Of a stretch of 64,000 bases of DNA, positions 1-64,000 are shown piece after piece (within the stretch, counting starts at the first letter, position 1; each line of letters opens with the position of its first letter). The DNA lies in the NCBI GenBank assembly GCA_934163035.1, contig CAKPJX010000002.1:13977-77976 (forward strand), read 5' to 3'. Origin of the DNA: an uncultured Bacilli bacterium (lineage in GTDB: Bacteria > Bacillota_I > Bacilli_A > RF39 > UBA660). Below the pieces are notes generated by a model that was not told the DNA's origin, made no database searches, and saw nothing but the letters and a program-made list of their open reading frames with translations. The translations under genes were made by a program, and so were the position numbers.

Positions 1-99
1 TTCTGCATACTTAGTAAGCTTATCTTTTTGAGCATGAATACTAAAACCATCATTTGCCTGCTCCTCAGTAGATACTCTACAATAAATAGCTGTATTCAT
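1..99 (-). CDS. serine recombinase (resolvase/invertase family), N-terminal 33 aa only; runs off the window start
   Basis: Minus-strand translation from the ATG at 97-99 gives MNTAIYCRVSTEEQANDGFSIHAQKDKLTKYAE. This is the classic serine-recombinase N-terminus with the catalytic Ser in RVSTEEQ. Not in the ORF track because it is truncated by the window edge. Confidence 0.6.
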   Translation of the reverse strand, partial: MNTAIYCRVSTEEQANDGFSIHAQKDKLTKYAE

Positions 100-285
100 A
101 ACTACAACTCACTTTTTGATTGATCAGAAATTCTTAAAACACTAGTCTTCAAAAAAAACTTCATCATCATAATTGATAACTCTTTTGGTAATTTAATCAT
201 ATAATCTCCTCTAATAATTCATCTAATTATATGAAAAATAAAACTAAATATTAAAAAAACTATAGTAACAAATACTATAGTATAA

Positions 286-2478
286 TTAATGTTTACTTTT
301 TAATTTATAAAAAATTAAACCACTAAGAGAAAGAAACGATATAACTAAACCAATATTTAATCCCTTAGGATAATAAGAAAACACAATCTTATTACTGCCC
401 TTATTACCTTTAACAGCCATAAATCCATTATCAACTTTTTCAATTGGAACTATCTTACCATTTATAGTAGCTCTCCAACCCTCATCATATGGAACAGTAT
501 ATAAAATTAAAGTATCCCCACTCAAATCAATAGATGATTTGAAACCATTATTAATATATTTAAATTTATTACTTTTAATATTTACATCACTATCATAAAG
601 ATTACCATACTTTTTTATTTGCTCATTACTTAAAATAATACTTTCATTAAGACTCTTAGTTTTTAAACCAGTACTATACTCCATAAACTCATTATTACTG
701 ATATATTTATTAAATACAAGACCCATCTCTCTAAAATCAGGATTAGAATATACACCATAGTTCTTAGTATTATAATCCAACTCATATCCAAATTCACTAA
801 GATCAGAATTACCACAAGAAATAATATATTTAACTGATAAAAAATTATTTAAATCTCTATTCTTATAATCAATATAGGTAGAAACAATTCTATTATAATC
901 TATACTCTTATAAAACTCAAAAGCACTACCAGAAATATTTGAATTAAAAGATTTTAAATTACTATTTTTAATTACCAATCCTAAATTAGATAGACATGAA
1001 TCAGTAGCATTACTTCTAACAAGTTCATTAAATTTAAGTTCTTTGTAACTATTTATATAATTATTAAAATATTCATCATAATTAAATTTATTACCTCTAT
1101 ATTTATATATAGTATAATTCCCCCAAAAACTAGAAAATATCATAACTCCTAAAATAATTAAAGAAACTTTATTTTTAGAAAATTTGAATATTAGAAAAAG
1201 CATAACTAAATTAATAACCATAGCACCAATCATCATAAAAATATATCTAATATCATGGATATACTGAATATTAGGATGAATACAACGTAATACAAAGTAA
1301 AATAAAATTACCAAAAACAAACTACTAATAGAAATCAAAAAACCAGATGTTGTTTTAATATTATCCTCTAAACATTTTAAAGATGCTAAAGACATAATTA
1401 ATACAGGCATATAAAACCATCTTGCATAGTATGTTGTTGTAAATAGAAAAAACATACTATTTAGTATTGGTATCATCATAATAAATACACAAGTAATCAT
1501 CAAAATACTAATCCAACTTTTAGGTTTTTTTAATATATATGAAATACCAAGAACAGATCCTACAAATGGTAAATAAAAGTCAACACTACCATAATTTTGA
1601 ATGTTTAAAAAAGCTCTTGGATACATTATTTCAGATGGAAAGAAAAAAGCCCTAAATATTTCAACATAATGTGAAAAATTATTATACTTAAGACTACCAA
1701 GAAGTGTCCAACTATTACTAACTCTAGGATTAGAAACAGTAAATAAAAACGAAGGTATTAAAACAAAACTAGCTAATAAAGTTCCAAGTACACCCTCAAG
1801 AAGAATAGTAAAAAACTGTCTCCAACTAAACTTATAATCTTTTGATAAGACTTTAAACAAATAATATATTATTACAAATGCAACCTGGCCAATAAACATA
1901 AACCAATTAGTAAATGCATTTAACGCAACACATAATGCAAAAGGTAATTTCTTACCATCATACACTAAATTATCAAGAGTATATAAAAGTAGTGGAAATA
2001 AGACTACTGAATCATACATATGAAAAAGTATACTTGTAAATTGAAAACCACAAAAAGAATATAATAAAGATCCTAATACTGCTAGTTTTCCATCTTTAAC
2101 ATATCTCTTTAAAAACAAATATGAAGTAAGTCCAGATACAGAAAATTTAATTATTATTAAAAATGGATTAATTATAGGAATCCAATCTACTGGGAATAAA
2201 TAAGCAATCAGACTAAAAGGACTAAATAAATTATAAAAACTAAATGTTGCGATAAAGTCACTGCCTAAATCATTAAACCAAGTCCATAAATAGCTACCAG
2301 ATTTCAATGAATAATTAGCTATTTTCCCAAATAAAATCTGCTGAGTATTATAATCAGCCACTAAAGAAAATAATCCTTTACCAACAATCATATTAGGAAG
2401 AATAATTAAACAACCTAATATAAATGAAAGAAAAAAAGACATAAACAAATAATTTTTAAAAATGCTTTTTTTCTTCAT
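286..2478 (-). CDS. large polytopic membrane protein, YfhO-like (putative membrane glycosyltransferase)
   Basis: 730 aa with about 12 N-terminal transmembrane segments followed by a C-terminal soluble domain. Length and architecture match the bacterial YfhO family. No catalytic motif is verifiable by eye. Confidence 0.5.
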   Translation of the reverse strand: MKKKSIFKNYLFMSFFLSFILGCLIILPNMIVGKGLFSLVADYNTQQILFGKIANYSLKSGSYLWTWFNDLGSDFIATFSFYNLFSPFSLIAYLFPVDWIPIINPFLIIIKFSVSGLTSYLFLKRYVKDGKLAVLGSLLYSFCGFQFTSILFHMYDSVVLFPLLLYTLDNLVYDGKKLPFALCVALNAFTNWFMFIGQVAFVIIYYLFKVLSKDYKFSWRQFFTILLEGVLGTLLASFVLIPSFLFTVSNPRVSNSWTLLGSLKYNNFSHYVEIFRAFFFPSEIMYPRAFLNIQNYGSVDFYLPFVGSVLGISYILKKPKSWISILMITCVFIMMIPILNSMFFLFTTTYYARWFYMPVLIMSLASLKCLEDNIKTTSGFLISISSLFLVILFYFVLRCIHPNIQYIHDIRYIFMMIGAMVINLVMLFLIFKFSKNKVSLIILGVMIFSSFWGNYTIYKYRGNKFNYDEYFNNYINSYKELKFNELVRSNATDSCLSNLGLVIKNSNLKSFNSNISGSAFEFYKSIDYNRIVSTYIDYKNRDLNNFLSVKYIISCGNSDLSEFGYELDYNTKNYGVYSNPDFREMGLVFNKYISNNEFMEYSTGLKTKSLNESIILSNEQIKKYGNLYDSDVNIKSNKFKYINNGFKSSIDLSGDTLILYTVPYDEGWRATINGKIVPIEKVDNGFMAVKGNKGSNKIVFSYYPKGLNIGLVISFLSLSGLIFYKLKSKH

Positions 2479-2583
2479 AACACTACCTCCAAAAGAAAAG
2501 AATGGTATGAATCCATTCTAAACTAACTACTAGCTTTATCTGTAAATCATACATCTAAAACTATAATATCATAAACAATAATT

Positions 2584-3642
2584 CTAATCAAAATAATTAA
2601 GCATCATTGCTTTTTTTACTTCTTTTAAAGTCTCTCTAGCTTTCTTTCTAGCCTTTTCTGTTCCATCTTTTAAAACTTTATAAACATACTCTGGATTTTT
2701 CTCTAATTCTTCTCTTTTTTCACGTATTGGAGCCAATTCTTCTTGTAATATATTATTTAAGAATTTTTTTATTTTCATATCACCTAAGCCACCACGCCTA
2801 TAATGATCTTTTAATTCATCAAGATTCTTATATTCAGGCAAATACTTTTCAAATGAATCCTCCCTACAGAATACATCAAGATAAGTAAATACAACGTTAC
2901 CTTCCACTTTACCAGGATCATCAACCCTTATATGATTAGGATCAGTATACATACCAAAAACTTTCTTCTTTATTTCTTCAGGACTATCCTTTAGAAAAAT
3001 ACAATTACCTAAAGATTTACTCATTTTAGCATTACCATCAGTACCAACTAATCTCTTTTCATTAGCAGTCTCTGGTAATAGTGCTTCTGGTTCTACCAAA
3101 GTTTCTCCATAAATAGAATTAAACTTTCTAACTATTTCTCTAGCCTGTTCAATCATTGGTAATTGGTCATCACCAACTGGTATAATTGTAGCTTTAAAAG
3201 CTGTAATGTCTGCCGTTTGACTAACTGGATAAGTGAAAAAACCAGCTGGTATACTCTCTTCAAAACCACGTAATTTAATTTCTTCTTTAACTGTTGGATT
3301 ACGATGAAGCCTAGCTACAGTTACTAAATTCATATAATAAAATGTAAGTTCAGTTAACTCTGATACCTCAGATTGAATAAAATAACTGACTTTATTTGGA
3401 TCAATACCACAAGCTAAATTATCTAGTGCTACCTCAAAAATATTATCTCTAACTTTCTTAGGGTTATCAAAGTTATCAGTTAATGCCTGAGCATCAGCAG
3501 CAAATAAATACATCTCATCATAATCACCACTATTTTGAATTTTAACTCTACTTCTTAAAGAGCCAACATAATGACCTATATGTAATGGACCAGTTGGTCT
3601 CTCACCAGTTAATATTATTTTTTTATTTTCCATAAATTTCAT
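2584..3642 (-). CDS. trpS: tryptophan--tRNA ligase
   Basis: Class I aminoacyl-tRNA synthetase signatures [16 protein letters not shown] (HIGH) and KMSKSLGN (KMSKS). The 352-aa length is typical of TrpS. Confidence 0.95.
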
Positions 3643-3649
3643 CTCCTAT

Positions 3650-3940
3650 TTTTTATTTTATATATCAATCAAATTATAAGTAAAACCACCATCGAAAATC
3701 TAACATAACACCACTCCTAAAAAAAATCTTACCCTAATATATAGGATAAGATTTAAATCTTACTAATGCCACCTAACAATAATAAATCATGTACCATCAT
3801 ACATGTTCTTTTAATAACGAAGAGAAACTCCGTACTAGCCTACTATCATTTCGGTAGTCTTTCATCAGCCCACTCAATAACCTATATTACAATTTTCCAC
3901 CAACCAACTGTTCTCTTTTAAATATTAGAATTATCTACTA
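3650..3940 (-). promoter_or_regulatory. T-box riboswitch leader upstream of trpS, with an intrinsic terminator/antiterminator
   Basis: Minus-strand leader shows Stem I arms (AAGAGAAC ... GTTTCTCTTCG), a UGG-containing loop and a T-box-like sequence TTAGGTGGCATTAGTAAGATTT. That sequence can pair with the 5' arm of a terminator hairpin at plus 3726-3752 (ATCTTATCCTA/TAGGGTAAGAT), which is followed by a T-run. UGGC would pair with the tRNA-Trp acceptor end. Confidence 0.6.
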
Positions 3941-4052
3941 CTCTGAATCAACAATTTACAAGATAATTGTAAATTAAATTAAATAGTTTGTCAAACATAA
4001 GTTAAATTTTTGTAGTATAAAATTTAATTTTTTAGTATAATTATCTTAGGAA

Positions 4053-4487
4053 GTGAGTTATATGTCATTTATATGGATGATTAGTTTTATAGTCTTAGTA
4101 TTAATTGAAATATTTACTATAAACCTAGTAACTATATGGTTTGCGATTGGAGCACTAGTATCATTCTTTGTAAGTCTGTGTACAGAAAATATTGGATTAG
4201 AAATTTTAATATTTATAGTCATCAGTCTTATCACACTATTATTTACAAAAAAAGCTGTTAACAAAATTAAAGATAAAGAAATGATCCCAACGAATCTAGA
4301 TAGAGTAATAGGTCAAACTGGTATAGTAACAGAAAAAATAAAACCATTAGAACCTGGTGAGGTAAAAGTTGATGGTAAAAAATGGACTGCTATAGCTGAT
4401 AAAGAAATAGATATTAATGATGAAGTAAAAATTTTATCTATAAATGGTGTAAAACTCAAAGTAGAAAAAATAAGGGAGGAAAATTAA
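4053..4487 (+). CDS. NfeD-like membrane protein (stomatin operon partner)
   Basis: 144 aa with N-terminal transmembrane helices and a C-terminal beta-rich OB-like region. It lies immediately upstream of an SPFH/stomatin gene, with a 1-nt gap. Confidence 0.6.
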   Translation: MSYMSFIWMISFIVLVLIEIFTINLVTIWFAIGALVSFFVSLCTENIGLEILIFIVISLITLLFTKKAVNKIKDKEMIPTNLDRVIGQTGIVTEKIKPLEPGEVKVDGKKWTAIADKEIDINDEVKILSINGVKLKVEKIREEN

Positions 4488-4488
4488 T

Positions 4489-5373
4489 ATGATATGGATT
4501 ATTTTAATAATTATTTTAATAATCATAGTAGCCGGAATTAAAATTATTCCACAATCAAGATCAAAAGTAACAGAAAGATTAGGAAGTTATCATGCAACAC
4601 TTCAAACTGGAGTTCACTATGTAATTCCATTTATTGATAGAGTTGCTAACGACGTTAGTCTAAAAGAAATTGTAAAGGACTTTGCACCACAGCCTGTTAT
4701 AACAAAAGATAATGTTACAATGCAAATAGATACTGTAGTTTATTTTCAAATAACAGATCCAAAACTTTATACATATGGAGTTGAAAACCCTGTAAACGCT
4801 ATTGAAAACTTAACTGCTACTACTCTACGTAATATTATTGGAGAACTTGAACTTGATCAAACACTAACAAGTCGTGATATTATCAATTCAAAAATGCGTG
4901 CTATCCTAGATGAAGCAACAGATCCATGGGGAATCAAAGTAAATAGAGTTGAAGTAAAAAATATAATTCCACCAAGAGATATTCAAGAAGCTATGGAAAA
5001 ACAAATGCGTGCAGAGCGTGAAAGACGTGAAAAGATTCTTCAAGCTGAAGGTGAAAAGAAAGCTGCTATACTAATTGCAGAAGGCGAAAAAGAAAGTGCT
5101 ATTCTAAGAGCAGATGCTAAAAGAGAAACGCATATAAAAGAAGCTGAAGGTGAAGCTCAAGCTATATTAAAATTATCAGAAGCTAAAGCAGATGCCCTAA
5201 AGCTACTAAAATCAGCTGAAGTTGATGAAGCAGTATTAAAGCTTAAAAGTTATGATGCAATGGTACAAGTTGCTAATGGAAATGCTACTAAAATTATTGT
5301 TCCAAGCGAATTACAAAACCTAGCAACTATTGGTACAACAATAAATGAAATGATAGAACGTCCAAAAAAATAA
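4489..5373 (+). CDS. SPFH/band-7 (stomatin/prohibitin-like) membrane protein
   Basis: N-terminal transmembrane segment, then an SPFH core (YFQITDPKLYTYGVENP, NRVEVKNIIPP) and a coiled-coil AEGE-repeat tail. Confidence 0.85.
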   Translation: MIWIILIIILIIIVAGIKIIPQSRSKVTERLGSYHATLQTGVHYVIPFIDRVANDVSLKEIVKDFAPQPVITKDNVTMQIDTVVYFQITDPKLYTYGVENPVNAIENLTATTLRNIIGELELDQTLTSRDIINSKMRAILDEATDPWGIKVNRVEVKNIIPPRDIQEAMEKQMRAERERREKILQAEGEKKAAILIAEGEKESAILRADAKRETHIKEAEGEAQAILKLSEAKADALKLLKSAEVDEAVLKLKSYDAMVQVANGNATKIIVPSELQNLATIGTTINEMIERPKK

Positions 5374-5396
5374 AGAAGCTATGCTTCTTTTTTTTA
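5374..5396 (+). terminator. intrinsic terminator after the stomatin gene
   Basis: AGAAGC-TAT-GCTTCT hairpin followed by T8, directly after the stop codon. Confidence 0.5.
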
Positions 5397-5931
5397 AATT
5401 TATCAACCATTTACATATAGATAAATAATAATTTGAACTATTACAATTATTGGAATAATAATAATAAATTTATTCTTTTTTGTTTTATGGTGAAACATTA
5501 ACATTGAGATTAATTCTCCTGGACCTGCTCCTATTATTGCAAAAATATTAAGCTATTTTCTCTTATTCGCCATTCTTTTTTACAGGCTTTTATTTTATCA
5601 ATAAAGATTAGAAAAAATCCCAAGACATTAATTAAAATAAAATAAATATTCACCATCTTATAACTACACTCCGCTTTCTAAAAGTGCTATATATTTTTTC
5701 AACTATTTGTTTTAGCATAGTCAATAATGTTAAGCCACCAATAGGAATATTTCTCTTATCAAAAAAATGATAATGACAACCTATAAATACAATGCTTATA
5801 CTACTACCAATTAAGATAAAAGAAATTACTATCATAACACAACACACTTCTTAACAATACTGCATCATTTATATCTACTAGCTTGTATAATAATCAATTA
5901 CAAGATCGCTGCACTTACAGCCCTCATTCTA

Positions 5932-6579
5932 CTAATGTCCTTTCACATTTTTTTCAAGCCATTCGTATAAATATTTGTCTTTAAATGCATGTGATGAAAG
6001 ATAATGGTTATCACCTTTAATAATTTTTAATTCAATATTTGCTGCCCCAATATTCTTTAATTTATTGTAAGCAGTTATACTTTGATTTACATCCACAACA
6101 TCATCATTATCTCCATGATAAATTAAAATAGCCTTCTCTTTTATTGGTAATAAAACTCGATCTAGTGGAAGCATTATACCACCTGCTACTGAGATGATAC
6201 CTTTAAATAAATTAGGTCGCTCTATTATATAATTCCATGCTCCATAGGCTCCCATACTTGAACCAAGTACAAAAATATTATTTTTGTCAAACTCAAAATT
6301 TTTATACTCAATCTCTAACACTTTTTCAACATCTCTCAAATGATAATCCCAAAAATTGTTTTCATGACATTGAGGTGCTATTACTATATATGGAATATCA
6401 AACTCATTCAAATATTTGGGCAAGGCATATTTTTCAATATCAGCCAAATTGTTTCCTCGTTCCCCTATTCCATGCAAAAAAACTAATACTGGCATATTCT
6501 TTTTAACAACATTTGGATAATAAACATAATATTTGAACATCTCTTCATTAAAATTTATTTTTTGACTTTGTTTCAACAT
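5932..6579 (-). CDS. alpha/beta-hydrolase fold esterase (phospholipase/carboxylesterase-like)
   Basis: VLVFLHGIGERG oxyanion region and a GSSMG nucleophile elbow (GxSxG). Downstream Asp/His in HGDNDDVV and GDNHY. Confidence 0.6.
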   Translation of the reverse strand: MLKQSQKINFNEEMFKYYVYYPNVVKKNMPVLVFLHGIGERGNNLADIEKYALPKYLNEFDIPYIVIAPQCHENNFWDYHLRDVEKVLEIEYKNFEFDKNNIFVLGSSMGAYGAWNYIIERPNLFKGIISVAGGIMLPLDRVLLPIKEKAILIYHGDNDDVVDVNQSITAYNKLKNIGAANIELKIIKGDNHYLSSHAFKDKYLYEWLEKNVKGH

Positions 6580-6731
6580 TTTAAAACTCCTCTACTTAAA
6601 ATTTTAGATTTATATTATTTTAAATTCCATACTCATCTCTTAGTATTTCCTCTATATAAATATCAAACTAAAAATATTATATCATAACAAGCTTACATTC
6701 ATATACAATGACTACCATTTTTCTAGTAAAT

Positions 6732-7433
6732 TTATAATATTATCCAAATAAAAAGATTAATATTATAGTAAAATTTATACACGACTTTATTTGTATTAAC
6801 TAACCAAAACTTATTTTTAGTATTTTCTCTAAGATAATCTTCATATATTGATGAAAATTCTAATATTTTAGGATGATTAACAACTAACTCTCTAGCAATC
6901 ATTGTCATATCATGAGCAGTTGAATAATGACCATCTTGATCAAGACCAGTACAATTTTTAAATTGTGTATTTTTAAGCCCTAAACTCTTAACTTTTTTAT
7001 TCATTAATTCTACAAATTTCTCTTCACTACCACTAATAACTTCAGCCATTTGAACAGTAGCATCATTACCACTAGCCATTGATATACCCTTCATCAATTC
7101 CTTAATAGTAATCTTTTCACCCTCACTGATATATATTTGTGAGCCACCCATATCAGCAGCATTTTTACTAACTGTTACAACATCATCCAATTTAATTTTA
7201 CCACTTTCAATATTTTCTAGTATTAATATTTGTGCTACCATCTTTGTCATAGATGCTATCGCAACTTTTTCATTAATATTTTTCTCATATAATACTTTAC
7301 CTGTACTGGCCTCTATCAACATCCCACTAACAGCATTAGGTATAGGATCATTAACCTTACTTTCTTCAGCAAATACAAACAAAGGATTAAATATATAAAC
7401 ACCTAAAATAATTAACACTAATATTTTCTTCAT
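6732..7433 (-). pseudogene. D-alanyl-D-alanine carboxypeptidase (peptidase S11, DacA/PBP5-like), C-terminally truncated
   Basis: Signal peptide, SxxK (ASMTKM), SxN (SGND) and a conserved FKNCTGLDQDGHYSTAHDM block are present. The ORF stops about 60 aa early, before the KTG motif, and no downstream frame restores it. Confidence 0.5.
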
Positions 7434-7520
7434 GATAACCTCCTAATTTCTTTTATGACATACACTTAAAAAATATACATAAATTAAATATTTAATACTA
7501 TGATTTAGTAAGGTGATATA

Positions 7521-8354
7521 ATGAATCAAAAACACAAGATAATACTTACTTACATAATATGTATAATTATAATAATGACAAGTCTAATAATAGGTATTAA
7601 AAAAGTAGCTTGCAAAAGAAATTCAAAAAAACAAGAAATAAGTATTAAACAAAAGCCATCATATTACAAAGAAGAATATAAAAAAAGATATACTAATTAT
7701 CAAAAAAAGAATAAAAATTTATCTAAAGATCAAGTAATTATAGATGTAAATATAGGTCTAGATTATAATTATTATGAAAATACAAAACCATCTAAAAATT
7801 TAAATAAAGAAACCATCTTAGTAAATAAATACAACTATTTAAAAGAAAATTATATTCCAAACAATTTAGAAAATATAAATATTAAATATGCTAGAAGTGG
7901 TATGAGTCTAGTCAACTATGCAAAAAAAGCTTTTGAATCACTAGCAGAAGCTGCTAAAAAAGATGGCATGAACATAATAACCATGTCATCATATAGAAGT
8001 TATAAATATCAATACAATTTATATAACAAATATAAAGAACAAGATGGAAAAGAACTTGCTGATACCTATTCAGCAAGACCAGGTTACTCTGAACATCAAA
8101 CAGGCCTTGCTATAGATGTATATAATGGCGAAGAAACATTTACCAATTTTGAAAACACAAAGGAATTTAATTGGATGCAAGAAAATGCATACAAATATGG
8201 TTTTATTTTAAGATTTCCAAAAGATAAAACAAGAGAAACAGGATATAATTATGAATCATGGCACTATAGGTATGTGGGTATTCCTATCGCAACATATATA
8301 CATAAAAATAATATAAGTTTTGAAGAGTACTATATAAAAAAAATTGAAAAATAA
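7521..8354 (+). CDS. D-Ala-D-Ala carboxypeptidase, VanY/peptidase M15B family
   Basis: N-terminal transmembrane segment plus an M15 core: SYRSY ... ARPGYSEHQTGLAIDV ... ESWHYRY (zinc-binding His/Asp/His pattern). Confidence 0.75.
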   Translation: MNQKHKIILTYIICIIIIMTSLIIGIKKVACKRNSKKQEISIKQKPSYYKEEYKKRYTNYQKKNKNLSKDQVIIDVNIGLDYNYYENTKPSKNLNKETILVNKYNYLKENYIPNNLENINIKYARSGMSLVNYAKKAFESLAEAAKKDGMNIITMSSYRSYKYQYNLYNKYKEQDGKELADTYSARPGYSEHQTGLAIDVYNGEETFTNFENTKEFNWMQENAYKYGFILRFPKDKTRETGYNYESWHYRYVGIPIATYIHKNNISFEEYYIKKIEK

Positions 8355-8939
8355 CTACTTTTCAACTCTTTTATCATACCTTTTAAAATATTTATACAAA
8401 TTATAGAAAAATGTAAATAAAAACCACATAACAAATAAAACATTACTAACTTGAACCAACGATAAAATAGAATTATTACTATATAAATCAATAGTACTAG
8501 CTAAATCAATTTTATTATATGAAATGACCGAAATAAATAAAAAGAATAGTAAGTTAAATAATGTAAATACTACATAATTAAATATCTTTTTAAAGTCTGT
8601 TATCTTCTTACTAAAAACAGTAATCATGAGTATAGTAACTACTAAAATCTCCATATAGAAATAAACAACAGTAGATGGAAAATAAATATATTTTAGAATT
8701 AGTTTAAGGACTTTATCTATACAGTAACCAGTATAATCAAGATTAAAAATTATTAGTAAGACTATAAACATTGAAAATATTGCCAATGTGAAATAATTAA
8801 TTACTTTTTCTTTTTGTTTTATATTAAGGATAGATATAACTAAAAAAAAGGTGCATAGTAAGAATAATTCTATTCCAAGAAAAGATGAAAATGTTGTTTT
8901 AAAAACACTAAATATCTTATCTAAAATAGATAAATTCAT
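8355..8939 (-). CDS. hypothetical polytopic membrane protein
   Basis: 194 aa, 5-6 transmembrane helices, no recognisable motif. Lies downstream of the sortase gene. Confidence 0.3.
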   Translation of the reverse strand: MNLSILDKIFSVFKTTFSSFLGIELFLLCTFFLVISILNIKQKEKVINYFTLAIFSMFIVLLIIFNLDYTGYCIDKVLKLILKYIYFPSTVVYFYMEILVVTILMITVFSKKITDFKKIFNYVVFTLFNLLFFLFISVISYNKIDLASTIDLYSNNSILSLVQVSNVLFVMWFLFTFFYNLYKYFKRYDKRVEK

Positions 8940-8965
8940 ACTAACACCTCCACTAACACAGCAAC

Positions 8966-9652
8966 TTATGAAACCAATTCTCCAACAAATACGGTTTGTT
9001 TAGTATCATCAAACTTAGTACAAGTAATAAGCGTTAAAGTGGTTGCATTATAATTTCTAACAATTCTAACAGTTCCAACTTTAGGAACATCATATATATT
9101 GACCAGAACATAGTGATAAGTATTTCCAGCATAAGTAACATACATATCAGTACCAATTGTCATTTTATATAAATTAGAAAAATATGCTGTATAAGCATTA
9201 CCTGAATGACTCATTAAAATTAAATTACCATTAACAACATCAGGCATACTAGATTTAGCTACAACAGCCACATTATAATCAATACTATTATATTTTGAAT
9301 CAGTTCCGTAAAAACCCCTTTTTAACCTTAAACTTGGTATTTCTAAAACCCCAAGATACTTACTATAATCAATTGGTTTATAAGTATTATCACCTGAATT
9401 ATTAGTACCATCACCATCAACATTATTAGCAATAGGTACATTATCAATAATATCCTCTCGAATGTTATTATTAGTATTGTTTGCCAAAGAAATAGCAACC
9501 AACATGTCAGAGAAAACTTCCTTTTTAATCTTTAAAAGATGATTAAAAGACAAAATAGATAAACCAAAAAATACAAGCAAAGAGCCAAATAATAAAATAT
9601 GACTCTTTTTAAATTTACTATTAATTACTTTCTTTAGGTTTAATATTTGCAT
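8966..9652 (-). CDS. sortase (cysteine transpeptidase)
   Basis: N-terminal transmembrane anchor, conserved His (LILMSHSG), the TLITCT active-site Cys motif, and Arg in VRIVRNY. Confidence 0.8.
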   Translation of the reverse strand: MQILNLKKVINSKFKKSHILLFGSLLVFFGLSILSFNHLLKIKKEVFSDMLVAISLANNTNNNIREDIIDNVPIANNVDGDGTNNSGDNTYKPIDYSKYLGVLEIPSLRLKRGFYGTDSKYNSIDYNVAVVAKSSMPDVVNGNLILMSHSGNAYTAYFSNLYKMTIGTDMYVTYAGNTYHYVLVNIYDVPKVGTVRIVRNYNATTLTLITCTKFDDTKQTVFVGELVS

Positions 9653-10928
9653 AAACTATACCAACACCACAAACTAATATAACAAGACCAATGAAATATA
9701 TAATTTGTGAAGTATTCATACCAGTGTTAGGTACTTCAGGGACATAGTCAAATTTAACTGAGAAAGGTATACTCTTAGACATTGAATTAACATCAACACC
9801 AACAATCTTTTGTTTAGCAGCGTCACCTTCTAAAAATTCATTTGCACTTTTATCATAAGCCATATATTCATAACCAACATATTCGTATCCATCAGATAAA
9901 AATTCTAAGTCTACATTAGCACCATTGCTATCAACCGAGTCAACAGGAACTCTTACATAAAATTTAGTATTAAAATCATAATATTTATTCTCATCAATAG
10001 CTTCGCCTTTTTCACCATAAACAATTACTGCACCATCTGGTGAAGTTTTGTCATTTATTTTAACTTTAAACTTTTCAGTACTAGTATTACCAGCAGTAAC
10101 TGTAATAGCAGAAGATTGATAATATTTACCATCTTCAGTTAAAGACACATCTGTACCACCTGAAACATTAAGTTTAGGTGCTGTATCGTCAGAAGTAGCA
10201 TTCATTGCTGCATCAACCAATGGTTTAACATAAGTAGTATAATAATTACAAGATTTTCCATCCCTAAGACACACTTTTTCTTCACTACCAATATTTATTT
10301 TGGTAAAACTCTTTCCAGGTTTACCAGTTGCTAAATATTTTTCTTCATAATCTGAAGAATTAGTTGCTTTAGTTTGATACAAATAATCCCACAAAGCCAA
10401 TTGAGTAATTACAGCTCGTTCTGTAAGACTAACAGTCTTCATGTCCTTATCATTATATAAAGAAGAAGCTTTATCATAATATCCATTTGCTAAAATATAT
10501 AGTACAGAATATGTCTTAGCAGAACCACCTAATTCTGAACTATCTTTTTTCCAATTTTTATAGTTTTTATAAAAAACATTAGTATCTGCTCCAATATTAT
10601 TTTCTAAGCAAAAAACTGAAGTACCATATACCTTATTTACCCAAAACAAACCAACACCAGCCTTAGAACTACCATTTTCAATAGTAACAATAGGATCACC
10701 AGTAATTAAAGTAAATTCATCCCCAAGACCATTTACAGATGGAACAGCAGCCCAAGATGGATTATTAAAGCTTGTTGCTACAAATGCAAACACTGCTACT
10801 ATTGCTATTAAAACAGAAGCAGTAACAATTCCATTTCCTTTTAGGAAACGATTTGTGGTAGACTTTTTATTATTATTATTGTCTTCCATATAAATTTTTT
10901 CCATATTAAACACCTTACCTTTATACAA
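9621..10928 (-). CDS. sortase-anchored surface adhesin with thioester domain (TED) motifs
   Basis: Signal/transmembrane segment. FCLE ([YFL]C-phi-x) and TQLALW (TQxA-phi-W) thioester-domain signatures. C-terminal VPNTG sorting signal plus a hydrophobic segment and a KPKESN tail. Confidence 0.65.
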   Translation of the reverse strand: MYKGKVFNMEKIYMEDNNNNKKSTTNRFLKGNGIVTASVLIAIVAVFAFVATSFNNPSWAAVPSVNGLGDEFTLITGDPIVTIENGSSKAGVGLFWVNKVYGTSVFCLENNIGADTNVFYKNYKNWKKDSSELGGSAKTYSVLYILANGYYDKASSLYNDKDMKTVSLTERAVITQLALWDYLYQTKATNSSDYEEKYLATGKPGKSFTKINIGSEEKVCLRDGKSCNYYTTYVKPLVDAAMNATSDDTAPKLNVSGGTDVSLTEDGKYYQSSAITVTAGNTSTEKFKVKINDKTSPDGAVIVYGEKGEAIDENKYYDFNTKFYVRVPVDSVDSNGANVDLEFLSDGYEYVGYEYMAYDKSANEFLEGDAAKQKIVGVDVNSMSKSIPFSVKFDYVPEVPNTGMNTSQIIYFIGLVILVCGVGIVYANIKPKESN

Positions 10929-10966
10929 TTATTATATCATAAAAGAATAATTTTCAAACATATTTT

Positions 10967-12193
10967 TTAATTTATTGTAAAAATACCATCAAAGTCTCTA
11001 TTAGAATCACTATCTTTTTTATAGATAGTTGCAATAACATCTCCTTTTGCTACTTTATCACCAACTAATTTATTTAAATAAATTCCAACACTATAATCAA
11101 TTTTATCTTCCTTACTCTCTCTACCAGCACCTAAACTAACAGAAAGTTTGCCTAACTTCAAAGCGTCAATATTTTTAACAATCCCATCCCTATCAGCAAA
11201 AATTTCTTGTTTATTATTGCTAACAGAAAGACTATCAATATCTCCACCTTGACATTTAACCATTTCTAAAAATTTATTATAAGCTTTTCCATTATCTATA
11301 TTTTCTATGACTAATTTTTTAGCTTCTTCATATCCTATATTTTTTCCCATACTAACCATTTCACTAGCCAGTTCAATACATAAGTTTGTTAAATTATTAT
11401 TGCCATCTTTATTTTTTAGTACAGATATAGCCTCTAAAACTTCCAAACTATTTCCAATAGCTCTTCCTAAAGGAACATTCATATCACTAATTTTAGTTCT
11501 AACCTCGCGACCATAAAAATTTCCTATTTTTATCATTAGTTCACTTAACTTTTCAGCATCTTTCATTGACTGAAGTAGTGCACCATCACCAACTTTTATA
11601 TCTATTAAGATTTTATCCGCACCAGCTGCTATTTTTTTACTCATAATACTAGATGCAATTAAAGGAATTGATGAAACTGTTGCCGTAACATCTCTTAGCG
11701 CATAAATTACTTTATCTATTGGTACTAAATTAGCTGTTTGACCTGTTACAACAACACCTATATTTCTAACCTGTTCTAATACTTCATAATCACTTAAATC
11801 TATTCTAAATCCTTTAATACTCTCTAATTTATCGATGGTACCACCAGTATATCCCAATCCTCTACCACTCATTTTAACAACAGGTACACCTAAGCTAGCA
11901 ACTATTGGAGCAATAATCAAAGTAGTCTTATCACCTATTCCACCAGTTGAATGCTTGTCAACTTTTATTCCATCAATATTAGAAAAATCCAAAACATCTC
12001 CACTTTCAATGAAAATTTTTGTTAATGCAAATACCTCATCATCATTCATTCCATTTATACAAATAGCCATCAATAAAGATGACATCTGATAATCCTTTAC
12101 ATTACCATTTAAATAACCATTAAATATAAAATAGATCTCATCATAACTAAGTGCTAAGCCTAATCTTTTTTTATTAATAATATCTACAATCAT
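10967..12193 (-). CDS. pdp: pyrimidine-nucleoside (thymidine) phosphorylase
   Basis: KHSTGGIGDKTTL phosphate-binding loop and a glycosyltransferase family-3 fold of about 400 aa. Confidence 0.9.
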   Translation of the reverse strand: MIVDIINKKRLGLALSYDEIYFIFNGYLNGNVKDYQMSSLLMAICINGMNDDEVFALTKIFIESGDVLDFSNIDGIKVDKHSTGGIGDKTTLIIAPIVASLGVPVVKMSGRGLGYTGGTIDKLESIKGFRIDLSDYEVLEQVRNIGVVVTGQTANLVPIDKVIYALRDVTATVSSIPLIASSIMSKKIAAGADKILIDIKVGDGALLQSMKDAEKLSELMIKIGNFYGREVRTKISDMNVPLGRAIGNSLEVLEAISVLKNKDGNNNLTNLCIELASEMVSMGKNIGYEEAKKLVIENIDNGKAYNKFLEMVKCQGGDIDSLSVSNNKQEIFADRDGIVKNIDALKLGKLSVSLGAGRESKEDKIDYSVGIYLNKLVGDKVAKGDVIATIYKKDSDSNRDFDGIFTIN

Positions 12194-12615
12194 ACAAGTT
12201 CCTTTCTAAATATATCAGAATCTCTAATAGTAAATCCCATGTCTTGATATAGTTTTCTTGCTTCATTTCTAAACCAACTAGAAGTAAGTTGAATATACTT
12301 TGCTTCACGAGCTTTAGCAAGATCAATTGCCATATTTAACATTGATTTAGCAATACCATTATTACGGTAATTTTTTAAGACGCATACATAATCAAAAAAA
12401 CAGATAACATCATTGGTTACAAAATCCCTCATAAAAGTAATTAACATATAACCGACAATCATATCATCAGATGTAGTTACTATCTCAATATGATTATCAT
12501 CTGAATTATCTTTTGTCTTTTCTATTGAAAAATTCTCTTTAAGTAACCTATTTACCCCAAATAAATCTTCTTTTCTATAATATCTTATATAATACCTTAT
12601 ATTCATACTCCTCAC
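12190..12615 (-). CDS. GNAT family N-acetyltransferase
   Basis: Acetyl-CoA binding motif NYRNNGIAKSML (R/Q-x-x-G-x-G/A). Confidence 0.7.
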   Translation of the reverse strand: MRSMNIRYYIRYYRKEDLFGVNRLLKENFSIEKTKDNSDDNHIEIVTTSDDMIVGYMLITFMRDFVTNDVICFFDYVCVLKNYRNNGIAKSMLNMAIDLAKAREAKYIQLTSSWFRNEARKLYQDMGFTIRDSDIFRKELV

Positions 12616-12713
12616 CTACTATAAAGTATACCATAAAAAAGAAGACTTTTTCAAAAAAAACAAATTAAATAAAGAAGGTAATTATATTAAATACTTTACC
12701 TTCTAAATAATAA

Positions 12714-13040
12714 TTAATTATCTCTCTTACTAGATAAAAATGTCACCTTCTCTGCTACAATATCCATAACATAACTCTTTTTGTCTTCATTTTCTATAAC
12801 TCTAGATTGAATTCTACCCTTTATTCCTACAATGTCTCCTTTCCCACAATATTGTGCTGTATTAGATGCAACATTTTCGAAAGCTACACAATCAACAAAA
12901 TCTGTATCATATGTTCCATCCATATTTTTAAAACTTCTAGGTATAGCTAATGATATTGTAGCAATCTTTTTTCCAGATTCACCTTTATTAATTTTAATAT
13001 TTCTAGTAAGTCTTCCAACCAAAACCACCTGATTTAACAC
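12714..13040 (-). CDS. ssb: single-stranded DNA-binding protein, short SsbB-like form without an acidic tail
   Basis: OB-fold (VVLVGRLTRN ... FVDCVAF). The likely true start is a GTG at 13038-13040, preceded by a perfect AGGAGGTGA RBS (MLNQVVLVGRL). The ORF-track start at 13091 is probably over-extended. Confidence 0.7.
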   Translation of the reverse strand: MLNQVVLVGRLTRNIKINKGESGKKIATISLAIPRSFKNMDGTYDTDFVDCVAFENVASNTAQYCGKGDIVGIKGRIQSRVIENEDKKSYVMDIVAEKVTFLSSKRDN

Positions 13041-13197
13041 CAAATCACCTCCTCTCGAAAACATAATATTAATAATTATCATTTTTTTCAAATGAAGAAT
13101 TTAACTAATTCAAGTAAAAATTTTGTCAAAAAAAAAGAAATTCCTTCTAAGAAAAATTTCTTTTTATAATCATAATAATCATCATTTAACAACTTTG

Positions 13198-14520
13198 CTA
13201 CAAATTTCTTTTTATTAACTGATTTAACTCAACTGCATATTCCATAGGTAATTCATCTCTAAATTTTTCCAAAAATCCAAGTATTATTAATTCCATTGCT
13301 CTTTCTCTATTTATTCCCCTACTCATTAAGTAAAATAAATTCTCTTCACTTATTTTTGAAACTGTCGCCTCATGTTCAATACTACTACTAACGTTGTAGC
13401 AAGAGTTAACTGGAATAGTATCACTCTTAGATAATTCATCTAAAATAAGAGTATCACATTTAACATCACTAACACTATTTGTAGCTTTTGTATCAATAAG
13501 CACTTTCCCTCTATAAGTAGCATTACCACCATTATTAGAAATACTCTTAGAAATAATATTACTCTTAGTATTTTTACCCAAATGAATCATTCTAGCTCCA
13601 CTATCTTGTTCTTGTCCATTAGAAGCAACAGAAATAGTTATACATGTACCTTTAGAATTATCACCCTTTAATACACAGCAAGGATATTTCATAGTAACCT
13701 TACTACCAATATTACCATCAATCCATTCCATAGTACCGCCATCATCAACCAAAGCTCTTTTAGTAACCAAGTTATAAACATTAGTAGCCCAGTTTTGAAC
13801 AGTTGAATATCTACATTTACTATTTTTACCAACATATATTTCAACAACTGCAGCATGTAAAGAAGATTCGCTATAAGTTGGAGCCGTACATCCCTCAACA
13901 TAATGTAGCTGGCTATTATCATCTACTATTATTAAAGTTCTCTCAAACTGTCCCATATTACGACTATTAATTCTAAAATAACTCTGTAGTGGTCTATCAA
14001 GTGTCGTATTAGGAGGTACATAAATAAAACTACCTCCACTAAAAACAGCCCCATTTAAAGCAGCAAATTTATTCTCACTATTACTTACAATTTTACCAAA
14101 GTATTTTTTAACCAAATCAGGATATTCCTTCATTGCCACTTCAACAGATGTAAAAATAACCTTTTTTTCAGTAAGTTCTTTAAGCATATTATGATAAATT
14201 ACTTCACTCTCATATTGAACTCCCATACCACCAAGATGCTTTTCACTTTCTAGTACTCCCAAAGAATCAAGTTCATCTTTAACAGGCTTTAAAACATTAT
14301 TCCAATCACTTTGAATCTTATCATCCATTTCATTTGATTTATAATAAATTATCTTATTAAAATCTAAATCAATATTAGGTCCAAAACTAGGCATATCAAG
14401 TTTTTCAAACTTACTATAACTATCAAGTCTAAAATCTTTTATCCATTCATCTTCTCTTTTTACTTTAGAAATTTCACAAATATTATTTTTATTTATTCCG
14501 ATAATTTCCACAAATATCAC
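13198..14520 (-). CDS. sufB: Fe-S cluster assembly protein SufB
   Basis: HYVEGCTAPTYSESSLHAAVVEIYV ... conserved SufB core; last gene of the sufCDSUB cluster. Confidence 0.9.
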   Translation of the reverse strand: MIFVEIIGINKNNICEISKVKREDEWIKDFRLDSYSKFEKLDMPSFGPNIDLDFNKIIYYKSNEMDDKIQSDWNNVLKPVKDELDSLGVLESEKHLGGMGVQYESEVIYHNMLKELTEKKVIFTSVEVAMKEYPDLVKKYFGKIVSNSENKFAALNGAVFSGGSFIYVPPNTTLDRPLQSYFRINSRNMGQFERTLIIVDDNSQLHYVEGCTAPTYSESSLHAAVVEIYVGKNSKCRYSTVQNWATNVYNLVTKRALVDDGGTMEWIDGNIGSKVTMKYPCCVLKGDNSKGTCITISVASNGQEQDSGARMIHLGKNTKSNIISKSISNNGGNATYRGKVLIDTKATNSVSDVKCDTLILDELSKSDTIPVNSCYNVSSSIEHEATVSKISEENLFYLMSRGINRERAMELIILGFLEKFRDELPMEYAVELNQLIKRNL

Positions 14521-14531
14521 CAGTTTCTAAT

Positions 14532-14963
14532 TTATTCTTTATTTTCTAATTTATCTATTAAACTTAAAATTGCTCTACTTGGTAGTAATACACAATTCTT
14601 TCTATTAGGTTGCTTTCCAACTTCATCGTAAACAACTAAATCTTTTAATATATCAGCATCATACTCATCTTCATTAATCATATTTTGATAATTTTTAAGT
14701 ATATTTATAGCTTCTTCTGTAGTTTTCCCTATTAATAGATTAATCATAATAGAAGCAGCTGAAGTACTAATAGCACAAGCTTCTCCATCAAATCTAATAT
14801 CTTTTATAATATTATCTTCTACTTTCATCATAAAATCCAAATTATCTATACAGCTTTCACTACTAGTATTTACTGATAAATAGCTATTATCATTAACTAA
14901 CCCCTTATTATAAGGATCTTGATAATTATCTAATATAATTTGTCTTTTTAATTCACTATCCAT
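14532..14963 (-). CDS. sufU: Fe-S cluster assembly scaffold SufU (NifU-like)
   Basis: 143 aa with conserved Cys (GEACAISTSAAS, CVLL); sits between sufS and sufB. Confidence 0.8.
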   Translation of the reverse strand: MDSELKRQIILDNYQDPYNKGLVNDNSYLSVNTSSESCIDNLDFMMKVEDNIIKDIRFDGEACAISTSAASIMINLLIGKTTEEAINILKNYQNMINEDEYDADILKDLVVYDEVGKQPNRKNCVLLPSRAILSLIDKLENKE

Positions 14964-14971
14964 AAATTCTC

Positions 14972-16177
14972 CTAAATAATAATTTTAAATATATCCTTGC
15001 TCTGTTTTAATGCTTTTACAAGTTTATCTACATCATCATGATTATTATATAAATACATACTCACTCTTACAGTATTTTTAGTATTAATTTCATCTTTTAA
15101 CATTTTAGCACAATGATTACCTGCTCTTACAAATATCTTATAATGATTTAGATAGATTGAGCTTTCTTGAGCAAAAACCCCATCTATATTAAATGCTAAT
15201 ATTCCACTATCACTATTTTTATTATATATAACTATATTGTCTATTTTTTCTAGTTGTGAAACTAGATATTTTTTCAATTCTACTTCATGTTCATGAATCT
15301 TATTAATTCCTATATTCATAATATACTTAATAGCTTCACTAAGTCCTATAACTTCCGCTATTGGTGGTGTACCAGCTTCAAATTTAATAGGTGTATCTTT
15401 CAATTCATAGCTATCATCAGACTCAAAAGATCTATTCATTCCTCCACCATACATTAAAGGATCCATTTTATCTAGTAATTCCTCTTTACCAACTAAAACA
15501 CCAACACCAGTTGGACCTAACATTTTATGCCCAGAAAAGCTTAAGAAATCAATATTGCACTTTCTAAAATCAACTTTCATATGTGGAACACTTTGAGCAC
15601 CATCTACACAGAAATAAATTCCCTTATCCTTACATATCATTCCAATATTATAAATATCTCTTACATCACCAATAACATTAGTAACATGAGCAATTGAAAT
15701 AACCTTAGTCTTAGGAGTAATACTCTTTAACACACTGTCAACAGTAAGAGAATAATTACTATCAAGTTCCATGTATTTAATTACTACCCCAATCTCTTCC
15801 TCTAGTCTTATCCATGGTAATACATTAGAAGCATGTTCAGATCTAGTAAGTAAAATTTCATCCCCTGGTTTTAAATATTTCTTCATAAAACCAAATACAA
15901 CCATATTTATAGACATTGTAGTACCACTAGTAAAAACAACTTCCTTACTACTTCTACAATTAATAAAATCTCTAACTACATCTCTTGCCCCATCATAAAG
16001 CTTATTAGTAATAACCGCTGCATCATAGTCACCCCTATGAATATTAGAAGTATGTTGTGTATAATATTTATCAATACTATCAACAACACATTTAGGTTTT
16101 AAAGTTGTAGCACCATTGTCAAAATAAACAATATCATTATCAAGCATTGAAAAATCTTCTCTATGCACACAAATCAC
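14972..16177 (-). CDS. sufS: cysteine desulfurase SufS
   Basis: Class V aminotransferase. PLP-lysine in FSGHKMLGPTGVG and catalytic Cys in RAGNHCA. Confidence 0.9.
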   Translation of the reverse strand: MICVHREDFSMLDNDIVYFDNGATTLKPKCVVDSIDKYYTQHTSNIHRGDYDAAVITNKLYDGARDVVRDFINCRSSKEVVFTSGTTMSINMVVFGFMKKYLKPGDEILLTRSEHASNVLPWIRLEEEIGVVIKYMELDSNYSLTVDSVLKSITPKTKVISIAHVTNVIGDVRDIYNIGMICKDKGIYFCVDGAQSVPHMKVDFRKCNIDFLSFSGHKMLGPTGVGVLVGKEELLDKMDPLMYGGGMNRSFESDDSYELKDTPIKFEAGTPPIAEVIGLSEAIKYIMNIGINKIHEHEVELKKYLVSQLEKIDNIVIYNKNSDSGILAFNIDGVFAQESSIYLNHYKIFVRAGNHCAKMLKDEINTKNTVRVSMYLYNNHDDVDKLVKALKQSKDIFKIII

Positions 16178-16180
16178 CTC

Positions 16181-16774
16181 CTATATTTTTTCAATTTCAT
16201 CAATAAAATCTTTTATTTTATTTTTATCAATATCCAAACTATTAATTAAAAATCCATTAAGTAAAAGTCTATATCCTTGACTCCTAGATATTCCTCTACT
16301 CATAAGATAAAATAAAATCTCATCCTTAAACTTACCAATATAAGCAGCATGATTACTATCAACATCATAATTATCAATTAATAGTTTAGGAAGTATTGTA
16401 CTCTTACCATCTACTAAATTGATAATTTGATTATCTTGATTACAAATACATTTACTACTACTAGAAATAACTTTTCCACAAACATCATAATCTAATTTAT
16501 TATCATACACATTAACACCATGATTATATAATTCACTATGTGTATTACTAGCCAAATGATTTACACTTATCTTAAAACTATTATTATCATAATTAATATT
16601 ATTATAATAATAGTCTAATCTAGCACCTTCCTTAACTAAATTAATTTCTACATCACTACTACTATTAATAGAAAAATGATAAATTATAGTATCTTGATCT
16701 ATATCATATTTATAATTACTCACTTTATTATTATCTATTATATATAATATTCTACTCATTAGTATCATTTCCAA
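16181..16774 (-). CDS. sufD: short SufD-like Fe-S assembly protein (SufBD family C-terminal domain)
   Basis: Position in the operon and a C-terminal SufBD-like segment (AAYIGKFKDEILFYLMSRGISRSQ). At 197 aa it is about half the usual SufD length. Confidence 0.5.
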   Translation of the reverse strand: MEMILMSRILYIIDNNKVSNYKYDIDQDTIIYHFSINSSSDVEINLVKEGARLDYYYNNINYDNNSFKISVNHLASNTHSELYNHGVNVYDNKLDYDVCGKVISSSSKCICNQDNQIINLVDGKSTILPKLLIDNYDVDSNHAAYIGKFKDEILFYLMSRGISRSQGYRLLLNGFLINSLDIDKNKIKDFIDEIEKI

Positions 16775-17540
16775 TCATAACATTAACCCCATAGCCACTC
16801 TTATCAATTTCAAAAGCTAATTTCATATCACCAGTCTTTTGAATAACTCCATCATTCATAATATGAACAAAATCAGGTTTTATATATTCTAATATCCTAG
16901 GGTAATGAGTAATTATTAAAACAGATGTATTTACTGACTCAGATAAGTAATTATTAATATTTTTACAAATAATTCTCAAGCTATCTACATCTAATCCTGA
17001 ATCTAACTCATCTAAAATAATTAGCTTAGGTTTTAAAAATAACATCTGCAAAATCTCATTTTTCTTTTTTTCACCACCACTAAATCCTGAATTTAATGAT
17101 CGATGCATCATACTTTTATCTAGTCCAACTGCTTCCATGTTTTTTTCCATATCTTTTACAAAACTAAAAAGATTAACTTTTTCACCAGTAATTTCATTCT
17201 TAGCAGTTCGAATAAATTCACTATTTGAAACGCCTTCAATAATCATAGGATCCTGCATACATAAAAAGATACCTAGCTTAGCTCTTTCATCAACTTCCAA
17301 ATCATTTATATTAACACCATTAAATAAAATCTCTCCAGAATTTATCTTATACTTATAATTTCCCATTATAGTCTTAGAAAGTGTACTTTTACCTGTACCA
17401 TTAGGTCCCATAATAGCATGAACTTCACCAGGTTTTATATTAAGAGATACGCCCTTTAAAATTTCATCTTCACTATCATTACAGTCATCAATAACACTAA
17501 CATGTAAATCTTTAATTTCTAACATAAGATCACCTTCCAT
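16752..17540 (-). CDS. sufC: Fe-S cluster assembly ATPase SufC
   Basis: ABC ATPase with Walker A GPNGTGKST, LSGGEKKK signature and LILDELDSGLD. The true start is probably the internal ATG at 17525 (MLEIKDLHV), which has a GGAAGGTGA RBS. Confidence 0.9.
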   Translation of the reverse strand: MEGDLMLEIKDLHVSVIDDCNDSEDEILKGVSLNIKPGEVHAIMGPNGTGKSTLSKTIMGNYKYKINSGEILFNGVNINDLEVDERAKLGIFLCMQDPMIIEGVSNSEFIRTAKNEITGEKVNLFSFVKDMEKNMEAVGLDKSMMHRSLNSGFSGGEKKKNEILQMLFLKPKLIILDELDSGLDVDSLRIICKNINNYLSESVNTSVLIITHYPRILEYIKPDFVHIMNDGVIQKTGDMKLAFEIDKSGYGVNVMIGNDTNE

Positions 17541-17672
17541 TCATATATTATACCAAATCTATTAGGATTGTTGCACATAAACCGAACTTATTTTACCACA
17601 AATAACTACAATCACCAAATAAAATAAAATGAAAAAGATGTCAGCAACAACCAACATCTTAACAAAATTATC

Positions 17673-19214
17673 TTACATAGTTTTAATTTTAGAATACCCT
17701 CTATCATAATCATCATCTAACAATGATTGAGCTTTACTAAGTAATTTAACAAGTTCATTTTTACCAGCAACTTGTGATCTCAAAGATTTAATTTCTTCTC
17801 GTTGCTTTTCAATCATATTCTGCATCTTACTAACTTCATCTTCCATACTTTTATATTCTCTAAATAAACTCTCATACCTAGTAACCAATTTCTTATTTTC
17901 TTCAAAAGCCTTACGTCTAAAATCAGTAAGTTTTTTTAATTTTTCTTCATAATCCGCCATTGTATGTCTTTGTTCTTCTATTTGACTAATCATCTTATTC
18001 ATAACAACAGCTGTATCTTCAAAAACCGTATCACGACTATCATCACTATAATCATCATCTAAAGAAAAATCTCTTTTCTTTTCAATAGGTCTTTTATCAT
18101 TAAGTATATCAGCAAAATTAAAATTATCTGAATCCTTAGCTTCCTCTTCAAATATATTTTTAGGATTATTATCTATATCATAGGTATAATCGCTTTTATT
18201 ATCATCTATACTTCTAAAAGAATCATCATTATTATTATTAATCTCATCATTAACAGCAGTAAATTCATCAAGACTACCATCATTAGTAGCTATTTTATCA
18301 AAAGAAACAGGAGCAATCTCCCTCTCATCAATATCATCATCTTCAACTGTTTTTTCCTCAATTGATGGATTACTAATAGTGTTATCAGTTACAGTATTTT
18401 TTTCTTCAACAGGAGAACTATCAACACTAGAAACATCTGGAACAATAGCCTCACTATTTGCATTATTTTCATCACCAAGTTCCTTAACTTCACTTGAAAC
18501 ATTTTGTACTGGTGTAAATATATTTTGAGCAGACTCATTATCCATAGCTTCATCAATCATCTTTTTTTCTACTTTAAAATCTCTAACATCCAAATCATTA
18601 TCATCTGTTTTAATATTTTCATTTACTTCTTTAACTAAAGGATATTCAATAATTTCAGATTCAACTGTATTACCAGATAAGAAAATAGACTTATCATTAA
18701 TACCAACAAAACTGAAAAATTTATCATCACATAAATTATTACCATTTAAATCAGCTAGCTTAACTTCTGAAAACTGATCATTAAAAACGAACTTACCTTT
18801 AGGCCCCATTTTACTATACATTTTTTCTTTAATGGCTGCCGATGTAGAAACCAATTTTGTTGCTGCTAAAGGATCCTTTCTCATCGCAATAGTATCAAGA
18901 ACACTCTTAGTAATAGGATTTGAATTTTCAATTAATAAGAATTTATCATTAACTGGTTTAATAGATTTGTTTACAAAGGGCACAATAACATTACCATCAA
19001 TATCAATAACACCAATAGATAAAGCCACTACTAAAGGATCTATAGCCTCCACTAAAGCCGTAGATGCTACAATGTAACCATTACTTAATTTTTCTCCATC
19101 TAAAAAGTAATATGTTTTTCCATCTTCAGTAGTTCCATATGTACATAAGATATCACTACGATCCTTATATTTTACTAGTCCCTTTTGAACTCGCATCATT
19201 CTAACACCACCCAT
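17673..19214 (-). CDS. hypothetical protein: N-terminal globular domain, long acidic disordered linker, C-terminal coiled coil
   Basis: 513 aa. Residues about 230-400 are D/E/N/S-rich low complexity. The last about 100 aa have heptad-like KLKKLTDFRRKAFEEN ... IKSLRSQV. No family recognised. Confidence 0.4.
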   Translation of the reverse strand: MGGVRMMRVQKGLVKYKDRSDILCTYGTTEDGKTYYFLDGEKLSNGYIVASTALVEAIDPLVVALSIGVIDIDGNVIVPFVNKSIKPVNDKFLLIENSNPITKSVLDTIAMRKDPLAATKLVSTSAAIKEKMYSKMGPKGKFVFNDQFSEVKLADLNGNNLCDDKFFSFVGINDKSIFLSGNTVESEIIEYPLVKEVNENIKTDDNDLDVRDFKVEKKMIDEAMDNESAQNIFTPVQNVSSEVKELGDENNANSEAIVPDVSSVDSSPVEEKNTVTDNTISNPSIEEKTVEDDDIDEREIAPVSFDKIATNDGSLDEFTAVNDEINNNNDDSFRSIDDNKSDYTYDIDNNPKNIFEEEAKDSDNFNFADILNDKRPIEKKRDFSLDDDYSDDSRDTVFEDTAVVMNKMISQIEEQRHTMADYEEKLKKLTDFRRKAFEENKKLVTRYESLFREYKSMEDEVSKMQNMIEKQREEIKSLRSQVAGKNELVKLLSKAQSLLDDDYDRGYSKIKTM

Positions 19215-19317
19215 TATTCTCTATCATAAATATGATAACACAAAAGAAAATGCAAAACAACTGTTTTTAAAAGTTTTTTGTGCTATAATAAAGAAAATAA
19301 TTAAAAAGGAGAATAAT

Positions 19318-19716
19318 ATGAAAGATTGTATTTTTTGTAAAATAATTAATGATGAACTACCATCAAAAACAGTATATGAAGACGACTTAATAAAGGTAAT
19401 TATGAATATTAACCCCCAAACAAATGGTCATCTACTTGTCCTACCTAAAGAACATTATGTTAATCTTTTAGATATAGATCAAAAAATAATTACTCATAGT
19501 CTTAATATAGTAAAAGAAAAACTATATCCATTATTAAAAGAAAAATTAAACTGCCAAGGATTGACACTTGCTCAAAATAATGAATATGGTCAAGAAATAA
19601 AACATTATCATCTTCATTTAATTCCAAGATACGAAAATGATAATGCTGAATTTAAATATGATAAAGATGTTCTAGAAAATATAGATAATGTCTTCTCTAA
19701 ACTAGAATCAAAGTAA
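19318..19716 (+). CDS. HIT family hydrolase
   Basis: Histidine triad HYHLHLIP (HxHxHxx) and a CIFCKI N-terminus. Confidence 0.85.
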   Translation: MKDCIFCKIINDELPSKTVYEDDLIKVIMNINPQTNGHLLVLPKEHYVNLLDIDQKIITHSLNIVKEKLYPLLKEKLNCQGLTLAQNNEYGQEIKHYHLHLIPRYENDNAEFKYDKDVLENIDNVFSKLESK

Positions 19717-20224
19717 CAATAACATCTATAATAAATAGAAATACCAATAAAATACTAAACCATTTTGGTATTTTTTTTATTACTAATTCTATAAAAGGCC
19801 CTATAAAATATATAAATAATAGTGTAAATAATCCCCATACAGCACTAATTTCTAGTGCAATATAATGACCTATATTAAATTTTAAATCACTATAATCCCA
19901 AAATACTTTATGAAATATCTTTTCAATTAATATTCCACCAAAAAGCTCCAACAGAGTAAGTAAAACAATAGAAGTAAAAACACAAGCAATTGTTTTTATA
20001 AATTTATTCCACTTAAATTTCTTAAAAATGTATTTACATACAATAAGAATGACCACTCCTCCAAACCCATATACCGGTATCCAAGGTCCAAATAAAATAC
20101 CATTATTCATTGAATGAAAGAAAAAAGTCTTTAAAATAGTCTCTTGTATATATCCTAGAAAAGAACAAACAAAGAAAAAGTTAATATAGTAAAACATAGA
20201 AATCACCATTATTAATATAACCAA
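19697..20224 (-). CDS. small polytopic membrane protein (DUF1113 / putative ABC-transporter type-IV-like)
   Basis: 175 aa, 5 transmembrane helices, and a GPWIPVYGFGG motif shared with the paralog at 36736-37404. Confidence 0.4.
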   Translation of the reverse strand: MVILIMVISMFYYINFFFVCSFLGYIQETILKTFFFHSMNNGILFGPWIPVYGFGGVVILIVCKYIFKKFKWNKFIKTIACVFTSIVLLTLLELFGGILIEKIFHKVFWDYSDLKFNIGHYIALEISAVWGLFTLLFIYFIGPFIELVIKKIPKWFSILLVFLFIIDVIVTLILV

Positions 20225-20275
20225 AATTTAAAAAACAATTAAAAAGATAAGAATATTAATTCTTACCCTATAAAA

Positions 20276-20389
20276 TTAATAAGCAATTACGCCGCCTAAG
20301 ATAATAGCAAGTAAAATATATAAAATTATAATTATTACGTAGCCACTTCTTCTAGGAGTAGCAACTGGTTTATTTTCTGGACAAGACAT
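20276..20389 (-). CDS. tiny transmembrane protein, YjcZ-like (37 aa)
   Basis: MSCPENKPVATPRRSGYVIIIILYILLAIILGGVIAY, with a perfect AAGGAGG RBS 8 nt upstream of the ATG. Resembles the Bacillus tiny-TM sporulation protein family (consensus FALIVVLFILLIIVG). Below the ORF-track size cut-off. Confidence 0.55.
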   Translation of the reverse strand: MSCPENKPVATPRRSGYVIIIILYILLAIILGGVIAY

Positions 20390-20402
20390 TTAAAACACCT
20401 CC

Positions 20403-20483
20403 TTAAATATAAGCACCTAGAATTATAATTAAAAGAATAAATAGTACTAAAATGATAGCTGATGATGATACAGAATTACACAT
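20403..20483 (-). CDS. tiny transmembrane protein, YjcZ-like (26 aa), tandem paralog
   Basis: MCNSVSSSAIILVLFILLIIILGAYI, with an AAGGAGG RBS 7 nt upstream. Immediately upstream of the 37-aa paralog. Confidence 0.55.
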   Translation of the reverse strand: MCNSVSSSAIILVLFILLIIILGAYI

Positions 20484-20614
20484 AGTCTTTCCTCCTTTTT
20501 TTATGCTTTCATCTTATTTTATGGTAAAAGACAAATTTGGTGATTATATATGGCATATTTTATTGCACTAAAGTTAAATTTTTGTTATTATAATTAAGTA
20601 TACAAGGAGGAAAT

Positions 20615-21628
20615 ATGAAAAATAAAAAAATGTATGTAGTCATACTATTAGTAGTAGCTCTAACATTAACAGTAACTGGTTGTGGAAAGAAAGCTAAACT
20701 TAAAAATGCCGATGAAATAGCTGTAACTACAAAAAATGGTAATATAACAGCTGAGGGCTACTATAATGATATTAAAGAAAAAAATATCACAGAACTAATA
20801 GATATGATAGATCATAATATCTTGGATAAAAAGTATAAAAAGGATAAAGAAGAAAACGAAGCTGTTGAAAAGCAAATAAGTCAAATGAAAAGTAACTATG
20901 GTAATGATGAAGATAAATTCAAATCATTATTACAACAATACTTTGGTGTATCAACAGAAAAAGAACTTGAGGAAATGTTAAGACTAGAGTATAAAAGAAA
21001 TAAAGCTGTAAAAGAATATATTTCTAATCACTTAACAGATAAAGAAATTAAAAATTATTATGATGAAAATATTACAGGCGAAATAAAAGCTAGCCATATC
21101 TTAATAACTACAGATGTAAAAGATGATGCAACAGACGAAGAAAAAGAAAAAGCTGAAAACACTGCTAAAAAAACAGCCGAAAAAGTTATTAAAGAATTAG
21201 AAAAAGGCAAAAAGTTTGAAGATCTAGCAAAAAAATATTCAAAAGATACCGCAACAGCTGAAAATGGTGGTAATCTTGACTATTTTGATCCAAGTGATAT
21301 GGTTGAAGAATTTGCTAATGCTGTAAAAGAATTAAAAAATGGTGAATATACAAAAGAACCAGTCAAAACAAAATATGGTTATCATGTAATTCTAAGAGTA
21401 GATCAAAAAGATAAAAAAGCCTTAAAAGAAGTAAAAGATTCAATAAAAGAAAAATTAACTTCTCAAAAAATAAGTGAAGATAACAGTGCTTATTATGAAA
21501 GTTTAGTTAAATTTAGAGAAGAACAAAATGTAAAATTTAAAGATAGTACACTAAAAAAAGCATATAATGATTATATGAATAAACTAATAGAAAATGCTAA
21601 AAAGTCTACTACTACATCAAATAAATAA
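20615..21628 (+). CDS. prsA: foldase lipoprotein PrsA (parvulin-type peptidyl-prolyl isomerase)
   Basis: Lipobox LTVTGC, SurA-N-like region and a parvulin domain (ASHILITT ... ENGGNLDYF ... KYGYHVI). Confidence 0.8.
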   Translation: MKNKKMYVVILLVVALTLTVTGCGKKAKLKNADEIAVTTKNGNITAEGYYNDIKEKNITELIDMIDHNILDKKYKKDKEENEAVEKQISQMKSNYGNDEDKFKSLLQQYFGVSTEKELEEMLRLEYKRNKAVKEYISNHLTDKEIKNYYDENITGEIKASHILITTDVKDDATDEEKEKAENTAKKTAEKVIKELEKGKKFEDLAKKYSKDTATAENGGNLDYFDPSDMVEEFANAVKELKNGEYTKEPVKTKYGYHVILRVDQKDKKALKEVKDSIKEKLTSQKISEDNSAYYESLVKFREEQNVKFKDSTLKKAYNDYMNKLIENAKKSTTTSNK

Positions 21629-21640
21629 ATCTTAAAATTC

Positions 21641-21671
21641 AAAAAGTAAGTCTCATAACTTACTTTTTTTA
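21641..21671. terminator. intrinsic terminator between prsA (+) and the HIT pseudogene (-)
   Basis: AAGTAAG-loop-CTTACTT hairpin followed by T7. Confidence 0.5.
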
Positions 21672-21733
21672 TTTTTCTAAATTCAACCAAATAAAAAAGG
21701 CAAATATTATTGCCCATATATACATTACATAAA

Positions 21734-22107
21734 TTAGTAAATTTTCTTATTCGCAATAACTCCTCTAACACCACCTTGTGGATTTTCAACATCACCATTA
21801 TATCGAGGTATCAAATGCATATGCATATGCATCACACTTTGACCAGCATCTTTTCCACAGTTTGTACCTACATTATAACCGTTAGTAAAAACTCTTTATC
21901 TAAATATTTTCTACACTTATTCAATAAATCTACTATTGCAATTTGCTCTTTCATAGTAATATCAAAAAATGTAGCAGCATGCCTCTTAGTAATTATTAAC
22001 ATATGACCTTCACTAACCGGAAACTCATCAAAATAAGCAGCTGAAAGCTCATTTTCAAATAAAGCATCTTTCTTAGAAAGAAACTCATCACAAAAAGCAC
22101 AACCCAT
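21734..22107 (-). pseudogene. second HIT family gene disrupted by a frameshift in a T5 homopolymer
   Basis: The N-terminal 79-aa ORF (MGCAFCDEF ... KYLDKEF) continues in another frame as NGYNVGTNCGKDAGQSVMHMHMHLIPRY ... (HxHxHxx triad). The frame change occurs at GAGTTTTTACTAACGG around 21875-21890. Confidence 0.5.
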
Positions 22108-22161
22108 AAATTAATCATTCCTCACTTACAATAAAAGTTTTCACATAAATTTATTTATATA

Positions 22162-23592
22162 CTAATTTACATTCAAATCCTTATAAAGGATCACATCTTT
22201 TTTAGAAAAAATCTTTTCAAATCTCTTATCATGTTCTAAGTAATATGAAAGCCTAGTATCATTAGGAACTAAATAATAATCAAATTTATACTTATTAATT
22301 AACTTCACATAGTTACCATTTAAGTTACATATATCATAATAATCTCTTATATTATTTTTAGAATATAAATCAAATCTACCATCAACAAAAACATCAATAT
22401 CATTATAAATTAAATATCCACCATAATCATAATAATTATATAGTCTCTTAGGATTTTCTAATTTAATAGTATCAATTACCTTAGAAGTAACTATAGAGTC
22501 ACTATCTTTAGGAAGAATACCATTCTTAAAAGCTAAAATTACAAAAAGGAAAGATGCTATTAAAAAACAAAGAGATGTTCCTTTATCATATTTTCTACCT
22601 GAAATATAATAAAATACAAAATAGGAACAAATTATATAAGTATATGGCCAAAATCTAATACTCTTAAGTCCCAAATATGCTACAAAACAGAAAAGTATTA
22701 AATCAATAAATCTAATCTTCTTTTTACTAAAAATAAATATAAAAGCAATAAGTACCAAAAGACCTAAATACGGAAAATGAGAACCGTCAGAAAAATTAGT
22801 AGGATGCCACTCAGAAATAAAACTCATCATAAAACTATCAGCCATATTCATGTAAGGATACAAAATCATCTTAATACCATGAGGATTAATCATTAAACAT
22901 AACACATTTAAAACCAATACAACTAGATACTTACGAATCTGTTTTTTACTAAGTCTAATAGCCTCTATTTTAGAAAATTTAAATTTAAACATTCCACAAA
23001 ATAAGAATATCAAAATTAATATATATATTAAACTACTAGAACCTCCGTGAACATTAGCCCAAATAATAGAAATTAAAGGCAACAAATATATCTTTTTTGA
23101 ATTTTCATTATAAAAAAGATCAAGTAATATATAAATTGTAAGACATAAAAGTACATTACTAAAAATATGTGGTCTAGCTGATAAAAACCCTAAAAATATT
23201 AAAGATAATACTATCCAAAATAAACTAAAAGGTATATTTTTTAAATAATCTTTTTTATTAGTAATAAAAATTATTAATTGTAATAAAGCTATAAATACAA
23301 AAACATATACAAAAACATGACTCCCAGGAAAAACAGTTGAAAGCAAATATAATAATATTTCAAACAACCATTCATGTGAAAACCAATATGTACCACGTAA
23401 ATACCATGAAAATCTATCACTTAATAATATAGTTTTATTATTAAACATATATTTTCCAGCTTTAATATGCCAATAATAGTCTGACTCAAAAAAACAAAAT
23501 GAAGCCATAAGTAGACTAAAAGTTAAAATAAAAAGTAAAAATAACAATACCCATTTATTCTTTTTAACAAACTGCTTAATCTTCATACACAA
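22162..23592 (-). CDS. large polytopic membrane protein, possibly a polysaccharide polymerase or glycosyltransferase type
   Basis: 476 aa, at least 10 transmembrane helices, C-terminal extracytoplasmic domain. No diagnostic motif seen. Confidence 0.35.
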   Translation of the reverse strand: MCMKIKQFVKKNKWVLLFLLFILTFSLLMASFCFFESDYYWHIKAGKYMFNNKTILLSDRFSWYLRGTYWFSHEWLFEILLYLLSTVFPGSHVFVYVFVFIALLQLIIFITNKKDYLKNIPFSLFWIVLSLIFLGFLSARPHIFSNVLLCLTIYILLDLFYNENSKKIYLLPLISIIWANVHGGSSSLIYILILIFLFCGMFKFKFSKIEAIRLSKKQIRKYLVVLVLNVLCLMINPHGIKMILYPYMNMADSFMMSFISEWHPTNFSDGSHFPYLGLLVLIAFIFIFSKKKIRFIDLILFCFVAYLGLKSIRFWPYTYIICSYFVFYYISGRKYDKGTSLCFLIASFLFVILAFKNGILPKDSDSIVTSKVIDTIKLENPKRLYNYYDYGGYLIYNDIDVFVDGRFDLYSKNNIRDYYDICNLNGNYVKLINKYKFDYYLVPNDTRLSYYLEHDKRFEKIFSKKDVILYKDLNVN

Positions 23593-24331
23593 GCCCCTTC
23601 TGATATAATTTTTGCTTAATTTTATATTCTAATTCACTACCAGAATATTTCTTACTATATTTTCTATATAATTTATCATACTCTTTCTTTATCAAATCTT
23701 TAGAAACGCTAAATTCTCTTTTATCAACAATTTCCACAATAATATCTCTACTATATCCAAGTTTAAGTAAATCATTTATAATCTTCATTTTTAATACTTT
23801 TCCACTTTTATTTCTATTTGATTTAATAAGCTTATCTACTTGTTTACTTATTTTGTTACTCTCCAAATCACAGTCAAATTCAATTATTGTTTTATCTATA
23901 ATATCCTGAGAAACACCTTTTCCTAACAAATCGTTAATAATTCTTCTTGGTCCCCTATTAGTAGTTAATATTTGATTATTTATATAACTCTTACTAAAAG
24001 TTAAATCATTTACATATCCTTGTTTTTCCAACTTATCTAAAGCATCACATATATCATCATTAGAATACTCTTTCTTTACTAATAAATCAAACAGCTCCTC
24101 TCTACTTCTAAATCTAGATTTCAAAAGTTTCAAACCAACATAATAAACTTCCCATTTTTTATTTAAAGAATTAATTTCTAAAAGCATCTCATCACTAACA
24201 TTTTTCTTTAACAATAATTCATATTCCAAAATGACTTCTTGATACAAAGATATTTCACTATTATCATTAAGTCTAACTTTATACATACCATTCTTAAGAC
24301 GTTTAAAATTAACTATATTCACGTATATCAC
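23576..24331 (-). CDS. recX: recombination regulator RecX
   Basis: Repeated three-helix modules (LLKSRFRSREELFDLL ... RGPRRIINDLLGKGVSQDII ... LKLGYSRDII) typical of Firmicutes RecX. Confidence 0.7.
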   Translation of the reverse strand: MIYVNIVNFKRLKNGMYKVRLNDNSEISLYQEVILEYELLLKKNVSDEMLLEINSLNKKWEVYYVGLKLLKSRFRSREELFDLLVKKEYSNDDICDALDKLEKQGYVNDLTFSKSYINNQILTTNRGPRRIINDLLGKGVSQDIIDKTIIEFDCDLESNKISKQVDKLIKSNRNKSGKVLKMKIINDLLKLGYSRDIIVEIVDKREFSVSKDLIKKEYDKLYRKYSKKYSGSELEYKIKQKLYQKGLVYED

Positions 24332-24378
24332 CTAAGAAAATTATATCAAAAAAAAAAGAAAGAAACCATCCATAAATA

Positions 24379-24597
24379 CTATAGATTTTCTTTCTTTTTT
24401 ACTTCAATTAGACCTGCTGATAATTCTTCAAGCGCTCTACCTATATTCTTAGCACTCTTATATTCGCAACTAGGCATTTGCAAATACCCATCCCTAGATA
24501 TTTGTTTACTTCTTCTGGCAACTATATGAACTAATTCATACTTAGAACCAACCAAGTTAAGTAGTTTGTCAATAGATGGATAAATCATTAATATCAC
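24379..24597 (-). CDS. rpoZ: DNA-directed RNA polymerase subunit omega
   Basis: 72 aa. IYPSIDKLLNLVGSKYELVHIVARRSKQI ... IGRALEELSAGLIEV closely matches the Bacillus RpoZ/YloH consensus. Confidence 0.8.
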   Translation of the reverse strand: MILMIYPSIDKLLNLVGSKYELVHIVARRSKQISRDGYLQMPSCEYKSAKNIGRALEELSAGLIEVKKKENL

Positions 24598-24671
24598 ACT
24601 CCCTACTATTAGGATAAACTAGCCAGATAAATTAATCAAGGAATGTGATAAAATTAGACATAATTTTTACA

Positions 24672-24851
24672 TTATCTAAATTGACAGCAAGAGCCACATT
24701 GAACATTACTTACAGTATTTTCTTCACTGCAAGAATATTGTGGTCTATAAGTATGTTTATAAACATGATGATTTATTATTCTGGTATGTATTGGACATAC
24801 ATGCCCTTGCCCTTTCTTGATAGATATTTCATCTTTTTTAATTATTTTCTT
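24672..24851 (-). other. start-less coding segment: putative 3' segment of a split CotD-like His/Cys-rich spore coat gene
   Basis: Open frame after a TAG, with no ATG/GTG/TTG start or RBS. Encodes KKIIKKDEISIKKGQGHVCPIHTRIINHHVYKHTYRPQYSCSEENTVSNVQCGSCCQFR. GC content is locally elevated. The N/H/H-x-x-H-x-Y-x-P and terminal CC motifs recall the inner coat protein CotD (memory-based). Confidence 0.3.
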
Positions 24852-25288
24852 CTATTTCTTTTTCTACATCCTCTGGCGCAGTAGTATTAATAACATTAAC
24901 TACACCTATTATATTAGGAACAACTTTAAATCCACCAACATTATATCTAGGATTTTCTTCATCACTAGTATTTCTTTTTAATATCTTATTCATTTCAATT
25001 ATCATATCTTTAGTTAATAAATTATCAATATTATCTAACATATAGTCAAATAACTTAAAATGATTTTTAGATTCAATTAAATCATCTAACTTTATTAAAA
25101 CATCACTTTCAGGAATAAAAGAAGATGTATCAAATATTGCTTCAGTTTGTTCATTAGTTAATCTACTACCTTCTATCTTATTTGAATTATAAGCAAAATT
25201 AACTTGCGAATAATGATATATATTACCTTTAAATTTAGATCCCTTTTGTTTAATTAATTCATTTTTAATTTTATTTATATCAATAAAT
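24838..25288 (-). pseudogene. Fic/Doc family gene, N-terminal part only (truncated before the HPFx[DE]GNGR motif)
   Basis: Fic_N-like NSNKIEGSRLTNEQTEAIFD, then FKLFDYMLDN ... NKILKRNT ... NVGGFKVVPNIIG. The frame lacks an ATG start (strong GAAAGGAG RBS, then ATT) and ends before the Fic catalytic motif. Confidence 0.5.
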
Positions 25289-25319
25289 TAATCTCCTTTC
25301 AAATTATAATACATATTTG

Positions 25320-26030
25320 ACTTAATGGACATTCTTCACAATTCTTTTTATTACAAAAGGAATTAACTAATTGCCATAAATATTTATCTATACCACTTGG
25401 ATTGATATTCAACTCTCTCCAACATTAACATAAGTATCAGACAATTTTACAATATCATTATTTGAAAGATTAGTTGTATCAATTATATTTGTTAAATAAC
25501 TAATTTCAATATCATGTCTATCTATTGGGATAGAATTTACATTCTCCTTAAAATTACAGATATTAGAGCCACATTATTAATAAACCACCCGTTTTTTTGT
25601 CCATAACCTTTAATTACTTTTATAAACTGATTTAATTCATTAATATCTTTCATTGTTTTTAAATAACTTAAAATATTATCATATTTAAGTAATTCATTAG
25701 ATATATTAATCCATTTTTTAGTCGCAACATTAGGATATCTTGGATGAATATTTTTCACAATAATACTATGTAATTCCGCCTCTTTCATTTGACTAACATA
25801 TTTAGGACAAAATATACTAGGATATTTTTCATAGGTATTAATTAAATTATTGTGATAAATTTTAGAACGCATTCCATAATCTAGTAGACAAGAATAAAAC
25901 ATGTATAAACAATATTCATTAGTACCATAAGGTATACTTCTTGGAAAATTAACACTTGCTAATTCTCGTTCATTAACAAAATGCCTTTAGTTTGTATCTA
26001 TTTTTCTTAAAGTTTTTAGCCCACCATAAA
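25320..26030 (-). pseudogene. decayed gene remnants spread over three frames, including the 121-aa ORF at 25537-25902
   Basis: Consecutive open segments in different frames (... NEYCLYMFYSCLLDYG ... KGYGQKNGWFINN / SIPIDRHDIEISYLTN ... / IDKYLWQLVNSFCNKKNCEECPLSQIC). None has a proper start and stops occur in all frames upstream. Origin unknown. Confidence 0.35.
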
Positions 26031-26137
26031 TGTCTCCCTATTTTTGATAGAATAAGATTTAAAAATTGATTTATCTTCCAACTTTCTTATTTATTAAAAA
26101 AGAACGTTCTAATAATATATAACATTACATCATTATT

Positions 26138-27697
26138 TTAATTAACTATATCAAAATTAACTATAACATTTATAGACTTATCATCAAATATTTCAATCCT
26201 ATCAATTAAACAAACTATTAACTCTCTACTAAAATCTCTCATAAATAAAAAATCATTAACATATTTTATCATTATTTTGTCCCTAAATTTATCATTATAA
26301 ATAATATTATTTAGTTCATTATATTTTCTTTTTATAGTATCAAGTTCACCTTCTAATCTTATTTTTATTCTTTCATATTGTTCCAAAGTAATTTTTTTAT
26401 TTAATTTATCTAAATAAACAGTATCTAGATTATCATTAATTTGCTCTATCCTAGTATTAATCAACTCTAATTCTCTTTTACCATTATTTTGATTACTTTT
26501 ATTCAAATTATTTAAAACAGTACTCCTAATTTTATCTCTATCAATATATTTAATAAATCTATCAACTAAAGAACTAATAATTACTTTTTCCATTTCATCA
26601 TAATTATTCGAATGAGTTGTACATAATTTTTGCCTCATATAAGTCCTATAATAATTACAAATAGTATAACACCTATTATCCGTCTTTCTTCTAGAAGTTA
26701 TTGAAATTTTATGACCACAATCACCACAATACAAAAGTCCATCCAATAAATGGTTTTCTTTTTTCTCACTTCTTCCTACATTTTTAGGTATCCTTTTTTG
26801 CACCTCATAAAATATTTCTTTATCAATAATAGCTTCATGAGTATTTTCTACAATTATATAATCTTTAGGATTATTTCTAACAACTTTTTTAACTTTATAA
26901 TTTATTTTACTTCTTCTATTCTGCACCATATCTCCAATATACATCCTGTTAGTTAATATATCTCTTACTGTTTTAGAATGCCACAGTCCATATTTTAAGT
27001 TATAATTACTTTTCCATTCAAAACTATAATATTGTGCTGGTGTTTTTATGCCTTCATTAGTTAACTTTTTTGCTATTTTGAAAAATGACAATCCATCTAA
27101 ACACATATCATAGATTGTTTTAACAATTATGGCTTGTTCTTCATTAATAACTAAGTGATTTTTATCATTAGTATCCTGGTCATACCCAAATGGAGTTCTA
27201 CCTCCCACCCATTTACCTTCTTTTTGCTTTGCTTTCAAACTAGCTCTTATCTTTTTAGAAATATCCTTTGCATACATATCATTCATTATTGCTTTAAATG
27301 GCGCTATGTCATTATTTGAATTATCTAAGAATGTATCAATATTATCAGTCACCGCAATATACCTAACATTATGTTTAGGAAAATATTTTTCAATTAAACT
27401 ACCAGTGCCAATATAATCCCTACCTAATCTTGACATATCTTTAGTAATAACCATATTAACTCTTCCTAATTCTATATCACCTAGTAATCTATTAAAAGCT
27501 GGTCTATCAAAACTAGTACCAGAATATCCGTCATCAATATAAATATCATATATATCTAAATTATTTTCATCTACATACTGAAGTAATAAACTCTTTTGGT
27601 TAGTAATACTCTCACTTTCATAAACTTTATCATCATCCTCACGAGATAATCTTATATAAAGACCAACACTATATTTTTCCAAGAGACTTATCACCAT
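26138..27697 (-). CDS. large serine recombinase (SpoIVCA/phage serine-integrase type)
   Basis: N-terminal resolvase catalytic domain (VGLYIRLSREDDDK ... SITNQKSLL ... YIDDGYSGTSFDRPAFNRLL ... SRLGRD), recombinase domain, Cys-rich zinc-ribbon (CGDCGHK ... C ... C) and a C-terminal coiled coil; 519 aa. Confidence 0.9.
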   Translation of the reverse strand: MVISLLEKYSVGLYIRLSREDDDKVYESESITNQKSLLLQYVDENNLDIYDIYIDDGYSGTSFDRPAFNRLLGDIELGRVNMVITKDMSRLGRDYIGTGSLIEKYFPKHNVRYIAVTDNIDTFLDNSNNDIAPFKAIMNDMYAKDISKKIRASLKAKQKEGKWVGGRTPFGYDQDTNDKNHLVINEEQAIIVKTIYDMCLDGLSFFKIAKKLTNEGIKTPAQYYSFEWKSNYNLKYGLWHSKTVRDILTNRMYIGDMVQNRRSKINYKVKKVVRNNPKDYIIVENTHEAIIDKEIFYEVQKRIPKNVGRSEKKENHLLDGLLYCGDCGHKISITSRRKTDNRCYTICNYYRTYMRQKLCTTHSNNYDEMEKVIISSLVDRFIKYIDRDKIRSTVLNNLNKSNQNNGKRELELINTRIEQINDNLDTVYLDKLNKKITLEQYERIKIRLEGELDTIKRKYNELNNIIYNDKFRDKIMIKYVNDFLFMRDFSRELIVCLIDRIEIFDDKSINVIVNFDIVN

Positions 27698-27902
27698 CTG
27701 AAAATAAAGAAGAAGTGATTCTAAAATTTCTTTTTAATTTTCTACTCAAAAAATCAATCAATATATCATTGATATCTTTTTTTTGATTAGAAATATAATT
27801 AATTTTATATTTATCCATAATAAGCACCTCACTTAAATGTATGGATAAAAAAACAAATTTAGTAACAAATAATAAAAACACTCTAAAAAATAGAATGTTC
27901 AT
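27669..27902 (-). CDS. small ORF between the methyltransferase and the recombinase (possible accessory or regulatory protein)
   Basis: 77 aa, co-oriented, overlaps the recombinase start by 29 nt. No homology recognisable. Confidence 0.25.
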   Translation of the reverse strand: MNILFFRVFLLFVTKFVFLSIHLSEVLIMDKYKINYISNQKKDINDILIDFLSRKLKRNFRITSSLFSDGDKSLGKI

Positions 27903-27919
27903 AAATAAAAAGTCAATAT

Positions 27920-28768
27920 CTAAAATGTATCTTTATTTTTAAAATTAGTAATTATTACTTCTTCTACATTACCTCTTTTACTGCCATTAGCATTTATATT
28001 TCTTTTTGCCTCTATTAAATGAATATTATACCCTTTATACAATTCATTAATAAGTATAGTATTATGATTTGAAAGCATTACATAAACACCTCTAGCATCC
28101 AATTCTTTAAATACTTTAGCTAGTCTTCTTTGTTCATCTTTATTAAATCCCTCTTCAGTATAACTATTAAATGTATTAGTATCAGAATCATATGGAGGAT
28201 CAAAATAAACAAAGTCTCCCTTTTTAGCAGTACTAACAGCTTCTTCAAAATCAACACTTAAAATCTTAATATCATTCATAGTTAAATAATTACTAACTGT
28301 TATTAAATTACTACCTTCATAAGTATTAATTTTAAGTTTCTTCCCAAAAGGTACATTAAATTCATTCTTACTATTAACTCTATAAAGTCCATTAAAACAT
28401 GCCTTATTTAAATAAATAGTACGAGCCGCTCTAGTATAATCAGATAATCTATTATAAGAAGCCTTATTTCTATCCTTATTTCTAATCTCATAGTAAAATT
28501 CTTCTGAGTGTTGAGTCTCATAATGATTTAAAACACTACACATCTTTTTAAATTTATTCAAATCACATAAGCATCTATATACATTCATAAGCTCCATATT
28601 GGAATCATTAATAACAGCTTTCTTAGGAGATAATTCAAATAATAATGCTCCTCCACCAACAAAAGGTTCATAATATGTATCAAATTCATCCGGAACATAT
28701 TTTTTTAATTTATCTATAATTTGTCTTTTTCCACCAGCCCATTTAACAAATGGTTTTCCTTTAAACAT
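27920..28768 (-). CDS. DNA adenine methyltransferase, Dam family (alpha-class N6-adenine methyltransferase)
   Basis: N-terminal KWAGGKRQ ... YYEPFVGGGALLF (motif X/I) and C-terminal YFDPPYDSD (DPPY motif IV). Order and length (282 aa) are typical of GATC-type Dam enzymes. No adjacent intact restriction enzyme. Confidence 0.9.
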   Translation of the reverse strand: MFKGKPFVKWAGGKRQIIDKLKKYVPDEFDTYYEPFVGGGALLFELSPKKAVINDSNMELMNVYRCLCDLNKFKKMCSVLNHYETQHSEEFYYEIRNKDRNKASYNRLSDYTRAARTIYLNKACFNGLYRVNSKNEFNVPFGKKLKINTYEGSNLITVSNYLTMNDIKILSVDFEEAVSTAKKGDFVYFDPPYDSDTNTFNSYTEEGFNKDEQRRLAKVFKELDARGVYVMLSNHNTILINELYKGYNIHLIEAKRNINANGSKRGNVEEVIITNFKNKDTF

Positions 28769-28889
28769 TCAACTACCTCCATCATAAGTACTTAGTACTA
28801 AAAATCATATATATAGTATATCATATAAAAAACATAAAGAACTAACTAAATTAATCACAATAAAGACATAATAGATCTATCATAAATTA

Positions 28890-29111
28890 TCATACTTGTG
28901 GTACTTCATGAACGATAGTTCTATGAACGCATTTTTCTTGCACTGCCTCACTTATAGGTGAAGAGTATCCAGCATTTTGAACAGACTGATTTTCAGCATA
29001 GTTCATCATATTAATATCAACATCCATATTATTATCAACAACATTATTGTTACCAACAACAGAAGAATCAAAATCGAAATTTGGCATATTAGTCATACCT
29101 TGATCAAACAT
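28890..29111 (-). CDS. small protein, putative 5' segment of the split CotD-like gene (73 aa from the ATG at 29109-29111)
   Basis: GGAGG RBS 11 nt upstream of ATG MFDQGMTNMPNF ... The N/D/S-rich region ends ... EKCVHRTIVHEVPQV, directly followed by TGA TAA at the edge of the recombinase block. The ORF-track start at 29189 is probably over-extended. Confidence 0.4.
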   Translation of the reverse strand: MFDQGMTNMPNFDFDSSVVGNNNVVDNNMDVDINMMNYAENQSVQNAGYSSPISEAVQEKCVHRTIVHEVPQV

Positions 29112-29213
29112 ATTATAAATACCTCCTCTATTGTATAGTATGTCAGAAGAATTTATTAGCCACGATAAAAACCCAAAAAAATACAACAATCATAAAGACA
29201 GTTGTATCTGTAA

Positions 29214-30530
29214 TTAAAAAGGCATCTTCATCTTACCATTAGACATCATCTTCATCATTTTCTTCATTTGTTCAAATTGCTGTAGTAACTTATTAACTTC
29301 TTGAACTGAAGTTCCACTACCTTTAGCAATCCTAGTTTTTCTACTTGCCTTTATTATATCAGGATTTCTTCTTTCCTTAACAGTCATAGATAAAACAATT
29401 GCTTCTATGTGAGCCATCTGTTTAGGATCAATCTTTACATTAGTAAGTCCCATCTTTTTAGCACCAGGAATTAATTTAATTAAATTCTCTAAAGGACCTA
29501 ATTTCTTCATCTGCTTCATTGTCGCTAAAAAGTCTTCTAAATCAAACTTTCCCTGTTGCATTTTCTTAGCTGTTTTATAAGCCTCTTTTTCATCAATAGC
29601 CTCAGTTGCCTTTTCAACTAAAGAAACTATATCACCCATTCCCAAAATTCTTCCTGCCATTCTCTCCGGATCAAAACTATCAAGACCATCTAACTTTTCA
29701 GAAACACCAATAAACTTAATAGGAACATTAGTTAAATGTCTAACAGATAAAGCTACACCGCCTCTAGTATCGCCATCTAGCTTAGTTAAAATAACTCCTG
29801 TTAATGGCAATTTATCATTAAAACCAGTAATAACATTAATTGCATCTTGCCCCATCATTGAGTCAATTACTAATAATACTTCTTGTGGATTAACTGTATC
29901 TTTTATATTGATAAGTTCATCCATAAGCTCTAAGTCTATATGAAGTCGACCAGCTGTATCAATTAAAACATAATCATAATTATTCTCTTTTGCATAAATA
30001 ATCGCATTTTTAGAAATTAAAACAGGATCAGCCTTACCTTCATCATAAACCTCAATACCCAATTGTTTTCCTAATTGCTTCAATTGATCTATAGCTGCCG
30101 GTCTATAAACATCACAAGCTACTAATAATGGCTTTTTTGCCTCTTTTTTTCTTAAATAATTAGCAAGTTTAGCAGCTGTAGTTGTCTTACCAGAACCCTG
30201 TAATCCAACGAGCATCAAAATAGCCGGATTGCCTTTAGTATTTAAAGGAGCACTCTCTCCTCCAAGAAGAGATGTAAGTTCATCTTTTACAATTTTAACA
30301 AATAAATCACCAGGATTTATACTACTAGCAACCTCTTCACCTAATGCTTTCTCCTTAACAGAATTAGTAAATTCTTTAACAACTTTATAGTTAACATCTG
30401 CCTCTAATAAAGCAAGACGTACTTCTCTCATCATTTCAGAAATATTATCCTCAGTTATTTTTCCATAACCTTTTATTTTATGTACGATAGACTGTAATCT
30501 ATCACCTAAACTCTCAAACATTATAATCAC
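29214..30530 (-). CDS. ffh: signal recognition particle protein Ffh
   Basis: N domain, G domain (GLQGSGKTTTAAKLA, DTAGR, TKLDGD) and a Met-rich M domain. Confidence 0.95.
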   Translation of the reverse strand: MIIMFESLGDRLQSIVHKIKGYGKITEDNISEMMREVRLALLEADVNYKVVKEFTNSVKEKALGEEVASSINPGDLFVKIVKDELTSLLGGESAPLNTKGNPAILMLVGLQGSGKTTTAAKLANYLRKKEAKKPLLVACDVYRPAAIDQLKQLGKQLGIEVYDEGKADPVLISKNAIIYAKENNYDYVLIDTAGRLHIDLELMDELINIKDTVNPQEVLLVIDSMMGQDAINVITGFNDKLPLTGVILTKLDGDTRGGVALSVRHLTNVPIKFIGVSEKLDGLDSFDPERMAGRILGMGDIVSLVEKATEAIDEKEAYKTAKKMQQGKFDLEDFLATMKQMKKLGPLENLIKLIPGAKKMGLTNVKIDPKQMAHIEAIVLSMTVKERRNPDIIKASRKTRIAKGSGTSVQEVNKLLQQFEQMKKMMKMMSNGKMKMPF

Positions 30531-30571
30531 CTACTAAATATTATAAATAAATAAGTAAAATAAGTAAAGAA

Positions 30572-30598
30572 AAGAAAAAAAAACTGCAAAAGCAGTTT
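30572..30598 (-). terminator. intrinsic terminator after the HerA-like gene
   Basis: Minus strand: AAACTGCTTTTGCAGTTT hairpin followed by T9. Confidence 0.55.
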
Positions 30599-32765
30599 AT
30601 TCAGAAAGACTAACCAAAGGAACTCCAGTATCCGTTTGTGGCATTGACGAACCGAAATCATTAACAGGTGTATTATTAATAATACTTGGTGTAGAAAAAG
30701 ATGCATTACCAACACTAGGACTAGAATCATTCATAACAAAATAATCATTGTTAGAAGAATTTAATGATGAAACTTCAGGCATAGCACCTTGAGGTATAGT
30801 ATTAACAGGACTAATATTGGCAATTTGACTTGAAGCCATATTACTGTCGGTATCAAGTTGACCAATACTAGGAGTGCTTTCAAAATTATTGTTTATAGAA
30901 TGATTATAATCAAAAATAGGAGAACTATCACTAATAGTACTATTATTTACGGAATTATTATATCCAGAATTATTCTCCTGTTCATATGTAACATTTGCAG
31001 TATTAGTATTAGGATTACCATTCCATATTGTAACAACATCACAGTTACCACTCCATGGAGCAGGATTAGGCATCTCCATCTTAACAATCAATGGTATTCT
31101 AAAAGCCATACCAAAGCCCAAACAAGTACCAGCTTGTAATGTTTTCTGTTTTTGAACAATTTCATCACTAATATTTGGAACCATTTTTCTAATATAATCA
31201 ACATCAACAGGGTGGTTCATTTTAAATATCAAGAAATTTGAACACTGTGAAATAACAGTATCAGAAAGTTCAACTGGTCTTTGTGAAATAAGTCCCAAAA
31301 TAACACCGTACTTACGGCCCTCTTTAGCAATACGTTCAAATATATTATAACCAATCAAAAATCTATCAGTATCATTTTGAATGTATCTATGAGCTTCTTC
31401 AACAATAATATGAAAAGGTATACTAGCTCTTTGCTTCAATCCCTTAGCAAACTCAAATACAAGTCTTGAATAAATCTTTGTAATAACCTTAGCAAAGTCA
31501 TCATCAACATCATCTAAATTAATATTTATAATTTGAAACTTTCTACCATTATCAAGTATCATTGAAGATAAATAAGTTTCAAGTGACACATAATTAGGAT
31601 AATCAAAATACTTAGCATTATCACCAACAATTAATTCATGTAATCTAACTTTAATAGTTACAGCATCACCATAAGTATTCTCATTTCTAAGCCATCCTTC
31701 ACTAATTAAAGTAAAGTTTAAAGCCTTCTCCAAAGTATCCAAAGTATAGTAAACATCTTTCTTTGGTTCATATGAATCAAGCTCTTCTTTTATAAATGAA
31801 GATACATACTCAGTAAGTAAAACACTCTCTGTAAATTGACCTTGTTTATCAATTAAAAAACACTCTCTAAATTTTCTCGTATATCCAATTCCTTGAACAA
31901 CAGCCTCTAAATTAAATTGTTCTGTAGAACAACTAGCTAATATAGAAAAGATTTCATTCCTTTTATTAGGAGAAGTTTCATTAGTATATAAAATAGTCAT
32001 AATAGCTTTAGCAATAAGATGATTTTTATAACTATTAGCATCCATATCTTCCTGTGAAAAAACCAAAGCTAACTTTAACATTCTCTCTATTATTGGAAGT
32101 TGTGAATGATTAGTAGCTTGAAGAAGCAATGCAAGATCTGTATGGTTAAGTAAAAATATTGGTAATCTTAATTTTTCCCCAGCACTATCAACTTCATTTG
32201 TACTATATAATCTATAATTATAACTTGAATTAATACTATTTAAATTATTAAAAGCATTATAATATTCGCCTGATGAATCAAATAATAAAATATTAGCTTT
32301 ATATGGAAAAAGTCTATTATCATGAAACATATTTTGGAAAAGTCTAGAAATACCACAACTCTTACCAGATCCACTGTTACCAAATATAGCAAAATGATTA
32401 CTAAAGAAATTGTTAACATCTAAAAATACAGGATAATCATTATAAAAGGGACTAACTCCAAGTTTCATATACCCATTAGTATCTCTACCTACAATCATAG
32501 GTATTTCAGACTGTTCTATTACCCTAATTTTAGCATCCAAAGACGGTTTTCTAATTGTTCCACCTAACAACTTACCATTAACAATCTCACCTAAAAATCT
32601 AGCTTTAACAAGGTTGCCATCTAAATCATCAACCTCTCCAAGAATTTTTTTCTTATCATCCTCAAAAATAATATGCAAGTTCATTAAATTCTGAGTTAAA
32701 GCCACTCCCTCTTTTAATTTTATATTTGCTCCATGATCACTAATATAGACAATTCTATCAAACAT
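30597..32765 (-). CDS. HerA/FtsK-superfamily (DUF87-like) P-loop ATPase with a long C-terminal disordered tail
   Basis: N-terminal beta-barrel-like region. Walker A AIFGNSGSGKS, Walker B HIIVEEAHRY, then GRKYGVILGLISQRPVELSDTVISQCSNFLIFKMNHPVD, the typical HerA sensor/arginine-finger block. The last about 170 aa are N/S/T-rich low complexity. It has its own AGGGG RBS. Confidence 0.7.
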   Translation of the reverse strand: MFDRIVYISDHGANIKLKEGVALTQNLMNLHIIFEDDKKKILGEVDDLDGNLVKARFLGEIVNGKLLGGTIRKPSLDAKIRVIEQSEIPMIVGRDTNGYMKLGVSPFYNDYPVFLDVNNFFSNHFAIFGNSGSGKSCGISRLFQNMFHDNRLFPYKANILLFDSSGEYYNAFNNLNSINSSYNYRLYSTNEVDSAGEKLRLPIFLLNHTDLALLLQATNHSQLPIIERMLKLALVFSQEDMDANSYKNHLIAKAIMTILYTNETSPNKRNEIFSILASCSTEQFNLEAVVQGIGYTRKFRECFLIDKQGQFTESVLLTEYVSSFIKEELDSYEPKKDVYYTLDTLEKALNFTLISEGWLRNENTYGDAVTIKVRLHELIVGDNAKYFDYPNYVSLETYLSSMILDNGRKFQIININLDDVDDDFAKVITKIYSRLVFEFAKGLKQRASIPFHIIVEEAHRYIQNDTDRFLIGYNIFERIAKEGRKYGVILGLISQRPVELSDTVISQCSNFLIFKMNHPVDVDYIRKMVPNISDEIVQKQKTLQAGTCLGFGMAFRIPLIVKMEMPNPAPWSGNCDVVTIWNGNPNTNTANVTYEQENNSGYNNSVNNSTISDSSPIFDYNHSINNNFESTPSIGQLDTDSNMASSQIANISPVNTIPQGAMPEVSSLNSSNNDYFVMNDSSPSVGNASFSTPSIINNTPVNDFGSSMPQTDTGVPLVSLSE

Positions 32766-32802
32766 AATTTAACCCCTTTCAAACCGCCCCTATCATATAA
32801 TG

Positions 32803-32831
32803 ATTATACAAATTATTTGTCATTTTTACAA
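32803..32831 (-). promoter_or_regulatory. sigma-A-type promoter for the HerA-like gene, inside the ylxM-herA spacer
   Basis: Minus strand: TTGTAA - 17 bp - TATAAT (-35 at plus 32826-32831, -10 at plus 32803-32808), about 35 nt upstream of the ATG. Confidence 0.45.
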
Positions 32832-32867
32832 GAACAAATTGAAAAATAAAAAGAGGAAAAAATACCC

Positions 32868-33170
32868 TTAAAACAAACTATCAAATTTAACTTTAATATC
32901 TTTATCACTAGACTTCGAAACAATTTCATCAAACTTCTTTATTTTTTCCCAAAAACCAAGCTTCTCTTCAAATTCTAACAACTTTGAAACTGTAATTTTT
33001 AGTTGTTTAAAAATAGCATTTCTACTAACATTATAGTTAATTGCCATTTCCCCTAAACTTAAATTATTAAAATAATAATCTTCATAATAAGCTTTCTGTT
33101 TATCAGTCAATAAATTTGCATATATATCATATAGTTCATTATAATAAAACATATCATCCATATAGATCAC
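32868..33170 (-). CDS. ylxM: YlxM/UPF0122 putative DNA-binding protein of the SRP operon
   Basis: About 100 aa with a sigma-70 region-4-like HTH (LSLGEMAINYNVSRNAIFKQLK). The position between ftsY and ffh matches Bacillus. Confidence 0.8.
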   Translation of the reverse strand: MIYMDDMFYYNELYDIYANLLTDKQKAYYEDYYFNNLSLGEMAINYNVSRNAIFKQLKITVSKLLEFEEKLGFWEKIKKFDEIVSKSSDKDIKVKFDSLF

Positions 33171-34172
33171 CTACATCATATCTTTAAATAAACCATAAAT
33201 ATACTTTTCTATATCAAAAGCTTCTAAATCATCTTGTCCTTCTCCTAGTCCAATATATTTAACTGGTAAACCTATAATTTCTTTTATAGCCAAAACAATT
33301 CCACCTTTAGCTGTACCGTCCAATTTAGTTAACACAATTCCAGTAATATCAGTTATTTCTTTAAATGCTTTAGCTTGACTTATACCATTTTGTCCCGTAG
33401 TAGCATCAATTACTAATAAAGTTTCACTAGTACCACCATCAATTAAGCTTCCTATTACTTTATTTATCTTTTCAAGTTCATGCATTAAATTAACTTTATT
33501 TTGTAATCTACCAGCTGTATCAACTAAAACAACATCGTAATTATCATTTATCGCTTTACTAACACCATCATAAACAACACTAGCCGGATCACTACCCTCA
33601 CTTTTACTATAAAAGGCCACATCTACACGCTTACTCCATTCCTCCAGTTGTTCAATAGCACCAGCTCTAAACGTATCAGCACCAACAAGTAAAATCTTTT
33701 TACCATCTTTTTTTAATACATTCGCAATCTTACCAATAGTAGTAGTTTTACCAACACCATTTACTCCAACAAACAAAATAACAGTAGGACCATTAGGATT
33801 AAAGTTTATTTTACTTGATAAAACCTGATCACCTACATATATAATAAATAACTCATCAACAATTATCTCTTTTAATAATTCAGGATTATCAATCTTCTCT
33901 TTTCTAACACGATCTCTTAATCTATCAATAAAATCCATAACAGTATTAACACCAATATCTGCCATAATTAAAATTTCTTCTAACTCATCAAAATATTCAT
34001 CTGTTACTTTTTTATATTTATTAGATAAATTAACAAGCTTTGATACAAAACCCTCTCTCGATTTAGAAAGACCTTTTTCATAAGTCTTAACACTACTATC
34101 ACTATTTATATTTTTTTCATCTGAATTATTATTACCTTTAAAAATATTCTTAATTTTATTAAAAAATCCCAT
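33171..34172 (-). CDS. ftsY: signal recognition particle receptor FtsY
   Basis: NG domain GVNGVGKTTTIGKIA, DTAGR, TKLDGTAKGG; no long acidic A-domain (short Firmicutes type). Confidence 0.95.
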   Translation of the reverse strand: MGFFNKIKNIFKGNNNSDEKNINSDSSVKTYEKGLSKSREGFVSKLVNLSNKYKKVTDEYFDELEEILIMADIGVNTVMDFIDRLRDRVRKEKIDNPELLKEIIVDELFIIYVGDQVLSSKINFNPNGPTVILFVGVNGVGKTTTIGKIANVLKKDGKKILLVGADTFRAGAIEQLEEWSKRVDVAFYSKSEGSDPASVVYDGVSKAINDNYDVVLVDTAGRLQNKVNLMHELEKINKVIGSLIDGGTSETLLVIDATTGQNGISQAKAFKEITDITGIVLTKLDGTAKGGIVLAIKEIIGLPVKYIGLGEGQDDLEAFDIEKYIYGLFKDMM

Positions 34173-34391
34173 ATAATCACCACTTAAATTGTATCACTTA
34201 TATAATAAGTTGTAAATAAAGGTTCTAATTCTTATTGTGATCTCATCACTGCAATATTAAAAAGAATTTGATCACTTAGCTTGACAGATAATATGTAAAT
34301 AAATGAAAAAATAATAATTAAGAACCAAAACAGTGGTAATTATAGATATGAATATTTTATCATATACTTGTCGTTAAAGAGAGGAAAATTT

Positions 34392-35458
34392 ATGTCACAA
34401 AGAGAAATAAAAATAATGCGAAAGGAATATACATATAAATATATTTTAGAAAATAATATTCCTATAAATTATGGTATTAAATCATTAATATTTTCAAAAA
34501 ACGATTTAGATGCTGATATGTCTTTATTGAAAAACATAACATCTATAAAACCTGCTCCTGTGCTTAAATTTTTAGACTTTGAATCTGTAGCATTTGTTGA
34601 TAGACAATTAAAGGAAAAAATTAGTAATAATTGTGTTTTAGTAGATGATTCATTACGTATAAATAGAGAATATATAGATCTAACTAAAATTAAAAATATA
34701 GACCTAACAATCCCTCTAGATTACTTGGTATGGGGAGTAAAATTTAATGATAAGGTTAATACTTATTGTTTTAAATATTGTGGAAGACCATATGGCACTT
34801 ATCGTTATTTAAGTATTAACGGAAATACATCCTTATCATTAACTGATTTAAAAAAATTAGGAAAACTATAGAAGAATTAGGAAATAGCAGTATAAAAAAT
34901 GATATAGAAAAAGTATATTATATTTCCGACTTTTTACAAAGTAGAACACAATTCATATATGGGAGGGAATCAGAAAGTAATGGCAGAATATTTGTAACCC
35001 CTAATTTCCCACAACATGAAAAATATAGTCCCCAGTTTGTACATGATACTGTAGAAAATGTATTAAATAATAATAATGGAATTTGTATGTCCATTGCAAA
35101 TTTATCAACTTTACTTTTAAACAACCCTGTATTTGATGTAGAAACTGAAACAGTAATTGGAGCAGAACATGTATGGAATAAAGTATTAATAGATGGTAAA
35201 TACTATTATTTTGATAATACCTGGGCAATTACTAGAAGTGAGTACGGTCATCCAGATGGATTAATCACCTTAAAATTTTCAAAAAAATATTTGCTATTTG
35301 GAAATGAAACAGCTCTTGAAATTCCAGCACATAGAAAAGAAAGTGAATTTATATATAAAAACGCCGGATTATCTTCAAGTGACTATGGTAATTATGATTA
35401 TAATCAAAAATTTACATATCAAAAAAAACCAATATATCATTCATATAGAAAACAATAA
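34392..35458 (+). pseudogene. transglutaminase-like cysteine protease gene split by a -1 frameshift at an A7 run
   Basis: N-terminal 160-aa ORF (ATG 34392, AGAGAGG RBS) ends at TAG 34869-34871. The -1 frame is open from 34847 and encodes the complete catalytic core GICMSIA (Cys), EHVWNKVLIDGKYYYFDNTW (His, Asp). The first in-frame ATG falls only at the catalytic Cys (35087). The shift maps to TTTAAAAAAATTAGG at 34847-34861. Confidence 0.55.
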
Positions 35459-35510
35459 GATTAAATGTTTTCTTTTTTTAAACACGTTTTTTGACTTATT
35501 ATTTAACGTT

Positions 35511-36734
35511 TTAATTCTTATTATGATCTATCCTATCCCAACTAACATCTTTTACTACTAATGCTTTTACAGCACATGGAATATAACTAAAAAGATAAAT
35601 GGGATTAAATAAAATAGCCTTAATGCTAATAGAAGTATTTAAATCTAATTTACCACGTTCTTTTATTATAATTATTAAAGTTATTAAAGAAAGCATAATA
35701 TAAAGTTCAAACAAAAGAAAAAGTAGAAATAAGATAATTATATAGTTACAACTAAAAATCATTAGAATTAAATCCGAAAGCAAAAATAGTAAAATTCCAA
35801 TAATCGACATAATAAAAGGTTTAACACCAGCTATTTCTGACACAATAGAACCATAATTGGTAGCATGCAGAGATCTTTTTTCTCTAAGCTTTGCAATATA
35901 TTTTTTTCTAGAATCAAAGTATCCCCTAATCCATCTAACTCTCTGTTTTGTAGTAACACTATATTTTGTAGGCTGCTCATCATAAAAAATAGCTTTTTCA
36001 TTGTAAAAAGTACTTAATCCATTTAGTGTAGCATATAAAGTAAGTTCATAATCTTCAGTCAAACTATTAAAAGGATATCCGCCCCATTTATCTATTAAAT
36101 AGCCAGCTACATAAAAACCTGTACCACTTATCGTTAATGTATTATGATTTTTCATCTTACGCATATTAGATATAGTATTAACCATAGAAAAAGTAAGTGC
36201 TGAACAAGCTGAAATAACATTGTCATTACCATTTTTACAATTACGATAACCAATGCCAATATCATATCCACAAATATAAGTGTCTAACATATTTTTAAAA
36301 TAGTCCTTATCAAGTACATTATCAGCATCAAAAATAAAATATGCATCATAACTACGTTTCTTAATAATTTCTTTTACTCCTTCATCAAGGGCATATCCTT
36401 TACGCTTCAAATTTAAATTTTTCCTTATAATAATATTAGCCCCATACTTAGAAGCAATTAAATTTGTTTTATCACTCTTACTTTCAACAATTATATAAAC
36501 ATCAGAAAAAGGGATTTTATAACTTTGTTTTGCAATACTAATTAAAAGAGCTTCTATTACTTTCGACTCATCTCTAGCAGGAATAAGAACACAAAATTTA
36601 TATTTCTTTTTATCACATCTTTTTAAAGACAGCTTATTATACCTAGAACAAATAAGTACATATAAATAATAAATTAAACCAAAAATAATTAAAAATAATG
36701 AAATTATTCTTAAAAACAACACAATCTTTTCCAT
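35511..36734 (-). CDS. processive family-2 glycosyltransferase (IcaA/PgaC/HasA-like membrane synthase)
   Basis: N-terminal transmembrane segment, GT2 domain with CVLIPARDE, DAD (IFDADNV), the QRVRW (QxxRW) processivity motif, and a C-terminal transmembrane bundle. Confidence 0.75.
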   Translation of the reverse strand: MEKIVLFLRIISLFLIIFGLIYYLYVLICSRYNKLSLKRCDKKKYKFCVLIPARDESKVIEALLISIAKQSYKIPFSDVYIIVESKSDKTNLIASKYGANIIIRKNLNLKRKGYALDEGVKEIIKKRSYDAYFIFDADNVLDKDYFKNMLDTYICGYDIGIGYRNCKNGNDNVISACSALTFSMVNTISNMRKMKNHNTLTISGTGFYVAGYLIDKWGGYPFNSLTEDYELTLYATLNGLSTFYNEKAIFYDEQPTKYSVTTKQRVRWIRGYFDSRKKYIAKLREKRSLHATNYGSIVSEIAGVKPFIMSIIGILLFLLSDLILMIFSCNYIIILFLLFLLFELYIMLSLITLIIIIKERGKLDLNTSISIKAILFNPIYLFSYIPCAVKALVVKDVSWDRIDHNKN

Positions 36735-36735
36735 A

Positions 36736-37404
36736 TTATTTTCTAACCATATTAGGATATACTTTTTTTAAATAGTCATCCGTATAAACTTTATCATAAA
36801 ATTCTCCGACTAAAGTAAATGGTTTTACTCCCTTCCTTCGTAAATTTTGTCTAAATAAAGCTGTCCAAGAAATAGTCATATCAAAAATCAAAAAGACTAG
36901 CAAAAAAATGCTTAACAAATGTCCAATCTTATTAGGGATTTTTTCTATATAATTAGATAGAAAAGGATAAATAATTTTAATAAAGATAAGACCAAGAAAT
37001 CCCCAAAACATCATAATAGGTATGGTAGTTCTACCATTAATATTTAAAAATTTATTACTATAATTCCATGAACTAGTACCTATAAAAACTTCTAATAAAA
37101 AACTAATTACATATTCAAAAAATCCTCCAATAAAACCACCTTTTAAAAATACCAATAAGTTATTATTTTTATTACTATTAAGAAAAATTAAAAATAATAC
37201 AGTCCCAAATCCATATATCATATTAAATTGACCATATATTACAGCTGTCCGTGATGGCCATAAAATAGAACCATCTCTAAAATAATGAACAATAAAATAT
37301 TGTATTTTCTCAAATAAAGATCCAAAAATAGAAAACAAAATAAAGATCCAAAATAATTTATAAAAACATATACCTTCAGCAAATTTATTACTACTATCAC
37401 TCAT
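36736..37404 (-). CDS. small polytopic membrane protein (DUF1113-like), paralog of 19697-20224
   Basis: 222 aa. ILWPSRTAVIYGQFNMIYGFG resembles the GPWIPVYGFGG motif of the paralog. Translationally coupled (1-nt gap) to the downstream GT2 synthase. Confidence 0.4.
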   Translation of the reverse strand: MSDSSNKFAEGICFYKLFWIFILFSIFGSLFEKIQYFIVHYFRDGSILWPSRTAVIYGQFNMIYGFGTVLFLIFLNSNKNNNLLVFLKGGFIGGFFEYVISFLLEVFIGTSSWNYSNKFLNINGRTTIPIMMFWGFLGLIFIKIIYPFLSNYIEKIPNKIGHLLSIFLLVFLIFDMTISWTALFRQNLRRKGVKPFTLVGEFYDKVYTDDYLKKVYPNMVRK

Positions 37405-37545
37405 AATACTACCCTTTTTTAACTATTCAACTATATAATAGCATAAATCTTCAGAAAGACGCAACACCAGAAAAATATAGACAAAATTGAATTTATATAG
37501 TATAATTTCTAAGTTAGTTATTCACACAAAAAGAAAGGAGTTTTT

Positions 37546-39243
37546 ATGAATAAACAAGAAAACAACGGAACGAAGATAGTTGTTTTGGGTGGTTTAGGAG
37601 AAGTCGGAAAAAATATGTATTGTGTAATGCATAAAGACGCAATTGTTATTATTGATGCCGGTGTAAGTTTCCCAGAAAGCGAATTAATGGGAGTTGATTA
37701 CGTTTTACCAGATTTTACATTTTTAAAGGAAAATGAAGATAAAATTAAAGCTTTATTAATAACGCATGGTCATGAAGATCATATTGGAGGTATTCCTTTT
37801 TTACTACAAAGTATTAACATACCTGCAATCTATGCACCAAACCATGCTAAAGAATTAATTGCTGTCAAATTGCAAGATAAAAACATTAGATACGATAACT
37901 TATATGTATATACCGAAAATACTAAACTTAAATTTAAAGAAATTGAAGTTGAATTCTTCAGAACAACACACTCTATACCAGATTCACATGGTATAAGTAT
38001 TAAAACACCTGATGGTAGAATTGTCACAACTGGTGATTATAAATTTGACCTAACGCCAATAGGACCAATGGCCGATTTATACAAAATGGCATGCCTTGGT
38101 GAGAAAGGTGTTGATGTCCTAATTGGAGATTCAACAAATGCCTTAAATGAAGGATTTTCAAGTAGTGAATCAGCCGTTGATGAAACATTATCTGAAATGT
38201 TTGATAAATGTAAAACAAATAGAATTATAATTGCAACATTTGCATCAAACATTTATAGAGTTAAACATATATTTGAAACTTGCTATAAACATAATAGAAA
38301 AATCTGTATATTTGGTCGTAGTATGGAAAATAATATCAATATTTCTCTAAATGGAGGTTATATTGATCATAAAGAATTATTAATTTCACCAGAAGAAGCA
38401 AACAATTTAAAACCTGGTGAAGTAACAATTTTATGTACTGGTAGTCAAGGAGAACCACTAGCAGCATTATCAAGAATATCTAATGGTACTCACAAACAAA
38501 TAAAATTGCGTCCAGATGATGTTGTAATATTCTCATCAAGTGCTATTCCAGGTAATGCCCTAAGTATTTCAAAAACAATAAATAAACTATATTTAAAAGG
38601 TGTTAAAGTATATACTAATAGTGTCTTAACAGACTTACATACTTCTGGACATGCAAATGAAGAAGAAATTAAATTAATGATCAGATTACTTAAGCCAAAA
38701 TATTTAATGCCATTCCATGGTGATTATCGTATGCTTAAAAAACAAGCTGATATTGGAATAAGCTGTGGAATACCAAAAGAAAATACTTTCATTCTTAAAA
38801 ATGGTGATACATTAACTTTAAAAGATCACGTAATAACCAGAGGAGAAAGTATGAGTGGTGCCGATGTATATGTTGATGGTAACAGAATCGGGCAAATAGG
38901 AAGTGCCGTTATAAAAGATCGTAAAATAATGGCAAATGACGGAATACTAGTTGTAATTATAAATGTAGATATGAAAAAAAGAGAATTACTAATAAAACCA
39001 AATATTACAACAAGAGGATTTATTCTAGTAAATGAAAATGAAGAATTGATAAAGAAAATAGAGAATAAAGCTGAAGCAATAATAAAAAATGACTTACAAA
39101 ACCCAAAAACAACATTCGCAATACTAAAAAGTAATGTAACAGAACAATTATATCCATTTATCAATGAATTAACTGGCAGAAGACCAATAATTCTACCGGT
39201 AATATTAGATATAAAAAGGGAATCTGTTGAAAAAAGTGCTTAA
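37546..39243 (+). CDS. rnjA: ribonuclease J
   Basis: Metallo-beta-lactamase HGHEDHIGG, beta-CASP and C-terminal domains; 565 aa. Confidence 0.9.
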   Translation: MNKQENNGTKIVVLGGLGEVGKNMYCVMHKDAIVIIDAGVSFPESELMGVDYVLPDFTFLKENEDKIKALLITHGHEDHIGGIPFLLQSINIPAIYAPNHAKELIAVKLQDKNIRYDNLYVYTENTKLKFKEIEVEFFRTTHSIPDSHGISIKTPDGRIVTTGDYKFDLTPIGPMADLYKMACLGEKGVDVLIGDSTNALNEGFSSSESAVDETLSEMFDKCKTNRIIIATFASNIYRVKHIFETCYKHNRKICIFGRSMENNINISLNGGYIDHKELLISPEEANNLKPGEVTILCTGSQGEPLAALSRISNGTHKQIKLRPDDVVIFSSSAIPGNALSISKTINKLYLKGVKVYTNSVLTDLHTSGHANEEEIKLMIRLLKPKYLMPFHGDYRMLKKQADIGISCGIPKENTFILKNGDTLTLKDHVITRGESMSGADVYVDGNRIGQIGSAVIKDRKIMANDGILVVIINVDMKKRELLIKPNITTRGFILVNENEELIKKIENKAEAIIKNDLQNPKTTFAILKSNVTEQLYPFINELTGRRPIILPVILDIKRESVEKSA

Positions 39244-39270
39244 TTAAAGCACTTTTTAATTTTATATAAA
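39242..39270. terminator. bidirectional intrinsic terminator after rnjA
   Basis: AAAAGTGCTT-AATTA-AAGCACTTTT hairpin flanked by A- and T-runs, overlapping the rnjA stop. Confidence 0.55.
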
Positions 39271-39657
39271 GCTATAGACGTCATTATCTATTATTGTTCT
39301 TAAATCAAGTACACTACTTCGACAAAATAGTGCCACCTCAAAATAGAAATAACGTTTAGAAAAATCACTAATCCTAAATAATTCAATATAATGATTCCAC
39401 GTAAGTTCATTAAGTCTTGAAAAAAAAATAGGAAAAGTACAATAAAATATCTGCATCATTTTAATATTGAAAATGGAAAAACTATTACTACTACCAAAAC
39501 GATAAGAACAAAAAGTAGAATATTTATAAATTGAACTAGAATAAATATTCTTAGTATTATAAACTTTTCTACCAATCATCCAGAATAAAAACAATTTATT
39601 AATATTAATCACCTATTATATTATTCGAAAAAAAAAGACCATTTTCCATAGTCTTTT

Positions 39658-41214
39658 TTATTTTGCCTCTTCCTGGGCACGAGTCTCACGAATAACTGTG
39701 ATTTTAATCGTACCTGGATATTTCATATTAGCTTCAATTTTCTCTTTTACTTCCCTTGCTATTTTATGAGCTTCTAAATCATCAACTTCTTCAGGTTTAA
39801 CAATAACACGTAGTTCTCTACCAGCTTGTACAGCAAATGTTTTTTCAACACCACTAATATTATTTCCAACTTCCTCAAGTTGTGTTAATCTCTTAATATA
39901 ATTTTCTAATGAATCATTTCTAGCACCAGGTCTAGAAGCAGACAAAGCATCAGCAATAGCTACAATAGTAGATATTACACTAGTAGCATTAGTATCACCG
40001 TGATGTGATGCTATAGCATTAACAACAATATCATTTTCATTATATTTTTTAGCTAAATCAGCACCAATATCAACATGGCTTCCTTCGATTTCATGATCAA
40101 TTGCTTTACCTATATCATGTAGTAATCCAGCTCTTTTAGCTAAAGTAACATTTTCACCAAGTTCAGCAGCTAATAAGCCGGATAGTTGAGCAACTTCTAT
40201 TGAATGTTGCAAAGCATTTTGACCATAACTTGTCCTAAAATGAAGCTTACCAATTGTTTCAATAAGTGCTGGATCAAACTTAGTAAGTCCTAATTCAAAT
40301 GTTGCTTCCTGACCATACTCAATGATTTTTTTGTGCATGTCCTTACATACTTTATCATACAACTCTTCAATTCTAGTAGGATGAATTCTACCATCCTTAA
40401 TCAAAGTCTCTAAAGTAACTCTAGCTATCTCCCTTCTTAAAGGATCAAAACTAGATAATACTACAGCTTCAGGTGTATCATCAATAATTAAATCAACACC
40501 AGTTATAGCCTCAATAGTACGAATATTTCTACCCTCGCGACCAATGATTCTTCCTTTCATTTCATCAGTCGGTAAATCAACAACAGTAACAGTTTGATCA
40601 CTTGCTATATCAGAAGCATAACGTTGCATAGAACTAACAATAAGTTCACGAGCTGTTTTATCAGCAGAAAGTTTAGCCTCATTTTCCATTTCTTTAATGT
40701 ACTCAGCTATTTCTTTACTCATATTTTCTCGTACCGTACTCATTATTAAATCCTTAGCTTTTTCCTTGCTAAAGCCAGAAATTTTTTCTAACAGTTCCAA
40801 CTGTTCTCTTTTAATTTCTTCCACTTTACTCTTATCATTCTGGATTTCCATTTGACGTTCAGAAAGCTTATCCTCACGTTCATCTAAAGATGCTTCCCTT
40901 TTTTGATAAAGTTCATCACGCTTGTCTATACTGGCTTCACGTTGAAGTAAACGCTTCTCAGATTCTTTTAGTTCATCCTTTTTTTCGCGAATCTCCCTAT
41001 CTAAGTCCATTTTAATTTTATGCGCCTCTTCTTTTTGTTCAATTGCAGCATCTCTTTTTAGCTTTTCAACTTCTTTTTTAGCCTGAGAAATCATATCATC
41101 AGCTTTTTTAGAAGCTCTATTAACTCTTAAATTATTTATAACTAACGTTAAAACAAAACCAACCAATAATCCAACAGCTACAAGTAAAATGGAGAATAAA
41201 ATATTACTATCCAT
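39658..41214 (-). CDS. rny: ribonuclease Y
   Basis: N-terminal transmembrane segment, coiled coil, KH domain ([21 protein letters not shown]) and HD domain (LLHDIGK). Confidence 0.9.
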
Positions 41215-41254
41215 ATTTCCTCCATCTAGATTAAGCTAAGCATAATCTAATTAT

Positions 41255-41283
41255 ATTGTAGATTTATTTTAAGACCTTGTCAA
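41255..41283 (-). promoter_or_regulatory. sigma-A promoter of rny
   Basis: Minus strand: TTGACA - 17 bp - TACAAT (plus 41278-41283 and 41255-41260), about 35 nt upstream of the rny ATG. Confidence 0.5.
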
Positions 41284-41309
41284 GAAAAAGAAAAAAAGCA
41301 AAATTGCTT

Positions 41310-42707
41310 TTATTCAAAATAACTCTTAATAACATCATAATCACAATAAGGTAATTTTTTATCTTCAATGGCCATATAATTATCTCTTCCTTTACCAAGT
41401 ATCAAAACAACATCACCAGACTTAGCCATATCAAAAGACCTATATATCGCACTTTTTCTATCAACTATGGTTTCATAATTAGTAGACTTATTTTCACCGA
41501 TCATTTGAGAAACTATATCTTCTACCTTCTCATAACGTGGATCATCCATAGTAAAAATAACATAATCAGCTCTAGATAATATCAAGGTCCCAATTTTAGA
41601 ACGTTTTTCTTTTTCTCTACCACCTGCTGCACCAGTAACTAAAATAACCCTATGAACATTATTAAAACAATCCAATACACTCTTAATACCATTATAAGTA
41701 TGAGCATAATCAAGGATTATAGTATAATCTTGCCCAAAATTTAATTTTTCCATTCTACCATCAATAGGCTTGAAATGTTTAATTCTATCAAGCAAAACAT
41801 CTTCTGCTATATTCTTGATAAGACCAACAATTAAAACCAACGCAGCATTATATATATTAAATTTACCAATCAGTGGACTTTCCACTGTATAAGTAAACTC
41901 TTTACAATCAAGATCAAACTTTACAAAATTAGACATATATTGTACATTTCTTATTACATAATAGTTGTCACTAGAAAAACCATACGTTCTTTTTCTAGAA
42001 TCAGTAATTGCTTTACAGTTATCATCATCACCATTAACTAATATAATACCATCTTCTTTAACTAAATCACATAATTTAAGTTTTGAATTTATATAGTTTT
42101 CAATGGTTTTATGAATATTAAGATGATCCTCAGTAATATTTGTGTAAATCGCAATATCATACTTTATAGAGTTAACTCTCCCATGTAAAAGAGCTTCACT
42201 TGACGCTTCCATTACAATATCTTTACAGTTACTCTTTTTAATTATAGAAAACAAAGAATAGAGTTCACAAACACATGGAGTGGTATTGCTAGTAGAATAT
42301 TTTTTCCCAGCAACACTCATACCATTTGTGCCAATATAAGCTATTGGTCTAGAATCATCCAAAAGTTGCTTTATCAAAGATGCAACTGTAGTTTTCCCAT
42401 CAGTTCCAGTTATTCCAATAAAATTAAATTCACTTGTTTTTACATCATAGAAATTTTCACAAGCATCTATTAATGCTTGATTAATATCAGAAACAACGAT
42501 GGTAGGAACTGAAAAATGAGCTTCTCTATCACAAACAATCGCAACCGCCCCTTTAGAAATAGCATCAGCAGCAAAATCAAAATGATCAACATTAAACCCC
42601 TTAGTCGTAACAAACAAGTAACCAGGTTTAACATTTCTAGAATCTTCACTTATACCAGTTATATCAACATCAACATCACAATCTAAAATTTTGTTTAATT
42701 TCATCAT
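41310..42707 (-). CDS. murE: Mur ligase family protein, MurE-like (UDP-MurNAc-tripeptide synthetase)
   Basis: P-loop GITGTDGKTTVASLI, Mur ligase middle and C-terminal domains. The specificity region is FTMDDPRYE (DDPR rather than DNPR). A minus-strand terminator follows the stop. Confidence 0.65.
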   Translation of the reverse strand: MMKLNKILDCDVDVDITGISEDSRNVKPGYLFVTTKGFNVDHFDFAADAISKGAVAIVCDREAHFSVPTIVVSDINQALIDACENFYDVKTSEFNFIGITGTDGKTTVASLIKQLLDDSRPIAYIGTNGMSVAGKKYSTSNTTPCVCELYSLFSIIKKSNCKDIVMEASSEALLHGRVNSIKYDIAIYTNITEDHLNIHKTIENYINSKLKLCDLVKEDGIILVNGDDDNCKAITDSRKRTYGFSSDNYYVIRNVQYMSNFVKFDLDCKEFTYTVESPLIGKFNIYNAALVLIVGLIKNIAEDVLLDRIKHFKPIDGRMEKLNFGQDYTIILDYAHTYNGIKSVLDCFNNVHRVILVTGAAGGREKEKRSKIGTLILSRADYVIFTMDDPRYEKVEDIVSQMIGENKSTNYETIVDRKSAIYRSFDMAKSGDVVLILGKGRDNYMAIEDKKLPYCDYDVIKSYFE

Positions 42708-42751
42708 TTACCTCCCTAGAAGATTATATATTAAATAGTAAAATTAAATTC

Positions 42752-43786
42752 TTAATTAGTCTTCTTTTTAATATCACTTTCTAAATTTATATCATAATAC
42801 TCCCTAACTTTTTTCTCTATTTCATCTCTTAATTCAGTATGGTCTTTAAGAAGTAATTTAACATTTTCTTTTCCTTGACCAAGTTTTTCACCCTGATATG
42901 AATACCAAGCACCTGTTTTTTCAACAATTCCAGCTTCCGCCGCTAAATCAATAATTTCGCCTTCCTTAGAAACACCTTCACCATACATAATATCAACAAC
43001 AGCTGTTTTAAATGGAGGGGCAACTTTGTTTTTAACAACTTTAATAGTTGTTTTATTTCCTACAACTCCATCACCCATTTTTAACTGTTCATTACGTCTA
43101 ATATCTAAACGAATAGATGAATAAAACTTAAGTGCTCTACCTCCTGGTGTTGTTTCCGGATTTCCAAACATAACTCCAACTTTTTCACGTAATTGATTTA
43201 TAAAAATACAAGTTGTTTTTGTTTTACTAATAGTACCAGAAAGCTTACGCAATGCCTGAGACATAAGTCTTGCCTGTAAACCAACATGAGAATCTCCCAT
43301 TTCACCATCAATCTCTGCTTGTGGTACAAGTGCTGCAACTGAGTCAATAACTATTATACTTATAGCTTCACTATGAACTAAAGCATCACAAATTTCTAAA
43401 GCCTGCTCACCTGTATCAGGTTGAGATAATAATAATTCATCTATATCAACACCTAACTTTTTAGCATAAACAGGATCTAAAGCATGCTCAGCATCTATAA
43501 AAGCAGCTCTTCCTCCAGCCTTCTGCTGTGCTGCTATTGCTTGTAAGGCAAAAGTAGTTTTACCACTAGATTCTGGTCCATATATTTCAATAATTCTACC
43601 TCTAGGATATCCACCAACACCCAAGGCAATATCAAGAGATAAACATCCACTAGAGCAAACATCAACCTTCATATGCTTGCTATCACCAAGTTTCATAATA
43701 GAGCCCTTACCAAATTGTTTTTCAATATCATTTAATACTTGTTCTAAAGCTTTATCTTTAGAATTTTCCTTATTTACCGATTTCAT
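42752..43786 (-). CDS. recA: recombinase RecA
   Basis: GPESSGKTT Walker A, L1/L2 loops and the full conserved RecA core; 344 aa. Confidence 0.97.
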
Positions 43787-43815
43787 AATTCCTCCTCGTA
43801 ATAACCTACAAACTA

Positions 43816-43867
43816 ATTGTATAATACAAAAAAAGAAAAATCAAGTACTTTTTCGAACAATTGTTTT
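43816..43867 (-). promoter_or_regulatory. recA promoter with an upstream Cheo-box-like (LexA/DinR) palindrome
   Basis: Minus strand: TTGATT - 17 bp - TACAAT (plus 43839-43844 and 43816-43821). Just upstream lies CGAACAATTGTTTT (43854-43867), which resembles the Firmicutes SOS box CGAAC-N4-GTTCG. Confidence 0.4.
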
Positions 43868-43951
43868 AATTAATTAAAAATAATTTTATAGTAAAAAATA
43901 AAAATCCCTATATAGAAAAGAGATTTTTATAATACTACTTTGAACGAATCC

Positions 43952-44554
43952 TTATTTTTCTTCACCAAAAATTATTTTTTTATTTAAGTTAAAATACTGA
44001 ATCAATGACACAATGGACATAATAGATGCAAAATATAACAATATTTCGCTGACTCTAATTCCTATAAATTCAAATGGTAAATTATAAAACAAAGCTAATA
44101 CTACTCCAATCATTAAAGAAGCTGTTTTAATCTTACCAGAACCAATAGCAGCAACAACATAGCCTTTACTTGCCGCTTCCATTTTTATAGCATTGACTAT
44201 AATGTCTCTAAAGACAATAATTACTGGAACAATGGGATTAATAAATCCACTACTCGCAAGTATAATAAGTGTTGTATTAACAAGAGCCTTATCAGCAATT
44301 GCATCTAACATCTTACCAGTATTTGTAATTTGATTATATTTTCTAGCCAAATATCCATCTAAAAAATCTGTAAGACTAGCAATTATAAATATAACTCCAG
44401 CAATAATATATTTAAGGTCTATCTGTGAAGAAATTCCAGAAATATTATAAATAGGAAACTGTATTCCAATCGTATAGAATGGAAATAATAACAAAATAAT
44501 AATCACTAGTGATAATATTAATCTAAAAACAGTAAGTTTATTAGGCAAATTCAT
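43952..44554 (-). CDS. pgsA: CDP-diacylglycerol--glycerol-3-phosphate 3-phosphatidyltransferase
   Basis: CDP-alcohol phosphatidyltransferase motif DFLDGYLARK ... G ... D ... D. The likely start is ATG 44552-44554 (MNLPNKLT), with a GGAGG RBS. The ORF-track start at 44617 is over-extended. Confidence 0.85.
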   Translation of the reverse strand: MNLPNKLTVFRLILSLVIIILLLFPFYTIGIQFPIYNISGISSQIDLKYIIAGVIFIIASLTDFLDGYLARKYNQITNTGKMLDAIADKALVNTTLIILASSGFINPIVPVIIVFRDIIVNAIKMEAASKGYVVAAIGSGKIKTASLMIGVVLALFYNLPFEFIGIRVSEILLYFASIMSIVSLIQYFNLNKKIIFGEEK

Positions 44555-45023
44555 AAATCTTCTCTCCTCCATACAACTCATCACCCCTAGCCGGCGTCGT
44601 TTTACTAGCATTAACAAGTATAAAGCAAATTAAAACAATGACAAATAAAATTAAAAAACCAATTATAAATGGCCAAATATTAACTTTTTCTTTATAAATT
44701 TTTGTATAAGGAGATTGAATCTTTTTCTCCGCACTTTCCATCTTTTTTTGAGCAGCTCTTATATCTTCTAAAGAAATTTTAGATGTATGTTCAAACAAAA
44801 AACCATTAAATTCATCAATAACTTTTTCACAATCAAGGCCTAAATATTTAGCATATTGTCTAACATACTGTTTTAGGCTATATACATCTTTAAAAGCTCT
44901 TACATTACCACTTTCAATATTTTCAAGTTCAGATAAAGAAAGTTCCAAATCCTCAGCAGCTTCGGTCAAACTTACACCATTGCTAATTCTAGTTGATTTT
45001 AAATACTCTCCCAATTCCTTCAC
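44541..45023 (-). CDS. RodZ/YmfM-like XRE-HTH membrane protein (short form)
   Basis: N-terminal HTH (LKSTRISNGVSLTEAAEDLELSLSELENIESG), a basic linker and one transmembrane helix. Its position upstream of pgsA-recA matches B. subtilis ymfM. Confidence 0.5.
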   Translation of the reverse strand: MKELGEYLKSTRISNGVSLTEAAEDLELSLSELENIESGNVRAFKDVYSLKQYVRQYAKYLGLDCEKVIDEFNGFLFEHTSKISLEDIRAAQKKMESAEKKIQSPYTKIYKEKVNIWPFIIGFLILFVIVLICFILVNASKTTPARGDELYGGEKIYEFA

Positions 45024-45045
45024 GATAACACCTCACAATAACAAT

Positions 45046-45392
45046 AAATATAAATAAGCCATGTTCTGTTCCTATATAAATAGGCGACAAACATTTATCT
45101 ACCGGACTAGCCGGTCCCTAAATCAGTTTAATTCCTGCTTTAGGACTCCCCTACCAAAATTTGGGTTTCTCGCTCATGGGGTTTACCTCGTTTCACTTCT
45201 TCGTTTCCAAAGACATCGTCACTGTGGCACTTTATGAACTGAATCATATCACAAGGACTTAGATTCATAATTCGCCGTTAGTAATACTACTCAAGGTTAT
45301 TTATTCCCAAGACATGAACACTACAATCATCTCAGACTGTGCGAGCATGGACTTTCCTCAAGGATCTTTAAGACCCCAGCGTTTGTCTATAT
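45046..45392 (-). ncRNA. rnpB: RNase P RNA, type B (Bacillus type)
   Basis: GC-rich island. Minus strand contains GAGGAAAGTCCATGCTCGCACAG, AAGTGCCACAGTGACGA, GGTAAACCCCATGAGCGAGAAACCCAAATTTTGGTAGGGGA and ACAGAACATGGCTTA. These match conserved P4/P10-12/P15-18 blocks of B. subtilis rnpB nearly base for base. Confidence 0.85.
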
Positions 45393-45393
45393 A

Positions 45394-45741
45394 TTAATTG
45401 TCACTATTATTATCTTTATTTAAGCCACTATATACCATCTTTTCAAGTTGAGATAGCCTTCTCATAATATCAACATTTGTAACTTCCGGAACATCATTAT
45501 TACGTGCTACTTCCATGCTAAGCTTAGAATTTCTAAGTTCCTGCTTTAAAGACATAATTTCTGCTAACAAATCGGCTTTTTCCTTTTCTAAATCATTAAT
45601 TATGTTAAAGAATTGCTCATAGTCACCTATAATAATATCCAAAAATTGATCAACTTCTTTTAAACGATATCCACGAGTATCTATTTTAAACTCTTTTTCT
45701 AAAATATCTTGTGGCATAAGCGTAATCTTATTTTGATACAT
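45394..45741 (-). CDS. gpsB: cell cycle protein GpsB (DivIVA-domain)
   Basis: N-terminal DivIVA domain (ILEKEFKIDTRGYRLKEVDQFLD) and a C-terminal short coiled coil. Its position directly upstream of rnpB matches B. subtilis. Confidence 0.8.
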   Translation of the reverse strand: MYQNKITLMPQDILEKEFKIDTRGYRLKEVDQFLDIIIGDYEQFFNIINDLEKEKADLLAEIMSLKQELRNSKLSMEVARNNDVPEVTNVDIMRRLSQLEKMVYSGLNKDNNSDN

Positions 45742-46087
45742 TATATCACCAATCCCTTACAGTAATATTATGTCATCAATACTAGCATTTGTCAATTATT
45801 AACATCCACATAAAGTCTACTTATTAAGTTTTTCAACAGCTAACGTCACAAGTGTCCTTCTTTTTATATCACAAGTATTAGAAAACATTCTATCCAATAT
45901 TCTAATAATTTCAAAATTATTCAAAGTATCACCTCACACCATATAATAGTATAAAATTAATAATAAATCATAAATTCGACAATACTAGATAAAATTATTA
46001 AAAAGCAAAGATAATAATAATCAAAAATTTAATTCAAAATATAGAAAAAATTAACACAATATAGTATAATAAAAAGCAGGTGATGAA

Positions 46088-46657
46088 ATGAATTATCCTA
46101 CAGGAACTAAAAAGGGGACACAAAAACAAACAATTACATATAACAATAGAGGAATGCTTCTAGAAAGTGAAATAAATATATCTAATGAATATTATAGAGA
46201 AAAAGATAAAGCATATATTTATAAAAAACCAACACCAATAAAAATAACAAAAGTAGATTATCCATCAAGAGAAAAAGCAATAATAAAAGAAGCATTTTTT
46301 ACTGTACCATCAACTACTGATTATAATGGCATTTATAAAGGAAAGTATATAGACTTTGAAGCAAAAGAAACAAAAAGTGATACAGCTTTTGCTTTAGCAA
46401 ACATTCATCCCCATCAAATAGAACATTTAAAAAACATTAATAATCATCAAGGAATTGCTTTTCTAATCATAAGATTTACTAACTTAAATAAAACATATTT
46501 ATTAACTGTAGAAAAACTAATAGATTTTTTAAATAATGAAAAAAGAAAGTCAATACCTATAAAGTATTTTGAAAACAATGCCTATTTGATTAAAGAGGGA
46601 TACATCCCAAGAATTGATTATCTAAATATAGTCGATAAAATTATTGGAGGTAACTAA
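46088..46657 (+). CDS. recU: Holliday junction resolvase RecU
   Basis: RecU/PrfA core (YIDFEAKET ... FLIIRF ...); upstream of, and overlapping, ponA as in Bacillus. Confidence 0.9.
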   Translation: MNYPTGTKKGTQKQTITYNNRGMLLESEINISNEYYREKDKAYIYKKPTPIKITKVDYPSREKAIIKEAFFTVPSTTDYNGIYKGKYIDFEAKETKSDTAFALANIHPHQIEHLKNINNHQGIAFLIIRFTNLNKTYLLTVEKLIDFLNNEKRKSIPIKYFENNAYLIKEGYIPRIDYLNIVDKIIGGN

Positions 46658-49496
46658 TATGGAAAAGAGAAAAATAAAGAAAAGAACGGCAAAAAGTCCA
46701 TCAGGACGAAATAATAATAAAAATGTAAAATCTAAAGTAAATGTAAGTAAAACAGCAAAAGATAATAGCACATTAAAAATGATAATGGCAATAATCTTTA
46801 TAATGCTAATTCTATTCTGCTATTTCGCATTAAATTTAACATTTGCCATAATAGTAGCATTAGGAATCGGAATCATTATAGGAGTTGCAGAGCTACTAAA
46901 AAAATTAGGAAATAAAAGAAAGCTTATAAAAGTATTACTAATAATAATACTTGGCTGTGGAATATTAGGATTATCAGCATTTGCTGGATTCTTAGTTTAC
47001 ATCAAAGTTAAAGCTGATCCAATGTTTGTAAGTTCAAAGCTTGAAACTCCAGAAAATACCACTCTGCTTGATATTGATGGTAAAGAATATGCAAAATTAG
47101 GATCAGAAATGAGAGAAAAAGTCAAATACAATGAATTACCTGAGGTATTAGTTGACGCCATAGTTGCAACAGAAGATTCAAGATTCTTCCAACATAATGG
47201 TTTTGACGCTCCACGTTTTATAAAAGCCGCTATAGGTCAAGCACTTGGAAAATCAGATGCTGGAGGGGCTTCAACACTATCAATGCAAGTTGTTAAAAAT
47301 AGCTTAACAGATGCCAGTGCTACAAAAGGTGCCGAAGGTATAATCCGTAAATTTAAAGATATTTATTTAGCTGTTTTCAAGTTAGAAAAAAAATATACCA
47401 AAGAAGAAATCATTGAATATTATGTAAATAACCACTACTTAGGAGGTAATGTATATGGTGTTCAAGAAGCTGCAGAGGCCTACTTCGGCAAAACAGTAAG
47501 TGAATTAAATTTAAGTGAAGCTGCTATTTTAGCAGGAATGTTTAAGTCCCCAATTGCATATAGACCAACAGATCATGCAGAAAACGCTACAAAAAGAAGA
47601 AATACAGTACTATATTTAATGAGAAAACATGGCTATATAACTGAAGAAGAAGAAAAAATAGCTAAGTCAATATCAGTAGAATCGCTTGTAACAAACAATA
47701 CATCAGCTGTAAATAGTCAATACCAAGGTTATATAGATACCGTAGTAAAAGAAATTGAAAAGAAATATAAAGTAAATGCTTATACTACACCTTTACTTGT
47801 ATATACAAATCTAGATCGTGGAAAACAAGATGCCGTAACTAGAACTATTAATGGAGAAACATTCACATGGATTAATGATAAAATTCAATCTGGTATATCA
47901 GTTCTTGATTCACAAACGGGAAAAATACTTGCCATAGGAAATGGGCGAAATATAGGTAGCCGTTCAGCAAGCGGAATAAAACAATTTAACTATGCCACAG
48001 ATATAAAAAGACAACCAGGATCAACTGCAAAACCATTATTCGATTATGGTCCAGGTATTGAATATAACAACTGGTCTACTTACACATTATTTGATGACTC
48101 ACCTTATACATATTCAAGTGGCCAACAATTAAACAACTGGGATGGTGGCTACTTTGGTACTATAACCTTGAGAAGGGCATTATCAACATCACGTAACGTA
48201 CCGGCACTAAAAGCTTTCCAACAAATTGATAACAAAAAAATAATTGAATTTGTAACAAATTTAGGAATTAAACCTGAAATAGAAAATGGAAAAATTCATG
48301 AAGCTCATGCCATAGGAGCATTTACTGGAACAAATCCGTTACAAATGAGTGCTGCTTATGCTGCATTCTCAAATGGTGGATATTATAATGAACCATACAG
48401 TGTTAGTAAAATAGTTTTCAAATCAACTAACGAAGTCAGAGAACATAAATCTGAAAAGAAACAAGTTATGTCTGAGGCTACAGCCTTCATGATATCAAGT
48501 GTATTACAAGATGTTTCACTATCAGGAGGAGCAAACCTAGAAAATATAGCCCGTAAAACTGGTACTACAAACTATGACGCAAAAACTGCAACTGAAAAAA
48601 ATCTACCATGGGACGCAGTTAGAGATTCGTGGCTAATAGGATATTCAACCAAAACAGTAATAGGATTATGGTATGGATACGATTTTGTTGACAGAGAATA
48701 CTGTCTACATAACATTCCAGCAACAGTTCAAAAAGATAAATTATTTAGAGCCCTAGTAAATGCCGGAGCCATGGAATCAAATAGAGAACCATTCACTCAA
48801 CCAGACAGTGTTGTAAAGGTTGGCGTTGAAATGGGAAGCAACCCAGCTAAAATAGCAAGCCCAGGATCTTCAAATGTAGTTTATGAGTACTTTAAAAAGG
48901 ATTATGCTCCAGAAGAAACATATGTAGAACAAAAAATAGCTAAACCAGATAAACTTAAAGTATCATATGATGAGTCAACAAAGAAAGTAAGTATGAGTTG
49001 GAATGCCGTTACAAAACCAACTATCGATGAAAAAAATCCTGGAACATTTGGCTATAATATATACTTAGATAATACGCTGATAGCCTTTACGGATAAAACA
49101 AGCTATACATTCACGCCGAAATCATCACCGTATGGAACATATAAAGTCATTGCAACATTCAAAGGATATAGTGGCATCCAAAGTGAACCGGCAACATATA
49201 CTCTAAGTAATAATACAGCAGAAAATAACTTTGATATAACAAAATACAAATTAGTATATAATGGTAAAACAACTATTGCAGCAAACTCTACACTAATGAT
49301 AAATATAAATAATTTTGAAGTTAAAAATTCAACAGAAACATTAAATGTCAAATTTAAAAATTGTAGTCTAACCCAGGTTAATACAGCTGGTAAGTATCCA
49401 ATAACATGTACATTTGAATACAATAAAAAAGAATACAGTCTTTCAACAACTATTGAAGTAACAGAAGATACCGAAGGACCTGAAACTACAGAATAA
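46644..49496 (+). CDS. ponA: penicillin-binding protein 1A (bifunctional glycosyltransferase/transpeptidase) with a C-terminal fibronectin-III-like extension
   Basis: Signal anchor, GT51 motifs (EDSRFFQHNGFD, GGASTLSMQ), transpeptidase STAKP (SxxK), SxN and KTG, and a long C-terminal beta-rich extension. Confidence 0.9.
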   Translation: MEVTNMEKRKIKKRTAKSPSGRNNNKNVKSKVNVSKTAKDNSTLKMIMAIIFIMLILFCYFALNLTFAIIVALGIGIIIGVAELLKKLGNKRKLIKVLLIIILGCGILGLSAFAGFLVYIKVKADPMFVSSKLETPENTTLLDIDGKEYAKLGSEMREKVKYNELPEVLVDAIVATEDSRFFQHNGFDAPRFIKAAIGQALGKSDAGGASTLSMQVVKNSLTDASATKGAEGIIRKFKDIYLAVFKLEKKYTKEEIIEYYVNNHYLGGNVYGVQEAAEAYFGKTVSELNLSEAAILAGMFKSPIAYRPTDHAENATKRRNTVLYLMRKHGYITEEEEKIAKSISVESLVTNNTSAVNSQYQGYIDTVVKEIEKKYKVNAYTTPLLVYTNLDRGKQDAVTRTINGETFTWINDKIQSGISVLDSQTGKILAIGNGRNIGSRSASGIKQFNYATDIKRQPGSTAKPLFDYGPGIEYNNWSTYTLFDDSPYTYSSGQQLNNWDGGYFGTITLRRALSTSRNVPALKAFQQIDNKKIIEFVTNLGIKPEIENGKIHEAHAIGAFTGTNPLQMSAAYAAFSNGGYYNEPYSVSKIVFKSTNEVREHKSEKKQVMSEATAFMISSVLQDVSLSGGANLENIARKTGTTNYDAKTATEKNLPWDAVRDSWLIGYSTKTVIGLWYGYDFVDREYCLHNIPATVQKDKLFRALVNAGAMESNREPFTQPDSVVKVGVEMGSNPAKIASPGSSNVVYEYFKKDYAPEETYVEQKIAKPDKLKVSYDESTKKVSMSWNAVTKPTIDEKNPGTFGYNIYLDNTLIAFTDKTSYTFTPKSSPYGTYKVIATFKGYSGIQSEPATYTLSNNTAENNFDITKYKLVYNGKTTIAANSTLMININNFEVKNSTETLNVKFKNCSLTQVNTAGKYPITCTFEYNKKEYSLSTTIEVTEDTEGPETTE

Positions 49497-49500
49497 AAAT

Positions 49501-49538
49501 AAACTCCGTTTCTTAATAACATAGGAAACGGAGTTTTT
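49501..49538. terminator. bidirectional intrinsic terminator between ponA and nth
   Basis: 12-bp GC-containing hairpin AAACTCCGTTTC ... GAAACGGAGTTT followed by a T-run. Confidence 0.7.
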
Positions 49539-49606
49539 ATATTATAAAAAAGATGCCACTCTAAAGGTAACATCTTCCCATTAAAATATTAAACATTTAT
49601 ATATAT

Positions 49607-50242
49607 CTATTTCTTATACATACAGATATCTTTAATTAAACATTTCTCACATAACGGTTTTACAGCCTTACACTTATAGCGACCAAACAATACTAGCTGT
49701 AAATGTCTCCTAGCCCAAGTTTTTTTGGGAAAATAATTCATTAACTTTTTCTCAACAATCAAAACATTATCATTAATATCAGCTAAACCAAGTCTTTTAG
49801 AAACTCTTTCAACATGAGTATCAACAGCAATAGCCGGATAATTATAAAACTCACTTAAAAAAACATTAGCTGTCTTTCTACCAACACCAGTTAACTTTAT
49901 TAATTCATCAAATGACCTAGGAACAACACCATTATACTTATCATCCAATATACCAGCAATTTTCAACACATATAGGCTCTTTTTCCTGTAAGAACCTATT
50001 GGTCTAATAAGTTGCTCTAAATCATTAATAGGAGCCTTTTTAAGCTCCTTTAATGTCTTATATCTACTAAATAAAATAGGAGTTACACTATTAACTCTTT
50101 TATCAGTAGACTGAGCACTAAGCACAATAGCTATCAATAATTCATAATCTTTATTATACAGGAGTTCACATTTAGGATTGGGAAATAATTCATCAAGATA
50201 CTCATCAATTCTCTTATTCATCATCAAACCAATTCCAATCAA
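49607..50242 (-). CDS. nth: endonuclease III
   Basis: HhH-GPD fold (LTGVGRKTANV) and a C-terminal 4Fe-4S Cys cluster (CKAVKPLCEKCLIKDIC). Confidence 0.9.
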   Translation of the reverse strand: MIGIGLMMNKRIDEYLDELFPNPKCELLYNKDYELLIAIVLSAQSTDKRVNSVTPILFSRYKTLKELKKAPINDLEQLIRPIGSYRKKSLYVLKIAGILDDKYNGVVPRSFDELIKLTGVGRKTANVFLSEFYNYPAIAVDTHVERVSKRLGLADINDNVLIVEKKLMNYFPKKTWARRHLQLVLFGRYKCKAVKPLCEKCLIKDICMYKK

Positions 50243-50882
50243 CTATATCCATATCTAAATCTTTTTGATCATCCCTTGACTTATTACGTTTTTTACGATT
50301 ATTTTCAACATCACTAGGTGTTTTAATACCACTTTTTCCCCATTCATACAATATTTTATCTATATATCTTAAGTTAGAAACACCATTAAACGTAGCCTCT
50401 TTGATTGCCTCCTTAATAAGATCCTCACTAATCCCATTATCAAGCCATGCCTTAATAATTTCATATTCCATAGGACTAAGCGTACGTCCAAACTCTCTTT
50501 CAACTAATTCAAAAACATTAGTATTTATCTCTTTTTCAACAGCATTAGCATTATCCATCATAATAAATGATAATTTATTATAAAAATCATCTAGTAATAA
50601 GACCTCTTCCATTAATCCCTTATCATTTTTCACAACCTCAACATTAATAAGATGTTTATCTGTCAATATACTAATATATTCCATGACATCTTTAAGTTCT
50701 ATATTTAAATCATTACTAAACTTTGAAGGATTAAATAATGACTTATTACCAAGACTATATAAATACATCAAAAACACAAATGAACTCATATTTAAATCCA
50801 ACTTCTTTATTTCTCGTAATATATAAAGTGGTATAACTACATTCGCACTACTGAATATATCAATAAACTTTGAACTTTTCAT
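50214..50882 (-). CDS. dnaD: DnaD-domain replication initiation protein
   Basis: N-terminal winged-helix region and a C-terminal DnaD-like domain (ILYEWGKSGIKTP). The dnaD-nth adjacency matches Bacillus. Confidence 0.7.
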   Translation of the reverse strand: MKSSKFIDIFSSANVVIPLYILREIKKLDLNMSSFVFLMYLYSLGNKSLFNPSKFSNDLNIELKDVMEYISILTDKHLINVEVVKNDKGLMEEVLLLDDFYNKLSFIMMDNANAVEKEINTNVFELVEREFGRTLSPMEYEIIKAWLDNGISEDLIKEAIKEATFNGVSNLRYIDKILYEWGKSGIKTPSDVENNRKKRNKSRDDQKDLDMDIVDWNWFDDE

Positions 50883-50929
50883 TATCTCCCTCCTTCACCA
50901 TATAATAACATATATAAAAACAAATTAAA

Positions 50930-52024
50930 CTACTTTTTATAATTATGCATAATATATTTGACTAACTTACTTTTATCATTTTCTAAACCATCATATAATA
51001 TGGCATGTTCCAAGTCCTTATAAATATCATTTAAATACTCTCCTGGCTCCCTATTTAAAATACGAACTATCTCATCACCAGTTATATCAATATCACTTCG
51101 TTTATGAATAGCTAAAGAGTTATAAATAGATGTAATACTTTTTCGATCAATCCCCTTTATATCACCAGCTACACTATTAACATATAATCCATATTTATAT
51201 AAAGACATAGGATCTAAATTATCACACTCTAAAGCCTTATTAACATTAGTTATTAGACTCTTTTCAGTACTACTGAATGGATATATATCAACAACATTTA
51301 AAACACTCCAAATACCAATTAAATCACTAATATCTAAAGCATCTTTCAAATTAGGAATCTCAAGTATTTCATCAAGACCAAATTCCAGTAATAGCTTCAT
51401 TCCTCTTTTACGATTAGAAGAACTAAATATCTTTGATAACTCTTGCTTCTTACGATAGTATGATAAATTCTTAAGTAAATCTTTTTTACACTTAATTGCA
51501 AAAATAATAGAATCGTCTAACTGAAAATCTAAAACAGTCGCAAATCTAATTGCTCTAAGTATTCTTAAAGAATCTTCCTCAAATCTAATCTTAGGATCAC
51601 CAATACTAATAATCTTTTTATCCTTTAAATCACGAATACCATTAAGTAAATCAATAATCTTACCATCTTTATCCATACAAATAGAATTAATAGTAAAATC
51701 TCTTCTAAGTAGATCATCCTCTATTTTGTCAATATATTTTATCTCACTAGGCTTTCTATTATTAATATAACTAATCTCTCTCCTAAAAGTAGTAATTTCA
51801 AATCTTTGCCCATCTTTTAAAACAATAACCGATCCATAATCATCATTTGGTAAAGAAGAGTCTTTAAATATACTTTTAATAGCTTTAGGAGTAGCGTTAG
51901 TAGCAATATCAATATCCATAGATTTAATTCCTAAAATATAATCTCTAACAAAACCACCAACTATATATGCTTCATATGAATAACTATTAATTTCTTTTAA
52001 AATTTTCAATGCTGATTCTAACAT
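50930..52024 (-). CDS. cca: CCA-adding tRNA nucleotidyltransferase
   Basis: Pol-beta nucleotidyltransferase head GGFVRDYILG ... DIDIAT and an RRD motif (LRRDFTINS). Confidence 0.85.
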   Translation of the reverse strand: MLESALKILKEINSYSYEAYIVGGFVRDYILGIKSMDIDIATNATPKAIKSIFKDSSLPNDDYGSVIVLKDGQRFEITTFRREISYINNRKPSEIKYIDKIEDDLLRRDFTINSICMDKDGKIIDLLNGIRDLKDKKIISIGDPKIRFEEDSLRILRAIRFATVLDFQLDDSIIFAIKCKKDLLKNLSYYRKKQELSKIFSSSNRKRGMKLLLEFGLDEILEIPNLKDALDISDLIGIWSVLNVVDIYPFSSTEKSLITNVNKALECDNLDPMSLYKYGLYVNSVAGDIKGIDRKSITSIYNSLAIHKRSDIDITGDEIVRILNREPGEYLNDIYKDLEHAILYDGLENDKSKLVKYIMHNYKK

Positions 52025-52106
52025 TATCTATTAATCACTCCTATAATAGTATATCAAATTGAATTAATAAACACAATAAAAGAGCTATTAGTATAGCTCC
52101 AAAGTA

Positions 52107-52382
52107 TTATTCATTAACAGCGTCTTTTAAAGCAGTACCAGCTTTGAATGTAACAGCATTTCTAGCTTCAATTCTTACTACTTCACCAGTTCTAGGATTA
52201 CGTCCATCACGAGCTTCTCTCTTAGATACACCAAATGTACCAAAACCAACTAATGAAAGCTTGTCTCCTTTAGCTAAAACTTCAGTAATAGTAGTGAAAA
52301 CTGCATCGATTGCTTTAGCAGAATCAACTTTAGTTAATCCAGTCTTTTCAGCAACAGCATCTACAAATTCAACTTTTTTCAT
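52107..52382 (-). CDS. hup: DNA-binding protein HU
   Basis: 91 aa with the full HU signature, including the GFGTF ... RNPRTGE arm. Confidence 0.95.
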   Translation of the reverse strand: MKKVEFVDAVAEKTGLTKVDSAKAIDAVFTTITEVLAKGDKLSLVGFGTFGVSKREARDGRNPRTGEVVRIEARNAVTFKAGTALKDAVNE

Positions 52383-52487
52383 ATTAATTATAATACCTCC
52401 CTATTATTAATTAAGCATTACCATGCTTACATATCAAACTTATCATGTTTTATACTAAATTGCAAGGAATATCACCAAAATTTACAA

Positions 52488-52823
52488 TTATTTACTCATA
52501 TTTTTATTAATTGAACTAAGTAACCCTATAATATGTCCAATTTCAAAAAATAACATACAAACAAATAAACTAACAAACCAAACACCAATCATTAAAAATG
52601 AGTTAAATTCAAAAGATACACAAGTATTATCATAAACAGCAACACTACTACCACAAGATGGGAATAAATTACCAAGTATAATACCAAATATAATACACAA
52701 AACATATGTTACAATCGCAAATTTTTGATATCCATTAAATTTAAGTTGCCTAAATTTTTTCTTTATAGATTTAACATTAGGTAAATCCTTCTTTTCTTTT
52801 TCAATCTGCTCAAACATATCCAT
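52488..52823 (-). CDS. hypothetical small membrane protein
   Basis: 111 aa, two or three transmembrane helices, no motif. Confidence 0.3.
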   Translation of the reverse strand: MDMFEQIEKEKKDLPNVKSIKKKFRQLKFNGYQKFAIVTYVLCIIFGIILGNLFPSCGSSVAVYDNTCVSFEFNSFLMIGVWFVSLFVCMLFFEIGHIIGLLSSINKNMSK

Positions 52824-52825
52824 AA

Positions 52826-53656
52826 CTATTCATCCCCTTTCTTTTTATTACTATTCTTATCTTTCTTAGAAGATTCATCTTTATTTTCTTTTGCACTATC
52901 TAAAGAAGAATCACTACTTCCTCCAGTAATAACGCCAATAGCATCACCTATCTTCTCAGATATATTATTGTCTTCACAAAATTCCTGTACTTTTCTTACA
53001 CCCATATCAACAGTATCTTTAAATGAATTTATAACACCATCTCTATTATTAATAAATTCTCCATATAAATATATATATCTAGCAAACAAAATAGTATATA
53101 AACAATCAAGTAAAGATAAAACAATACCATCAAAATTACTAATAGTAATAAAGTTAACAGTAACTAAAACAACGTCAACTACAACAATAGCATAAAAATA
53201 CCAACTATTAGAAAAATCATTAAAAAATGATTTTTCTAATTTGAATTCTTTCCAAATAACTGTCTTCCTCAAAAAAGTATGAAACAAATATACAAATACT
53301 AAAAGTTGTACAATAAAAACTAAAAGACTAGTAAGAGAAAAAGACTGAATCACCGTCAATAATGATGCAACACCTTGAATAAAACATAATGCCATCAAAG
53401 CTAAATTAATATAGTTAAAATATGTTTTTCCAACCTTAAATCTTAAAACTACAAAGTAAGCTAAAATAAACATATAAGAAATACTATGATTTAAAACATT
53501 ACTAAATAAAGTAAATCCACTTACTTCACCATTTATCGCAAAAGACTGACTAAGTATAATAATTAAAGCTATTAACCCAACAATTAGTGTAGATATAATA
53601 GAAGGATTATTATACCATTCTTTTTCTATAGTTTTCTTTTCCATATAAATCACCAT
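52826..53656 (-). CDS. hypothetical polytopic membrane protein with a charged S/D/K-rich tail
   Basis: 276 aa, 6 transmembrane helices, C-terminal low-complexity tail; no motif. Confidence 0.3.
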   Translation of the reverse strand: MVIYMEKKTIEKEWYNNPSIISTLIVGLIALIIILSQSFAINGEVSGFTLFSNVLNHSISYMFILAYFVVLRFKVGKTYFNYINLALMALCFIQGVASLLTVIQSFSLTSLLVFIVQLLVFVYLFHTFLRKTVIWKEFKLEKSFFNDFSNSWYFYAIVVVDVVLVTVNFITISNFDGIVLSLLDCLYTILFARYIYLYGEFINNRDGVINSFKDTVDMGVRKVQEFCEDNNISEKIGDAIGVITGGSSDSSLDSAKENKDESSKKDKNSNKKKGDE

Positions 53657-53766
53657 CCTCTATAAAAATTATAGCACAATAACTAATGATATACTCTAAT
53701 TTAATATATTTTTATTTTAAACTTTACAATTGTATGATATAATACATCTGAATTGGAGGGGATAGT

Positions 53767-55077
53767 ATGTCATTACCTGTAGTAGCCCTAGTAGGTAGAC
53801 CAAATGTAGGAAAATCAACACTATTCAATAAAATAGTAGGAAAAAAAATATCAATTATTGAAGATATACCAGGTGTTACAAGAGATCGTATATATCAAGA
53901 AGTAGTCTACAACAAGAAAAAGTTTTATTTAATTGACACCGGTGGAATTGATACAAGTAAAATTAGTTTTAATGAAGAAATAAAAATGCAGGCTGAAATA
54001 GCTATTGATGAAGCCGATATAGTAGTTTTTATAGTAGATGGAAAAGATGGATTAACTTCAAATGACTTAATCGTAAGAGACATTTTAAGGAAAAGTAATA
54101 AAAAAATAATCGTCGCAATAAATAAAATAGATGTTAAAGAAGCTAAAGACAATTTATATGACTTCTATGAATTAGGATTTGAAAAACTAATACCAATAAG
54201 TAGTATTCATAATAATGGATATATAGATTTAATGGAAGCCATCACTAAAAATTTTAATGAACATGAAGAAAAAGAAGATTCTAGATTAAAACTTTCAATA
54301 ATAGGAAGACCAAACGTTGGTAAAAGTAGTCTTATGAATGCTCTATTAAATGAAGAAAGAGTTGTAGTATCAGATATAGCTGGAACAACAAGAGACTCCA
54401 TAGATTCTGTTTTAAAATATCATAATGAAGAATATATCTTAATTGACACAGCCGGTATGAGAAAAAAAGGTAAAATATTTGAAAGTATTGAAAAATATAG
54501 TCTTATGAGATCATTAAAAGCAATCGATAGATCAGATATCTCTCTAGTTGTTATAAATGCTGAAGAAGGTATAACAGAACACGATAAACATATTGCTGGA
54601 TATGCCATTGAAAAAGGTAAAGGTTTAATATTTGTAGTTAATAAATGGGATACCGTTAAAGATACAACAATCAATGAATTTGAAAAGAAAATGCGAGCTG
54701 AATTTCAGTTTGCTACATACGCCCCAATTGTCTATCTTTCAGCATTAACTAAAAAAAGAATTCATACCCTTATGCCAGAAGTAATAAAAACTGCTGAGAA
54801 CACTAAAAAAGAAATAAAAACAAGTATTTTAAATGATGTAATATTAGATGCATATCAATTAAACTTACCCCCTTCATATAAAGGTAAAAGATTGAAAATT
54901 TATTTTACATCACAAACAGGAACAAAACCACCTAAATTTACATTTAGAGTTAACAATAAAGGATTAGTACATTTTTCATATGAAAGATATCTAGAAAATA
55001 AAATTAGGGAAAACTTTGATTTTTCAGGTACGCCAATAGTTTTACAATTTAAAAATAGAAAGGATGATGACCAATGA
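53767..55077 (+). CDS. der: ribosome-biogenesis GTPase Der (EngA)
   Basis: Two tandem GTPase domains (GRPNVGKST twice, DTGG/DTAG, NKID/NKWD) and a KH-like C-terminus. Confidence 0.95.
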   Translation: MSLPVVALVGRPNVGKSTLFNKIVGKKISIIEDIPGVTRDRIYQEVVYNKKKFYLIDTGGIDTSKISFNEEIKMQAEIAIDEADIVVFIVDGKDGLTSNDLIVRDILRKSNKKIIVAINKIDVKEAKDNLYDFYELGFEKLIPISSIHNNGYIDLMEAITKNFNEHEEKEDSRLKLSIIGRPNVGKSSLMNALLNEERVVVSDIAGTTRDSIDSVLKYHNEEYILIDTAGMRKKGKIFESIEKYSLMRSLKAIDRSDISLVVINAEEGITEHDKHIAGYAIEKGKGLIFVVNKWDTVKDTTINEFEKKMRAEFQFATYAPIVYLSALTKKRIHTLMPEVIKTAENTKKEIKTSILNDVILDAYQLNLPPSYKGKRLKIYFTSQTGTKPPKFTFRVNNKGLVHFSYERYLENKIRENFDFSGTPIVLQFKNRKDDDQ

Positions 55078-55337
55078 TAATAGGAAACAACAACAGCTTT
55101 AGTAAAAATCCATTTTTAAATAATAAACAACATAATACTAATAATAACGTAAAAGACATAAGTACATTAACTGAGGATATATCACAATTCAAATATACAA
55201 ATCCAAAAGATAGAGATGCTATGTGTGACAAAAGCCTAGCTATGATAAGAGATAGATATGAAAAAAAACTAATAACACTAGATGAGTTTAAAAGGCAAAG
55301 TGATAAAATAAGAAAATTTAGAGAAAAAAATTATTAA
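55074..55337 (+). CDS. hypothetical small protein
   Basis: 87 aa, overlaps the der stop (ATGA); no motif. Confidence 0.3.
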   Translation: MIIGNNNSFSKNPFLNNKQHNTNNNVKDISTLTEDISQFKYTNPKDRDAMCDKSLAMIRDRYEKKLITLDEFKRQSDKIRKFREKNY

Positions 55338-55378
55338 CCAAAAAAGACCTTCTACATATAATTAAATAGGAGGTCTTT

Positions 55379-55618
55379 ATGTTTGGAGATAGCTTTTTTA
55401 AAAAAGTAGAAAAAAAGACAAATGTTAATAAAGAAACTATATTATCATTAGCCCAAAAACTACAAAACTCTAATATGAAAGATGAAAATACGATCAGAGA
55501 AATAATAAGTGATATAAGTAATATGACAGGAAAAGAAGTATCAAAAGAGAAAGAAGATAAAATAATTAATGCCATTATGAAAGACAAAGTACCAACAAAT
55601 ATAGATAAAATGTTTTAA
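55379..55618 (+). CDS. small protein resembling stage VI sporulation protein F (SpoVIF)
   Basis: 79 aa. FFKKVEKKTNVNKETILSLAQKL ... GKEVSKEKEDKIINAI resembles the SpoVIF family (memory-based). It has an RBS and a terminator downstream. Confidence 0.35.
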   Translation: MFGDSFFKKVEKKTNVNKETILSLAQKLQNSNMKDENTIREIISDISNMTGKEVSKEKEDKIINAIMKDKVPTNIDKMF

Positions 55619-55639
55619 AATTTATTAATTAAATAATAC

Positions 55640-55666
55640 GAAGCAAAGTAATATGCTTCTTTTTTG
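55640..55666 (+). terminator. intrinsic terminator after the SpoVIF-like gene
   Basis: GAAGCA-loop-TGCTTC hairpin followed by T6. Confidence 0.5.
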
Positions 55667-55687
55667 TGCCTATAAAAAGTTTTGAAC

Positions 55688-55725
55688 ATAAAAAGCTTTC
55701 CATAATAGGTATGGAAAGCTTTTTA
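55688..55725 (-). terminator. intrinsic terminator of the cadherin-like surface protein gene
   Basis: 14-bp hairpin AAAAGCTTTCCATA ... TATGGAAAGCTTTT overlapping the stop codon, followed by a T-run on the minus strand. Confidence 0.6.
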
Positions 55726-57339
55726 AATTGTTTCTAATTGTTCTTCTTTATTATTATCATTATTCTTCTTAGCTAGTACAAATAATACTACTGATATTAA
55801 AACTAAAACAATAAATATTATATATGGTAATATTCCGATACTACTCTTTTTCTCAACAGTTATTTTATACGTCTTAGTTGTTCCATCTTCTGCTGTTACT
55901 ATTATAGATATAACACTTCCATCTTTTAGATTACTGTTACCATCTATTTCATAACTTGCTTTACTATCACTACACTTAGCTTTTATATTAAGTTTATCTT
56001 CTTTTATCTTTACTTTATAATTATATGTATTAATATTAAATTCTAACTTATATCCATCAATAGTTAATTCCCTTAACTTATTATTTGAAGATAACTTAAC
56101 ATTTTTTTCTTGTCTAATTACAGTTAATCTATAACTCTTAACATCACCATTTTCTGCTGTTACTAATATCTCAAATAAATTCTCTCCTACTTTTAATTTC
56201 TTATCCCCTTTTATTTCTGTCTTTGCCCTAGAATTATTTAAGATTGCATCTATTGTTATATTCTCATTCTCATATGGTACTTTTATTTCATATGCAGTTT
56301 TATCATTTGAAACGCTTACTACACCAGTTGATAATTTAATTTCTTTTAAGGTATTATCCTTACTTCTATCATCTTTTCTTGTCACCTTAATAACATAAGT
56401 TCTTACATTTCCATTTTCAGCTTGAACACTTATTTTTATAGTATTTAAACCATAAGCCAGACTAACATTCATCGATTTACTTCCAGCAGTGTATTTTGAT
56501 TTAGCATCTGTTAAGTTAGAAGTAACTTTAATACTACTAACATTTGAATCTACATCTAAACTATACTCATTTTTACCTGGAGTAAAATTAATCTTACCAG
56601 GACTTAACGTTAAACTAGACAAAGTATTAACTGAACTTCTATTATCCGGTCTATTAACCTTTATTGTATAAACACTCCTATTACCTGCTTCTGCTACTAC
56701 AGCTATATAAAATGTATTCATTCCATAATTAAGGTTTTTAACCCCTAAACCATCTACTCTACCAACTGCTGTTCCAGATATAGTAATACTTTGAGAATTA
56801 GTAGTAACCGAATATACTGTTGTTGAAGGATTAAAACTAGGACTCAATGTTCCACCACTTACTGATAAAGAACTTAAATTAGAATCAGTTGATTTAGCCG
56901 CTATAGATCTAGAAACATCACTCTGAGATCTTTCTACATAATTTTCATCACCTAAACTAATACCAGTGATATTAACACTGCCACCACTAAACCCATTTCC
57001 AGCCTTTACTGTAAAACTTCCTATTGCTACATTACCAGTAAAAAGATTTTCTCCATAAAGTATAAACATACCGCCATTCTGTTTATCACCTTGCCATCCA
57101 GAAGCAATATTATAATTACTTATTTCTAAATTACTACCAACAACCTGACCAGTAAACGAAACAAGAGCACCACTAGATACAGGAACACTAATGCTACAAG
57201 TAGTTGATTCACCAGGAGCCAGCTTTGAAGCACCACAATTTAAGTTTACACTAGCACTTAAAGCATCAGCACTAAAAGGCATTAAAAACACTAAACCTAA
57301 AATAAACAATATCTTTTTTTTCATAATTACCTCTCTCAA
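55723..57339 (-). CDS. membrane-anchored cell-surface protein with about 4 cadherin-like beta-sandwich repeats
   Basis: Signal peptide; repeated LSSLSVSGGTLSPSFNPSTTVYSV ... VYTIKVNR-type modules (cadherin-like beta-sandwich domain); C-terminal transmembrane anchor and charged tail. Confidence 0.6.
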   Translation of the reverse strand: MREVIMKKKILFILGLVFLMPFSADALSASVNLNCGASKLAPGESTTCSISVPVSSGALVSFTGQVVGSNLEISNYNIASGWQGDKQNGGMFILYGENLFTGNVAIGSFTVKAGNGFSGGSVNITGISLGDENYVERSQSDVSRSIAAKSTDSNLSSLSVSGGTLSPSFNPSTTVYSVTTNSQSITISGTAVGRVDGLGVKNLNYGMNTFYIAVVAEAGNRSVYTIKVNRPDNRSSVNTLSSLTLSPGKINFTPGKNEYSLDVDSNVSSIKVTSNLTDAKSKYTAGSKSMNVSLAYGLNTIKISVQAENGNVRTYVIKVTRKDDRSKDNTLKEIKLSTGVVSVSNDKTAYEIKVPYENENITIDAILNNSRAKTEIKGDKKLKVGENLFEILVTAENGDVKSYRLTVIRQEKNVKLSSNNKLRELTIDGYKLEFNINTYNYKVKIKEDKLNIKAKCSDSKASYEIDGNSNLKDGSVISIIVTAEDGTTKTYKITVEKKSSIGILPYIIFIVLVLISVVLFVLAKKNNDNNKEEQLETI

Positions 57340-60300
57340 TCTAATGAATCAATTCTCTTTTTAACAAAACTATACATCTTAGATACATCAACAGCAGATA
57401 TTTTTCCATCACCAGTAACATCACTAGCTAACAAATAATAGTCTTCACTAATGTTTATCCTCTTCCTAATGTGACTATATACCTTAGATACATCAGCAGC
57501 AGTTACTTTTCCATCTCCATTAACATCGCCCATAATAATATTCTTTATCTCTAATACAACATCACTATTCTTCATTATTTTAGTAATACTACCTGTAAAC
57601 ACTAAATCATCTTCTCCAAGCAATTTATTTTCTAAATCATATACTGCTATACTATAATCTTTTCCAATATCAAATTTAGTTAAATATTCTTTTAATTTAG
57701 TATTAGGCTTAATATTTCTTAGATAATTATTACTATCAAGTACATAATCTTTTATTTCATAGTCAATATCAAGTTTCCAAATAGCATACAATATAATATT
57801 TTCATCATTGGAAGTAATATTATTAATTATTTGTTGATCTTTATATGATTTACCAGTTCCATCTGCCTTTGTGTTCCACTCCTTAAAGTAATAACCCTCC
57901 ATAACAAATGCATTTTTATTCAATGCAGCTTCTGTATCATAAATAAACTCTTGACTATCCATTGTACCAGAAGCCCCATTTGGCATAAATGCAATAGTAT
58001 AGTGAATAGGTACATACTGTGCATACAAGGTAATTACATCACCATCAGTAGCAGATAAATTAATAAGCTCTTTACTTACAGAATAGCTACTACCAGTTCC
58101 ATCTGCCTTTGTATTCCAAGAATTCAAAATATATCCCTTTTTAACAAATTTATCCATTGATACTTTTTTTGATTCATCATATTTAAGAGTAATATCAGAA
58201 AGTTCACCAGAAGTTCCATTATTATCAAATTTTACAGTATAACTAATAGGTGACCATATAGCATACAAAACTATTGTTCCATCACTATCAGCTAAGTTAT
58301 ATATTTCAGCCTTATCTTTATAACTATCACCGGTTCCATCTGCTTTTAAGTTCCATTCAACAAATGAGTATCCCACTTTAGTATAAGTATTTTCATTTAA
58401 GTTAACAATATCATCATAATTTAAAATCTGGTTAGGCATTTCACCTTCGCCACCATTACTATTAAATTGAACAGTGTATTGAATTGGCACCCATTGTGCA
58501 TATAAATAAATTATACTGCCATCTTTATCTGTTAAGTTAAAAATATCATCACCATCATTATATACAGAACCAGATCCATCAAGCATCGTATTCCAACCTA
58601 TAAATTTATATCCTTCTTTTGTATAAGCATTAGCTACTAAACTAGATTTAACATCGTATTTAAATATTTGATTAGGCATCTCACCAACAACATCATTACC
58701 AACAAATTTTATCTCATAGCTTATAGGAACCCATTGAGCATATAAAGTTATTGTTTCATTCTTATCTGTTAAATTTGTAACTATCCCTTTATTAGAATAG
58801 TTCTCTCCAGTACCATCAGCCTTTGTATTCCAACTTGTAAACTTATATCCTAATTTAGTATAGGTATTAGTATATAGCTGTTTAGCAATATCAAACTCAA
58901 AAATTTGATTAAACATCTCGCCTTCGCCACCATTAGGATTAAAAGTCACTTCATACCCAGCTATCATCCATTGAGCATATAGAGTAATATCTCCATCAGC
59001 ATCTAAAATATTCAAAACTTCAGCTTCATCATCATATGAAGTTCCACTTCCATCAATCATTGTGTTCCAACCTATAAATGTATAGCCATTATTTGTAAAT
59101 TTATTTTTTTCTAAATGATCAACTTTATCATAAGTAAGATGCTGATTTAACATTTGTCCATCTCCACCATTAGCATCAAATCTAACTTCATATTCAATAG
59201 CTTCCCATTGAGCATATAGGACAAGTGTTGCATTCTTATCAAGTAAATTAGATACTTCGCTATTATCATTATAATAGTAGCCCGTTCCATCGGCCTTTGT
59301 ATTCCAATTAACAAAATTATAACCATATTTAGTAAACTTATTAAAAGACAAATTATACAGATGACCATATTCAAAAACATCATCAGACATTTCGCCTTCG
59401 CCACCATTACTATTAAATTGAACAGTGTATTGAATTGGCACCCATTGTGCATACAAAGTAATACTAGACTCTCCATAATAATTTATATCCTCTAAATTAG
59501 CATTATCAGAATAGATATCACCATTACCATCGGCATTAGTACACCAAGAGGAAAAAGTATATCCTACCCTTTCAAACGAGTTACTATATAATTTTGAAAG
59601 ATTTTCATAAGTAAACGATTGATCTGGCATTTGGCCATAACCACCATTACCTTCATATCTAACAACATAATTAATAACTTTCCACTGTGCATATAAAACA
59701 ATAACAGAACCATCAACATCAGTTAATTCTCTAACATATTGTTTATCATCGAAAGCATCGCCAGTACCATCACTTTTTGTATTCCAACCAACAAATCTAT
59801 ATCCCCTTTTCTCATAAAGATTGCTGCTCAAATAAGCATCATCATTATACGCTAAAACCACATCATCCATAGTACCTAGTCCACCATTACTATTATATCT
59901 AATAGTATAAGTAATAATTGTCCATTGAGCATATAGAGTAACAGTTTCATTAGTAGTCAAATTTTTAACAGTAGCTTTGTCATTGTAACTAGTACCAGTA
60001 CCATCACTTTCTGTATTCCAACCTGTAAACTTATATCCCTTCCTAACAAAAGTGTTATCTGGTAATAAAAATTCTTGATCATAATATACTTTAAAGTCGC
60101 CAATTGAACCACTTCCAGCATTATTATCATAAATAACAGTATATTCAATAGCTTCCCATTGAGCATACAAAACAATAGTCTCACCAGCTAAAGCAATATT
60201 TTCAATTTCAGCATTACCTGCATAAGAATCACCACTTCCATCTTGAGCAGTATTCCAACCAACAAATTTGTAACCACCCTTACTGAAAATATTAGACTTC

Positions 60301-63300
60301 GTTTTAATAATCATATCAACAGGAACAGTTTCAGAAATAACATCACCTGTGCCATTATTTGAGTCATAATTGATAGTATAATTTTCACTACCTAAAACAG
60401 TCAAATCAACATCTCTTTCATAACCATCATAATTGCTAACAACATGAATAGTTGTTTTTCCAACATCAAGAGCTGTAATATTACCATCTTTATCTATACT
60501 GGCAATCGAATTATCTGCCATTTCAAAACTAATATTTTTAGCAAATAAACTATTAGGAGTAATAGCAGTAAATAAATTATAATTATCACCCTTATTCAAA
60601 GTAATATCGGAAACATTTGTATACTCAAAATTGACAAAATTAAGAATTGGTATACGGCTAATTCCATTTATATTATCTGACTTCCAATATTTGCTAAATG
60701 AAGCCCAAACTAAATATAAATTAACATCATTTAAATTAGTAATATTAGTCTTATTAACAGTAGAATCAACAATTCCATCCTCTAGAGTTTTGTTAGTAGT
60801 ATCATATATTGAAAAAGTTCCAGTACCACTAGTATAATATCCATTTTCCAAAGTAACATTATCAACAACATCAGAATAAACACGCCCTATAATTGAATTA
60901 TAATCTGAATAATCTGAGCTAGCATTATCAGATGCAATTACAAAATTATTAAGTGTAAGTCCAGCACCAACATTATCAATAAGTAAACCTTGTCTATATG
61001 ATTTTTCAGAAATATTAAATTTACCTAAAACCTCAATATTACTAATTGAAAGAGCAGTACCACTAGAACCATCAATAGAATTAATAAGCCAAGGATAATT
61101 AGAATGATTTATAGTAGAAGAAAATATACCATTAATCAACAATTTATTTTTATATCTTAGTGATATATCACCAATAAAGCTTCCATTCTTTATATTAATA
61201 TTATCACCCATTATAGCGATATTTTCAATTAATACACCATAATCAGATGTAGAAAGATTATAGTCAATATAATCAATAACCTCCTTAGAAAAAGCTCCCT
61301 TATCACTAGTTGTAAAATCTTTAAGAGTAAAATTTCTTATAATCGTAGGAGCATTTTTATTTGCACTCACTGTACTAAATAAACTATCATCAAGTCCAGA
61401 AATAATATAACCAGAACCATCAAAGTTTCCATAAAATTCAACTGGACTCCAAGAATAACCATCCACTGAACTTATATCATTACCTAATTTAAAATAGGCA
61501 TCTGGTTGATCACCTAAAGTTTCTAGTTCAACAACACTTGTAATAATATAAGGAGAATTTTCAACACCATCTCCAACAATTTCTTTTATTGGATATAAAG
61601 TAATTTTAGATTCAACATCAAGTTCTCCATATAATGTATGCAATGTATAAACACCTACAGGTACACTATTATCAATTGTAAAAAATGCATTAACAAAATT
61701 AGCTGAAACAACATTATTAGTAACTGACAACTTACTAGAAATATCAACACCATCAGAATCATATAACTTATAGTTTAAAATTTCTCCACTATTTATATTT
61801 TTAGTATTTGTTGAAACACTAAATTCATAATTATCAGAATTCTTTGTAGATAATGTACTTCTAAAGTAAGAATCCTTAGTATTAATTTCTTGTTTTGAAT
61901 CAACTGTTTTAGTAAATACTTGTGCACCATCAACAAGAAGACCACCATTAGAACCAAGAATCTTAATCGAAAAACTCTCATCCGCTAAAACAATATCATC
62001 ATTAGAAAAATCAACAGTATATAATCCAGGATTATCACCATCTAAAGTCTTAACTTTATTATTATTAACATAAACAGTATAAGATGCATCAGATGAAGTT
62101 GTAATAAATTTTACTTTCATAAGTTTTTCAGAAGATACAGATGCTCTCTTATAATCTATATGTAAATTAGATGTTATATAATAATAAGGCTTTTTAAGAA
62201 AGTTCGTTGAATAATAACCATTCCAATTCTTATCACTAGCACTACTAAGCTCAGTAACTAATCCAATATCACTATCTAATGAATCATAAGCTAAATACAC
62301 ATATGGATACCTATTTGCTCCCCAAGAATTCTTCAAGATCCAAGCACCTTTACCAGTTACGGTATCATCAGAGGAACATGAAGATGTATATTTAGAGTGA
62401 GAGTTAGAGTCATGACAATATTTATATTCATAATCATCATCCCAACCAACTATTTGCATTGCATGACTACTATTTTGTACACAATAATTATCAACCCTTA
62501 TTACAGCCGAATCATCTGTTAGAATAGAGCAACTAGATTGTGGACTCTCAGTCCCAACATATGCTCCACCATTCTTAATTACATTATTCTTAATTAAACT
62601 TAAATAACTATCTCTTTTTTTAATATCATCACTATTTGTCAAATCCAAATCAACAATATTAAGAACTGGTACTTTAATAGCACTATTAACTTCATATAAT
62701 GAGTTTTTATCATTTAAAACCTTTGAGTATTCTAATTGTTCTAAAGAAGAACTATATCCCATTAAACTATCATCAACCATAGTAAGACCAGAGGCCATAG
62801 CATAAGAACTAATAGTAAAGTTTCCTCCAGAGCCAAGGGCTCTAAAACCCATTTTATTATCATAATTTTTAATTCCATTATTTGAAGTAGCATAGTCTAT
62901 TTGTCTCTCAGAAAAAAGTTGAGATGAAGAATCATATGACTTATTACTAGAAATTAACAACTTACTCTCAATCTGCCCATAAGAGGCAAATGACCAGCAA
63001 ATCCCAAGATTACCTTGATCCTTAACTTCTGAAATGAAGTTTTTACCATCAACATTACCCAAATTATATTTGGAAGGTAAACCATCAGTAATATCACCAG
63101 TAGAAGTATAATCAAATATATAAGTTTCCGGTATTAAAGATGAAGCATTTTTCTCATCATCACTTAAAGTTAAATAATCTACAAATTCAGGATTTAAATA
63201 AGCAACACCATCTTTTTTATTTTTCTCAGTCAAAACAACATCACCAGTTTTTTCATACGCCTCAATAATAAAATTCTTAGCTTCAACTGGTAAATAACTA

Positions 63301-63443
63301 TAACTACTGCTTTCTAAAACTTTATTAATATCAATGTCTTTATCTTTAGATAATTTAAAATAAATAAAACCACCAAAAATTATTGCTATTAAAACAACAA
63401 AAGTTAATAAAAATTTCTTTTTTAATCTAAAAACCCTTTTCAT
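57336..63443 (-). CDS. giant secreted multidomain protein: papain-like (C1) cysteine protease + about 12 Listeria-Bacteroides (flg_new) repeats + Ig-like domain + C-terminal dockerin
   Basis: N-terminal signal anchor. C1 protease motifs QGNLGICWSFASYG (Cys), SHAMQIVGWDD (His) and ILKNSWGANRYPYVYLAYD (Asn). One Big_2-like domain. Twelve YTVTFDxNGG ... GYTFxGWNT ... DGSG ... TLYAQW repeats. Terminal DVNGDGKVTAADVSKVY ... DVTGDGKISAVDVSKMY dockerin duplicate. Confidence 0.8.
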   Translation of the reverse strand: MKRVFRLKKKFLLTFVVLIAIIFGGFIYFKLSKDKDIDINKVLESSSYSYLPVEAKNFIIEAYEKTGDVVLTEKNKKDGVAYLNPEFVDYLTLSDDEKNASSLIPETYIFDYTSTGDITDGLPSKYNLGNVDGKNFISEVKDQGNLGICWSFASYGQIESKLLISSNKSYDSSSQLFSERQIDYATSNNGIKNYDNKMGFRALGSGGNFTISSYAMASGLTMVDDSLMGYSSSLEQLEYSKVLNDKNSLYEVNSAIKVPVLNIVDLDLTNSDDIKKRDSYLSLIKNNVIKNGGAYVGTESPQSSCSILTDDSAVIRVDNYCVQNSSHAMQIVGWDDDYEYKYCHDSNSHSKYTSSCSSDDTVTGKGAWILKNSWGANRYPYVYLAYDSLDSDIGLVTELSSASDKNWNGYYSTNFLKKPYYYITSNLHIDYKRASVSSEKLMKVKFITTSSDASYTVYVNNNKVKTLDGDNPGLYTVDFSNDDIVLADESFSIKILGSNGGLLVDGAQVFTKTVDSKQEINTKDSYFRSTLSTKNSDNYEFSVSTNTKNINSGEILNYKLYDSDGVDISSKLSVTNNVVSANFVNAFFTIDNSVPVGVYTLHTLYGELDVESKITLYPIKEIVGDGVENSPYIITSVVELETLGDQPDAYFKLGNDISSVDGYSWSPVEFYGNFDGSGYIISGLDDSLFSTVSANKNAPTIIRNFTLKDFTTSDKGAFSKEVIDYIDYNLSTSDYGVLIENIAIMGDNINIKNGSFIGDISLRYKNKLLINGIFSSTINHSNYPWLINSIDGSSGTALSISNIEVLGKFNISEKSYRQGLLIDNVGAGLTLNNFVIASDNASSDYSDYNSIIGRVYSDVVDNVTLENGYYTSGTGTFSIYDTTNKTLEDGIVDSTVNKTNITNLNDVNLYLVWASFSKYWKSDNINGISRIPILNFVNFEYTNVSDITLNKGDNYNLFTAITPNSLFAKNISFEMADNSIASIDKDGNITALDVGKTTIHVVSNYDGYERDVDLTVLGSENYTINYDSNNGTGDVISETVPVDMIIKTKSNIFSKGGYKFVGWNTAQDGSGDSYAGNAEIENIALAGETIVLYAQWEAIEYTVIYDNNAGSGSIGDFKVYYDQEFLLPDNTFVRKGYKFTGWNTESDGTGTSYNDKATVKNLTTNETVTLYAQWTIITYTIRYNSNGGLGTMDDVVLAYNDDAYLSSNLYEKRGYRFVGWNTKSDGTGDAFDDKQYVRELTDVDGSVIVLYAQWKVINYVVRYEGNGGYGQMPDQSFTYENLSKLYSNSFERVGYTFSSWCTNADGNGDIYSDNANLEDINYYGESSITLYAQWVPIQYTVQFNSNGGEGEMSDDVFEYGHLYNLSFNKFTKYGYNFVNWNTKADGTGYYYNDNSEVSNLLDKNATLVLYAQWEAIEYEVRFDANGGDGQMLNQHLTYDKVDHLEKNKFTNNGYTFIGWNTMIDGSGTSYDDEAEVLNILDADGDITLYAQWMIAGYEVTFNPNGGEGEMFNQIFEFDIAKQLYTNTYTKLGYKFTSWNTKADGTGENYSNKGIVTNLTDKNETITLYAQWVPISYEIKFVGNDVVGEMPNQIFKYDVKSSLVANAYTKEGYKFIGWNTMLDGSGSVYNDGDDIFNLTDKDGSIIYLYAQWVPIQYTVQFNSNGGEGEMPNQILNYDDIVNLNENTYTKVGYSFVEWNLKADGTGDSYKDKAEIYNLADSDGTIVLYAIWSPISYTVKFDNNGTSGELSDITLKYDESKKVSMDKFVKKGYILNSWNTKADGTGSSYSVSKELINLSATDGDVITLYAQYVPIHYTIAFMPNGASGTMDSQEFIYDTEAALNKNAFVMEGYYFKEWNTKADGTGKSYKDQQIINNITSNDENIILYAIWKLDIDYEIKDYVLDSNNYLRNIKPNTKLKEYLTKFDIGKDYSIAVYDLENKLLGEDDLVFTGSITKIMKNSDVVLEIKNIIMGDVNGDGKVTAADVSKVYSHIRKRINISEDYYLLASDVTGDGKISAVDVSKMYSFVKKRIDSLD
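57840..60310. repeat. tandem coding repeats of about 235 bp (11-12 copies) inside the giant gene
   Basis: The block CC(A/G)GTTCCATC ... TTCCAAC ... TATATCC recurs about every 235 bp at roughly 57845, 58097, 58329, 58565, 58810, 59045, 59281, 59521, 59762, 59995 and 60230. Confidence 0.7.
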
Positions 63444-63612
63444 AAAGACACACTCCTAACTATACTATCCTATACTAGCCTAATAGTACCACATAATTAA
63501 AAAAAATACAATAAACGACAAATTATTTATTTGAATAATCTAGATAAAAAACAAAAATGTTCTAATTACTATTAAATACACATAAATATTACTGTATAAG
63601 GAGAATGTGTAT

Positions 63613-64000
63613 ATGGATAAACAAGAAATTATTAAGAATATTGCGAAAAGAAGCGGTGGAGACATTTATCTAGGAGTAGTAGGTGCAGTAAGAACAGGAA
63701 AATCAACTTTTATAAAGAAAATGGTTGAAACTTTAATCGTCCCTAATATTGAAGATGAATATGAAAGAAAAAGAGCTCTAGATGAAATTCCTCAAAGTGC
63801 CGCTGGAAAAACCATTATGACAACAGAACCAAAGTTTGTACCAAACAATGCTGCTAACATTAAGATTGATGATTTTTCATGTAACATAAGATTAATAGAT
63901 TGTGTTGGATATATGATTGATAAAGCCCAAGGTGCCAGTGATGAGAATGGTCCAAGAATGGTAAAAACACCATGGTACAATGAAGAAATACCATTTACCG
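63613..64000 (+). CDS. spoIVA: stage IV sporulation protein A (spore coat morphogenetic ATPase), N-terminal 129 aa; runs off the window end
   Basis: AAGGAG RBS, then MDKQEIIKNIAKRSGGDIYLGVVGAVRTGKSTFIKKMVETL ... IPQSAAGKTIMTTEPKFVPNNA ... IRLIDCVGY ... ENGPRMVKTPWY. This is near-identical in pattern to B. subtilis SpoIVA (Walker A GAVRTGKST). Confidence 0.85.
   Translation, partial: MDKQEIIKNIAKRSGGDIYLGVVGAVRTGKSTFIKKMVETLIVPNIEDEYERKRALDEIPQSAAGKTIMTTEPKFVPNNAANIKIDDFSCNIRLIDCVGYMIDKAQGASDENGPRMVKTPWYNEEIPFT

Follow-up and report, generated by a model that had tools for sequence, protein, structure and literature searches.

In Ruminococcus flavefaciens, the type III anchoring scaffoldin ScaE (PDB 2zf9), with X-dockerin partners, has a single N-terminal cohesin on an envelope-anchored protein, and its partner carries a C-terminal dockerin after a conserved X-type module. 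In Clostridium thermocellum OlpA and OlpC (PDB 3ul4 and 4dh2), one surface-anchored cohesin binds the dockerin of an enzyme with no multi-cohesin scaffoldin in between; these are canonical type I cohesins of a cellulosomal organism and are anchored via SLH domains. Non-cellulosomal modules are present in GH84C and GH33 of Clostridium perfringens (PDB 2jh2, 2w1n, 2vo8 and 2o4e), a non-cellulolytic, host-associated member of the Bacillota, where the cohesins are internal to secreted glycoside hydrolases for host-type substrates rather than cellulose and link the enzymes together. R. flavefaciens FD-1 has a large multi-scaffoldin cellulosome with >200 dockerins, and its dockerin proteins include some annotated as peptidases (n = 16) and some with leucine-rich repeats (LRRs; n = 28) (PMC2930009). 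In human ruminococci, HMM-invisible cohesins have been found by AlphaFold, and Flg, LRR, and endopeptidase modules are among the associated proteins of these systems, which are described as built around CAZymes or amylases (bioRxiv 10.64898/2026.02.05.704116).

The locus described here lies in a 64-kb stretch of DNA (the whole of which is called the window) from an uncultured gut bacterium of the Bacillota, and consists of two adjacent genes (Table 1). The product of the first (the cargo) ends in a dockerin, and that of the second (the anchor) begins, after its signal peptide, with a diverged cohesin-fold module. It is quite probable that these two genes are one operon for a cohesin-dockerin pair that serves surface display and is both self-contained and non-cellulosomal. 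The original prediction had placed a 2035-aa protein and a smaller neighbor here, and both are present in the list of open reading frames. Its description of the neighbor as a protein with cadherin-like repeats and a membrane anchor holds (PF12733, a hydrophobic helix, and a Lys-rich tail), but its length of 538 aa does not; the start is most likely the ATG at 57324, which gives 533 aa, as does the public gene call with the same start.

Table 1 Features of the cargo and anchor genes (positions are those of the window)
Feature	Position	Strand	Basis
Cargo gene, 2035-aa C1 peptidase/Big_2/11× Flg_new/X module/dockerin protein	57336..63443	(-)	ORF, Pfam domains
Export signal or signal-anchor of cargo, MKRVFRLKKK + 19 hydrophobic residues	63357..63443	(-)	Read from translation
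Papain-family (C1) peptidase domain	62313..63044	(-)	Pfam PF00112, phmmer vs PDB, motifs
C1 catalytic motifs (Gln143/Cys149; His327; Asn372)	62988-63017; 62442-62465; 62319-62330	(-)	
Possible lectin-like beta-sandwich directly C-terminal of peptidase (lead only)	61914..62135	(-)	Sub-threshold Pfam
Region of ~325 aa, fold unrecognized, GDGxxxxPYxI motif, Asn/Ile-rich	60615..61589	(-)	
Big_2 Ig-like domain	60432..60605	(-)	Pfam PF02368
Eleven tandem Flg_new (Listeria-Bacteroides) repeats	57777..60395	(-)	Pfam PF09479
Conserved ~80-aa module directly N-terminal of dockerin, X-module-like position	57531..57776	(-)	Alignment, AF2
C-terminal dockerin, two near-identical Ca-loop + helix segments	57339..57530	(-)	Pfam PF00404, phmmer
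Dockerin segments 1 and 2	57459-57527 and 57354-57422	(-)	
Intergenic gap, 11 nt, with GAGAGG Shine-Dalgarno	57325..57335	(-)	Sequence read
Anchor gene, 533-aa signal peptide/cohesin-like module/4× cadherin-like/TM helix protein	55723..57324	(-)	ORF, public gene call, Pfam
Signal peptide MKKKILFILGLVFLMPFSADA, ADA/L cleavage-type site	57262..57324	(-)	Read from translation
Diverged cohesin-fold module, 126 aa, family-invariant Cys pair + Trp	56884..57261	(-)	AF2, Foldseek
Four cadherin-like beta-sandwich domains (stalk/spacer)	55846..56883	(-)	Pfam PF12733
Anchor C-terminus: TM helix 55771-55839, Lys-rich cytoplasmic tail 55726-55770	55726..55839	(-)	Read from translation
Hairpin, 16-bp stem, likely operon terminator	55689..55725	(.)	Terminator-like scan

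The cargo and anchor genes are closely coupled: the spacing is 11 nt, a Shine-Dalgarno sequence lies in that gap after the TGA of the cargo gene, and one terminator hairpin follows the pair, overlapping the anchor stop codon and lying between convergent genes. The cargo gene has an AGGAG ribosome-binding site 5′ of its ATG. The 64-kb window has a single cohesin-like module (E = 1.5e-42; next best 0.4) and a single dockerin, and further cohesins or dockerins may lie elsewhere in the genome. With this content, and with no CAZyme domain found by Pfam in the cargo, the locus does not have the makeup of a cellulosome- or amylosome-type complex.

The C-terminus of the cargo reads as a type I-like dockerin both by profile (Dockerin_1, PF00404, residues 1972–2022; 40.8 bits vs GA 22.9, E = 2.5e-10) and by its duplicated loops, and binding to a cohesin is predicted. 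The original prediction had called a duplicated dockerin here and had named such a profile search as its test, and the call survives it. The two segments, DVNGDGKVTAAD and DVTGDGKISAVD, are the sole dockerin-like motifs in all six frames of the window; each segment of ~22 residues (DVNGDGKVTAADVSKVYSHIRKR and DVTGDGKISAVDVSKMYSFVKKR) has a DxNxDGxxxxxD Ca2+ loop and then a helix. The PDB dockerins 2ccl_B (E = 0.0024) and 4uyq_B (E = 0.0042) are matched by phmmer, and an AF2 model of the X-like module and dockerin has two helices at the places expected for a dockerin, the pLDDT of the dockerin being only 50–72. The X-like module is conserved in relatives (alignment A5) and has pLDDT 90–96; no significant match to it was found among PDB folds.

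The module at the start of the mature anchor protein (residues 22–147) is modeled by AF2 as an all-beta sandwich with pLDDT 96.4. When this N-terminal model is compared with the PDB by Foldseek, the 13 best matches are all cohesins (TM 0.64–0.76, probability 1.00), the first of them 2jh2_A (E = 5e-6, TM 0.75), and cohesins make up more than 20 of the 26 top matches, the species represented being C. perfringens, C. thermocellum, C. acetobutylicum, A. cellulolyticus, and R. flavefaciens (including ScaE). The model thus points to a cohesin beta-sandwich (jelly-roll) fold, which by definition has ~130–150 residues, and the original statement that the window shows no cohesin does not hold where the fold is concerned. 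No match to the module was found among Pfam and NCBIfam models, nor does any of 42 family members match PF00963 (at E ≤ 1) or an NCBIfam model. The family profile has weak, in-register matches to the cohesins 5m2o and 5aoz among PDB sequences (E = 0.6–0.9); hhalign against a PF00963-annotated protein is also weak (P = 7e-4, probability 26%), and a comparison at the same level with a sequence taken as that of a CipA cohesin gave P = 0.15. Beta-sandwich folds can converge, which counts against the cohesin reading.

The best PDB sequence match to the family profile is 9ifr, a CLIPPER/DUF11 domain (E = 0.071), which is also a structural match to the module at rank 14 (E = 4e-4, TM 0.68). The module could accordingly be a generic stalk or adhesin beta-sandwich of the CLIPPER/DUF11 sort, its likeness to cohesins convergent and the partner of the dockerin elsewhere, or its role another. 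Sub-threshold BatD/DUF11-like matches in 6 of the 42 members, and the recurrence of the motif LAPGESTTC in DUF11-type repeat proteins (P0003, P0004, and P0009), agree with such an origin, but it seems unlikely, since cohesins rank above CLIPPER structurally, each protein has just one copy of the module, placed at its distal tip, the only residues invariant in the family are two cysteines and a tryptophan (C9, C22, and W56), and the association with dockerins in every assessable locus and in fusions (see below) would be left unexplained. CLIPPER domains are defined by a Lys-Asn isopeptide and a catalytic Asp, and are typically tandem repeats in stalks (bioRxiv 10.1101/2025.04.25.650565). A DUF11 (PF01345) match is present in 1 of the 42 members (E = 0.005), and with a single N-terminal copy and these invariants the module is not placed in CLIPPER/DUF11.

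The cohesin-like modules form a family with 128 representatives found and >100 representative clusters at 50% identity. In ~80% of 106 relatives, the domain starts at residue 22–25, and its position is almost always just after the signal peptide; among 106 representatives, ~40 end in a TM helix and ~32 in an NPxTG-type sorting signal, so by their signal peptides and envelope-anchoring C-termini the family members appear to be anchoring proteins. The window anchor is not a sortase-anchored surface protein, as no LPXTG or NPXTG motif was found in its C-terminus, which reads ...KKSSIGILPYIIFIVLVLISVVLFVLAKKNNDNNKEEQLETI. Fourteen distinct loci were assessable (the window, L003–L006, L008–L010, L012–L015, L017, and L019), and in all 14 a family member adjoins a gene whose product has a dockerin at its end, of which just a remnant is kept in L014. 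Both modules are present in one protein in seven representatives; in six the cohesin-like module is N-terminal and the dockerin C-terminal, and in P0047 the order is dockerin, cohesin-like module, TM helix. In another, unrelated genomic setting, a homologous Peptidase_C1-Flg_new-dockerin gene (32–42% identity) adjoins a homolog of the anchor, and thus the pair appears to move as a unit. Adjacency and fusion, both genomic evidence, argue that the cohesin-like module pairs functionally with dockerin proteins.

The original prediction, having found no cohesin, proposed that the dockerin docks unconventionally on the cadherin-like beta-sandwich repeats of the neighboring protein. These repeats are real (PF12733; 115.3 bits in four stretches) and most of the anchor's close relatives have them, but family members for which no Pfam cadherin-like match was recorded, among them P0002 of L014, still adjoin a dockerin or a dockerin remnant, and cohesin-like plus dockerin proteins of the P0076 type are without them. 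The N-terminal module, not the repeats, is the constant element beside dockerins. Because the same protein already holds a diverged cohesin-fold module, docking on the repeats is unneeded, and it is very improbable. The neighbor is thus retained as the likely docking partner, by way of the module at its mature N-terminus, and what the prediction itself had set as its refutation, a cohesin that explains the dockerin, is essentially supplied by the adjacent gene, in a form invisible to profiles. With a dockerin cargo and a next-gene anchor tipped by a diverged cohesin, the pair would therefore be an ordinary case of cohesin-dockerin display, unusual in its lineage rather than in the way it docks.

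The cargo is a papain family cysteine peptidase (MEROPS C1/PF00112) to judge from its profile match (residues 134–377; 32.3 bits vs GA 20.7) and its Gln, Cys, His, and Asn residues. The intact triad originally predicted is present in the motifs QGNLGICWSF (Cys149), HAMQIVGW (His327), and NSWG (Asn372), all of which are kept in the L015 homolog. In phmmer comparison with the PDB, the domain matches dipeptidyl peptidase I and cathepsins; the first and last motifs align with the matching motifs of dipeptidyl peptidase I, and HAMQIVGW, which is outside that alignment, is a papain-family His motif by pattern alone. The PF18560 Lectin_like match that follows is below threshold (E = 0.0012, 19.5 bits vs GA 27), and the long Asn/Ile-rich region after it has no Pfam match at E ≤ 0.1. 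The predicted Ig-like domain is there (Big_2, residues 947–1004, 29.6 bits), as are the Flg_new repeats (323.6 bits), which number exactly 11 rather than about 12 (78–80 aa each, residues 1017–1889). A full-length homolog of the cargo with the same architecture is present in L015/L016, and the cargo of other relatives includes LRR, Flg_new, and Big_2 proteins and one NAGPA.

Cwp84 of Clostridioides difficile is likewise a surface cathepsin-L-like C1 protease followed by a lectin-like beta-sandwich, at the same position as the sub-threshold match here; however, it is anchored by cell-wall-binding repeats and not by a dockerin, and no Flg_new arm is reported for it (PMC4089489). No significant sequence match was found between Cwp84 and the cargo, and the possible lectin-like region has no match to a Cwp84 PDB sequence. 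As for the earlier remark that dockerin-tagged proteases outside cellulosomes are rarely characterized, dockerin-borne peptidases are not unprecedented, those of R. flavefaciens FD-1 being cellulosomal (PMC2930009).

No obvious AxA cleavage site was found in the N-terminal segment of the cargo, as read from its translation, and this hydrophobic stretch may stay uncleaved as a membrane anchor, in which case anchoring by the dockerin would be partly redundant. The cargo might then be tethered by its own N-terminus while its dockerin binds to cohesins of the same cell or of neighboring cells, looping or cross-linking the surface layer, with two-module adaptors extending the network. Similar N-termini in L004 and P0047, the existence of proteins with both modules, and the tandem cohesin-like genes in L006, L008, L009, and L013 fit this assembly, which is nonetheless quite unlikely; the window holds a simple one-to-one pair without an adaptor, Gram-positive signal peptides are often long, and there is no sign here that the N-terminus is retained.

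In the preferred reading, cohesin-dockerin display, the anchor would lose its signal peptide and, as a type I membrane protein, be kept in the membrane by its C-terminal helix, with the four cadherin-like domains as a stalk across the wall and the single cohesin at the distal tip. The cargo would be exported, and its dockerin, following the X-like module, should bind that cohesin in a Ca2+-dependent manner through its two loop-helix segments. This would keep the peptidase and its long arm of Flg_new and Ig-like domains on the cell surface, where the displayed protein could bind and cleave proteins of the host, the diet, or neighboring cells.

Such an arrangement resembles that of ScaE, and a sortase-type NPxTG signal likewise closes about a third of the family members. 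It differs in that the window anchor has a TM helix with a cadherin-like stalk rather than LPXTG, its cohesin is missed by PF00963, its cargo is a protease/adhesin and not a scaffoldin of a fiber-degrading cellulosome, and the lineage is that of Bacilli/Erysipelotrichaceae-like MAGs and not Ruminococcus. The C. perfringens modules are the best structural matches (TM 0.73–0.76), but their sequence identity to the window module is just 6–12%, and here the cohesin stands at the end of a dedicated membrane anchor whose gene adjoins that of the cargo. The window anchor is also unlike OlpA and OlpC in having no SLH anchoring. In R. flavefaciens FD-1, dockerins are borne by peptidases and LRR proteins, as they are in this family, but the FD-1 proteins do not form one-to-one gene pairs with their own anchor. 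In the human ruminococci the cohesin fold is similarly kept despite divergence that defeats profile HMMs, though in another genus and other cohesin families.

It is conceivable, if tentative, that the module represents an undescribed, profile-invisible cohesin family, marked by its invariant Cys pair, on which a dedicated surface-display system of gut and rumen Bacilli/Erysipelotrichaceae-like bacteria is based; internalin-like adhesins (LRR, Flg_new, Big_2) and C1 proteases, rather than CAZymes, would be held on TM- or sortase-anchored stalks, and two-module adaptors could build a higher-order “adhesosome” parallel to the cellulosome.

Cohesin-dockerin pairing is usually tied to fiber-degrading Clostridia and ruminococci, and here it appears, hidden from profiles, in spore-forming gut Bacillota of low GC content, where a two-gene cassette would hard-wire the display of proteases and internalin-like adhesins. 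If the predicted binding is true, it would widen the range of non-cellulosomal cohesin-dockerin systems, offer a compact orthogonal pair for protein engineering, and give a simple rule by which, in gut metagenomes, >100 surface anchors called “hypothetical” could be annotated together with their cargo. The surface cysteine protease of this uncultured gut bacterium is a candidate host-interaction factor.

The cargo gene, which encodes the protease-repeat-dockerin protein, and the neighboring anchor gene are read in the same direction on the minus strand, and the two ORFs together fill the interval for which the original prediction was made; their G+C content (∼27–30%) is that of the rest of the window. 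The cargo ATG is preceded, 7 nt ahead, by an AGGAG ribosome-binding site, and between the cargo TGA and an ATG at 57324 lie 11 nt in which GAGAGG occurs. Because of this last arrangement the anchor most likely starts at 57324 and is 533 aa long, rather than the 538 aa first given, and the gene as publicly called on its scaffold has the same start and length. A hairpin lies between the anchor gene and the convergent SpoVIF-like gene. The cargo and anchor genes look like one bicistronic operon; a promoter scan of this AT-rich window was uninformative (65 sites vs 58 expected).

Features of the window and of the other loci fetched for comparison (L numbers; their coordinates carry the locus number)
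Feature	Location	Strand	Basis or remark
Cargo ORF, 2035 aa	57336-63443	-	ORF scan
Anchor ORF, 538 aa counted from TTG	55723-57339	-	ORF scan
Conserved ∼80-aa module ahead of dockerin	57531-57776	-	Family alignment
Cargo stretch of ∼325 aa	60615-61589	-	Between beta-sandwich region and Big_2
Hairpin, 16-bp stem	55689-55725		Straddles anchor stop codon (55723-55725)
SpoVIF-family gene	55379-55618	+	
spoIVA	63613-64000	+	Cut by window end
RNase P RNA class B	45050-45395	-	281 bits; as expected for Bacillota
recU and class A PBP (transglycosylase and transpeptidase)	within 46088-50882	+	
nth and dnaD	within 46088-50882	-	
Three ORFs, 276, 111 and 87 aa	52488-53656 and 55074-55337	- and +, respectively	Also genes on public scaffold
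Adjoining Flg_new dockerin cargo	L003, L005		
Adjoining 874-aa LRR dockerin cargo	L004		
Adjoining protein ending in dockerin	L006/L007, L008, L009		
Adjoining protein ending in dockerin	L010, L012, L013		
Adjoining 1433-aa Peptidase_C1-Flg_new-dockerin protein	L015/L016		
Adjoining protein ending in dockerin	L017/L018, L019		
Adjoining dockerin remnant, 45 codons	L014:770-907		Directly 5′ of anchor gene
Two or three cohesin-like genes in tandem	L006:7917-10320, L008:5306-7638, L009:7911-11643, L013:1066-3484		
Regions with two-module proteins	L009:9580-11643, L013:2007-2984		

The dockerin protease is a real feature, and its domains were correctly described in the original prediction. Pfam finds Peptidase_C1 (cargo residues 134–377; 32.3 bits, threshold 20.7), Big_2 (residues 947–1004), Flg_new (323.6 bits in 11 stretches) and Dockerin_1 (residues 1972–2022), the last well past its profile threshold (40.8 vs 22.9 bits). 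The Listeria-Bacteroides repeat is also recognized by NCBIfam, and there are 11 clean units of 78–80 aa each (residues 1017–1889) where about 12 had been estimated. In an alignment with dipeptidyl peptidase I, the motifs QGNLGICWSF and NSWG fall on its active-site Cys and Asn motifs, and HAMQIVGW, which lies outside that alignment, has the pattern of the His motif in the papain family; all three are kept in a 1433-aa homolog from another metagenome. We infer that the cargo is proteolytically active on some target. Just after the peptidase, a Lectin_like match (E = 0.0012) falls below the Pfam threshold, and this region recalls, as a lead only, the peptidase plus lectin-like layout of Clostridioides difficile Cwp84 (PMC4089489); the link to the Cwp84 lectin-like domain, which has this one sub-threshold match behind it and a PDB sequence search against it, was set aside. 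Cargo residues 619–943 have no Pfam match; periodic segments rich in Asn and Ile occur in this stretch, as does a GDGxxxxPYxI motif, and it may be a beta-helix.

The anchor consists of a signal peptide (MKKKILFILGLVFLMPFSADA), 126 residues that match no Pfam or NCBIfam family, and four cadherin-like PF12733 domains, and it ends with a hydrophobic helix and a Lys-rich tail. When the 126 residues were used as query in an exhaustive phmmer search (1.84 billion cluster representatives, cut-off E ≤ 1e-3), 128 proteins matched; 106 of these align over the full domain, which in nearly every case begins at residue 22–25, immediately behind a signal peptide. A few of the 128 are spurious and share only the short motif LAPGESTTC, which lies in the first hairpin of the module. 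This motif recurs in every repeat of P0003, P0004 and P0009, long DUF11/CLIPPER-type repeat proteins of unrelated organisms, and so produces high-scoring matches in multiple stretches. A 42-sequence alignment of the family has just three invariant or nearly invariant positions, two Cys and a Trp.

Sequence comparison agrees only weakly with a cohesin identity for this module. No Pfam family scores above threshold in the 42 members, a single-sequence phmmer search of the PDB gave antibody noise only, and word-index homolog searches with the module, or with a canonical cohesin from P0132, returned nothing. The family profile has only sub-threshold PDB matches, two Ruminococcus flavefaciens cohesins among them (E = 0.6–0.9), and in an hhalign comparison with a protein whose cohesin is annotated by Pfam the strands are in register (P = 7e-4). 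AlphaFold2 run on the module alignment gives an all-beta model (mean pLDDT 96.4, pTM 0.88) whose best 13 Foldseek matches in the PDB are all cohesins, as are more than 20 of the best 26. The top matches are the non-cellulosomal C. perfringens cohesins 2jh2, 2w1n and 2vo8 (E down to 5e-6, TM 0.73–0.76), followed by cohesins of C. thermocellum, C. acetobutylicum, A. cellulolyticus, P. cellulosolvens, R. flavefaciens and Archaeoglobus. By its modeled fold, then, the neighboring gene encodes a cohesin that has diverged past profile detection, and the dockerin, for which the original prediction saw no cohesin in the window, ceases to be a puzzle because there is one in the next gene.

The best PDB sequence match to the family profile is not a cohesin but the CLIPPER domain structure 9ifr (E = 0.07), which also ranks 14th by fold, and the module might accordingly be read as a CLIPPER/DUF11-like stalk domain. 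CLIPPER domains are defined by a Lys-Asn isopeptide bond and by tandem repetition in stalks (bioRxiv 10.1101/2025.04.25.650565), whereas the isopeptide residues are not conserved in the family alignment and the module occurs once, at a terminus; nor does such a reading account for the linkage to dockerins.

That linkage is consistent. In the fetched loci the visible neighbor of a family member always ends in a duplicated dockerin-like segment, and its gene usually lies immediately 5′ of the family gene, often overlapping it or a few nucleotides away (3′ in L012). An adjoining dockerin is present in 14 of 14 distinct assessable loci, a count that includes the window and the L014 remnant and leaves out L011, whose sequence ends at the relevant edge; the locus search with the narrower alignment A3 gave four genome and four metagenome loci. 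The L014 ORF corresponds to the second half of a dockerin and is apparently what is left of a cargo gene that decayed or was truncated. In six representatives the two modules are in the same chain, the cohesin-like module N-terminal and the dockerin C-terminal, and in P0047 the order is dockerin, cohesin-like module, transmembrane helix. Such two-module proteins (P0076, P0052, P0061, P0068, P0101, P0113 and P0047) could be adaptors or self-assembling units, and some genomes may accordingly have multi-tier assemblies. Only one cohesin-like module (E = 1.5e-42; the next best match has 0.4) and only one dockerin occur in the window. Gene context indicates that the cohesin-like module works with dockerins. 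The neighbor remains the likely docking partner, through this module, but its cadherin-like repeats are rejected as the docking surface; they are not needed for docking, and family members that are paired with dockerins and have no recorded cadherin-like match do not fit such a role.

To judge from their C-termini, the family members are envelope anchors: among the 106 representatives, ∼40 have a transmembrane helix and ∼32 an NPxTG-type motif with a hydrophobic stretch and then a basic tail behind it, NPKTG being the commonest form. The latter ends, which about a third of the set have (P0013, P0021, P0022, P0032, P0033, P0035, P0040, P0044 and others), resemble non-LPXTG sortase sorting signals. 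The window anchor ends in a plain transmembrane helix, not NPxTG. The cargo domains of the relatives are LRR, Flg_new, Big_2 and, in one case, NAGPA, and no cellulosomal-type CAZymes were seen among them.

The two cargo dockerin segments, DVNGDGKVTAADVSKVYSHIRKR and DVTGDGKISAVDVSKMYSFVKKR, are almost identical to each other and are the sole dockerin-like motifs across all frames of the window. Type I dockerins have a dual binding mode, and the near identity of the segments would permit the same here. No other dockerin of the set is as canonical as the one in the window; in many relatives (L004, L006, L008, L010) the second Ca2+-binding loop is degenerate (e.g., GDVVMDEEIRITD) while the helix after it stays conserved, and Pfam Dockerin_1 mostly does not score these dockerins. 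The ∼80-aa module ahead of the dockerin is kept throughout the family alignment and is predicted with pLDDT 90–96; its position is like that of the X modules of type II/III X-dockerins. In a model of the X-like module plus dockerin the former is modeled well and the latter poorly, and no significant PDB fold neighbor was found for the X-like module. A word-index homolog search with this region returned four proteins.

Elsewhere in the window, the recU-ponA/nth-dnaD neighborhood resembles the dnaD-nth-ponA-recU region of Bacillus subtilis, in keeping with related MAGs being labeled "uncultured Bacilli." The organism is probably a spore former, since spoIVA and a SpoVIF-family gene flank the pair. 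No Pfam family matches the three ORFs of 276, 111 and 87 aa.

The most likely model is a two-gene cohesin-dockerin display system. The anchor would be inserted as a type I membrane protein, with the cadherin-like domains as a spacer through the wall and the cohesin presented at the tip. The cargo would be exported and its C-terminal dockerin would bind the anchor cohesin in a Ca2+-dependent manner, so that the papain-type protease and its long repeat arm would be displayed at the cell surface. The cargo begins with basic residues and then 19 hydrophobic ones, and the translation shows no evident cleavage site; if this segment were retained as a membrane anchor, a variant of the display model may apply in which the pair serves in cross-linking or cell-cell assembly.

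Single-cohesin anchoring scaffoldins share this logic, namely R. flavefaciens ScaE with its X-dockerin partners and C. thermocellum OlpA/OlpC, and anchoring scaffoldin examples (2zf9, 3ul4, 4dh2) are among the Foldseek matches of the module, although its nearest fold is that of the C. perfringens non-cellulosomal cohesins. Non-cellulosomal cohesins and dockerins have been described (Peer et al. 2009, cited in PMC2930009), peptidases and LRR proteins that carry dockerins are on record for R. flavefaciens FD-1 (PMC2930009), and many ruminococcal cohesins are missed by HMMs and found only through predicted structure (bioRxiv 10.64898/2026.02.05.704116). The present system differs from these in its unannotated cohesin family with an invariant Cys pair, in an anchor made of a cadherin-like stalk and a transmembrane helix, in its strict one-to-one gene cassette, in carrying an adhesin/protease rather than a CAZyme as cargo, and in lineage, the relatives being rumen and human gut MAGs labeled "uncultured Bacilli" and Erysipelotrichaceae. 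Its value is mainly one of annotation, and it extends non-cellulosomal cohesin-dockerin display to gut Bacilli.
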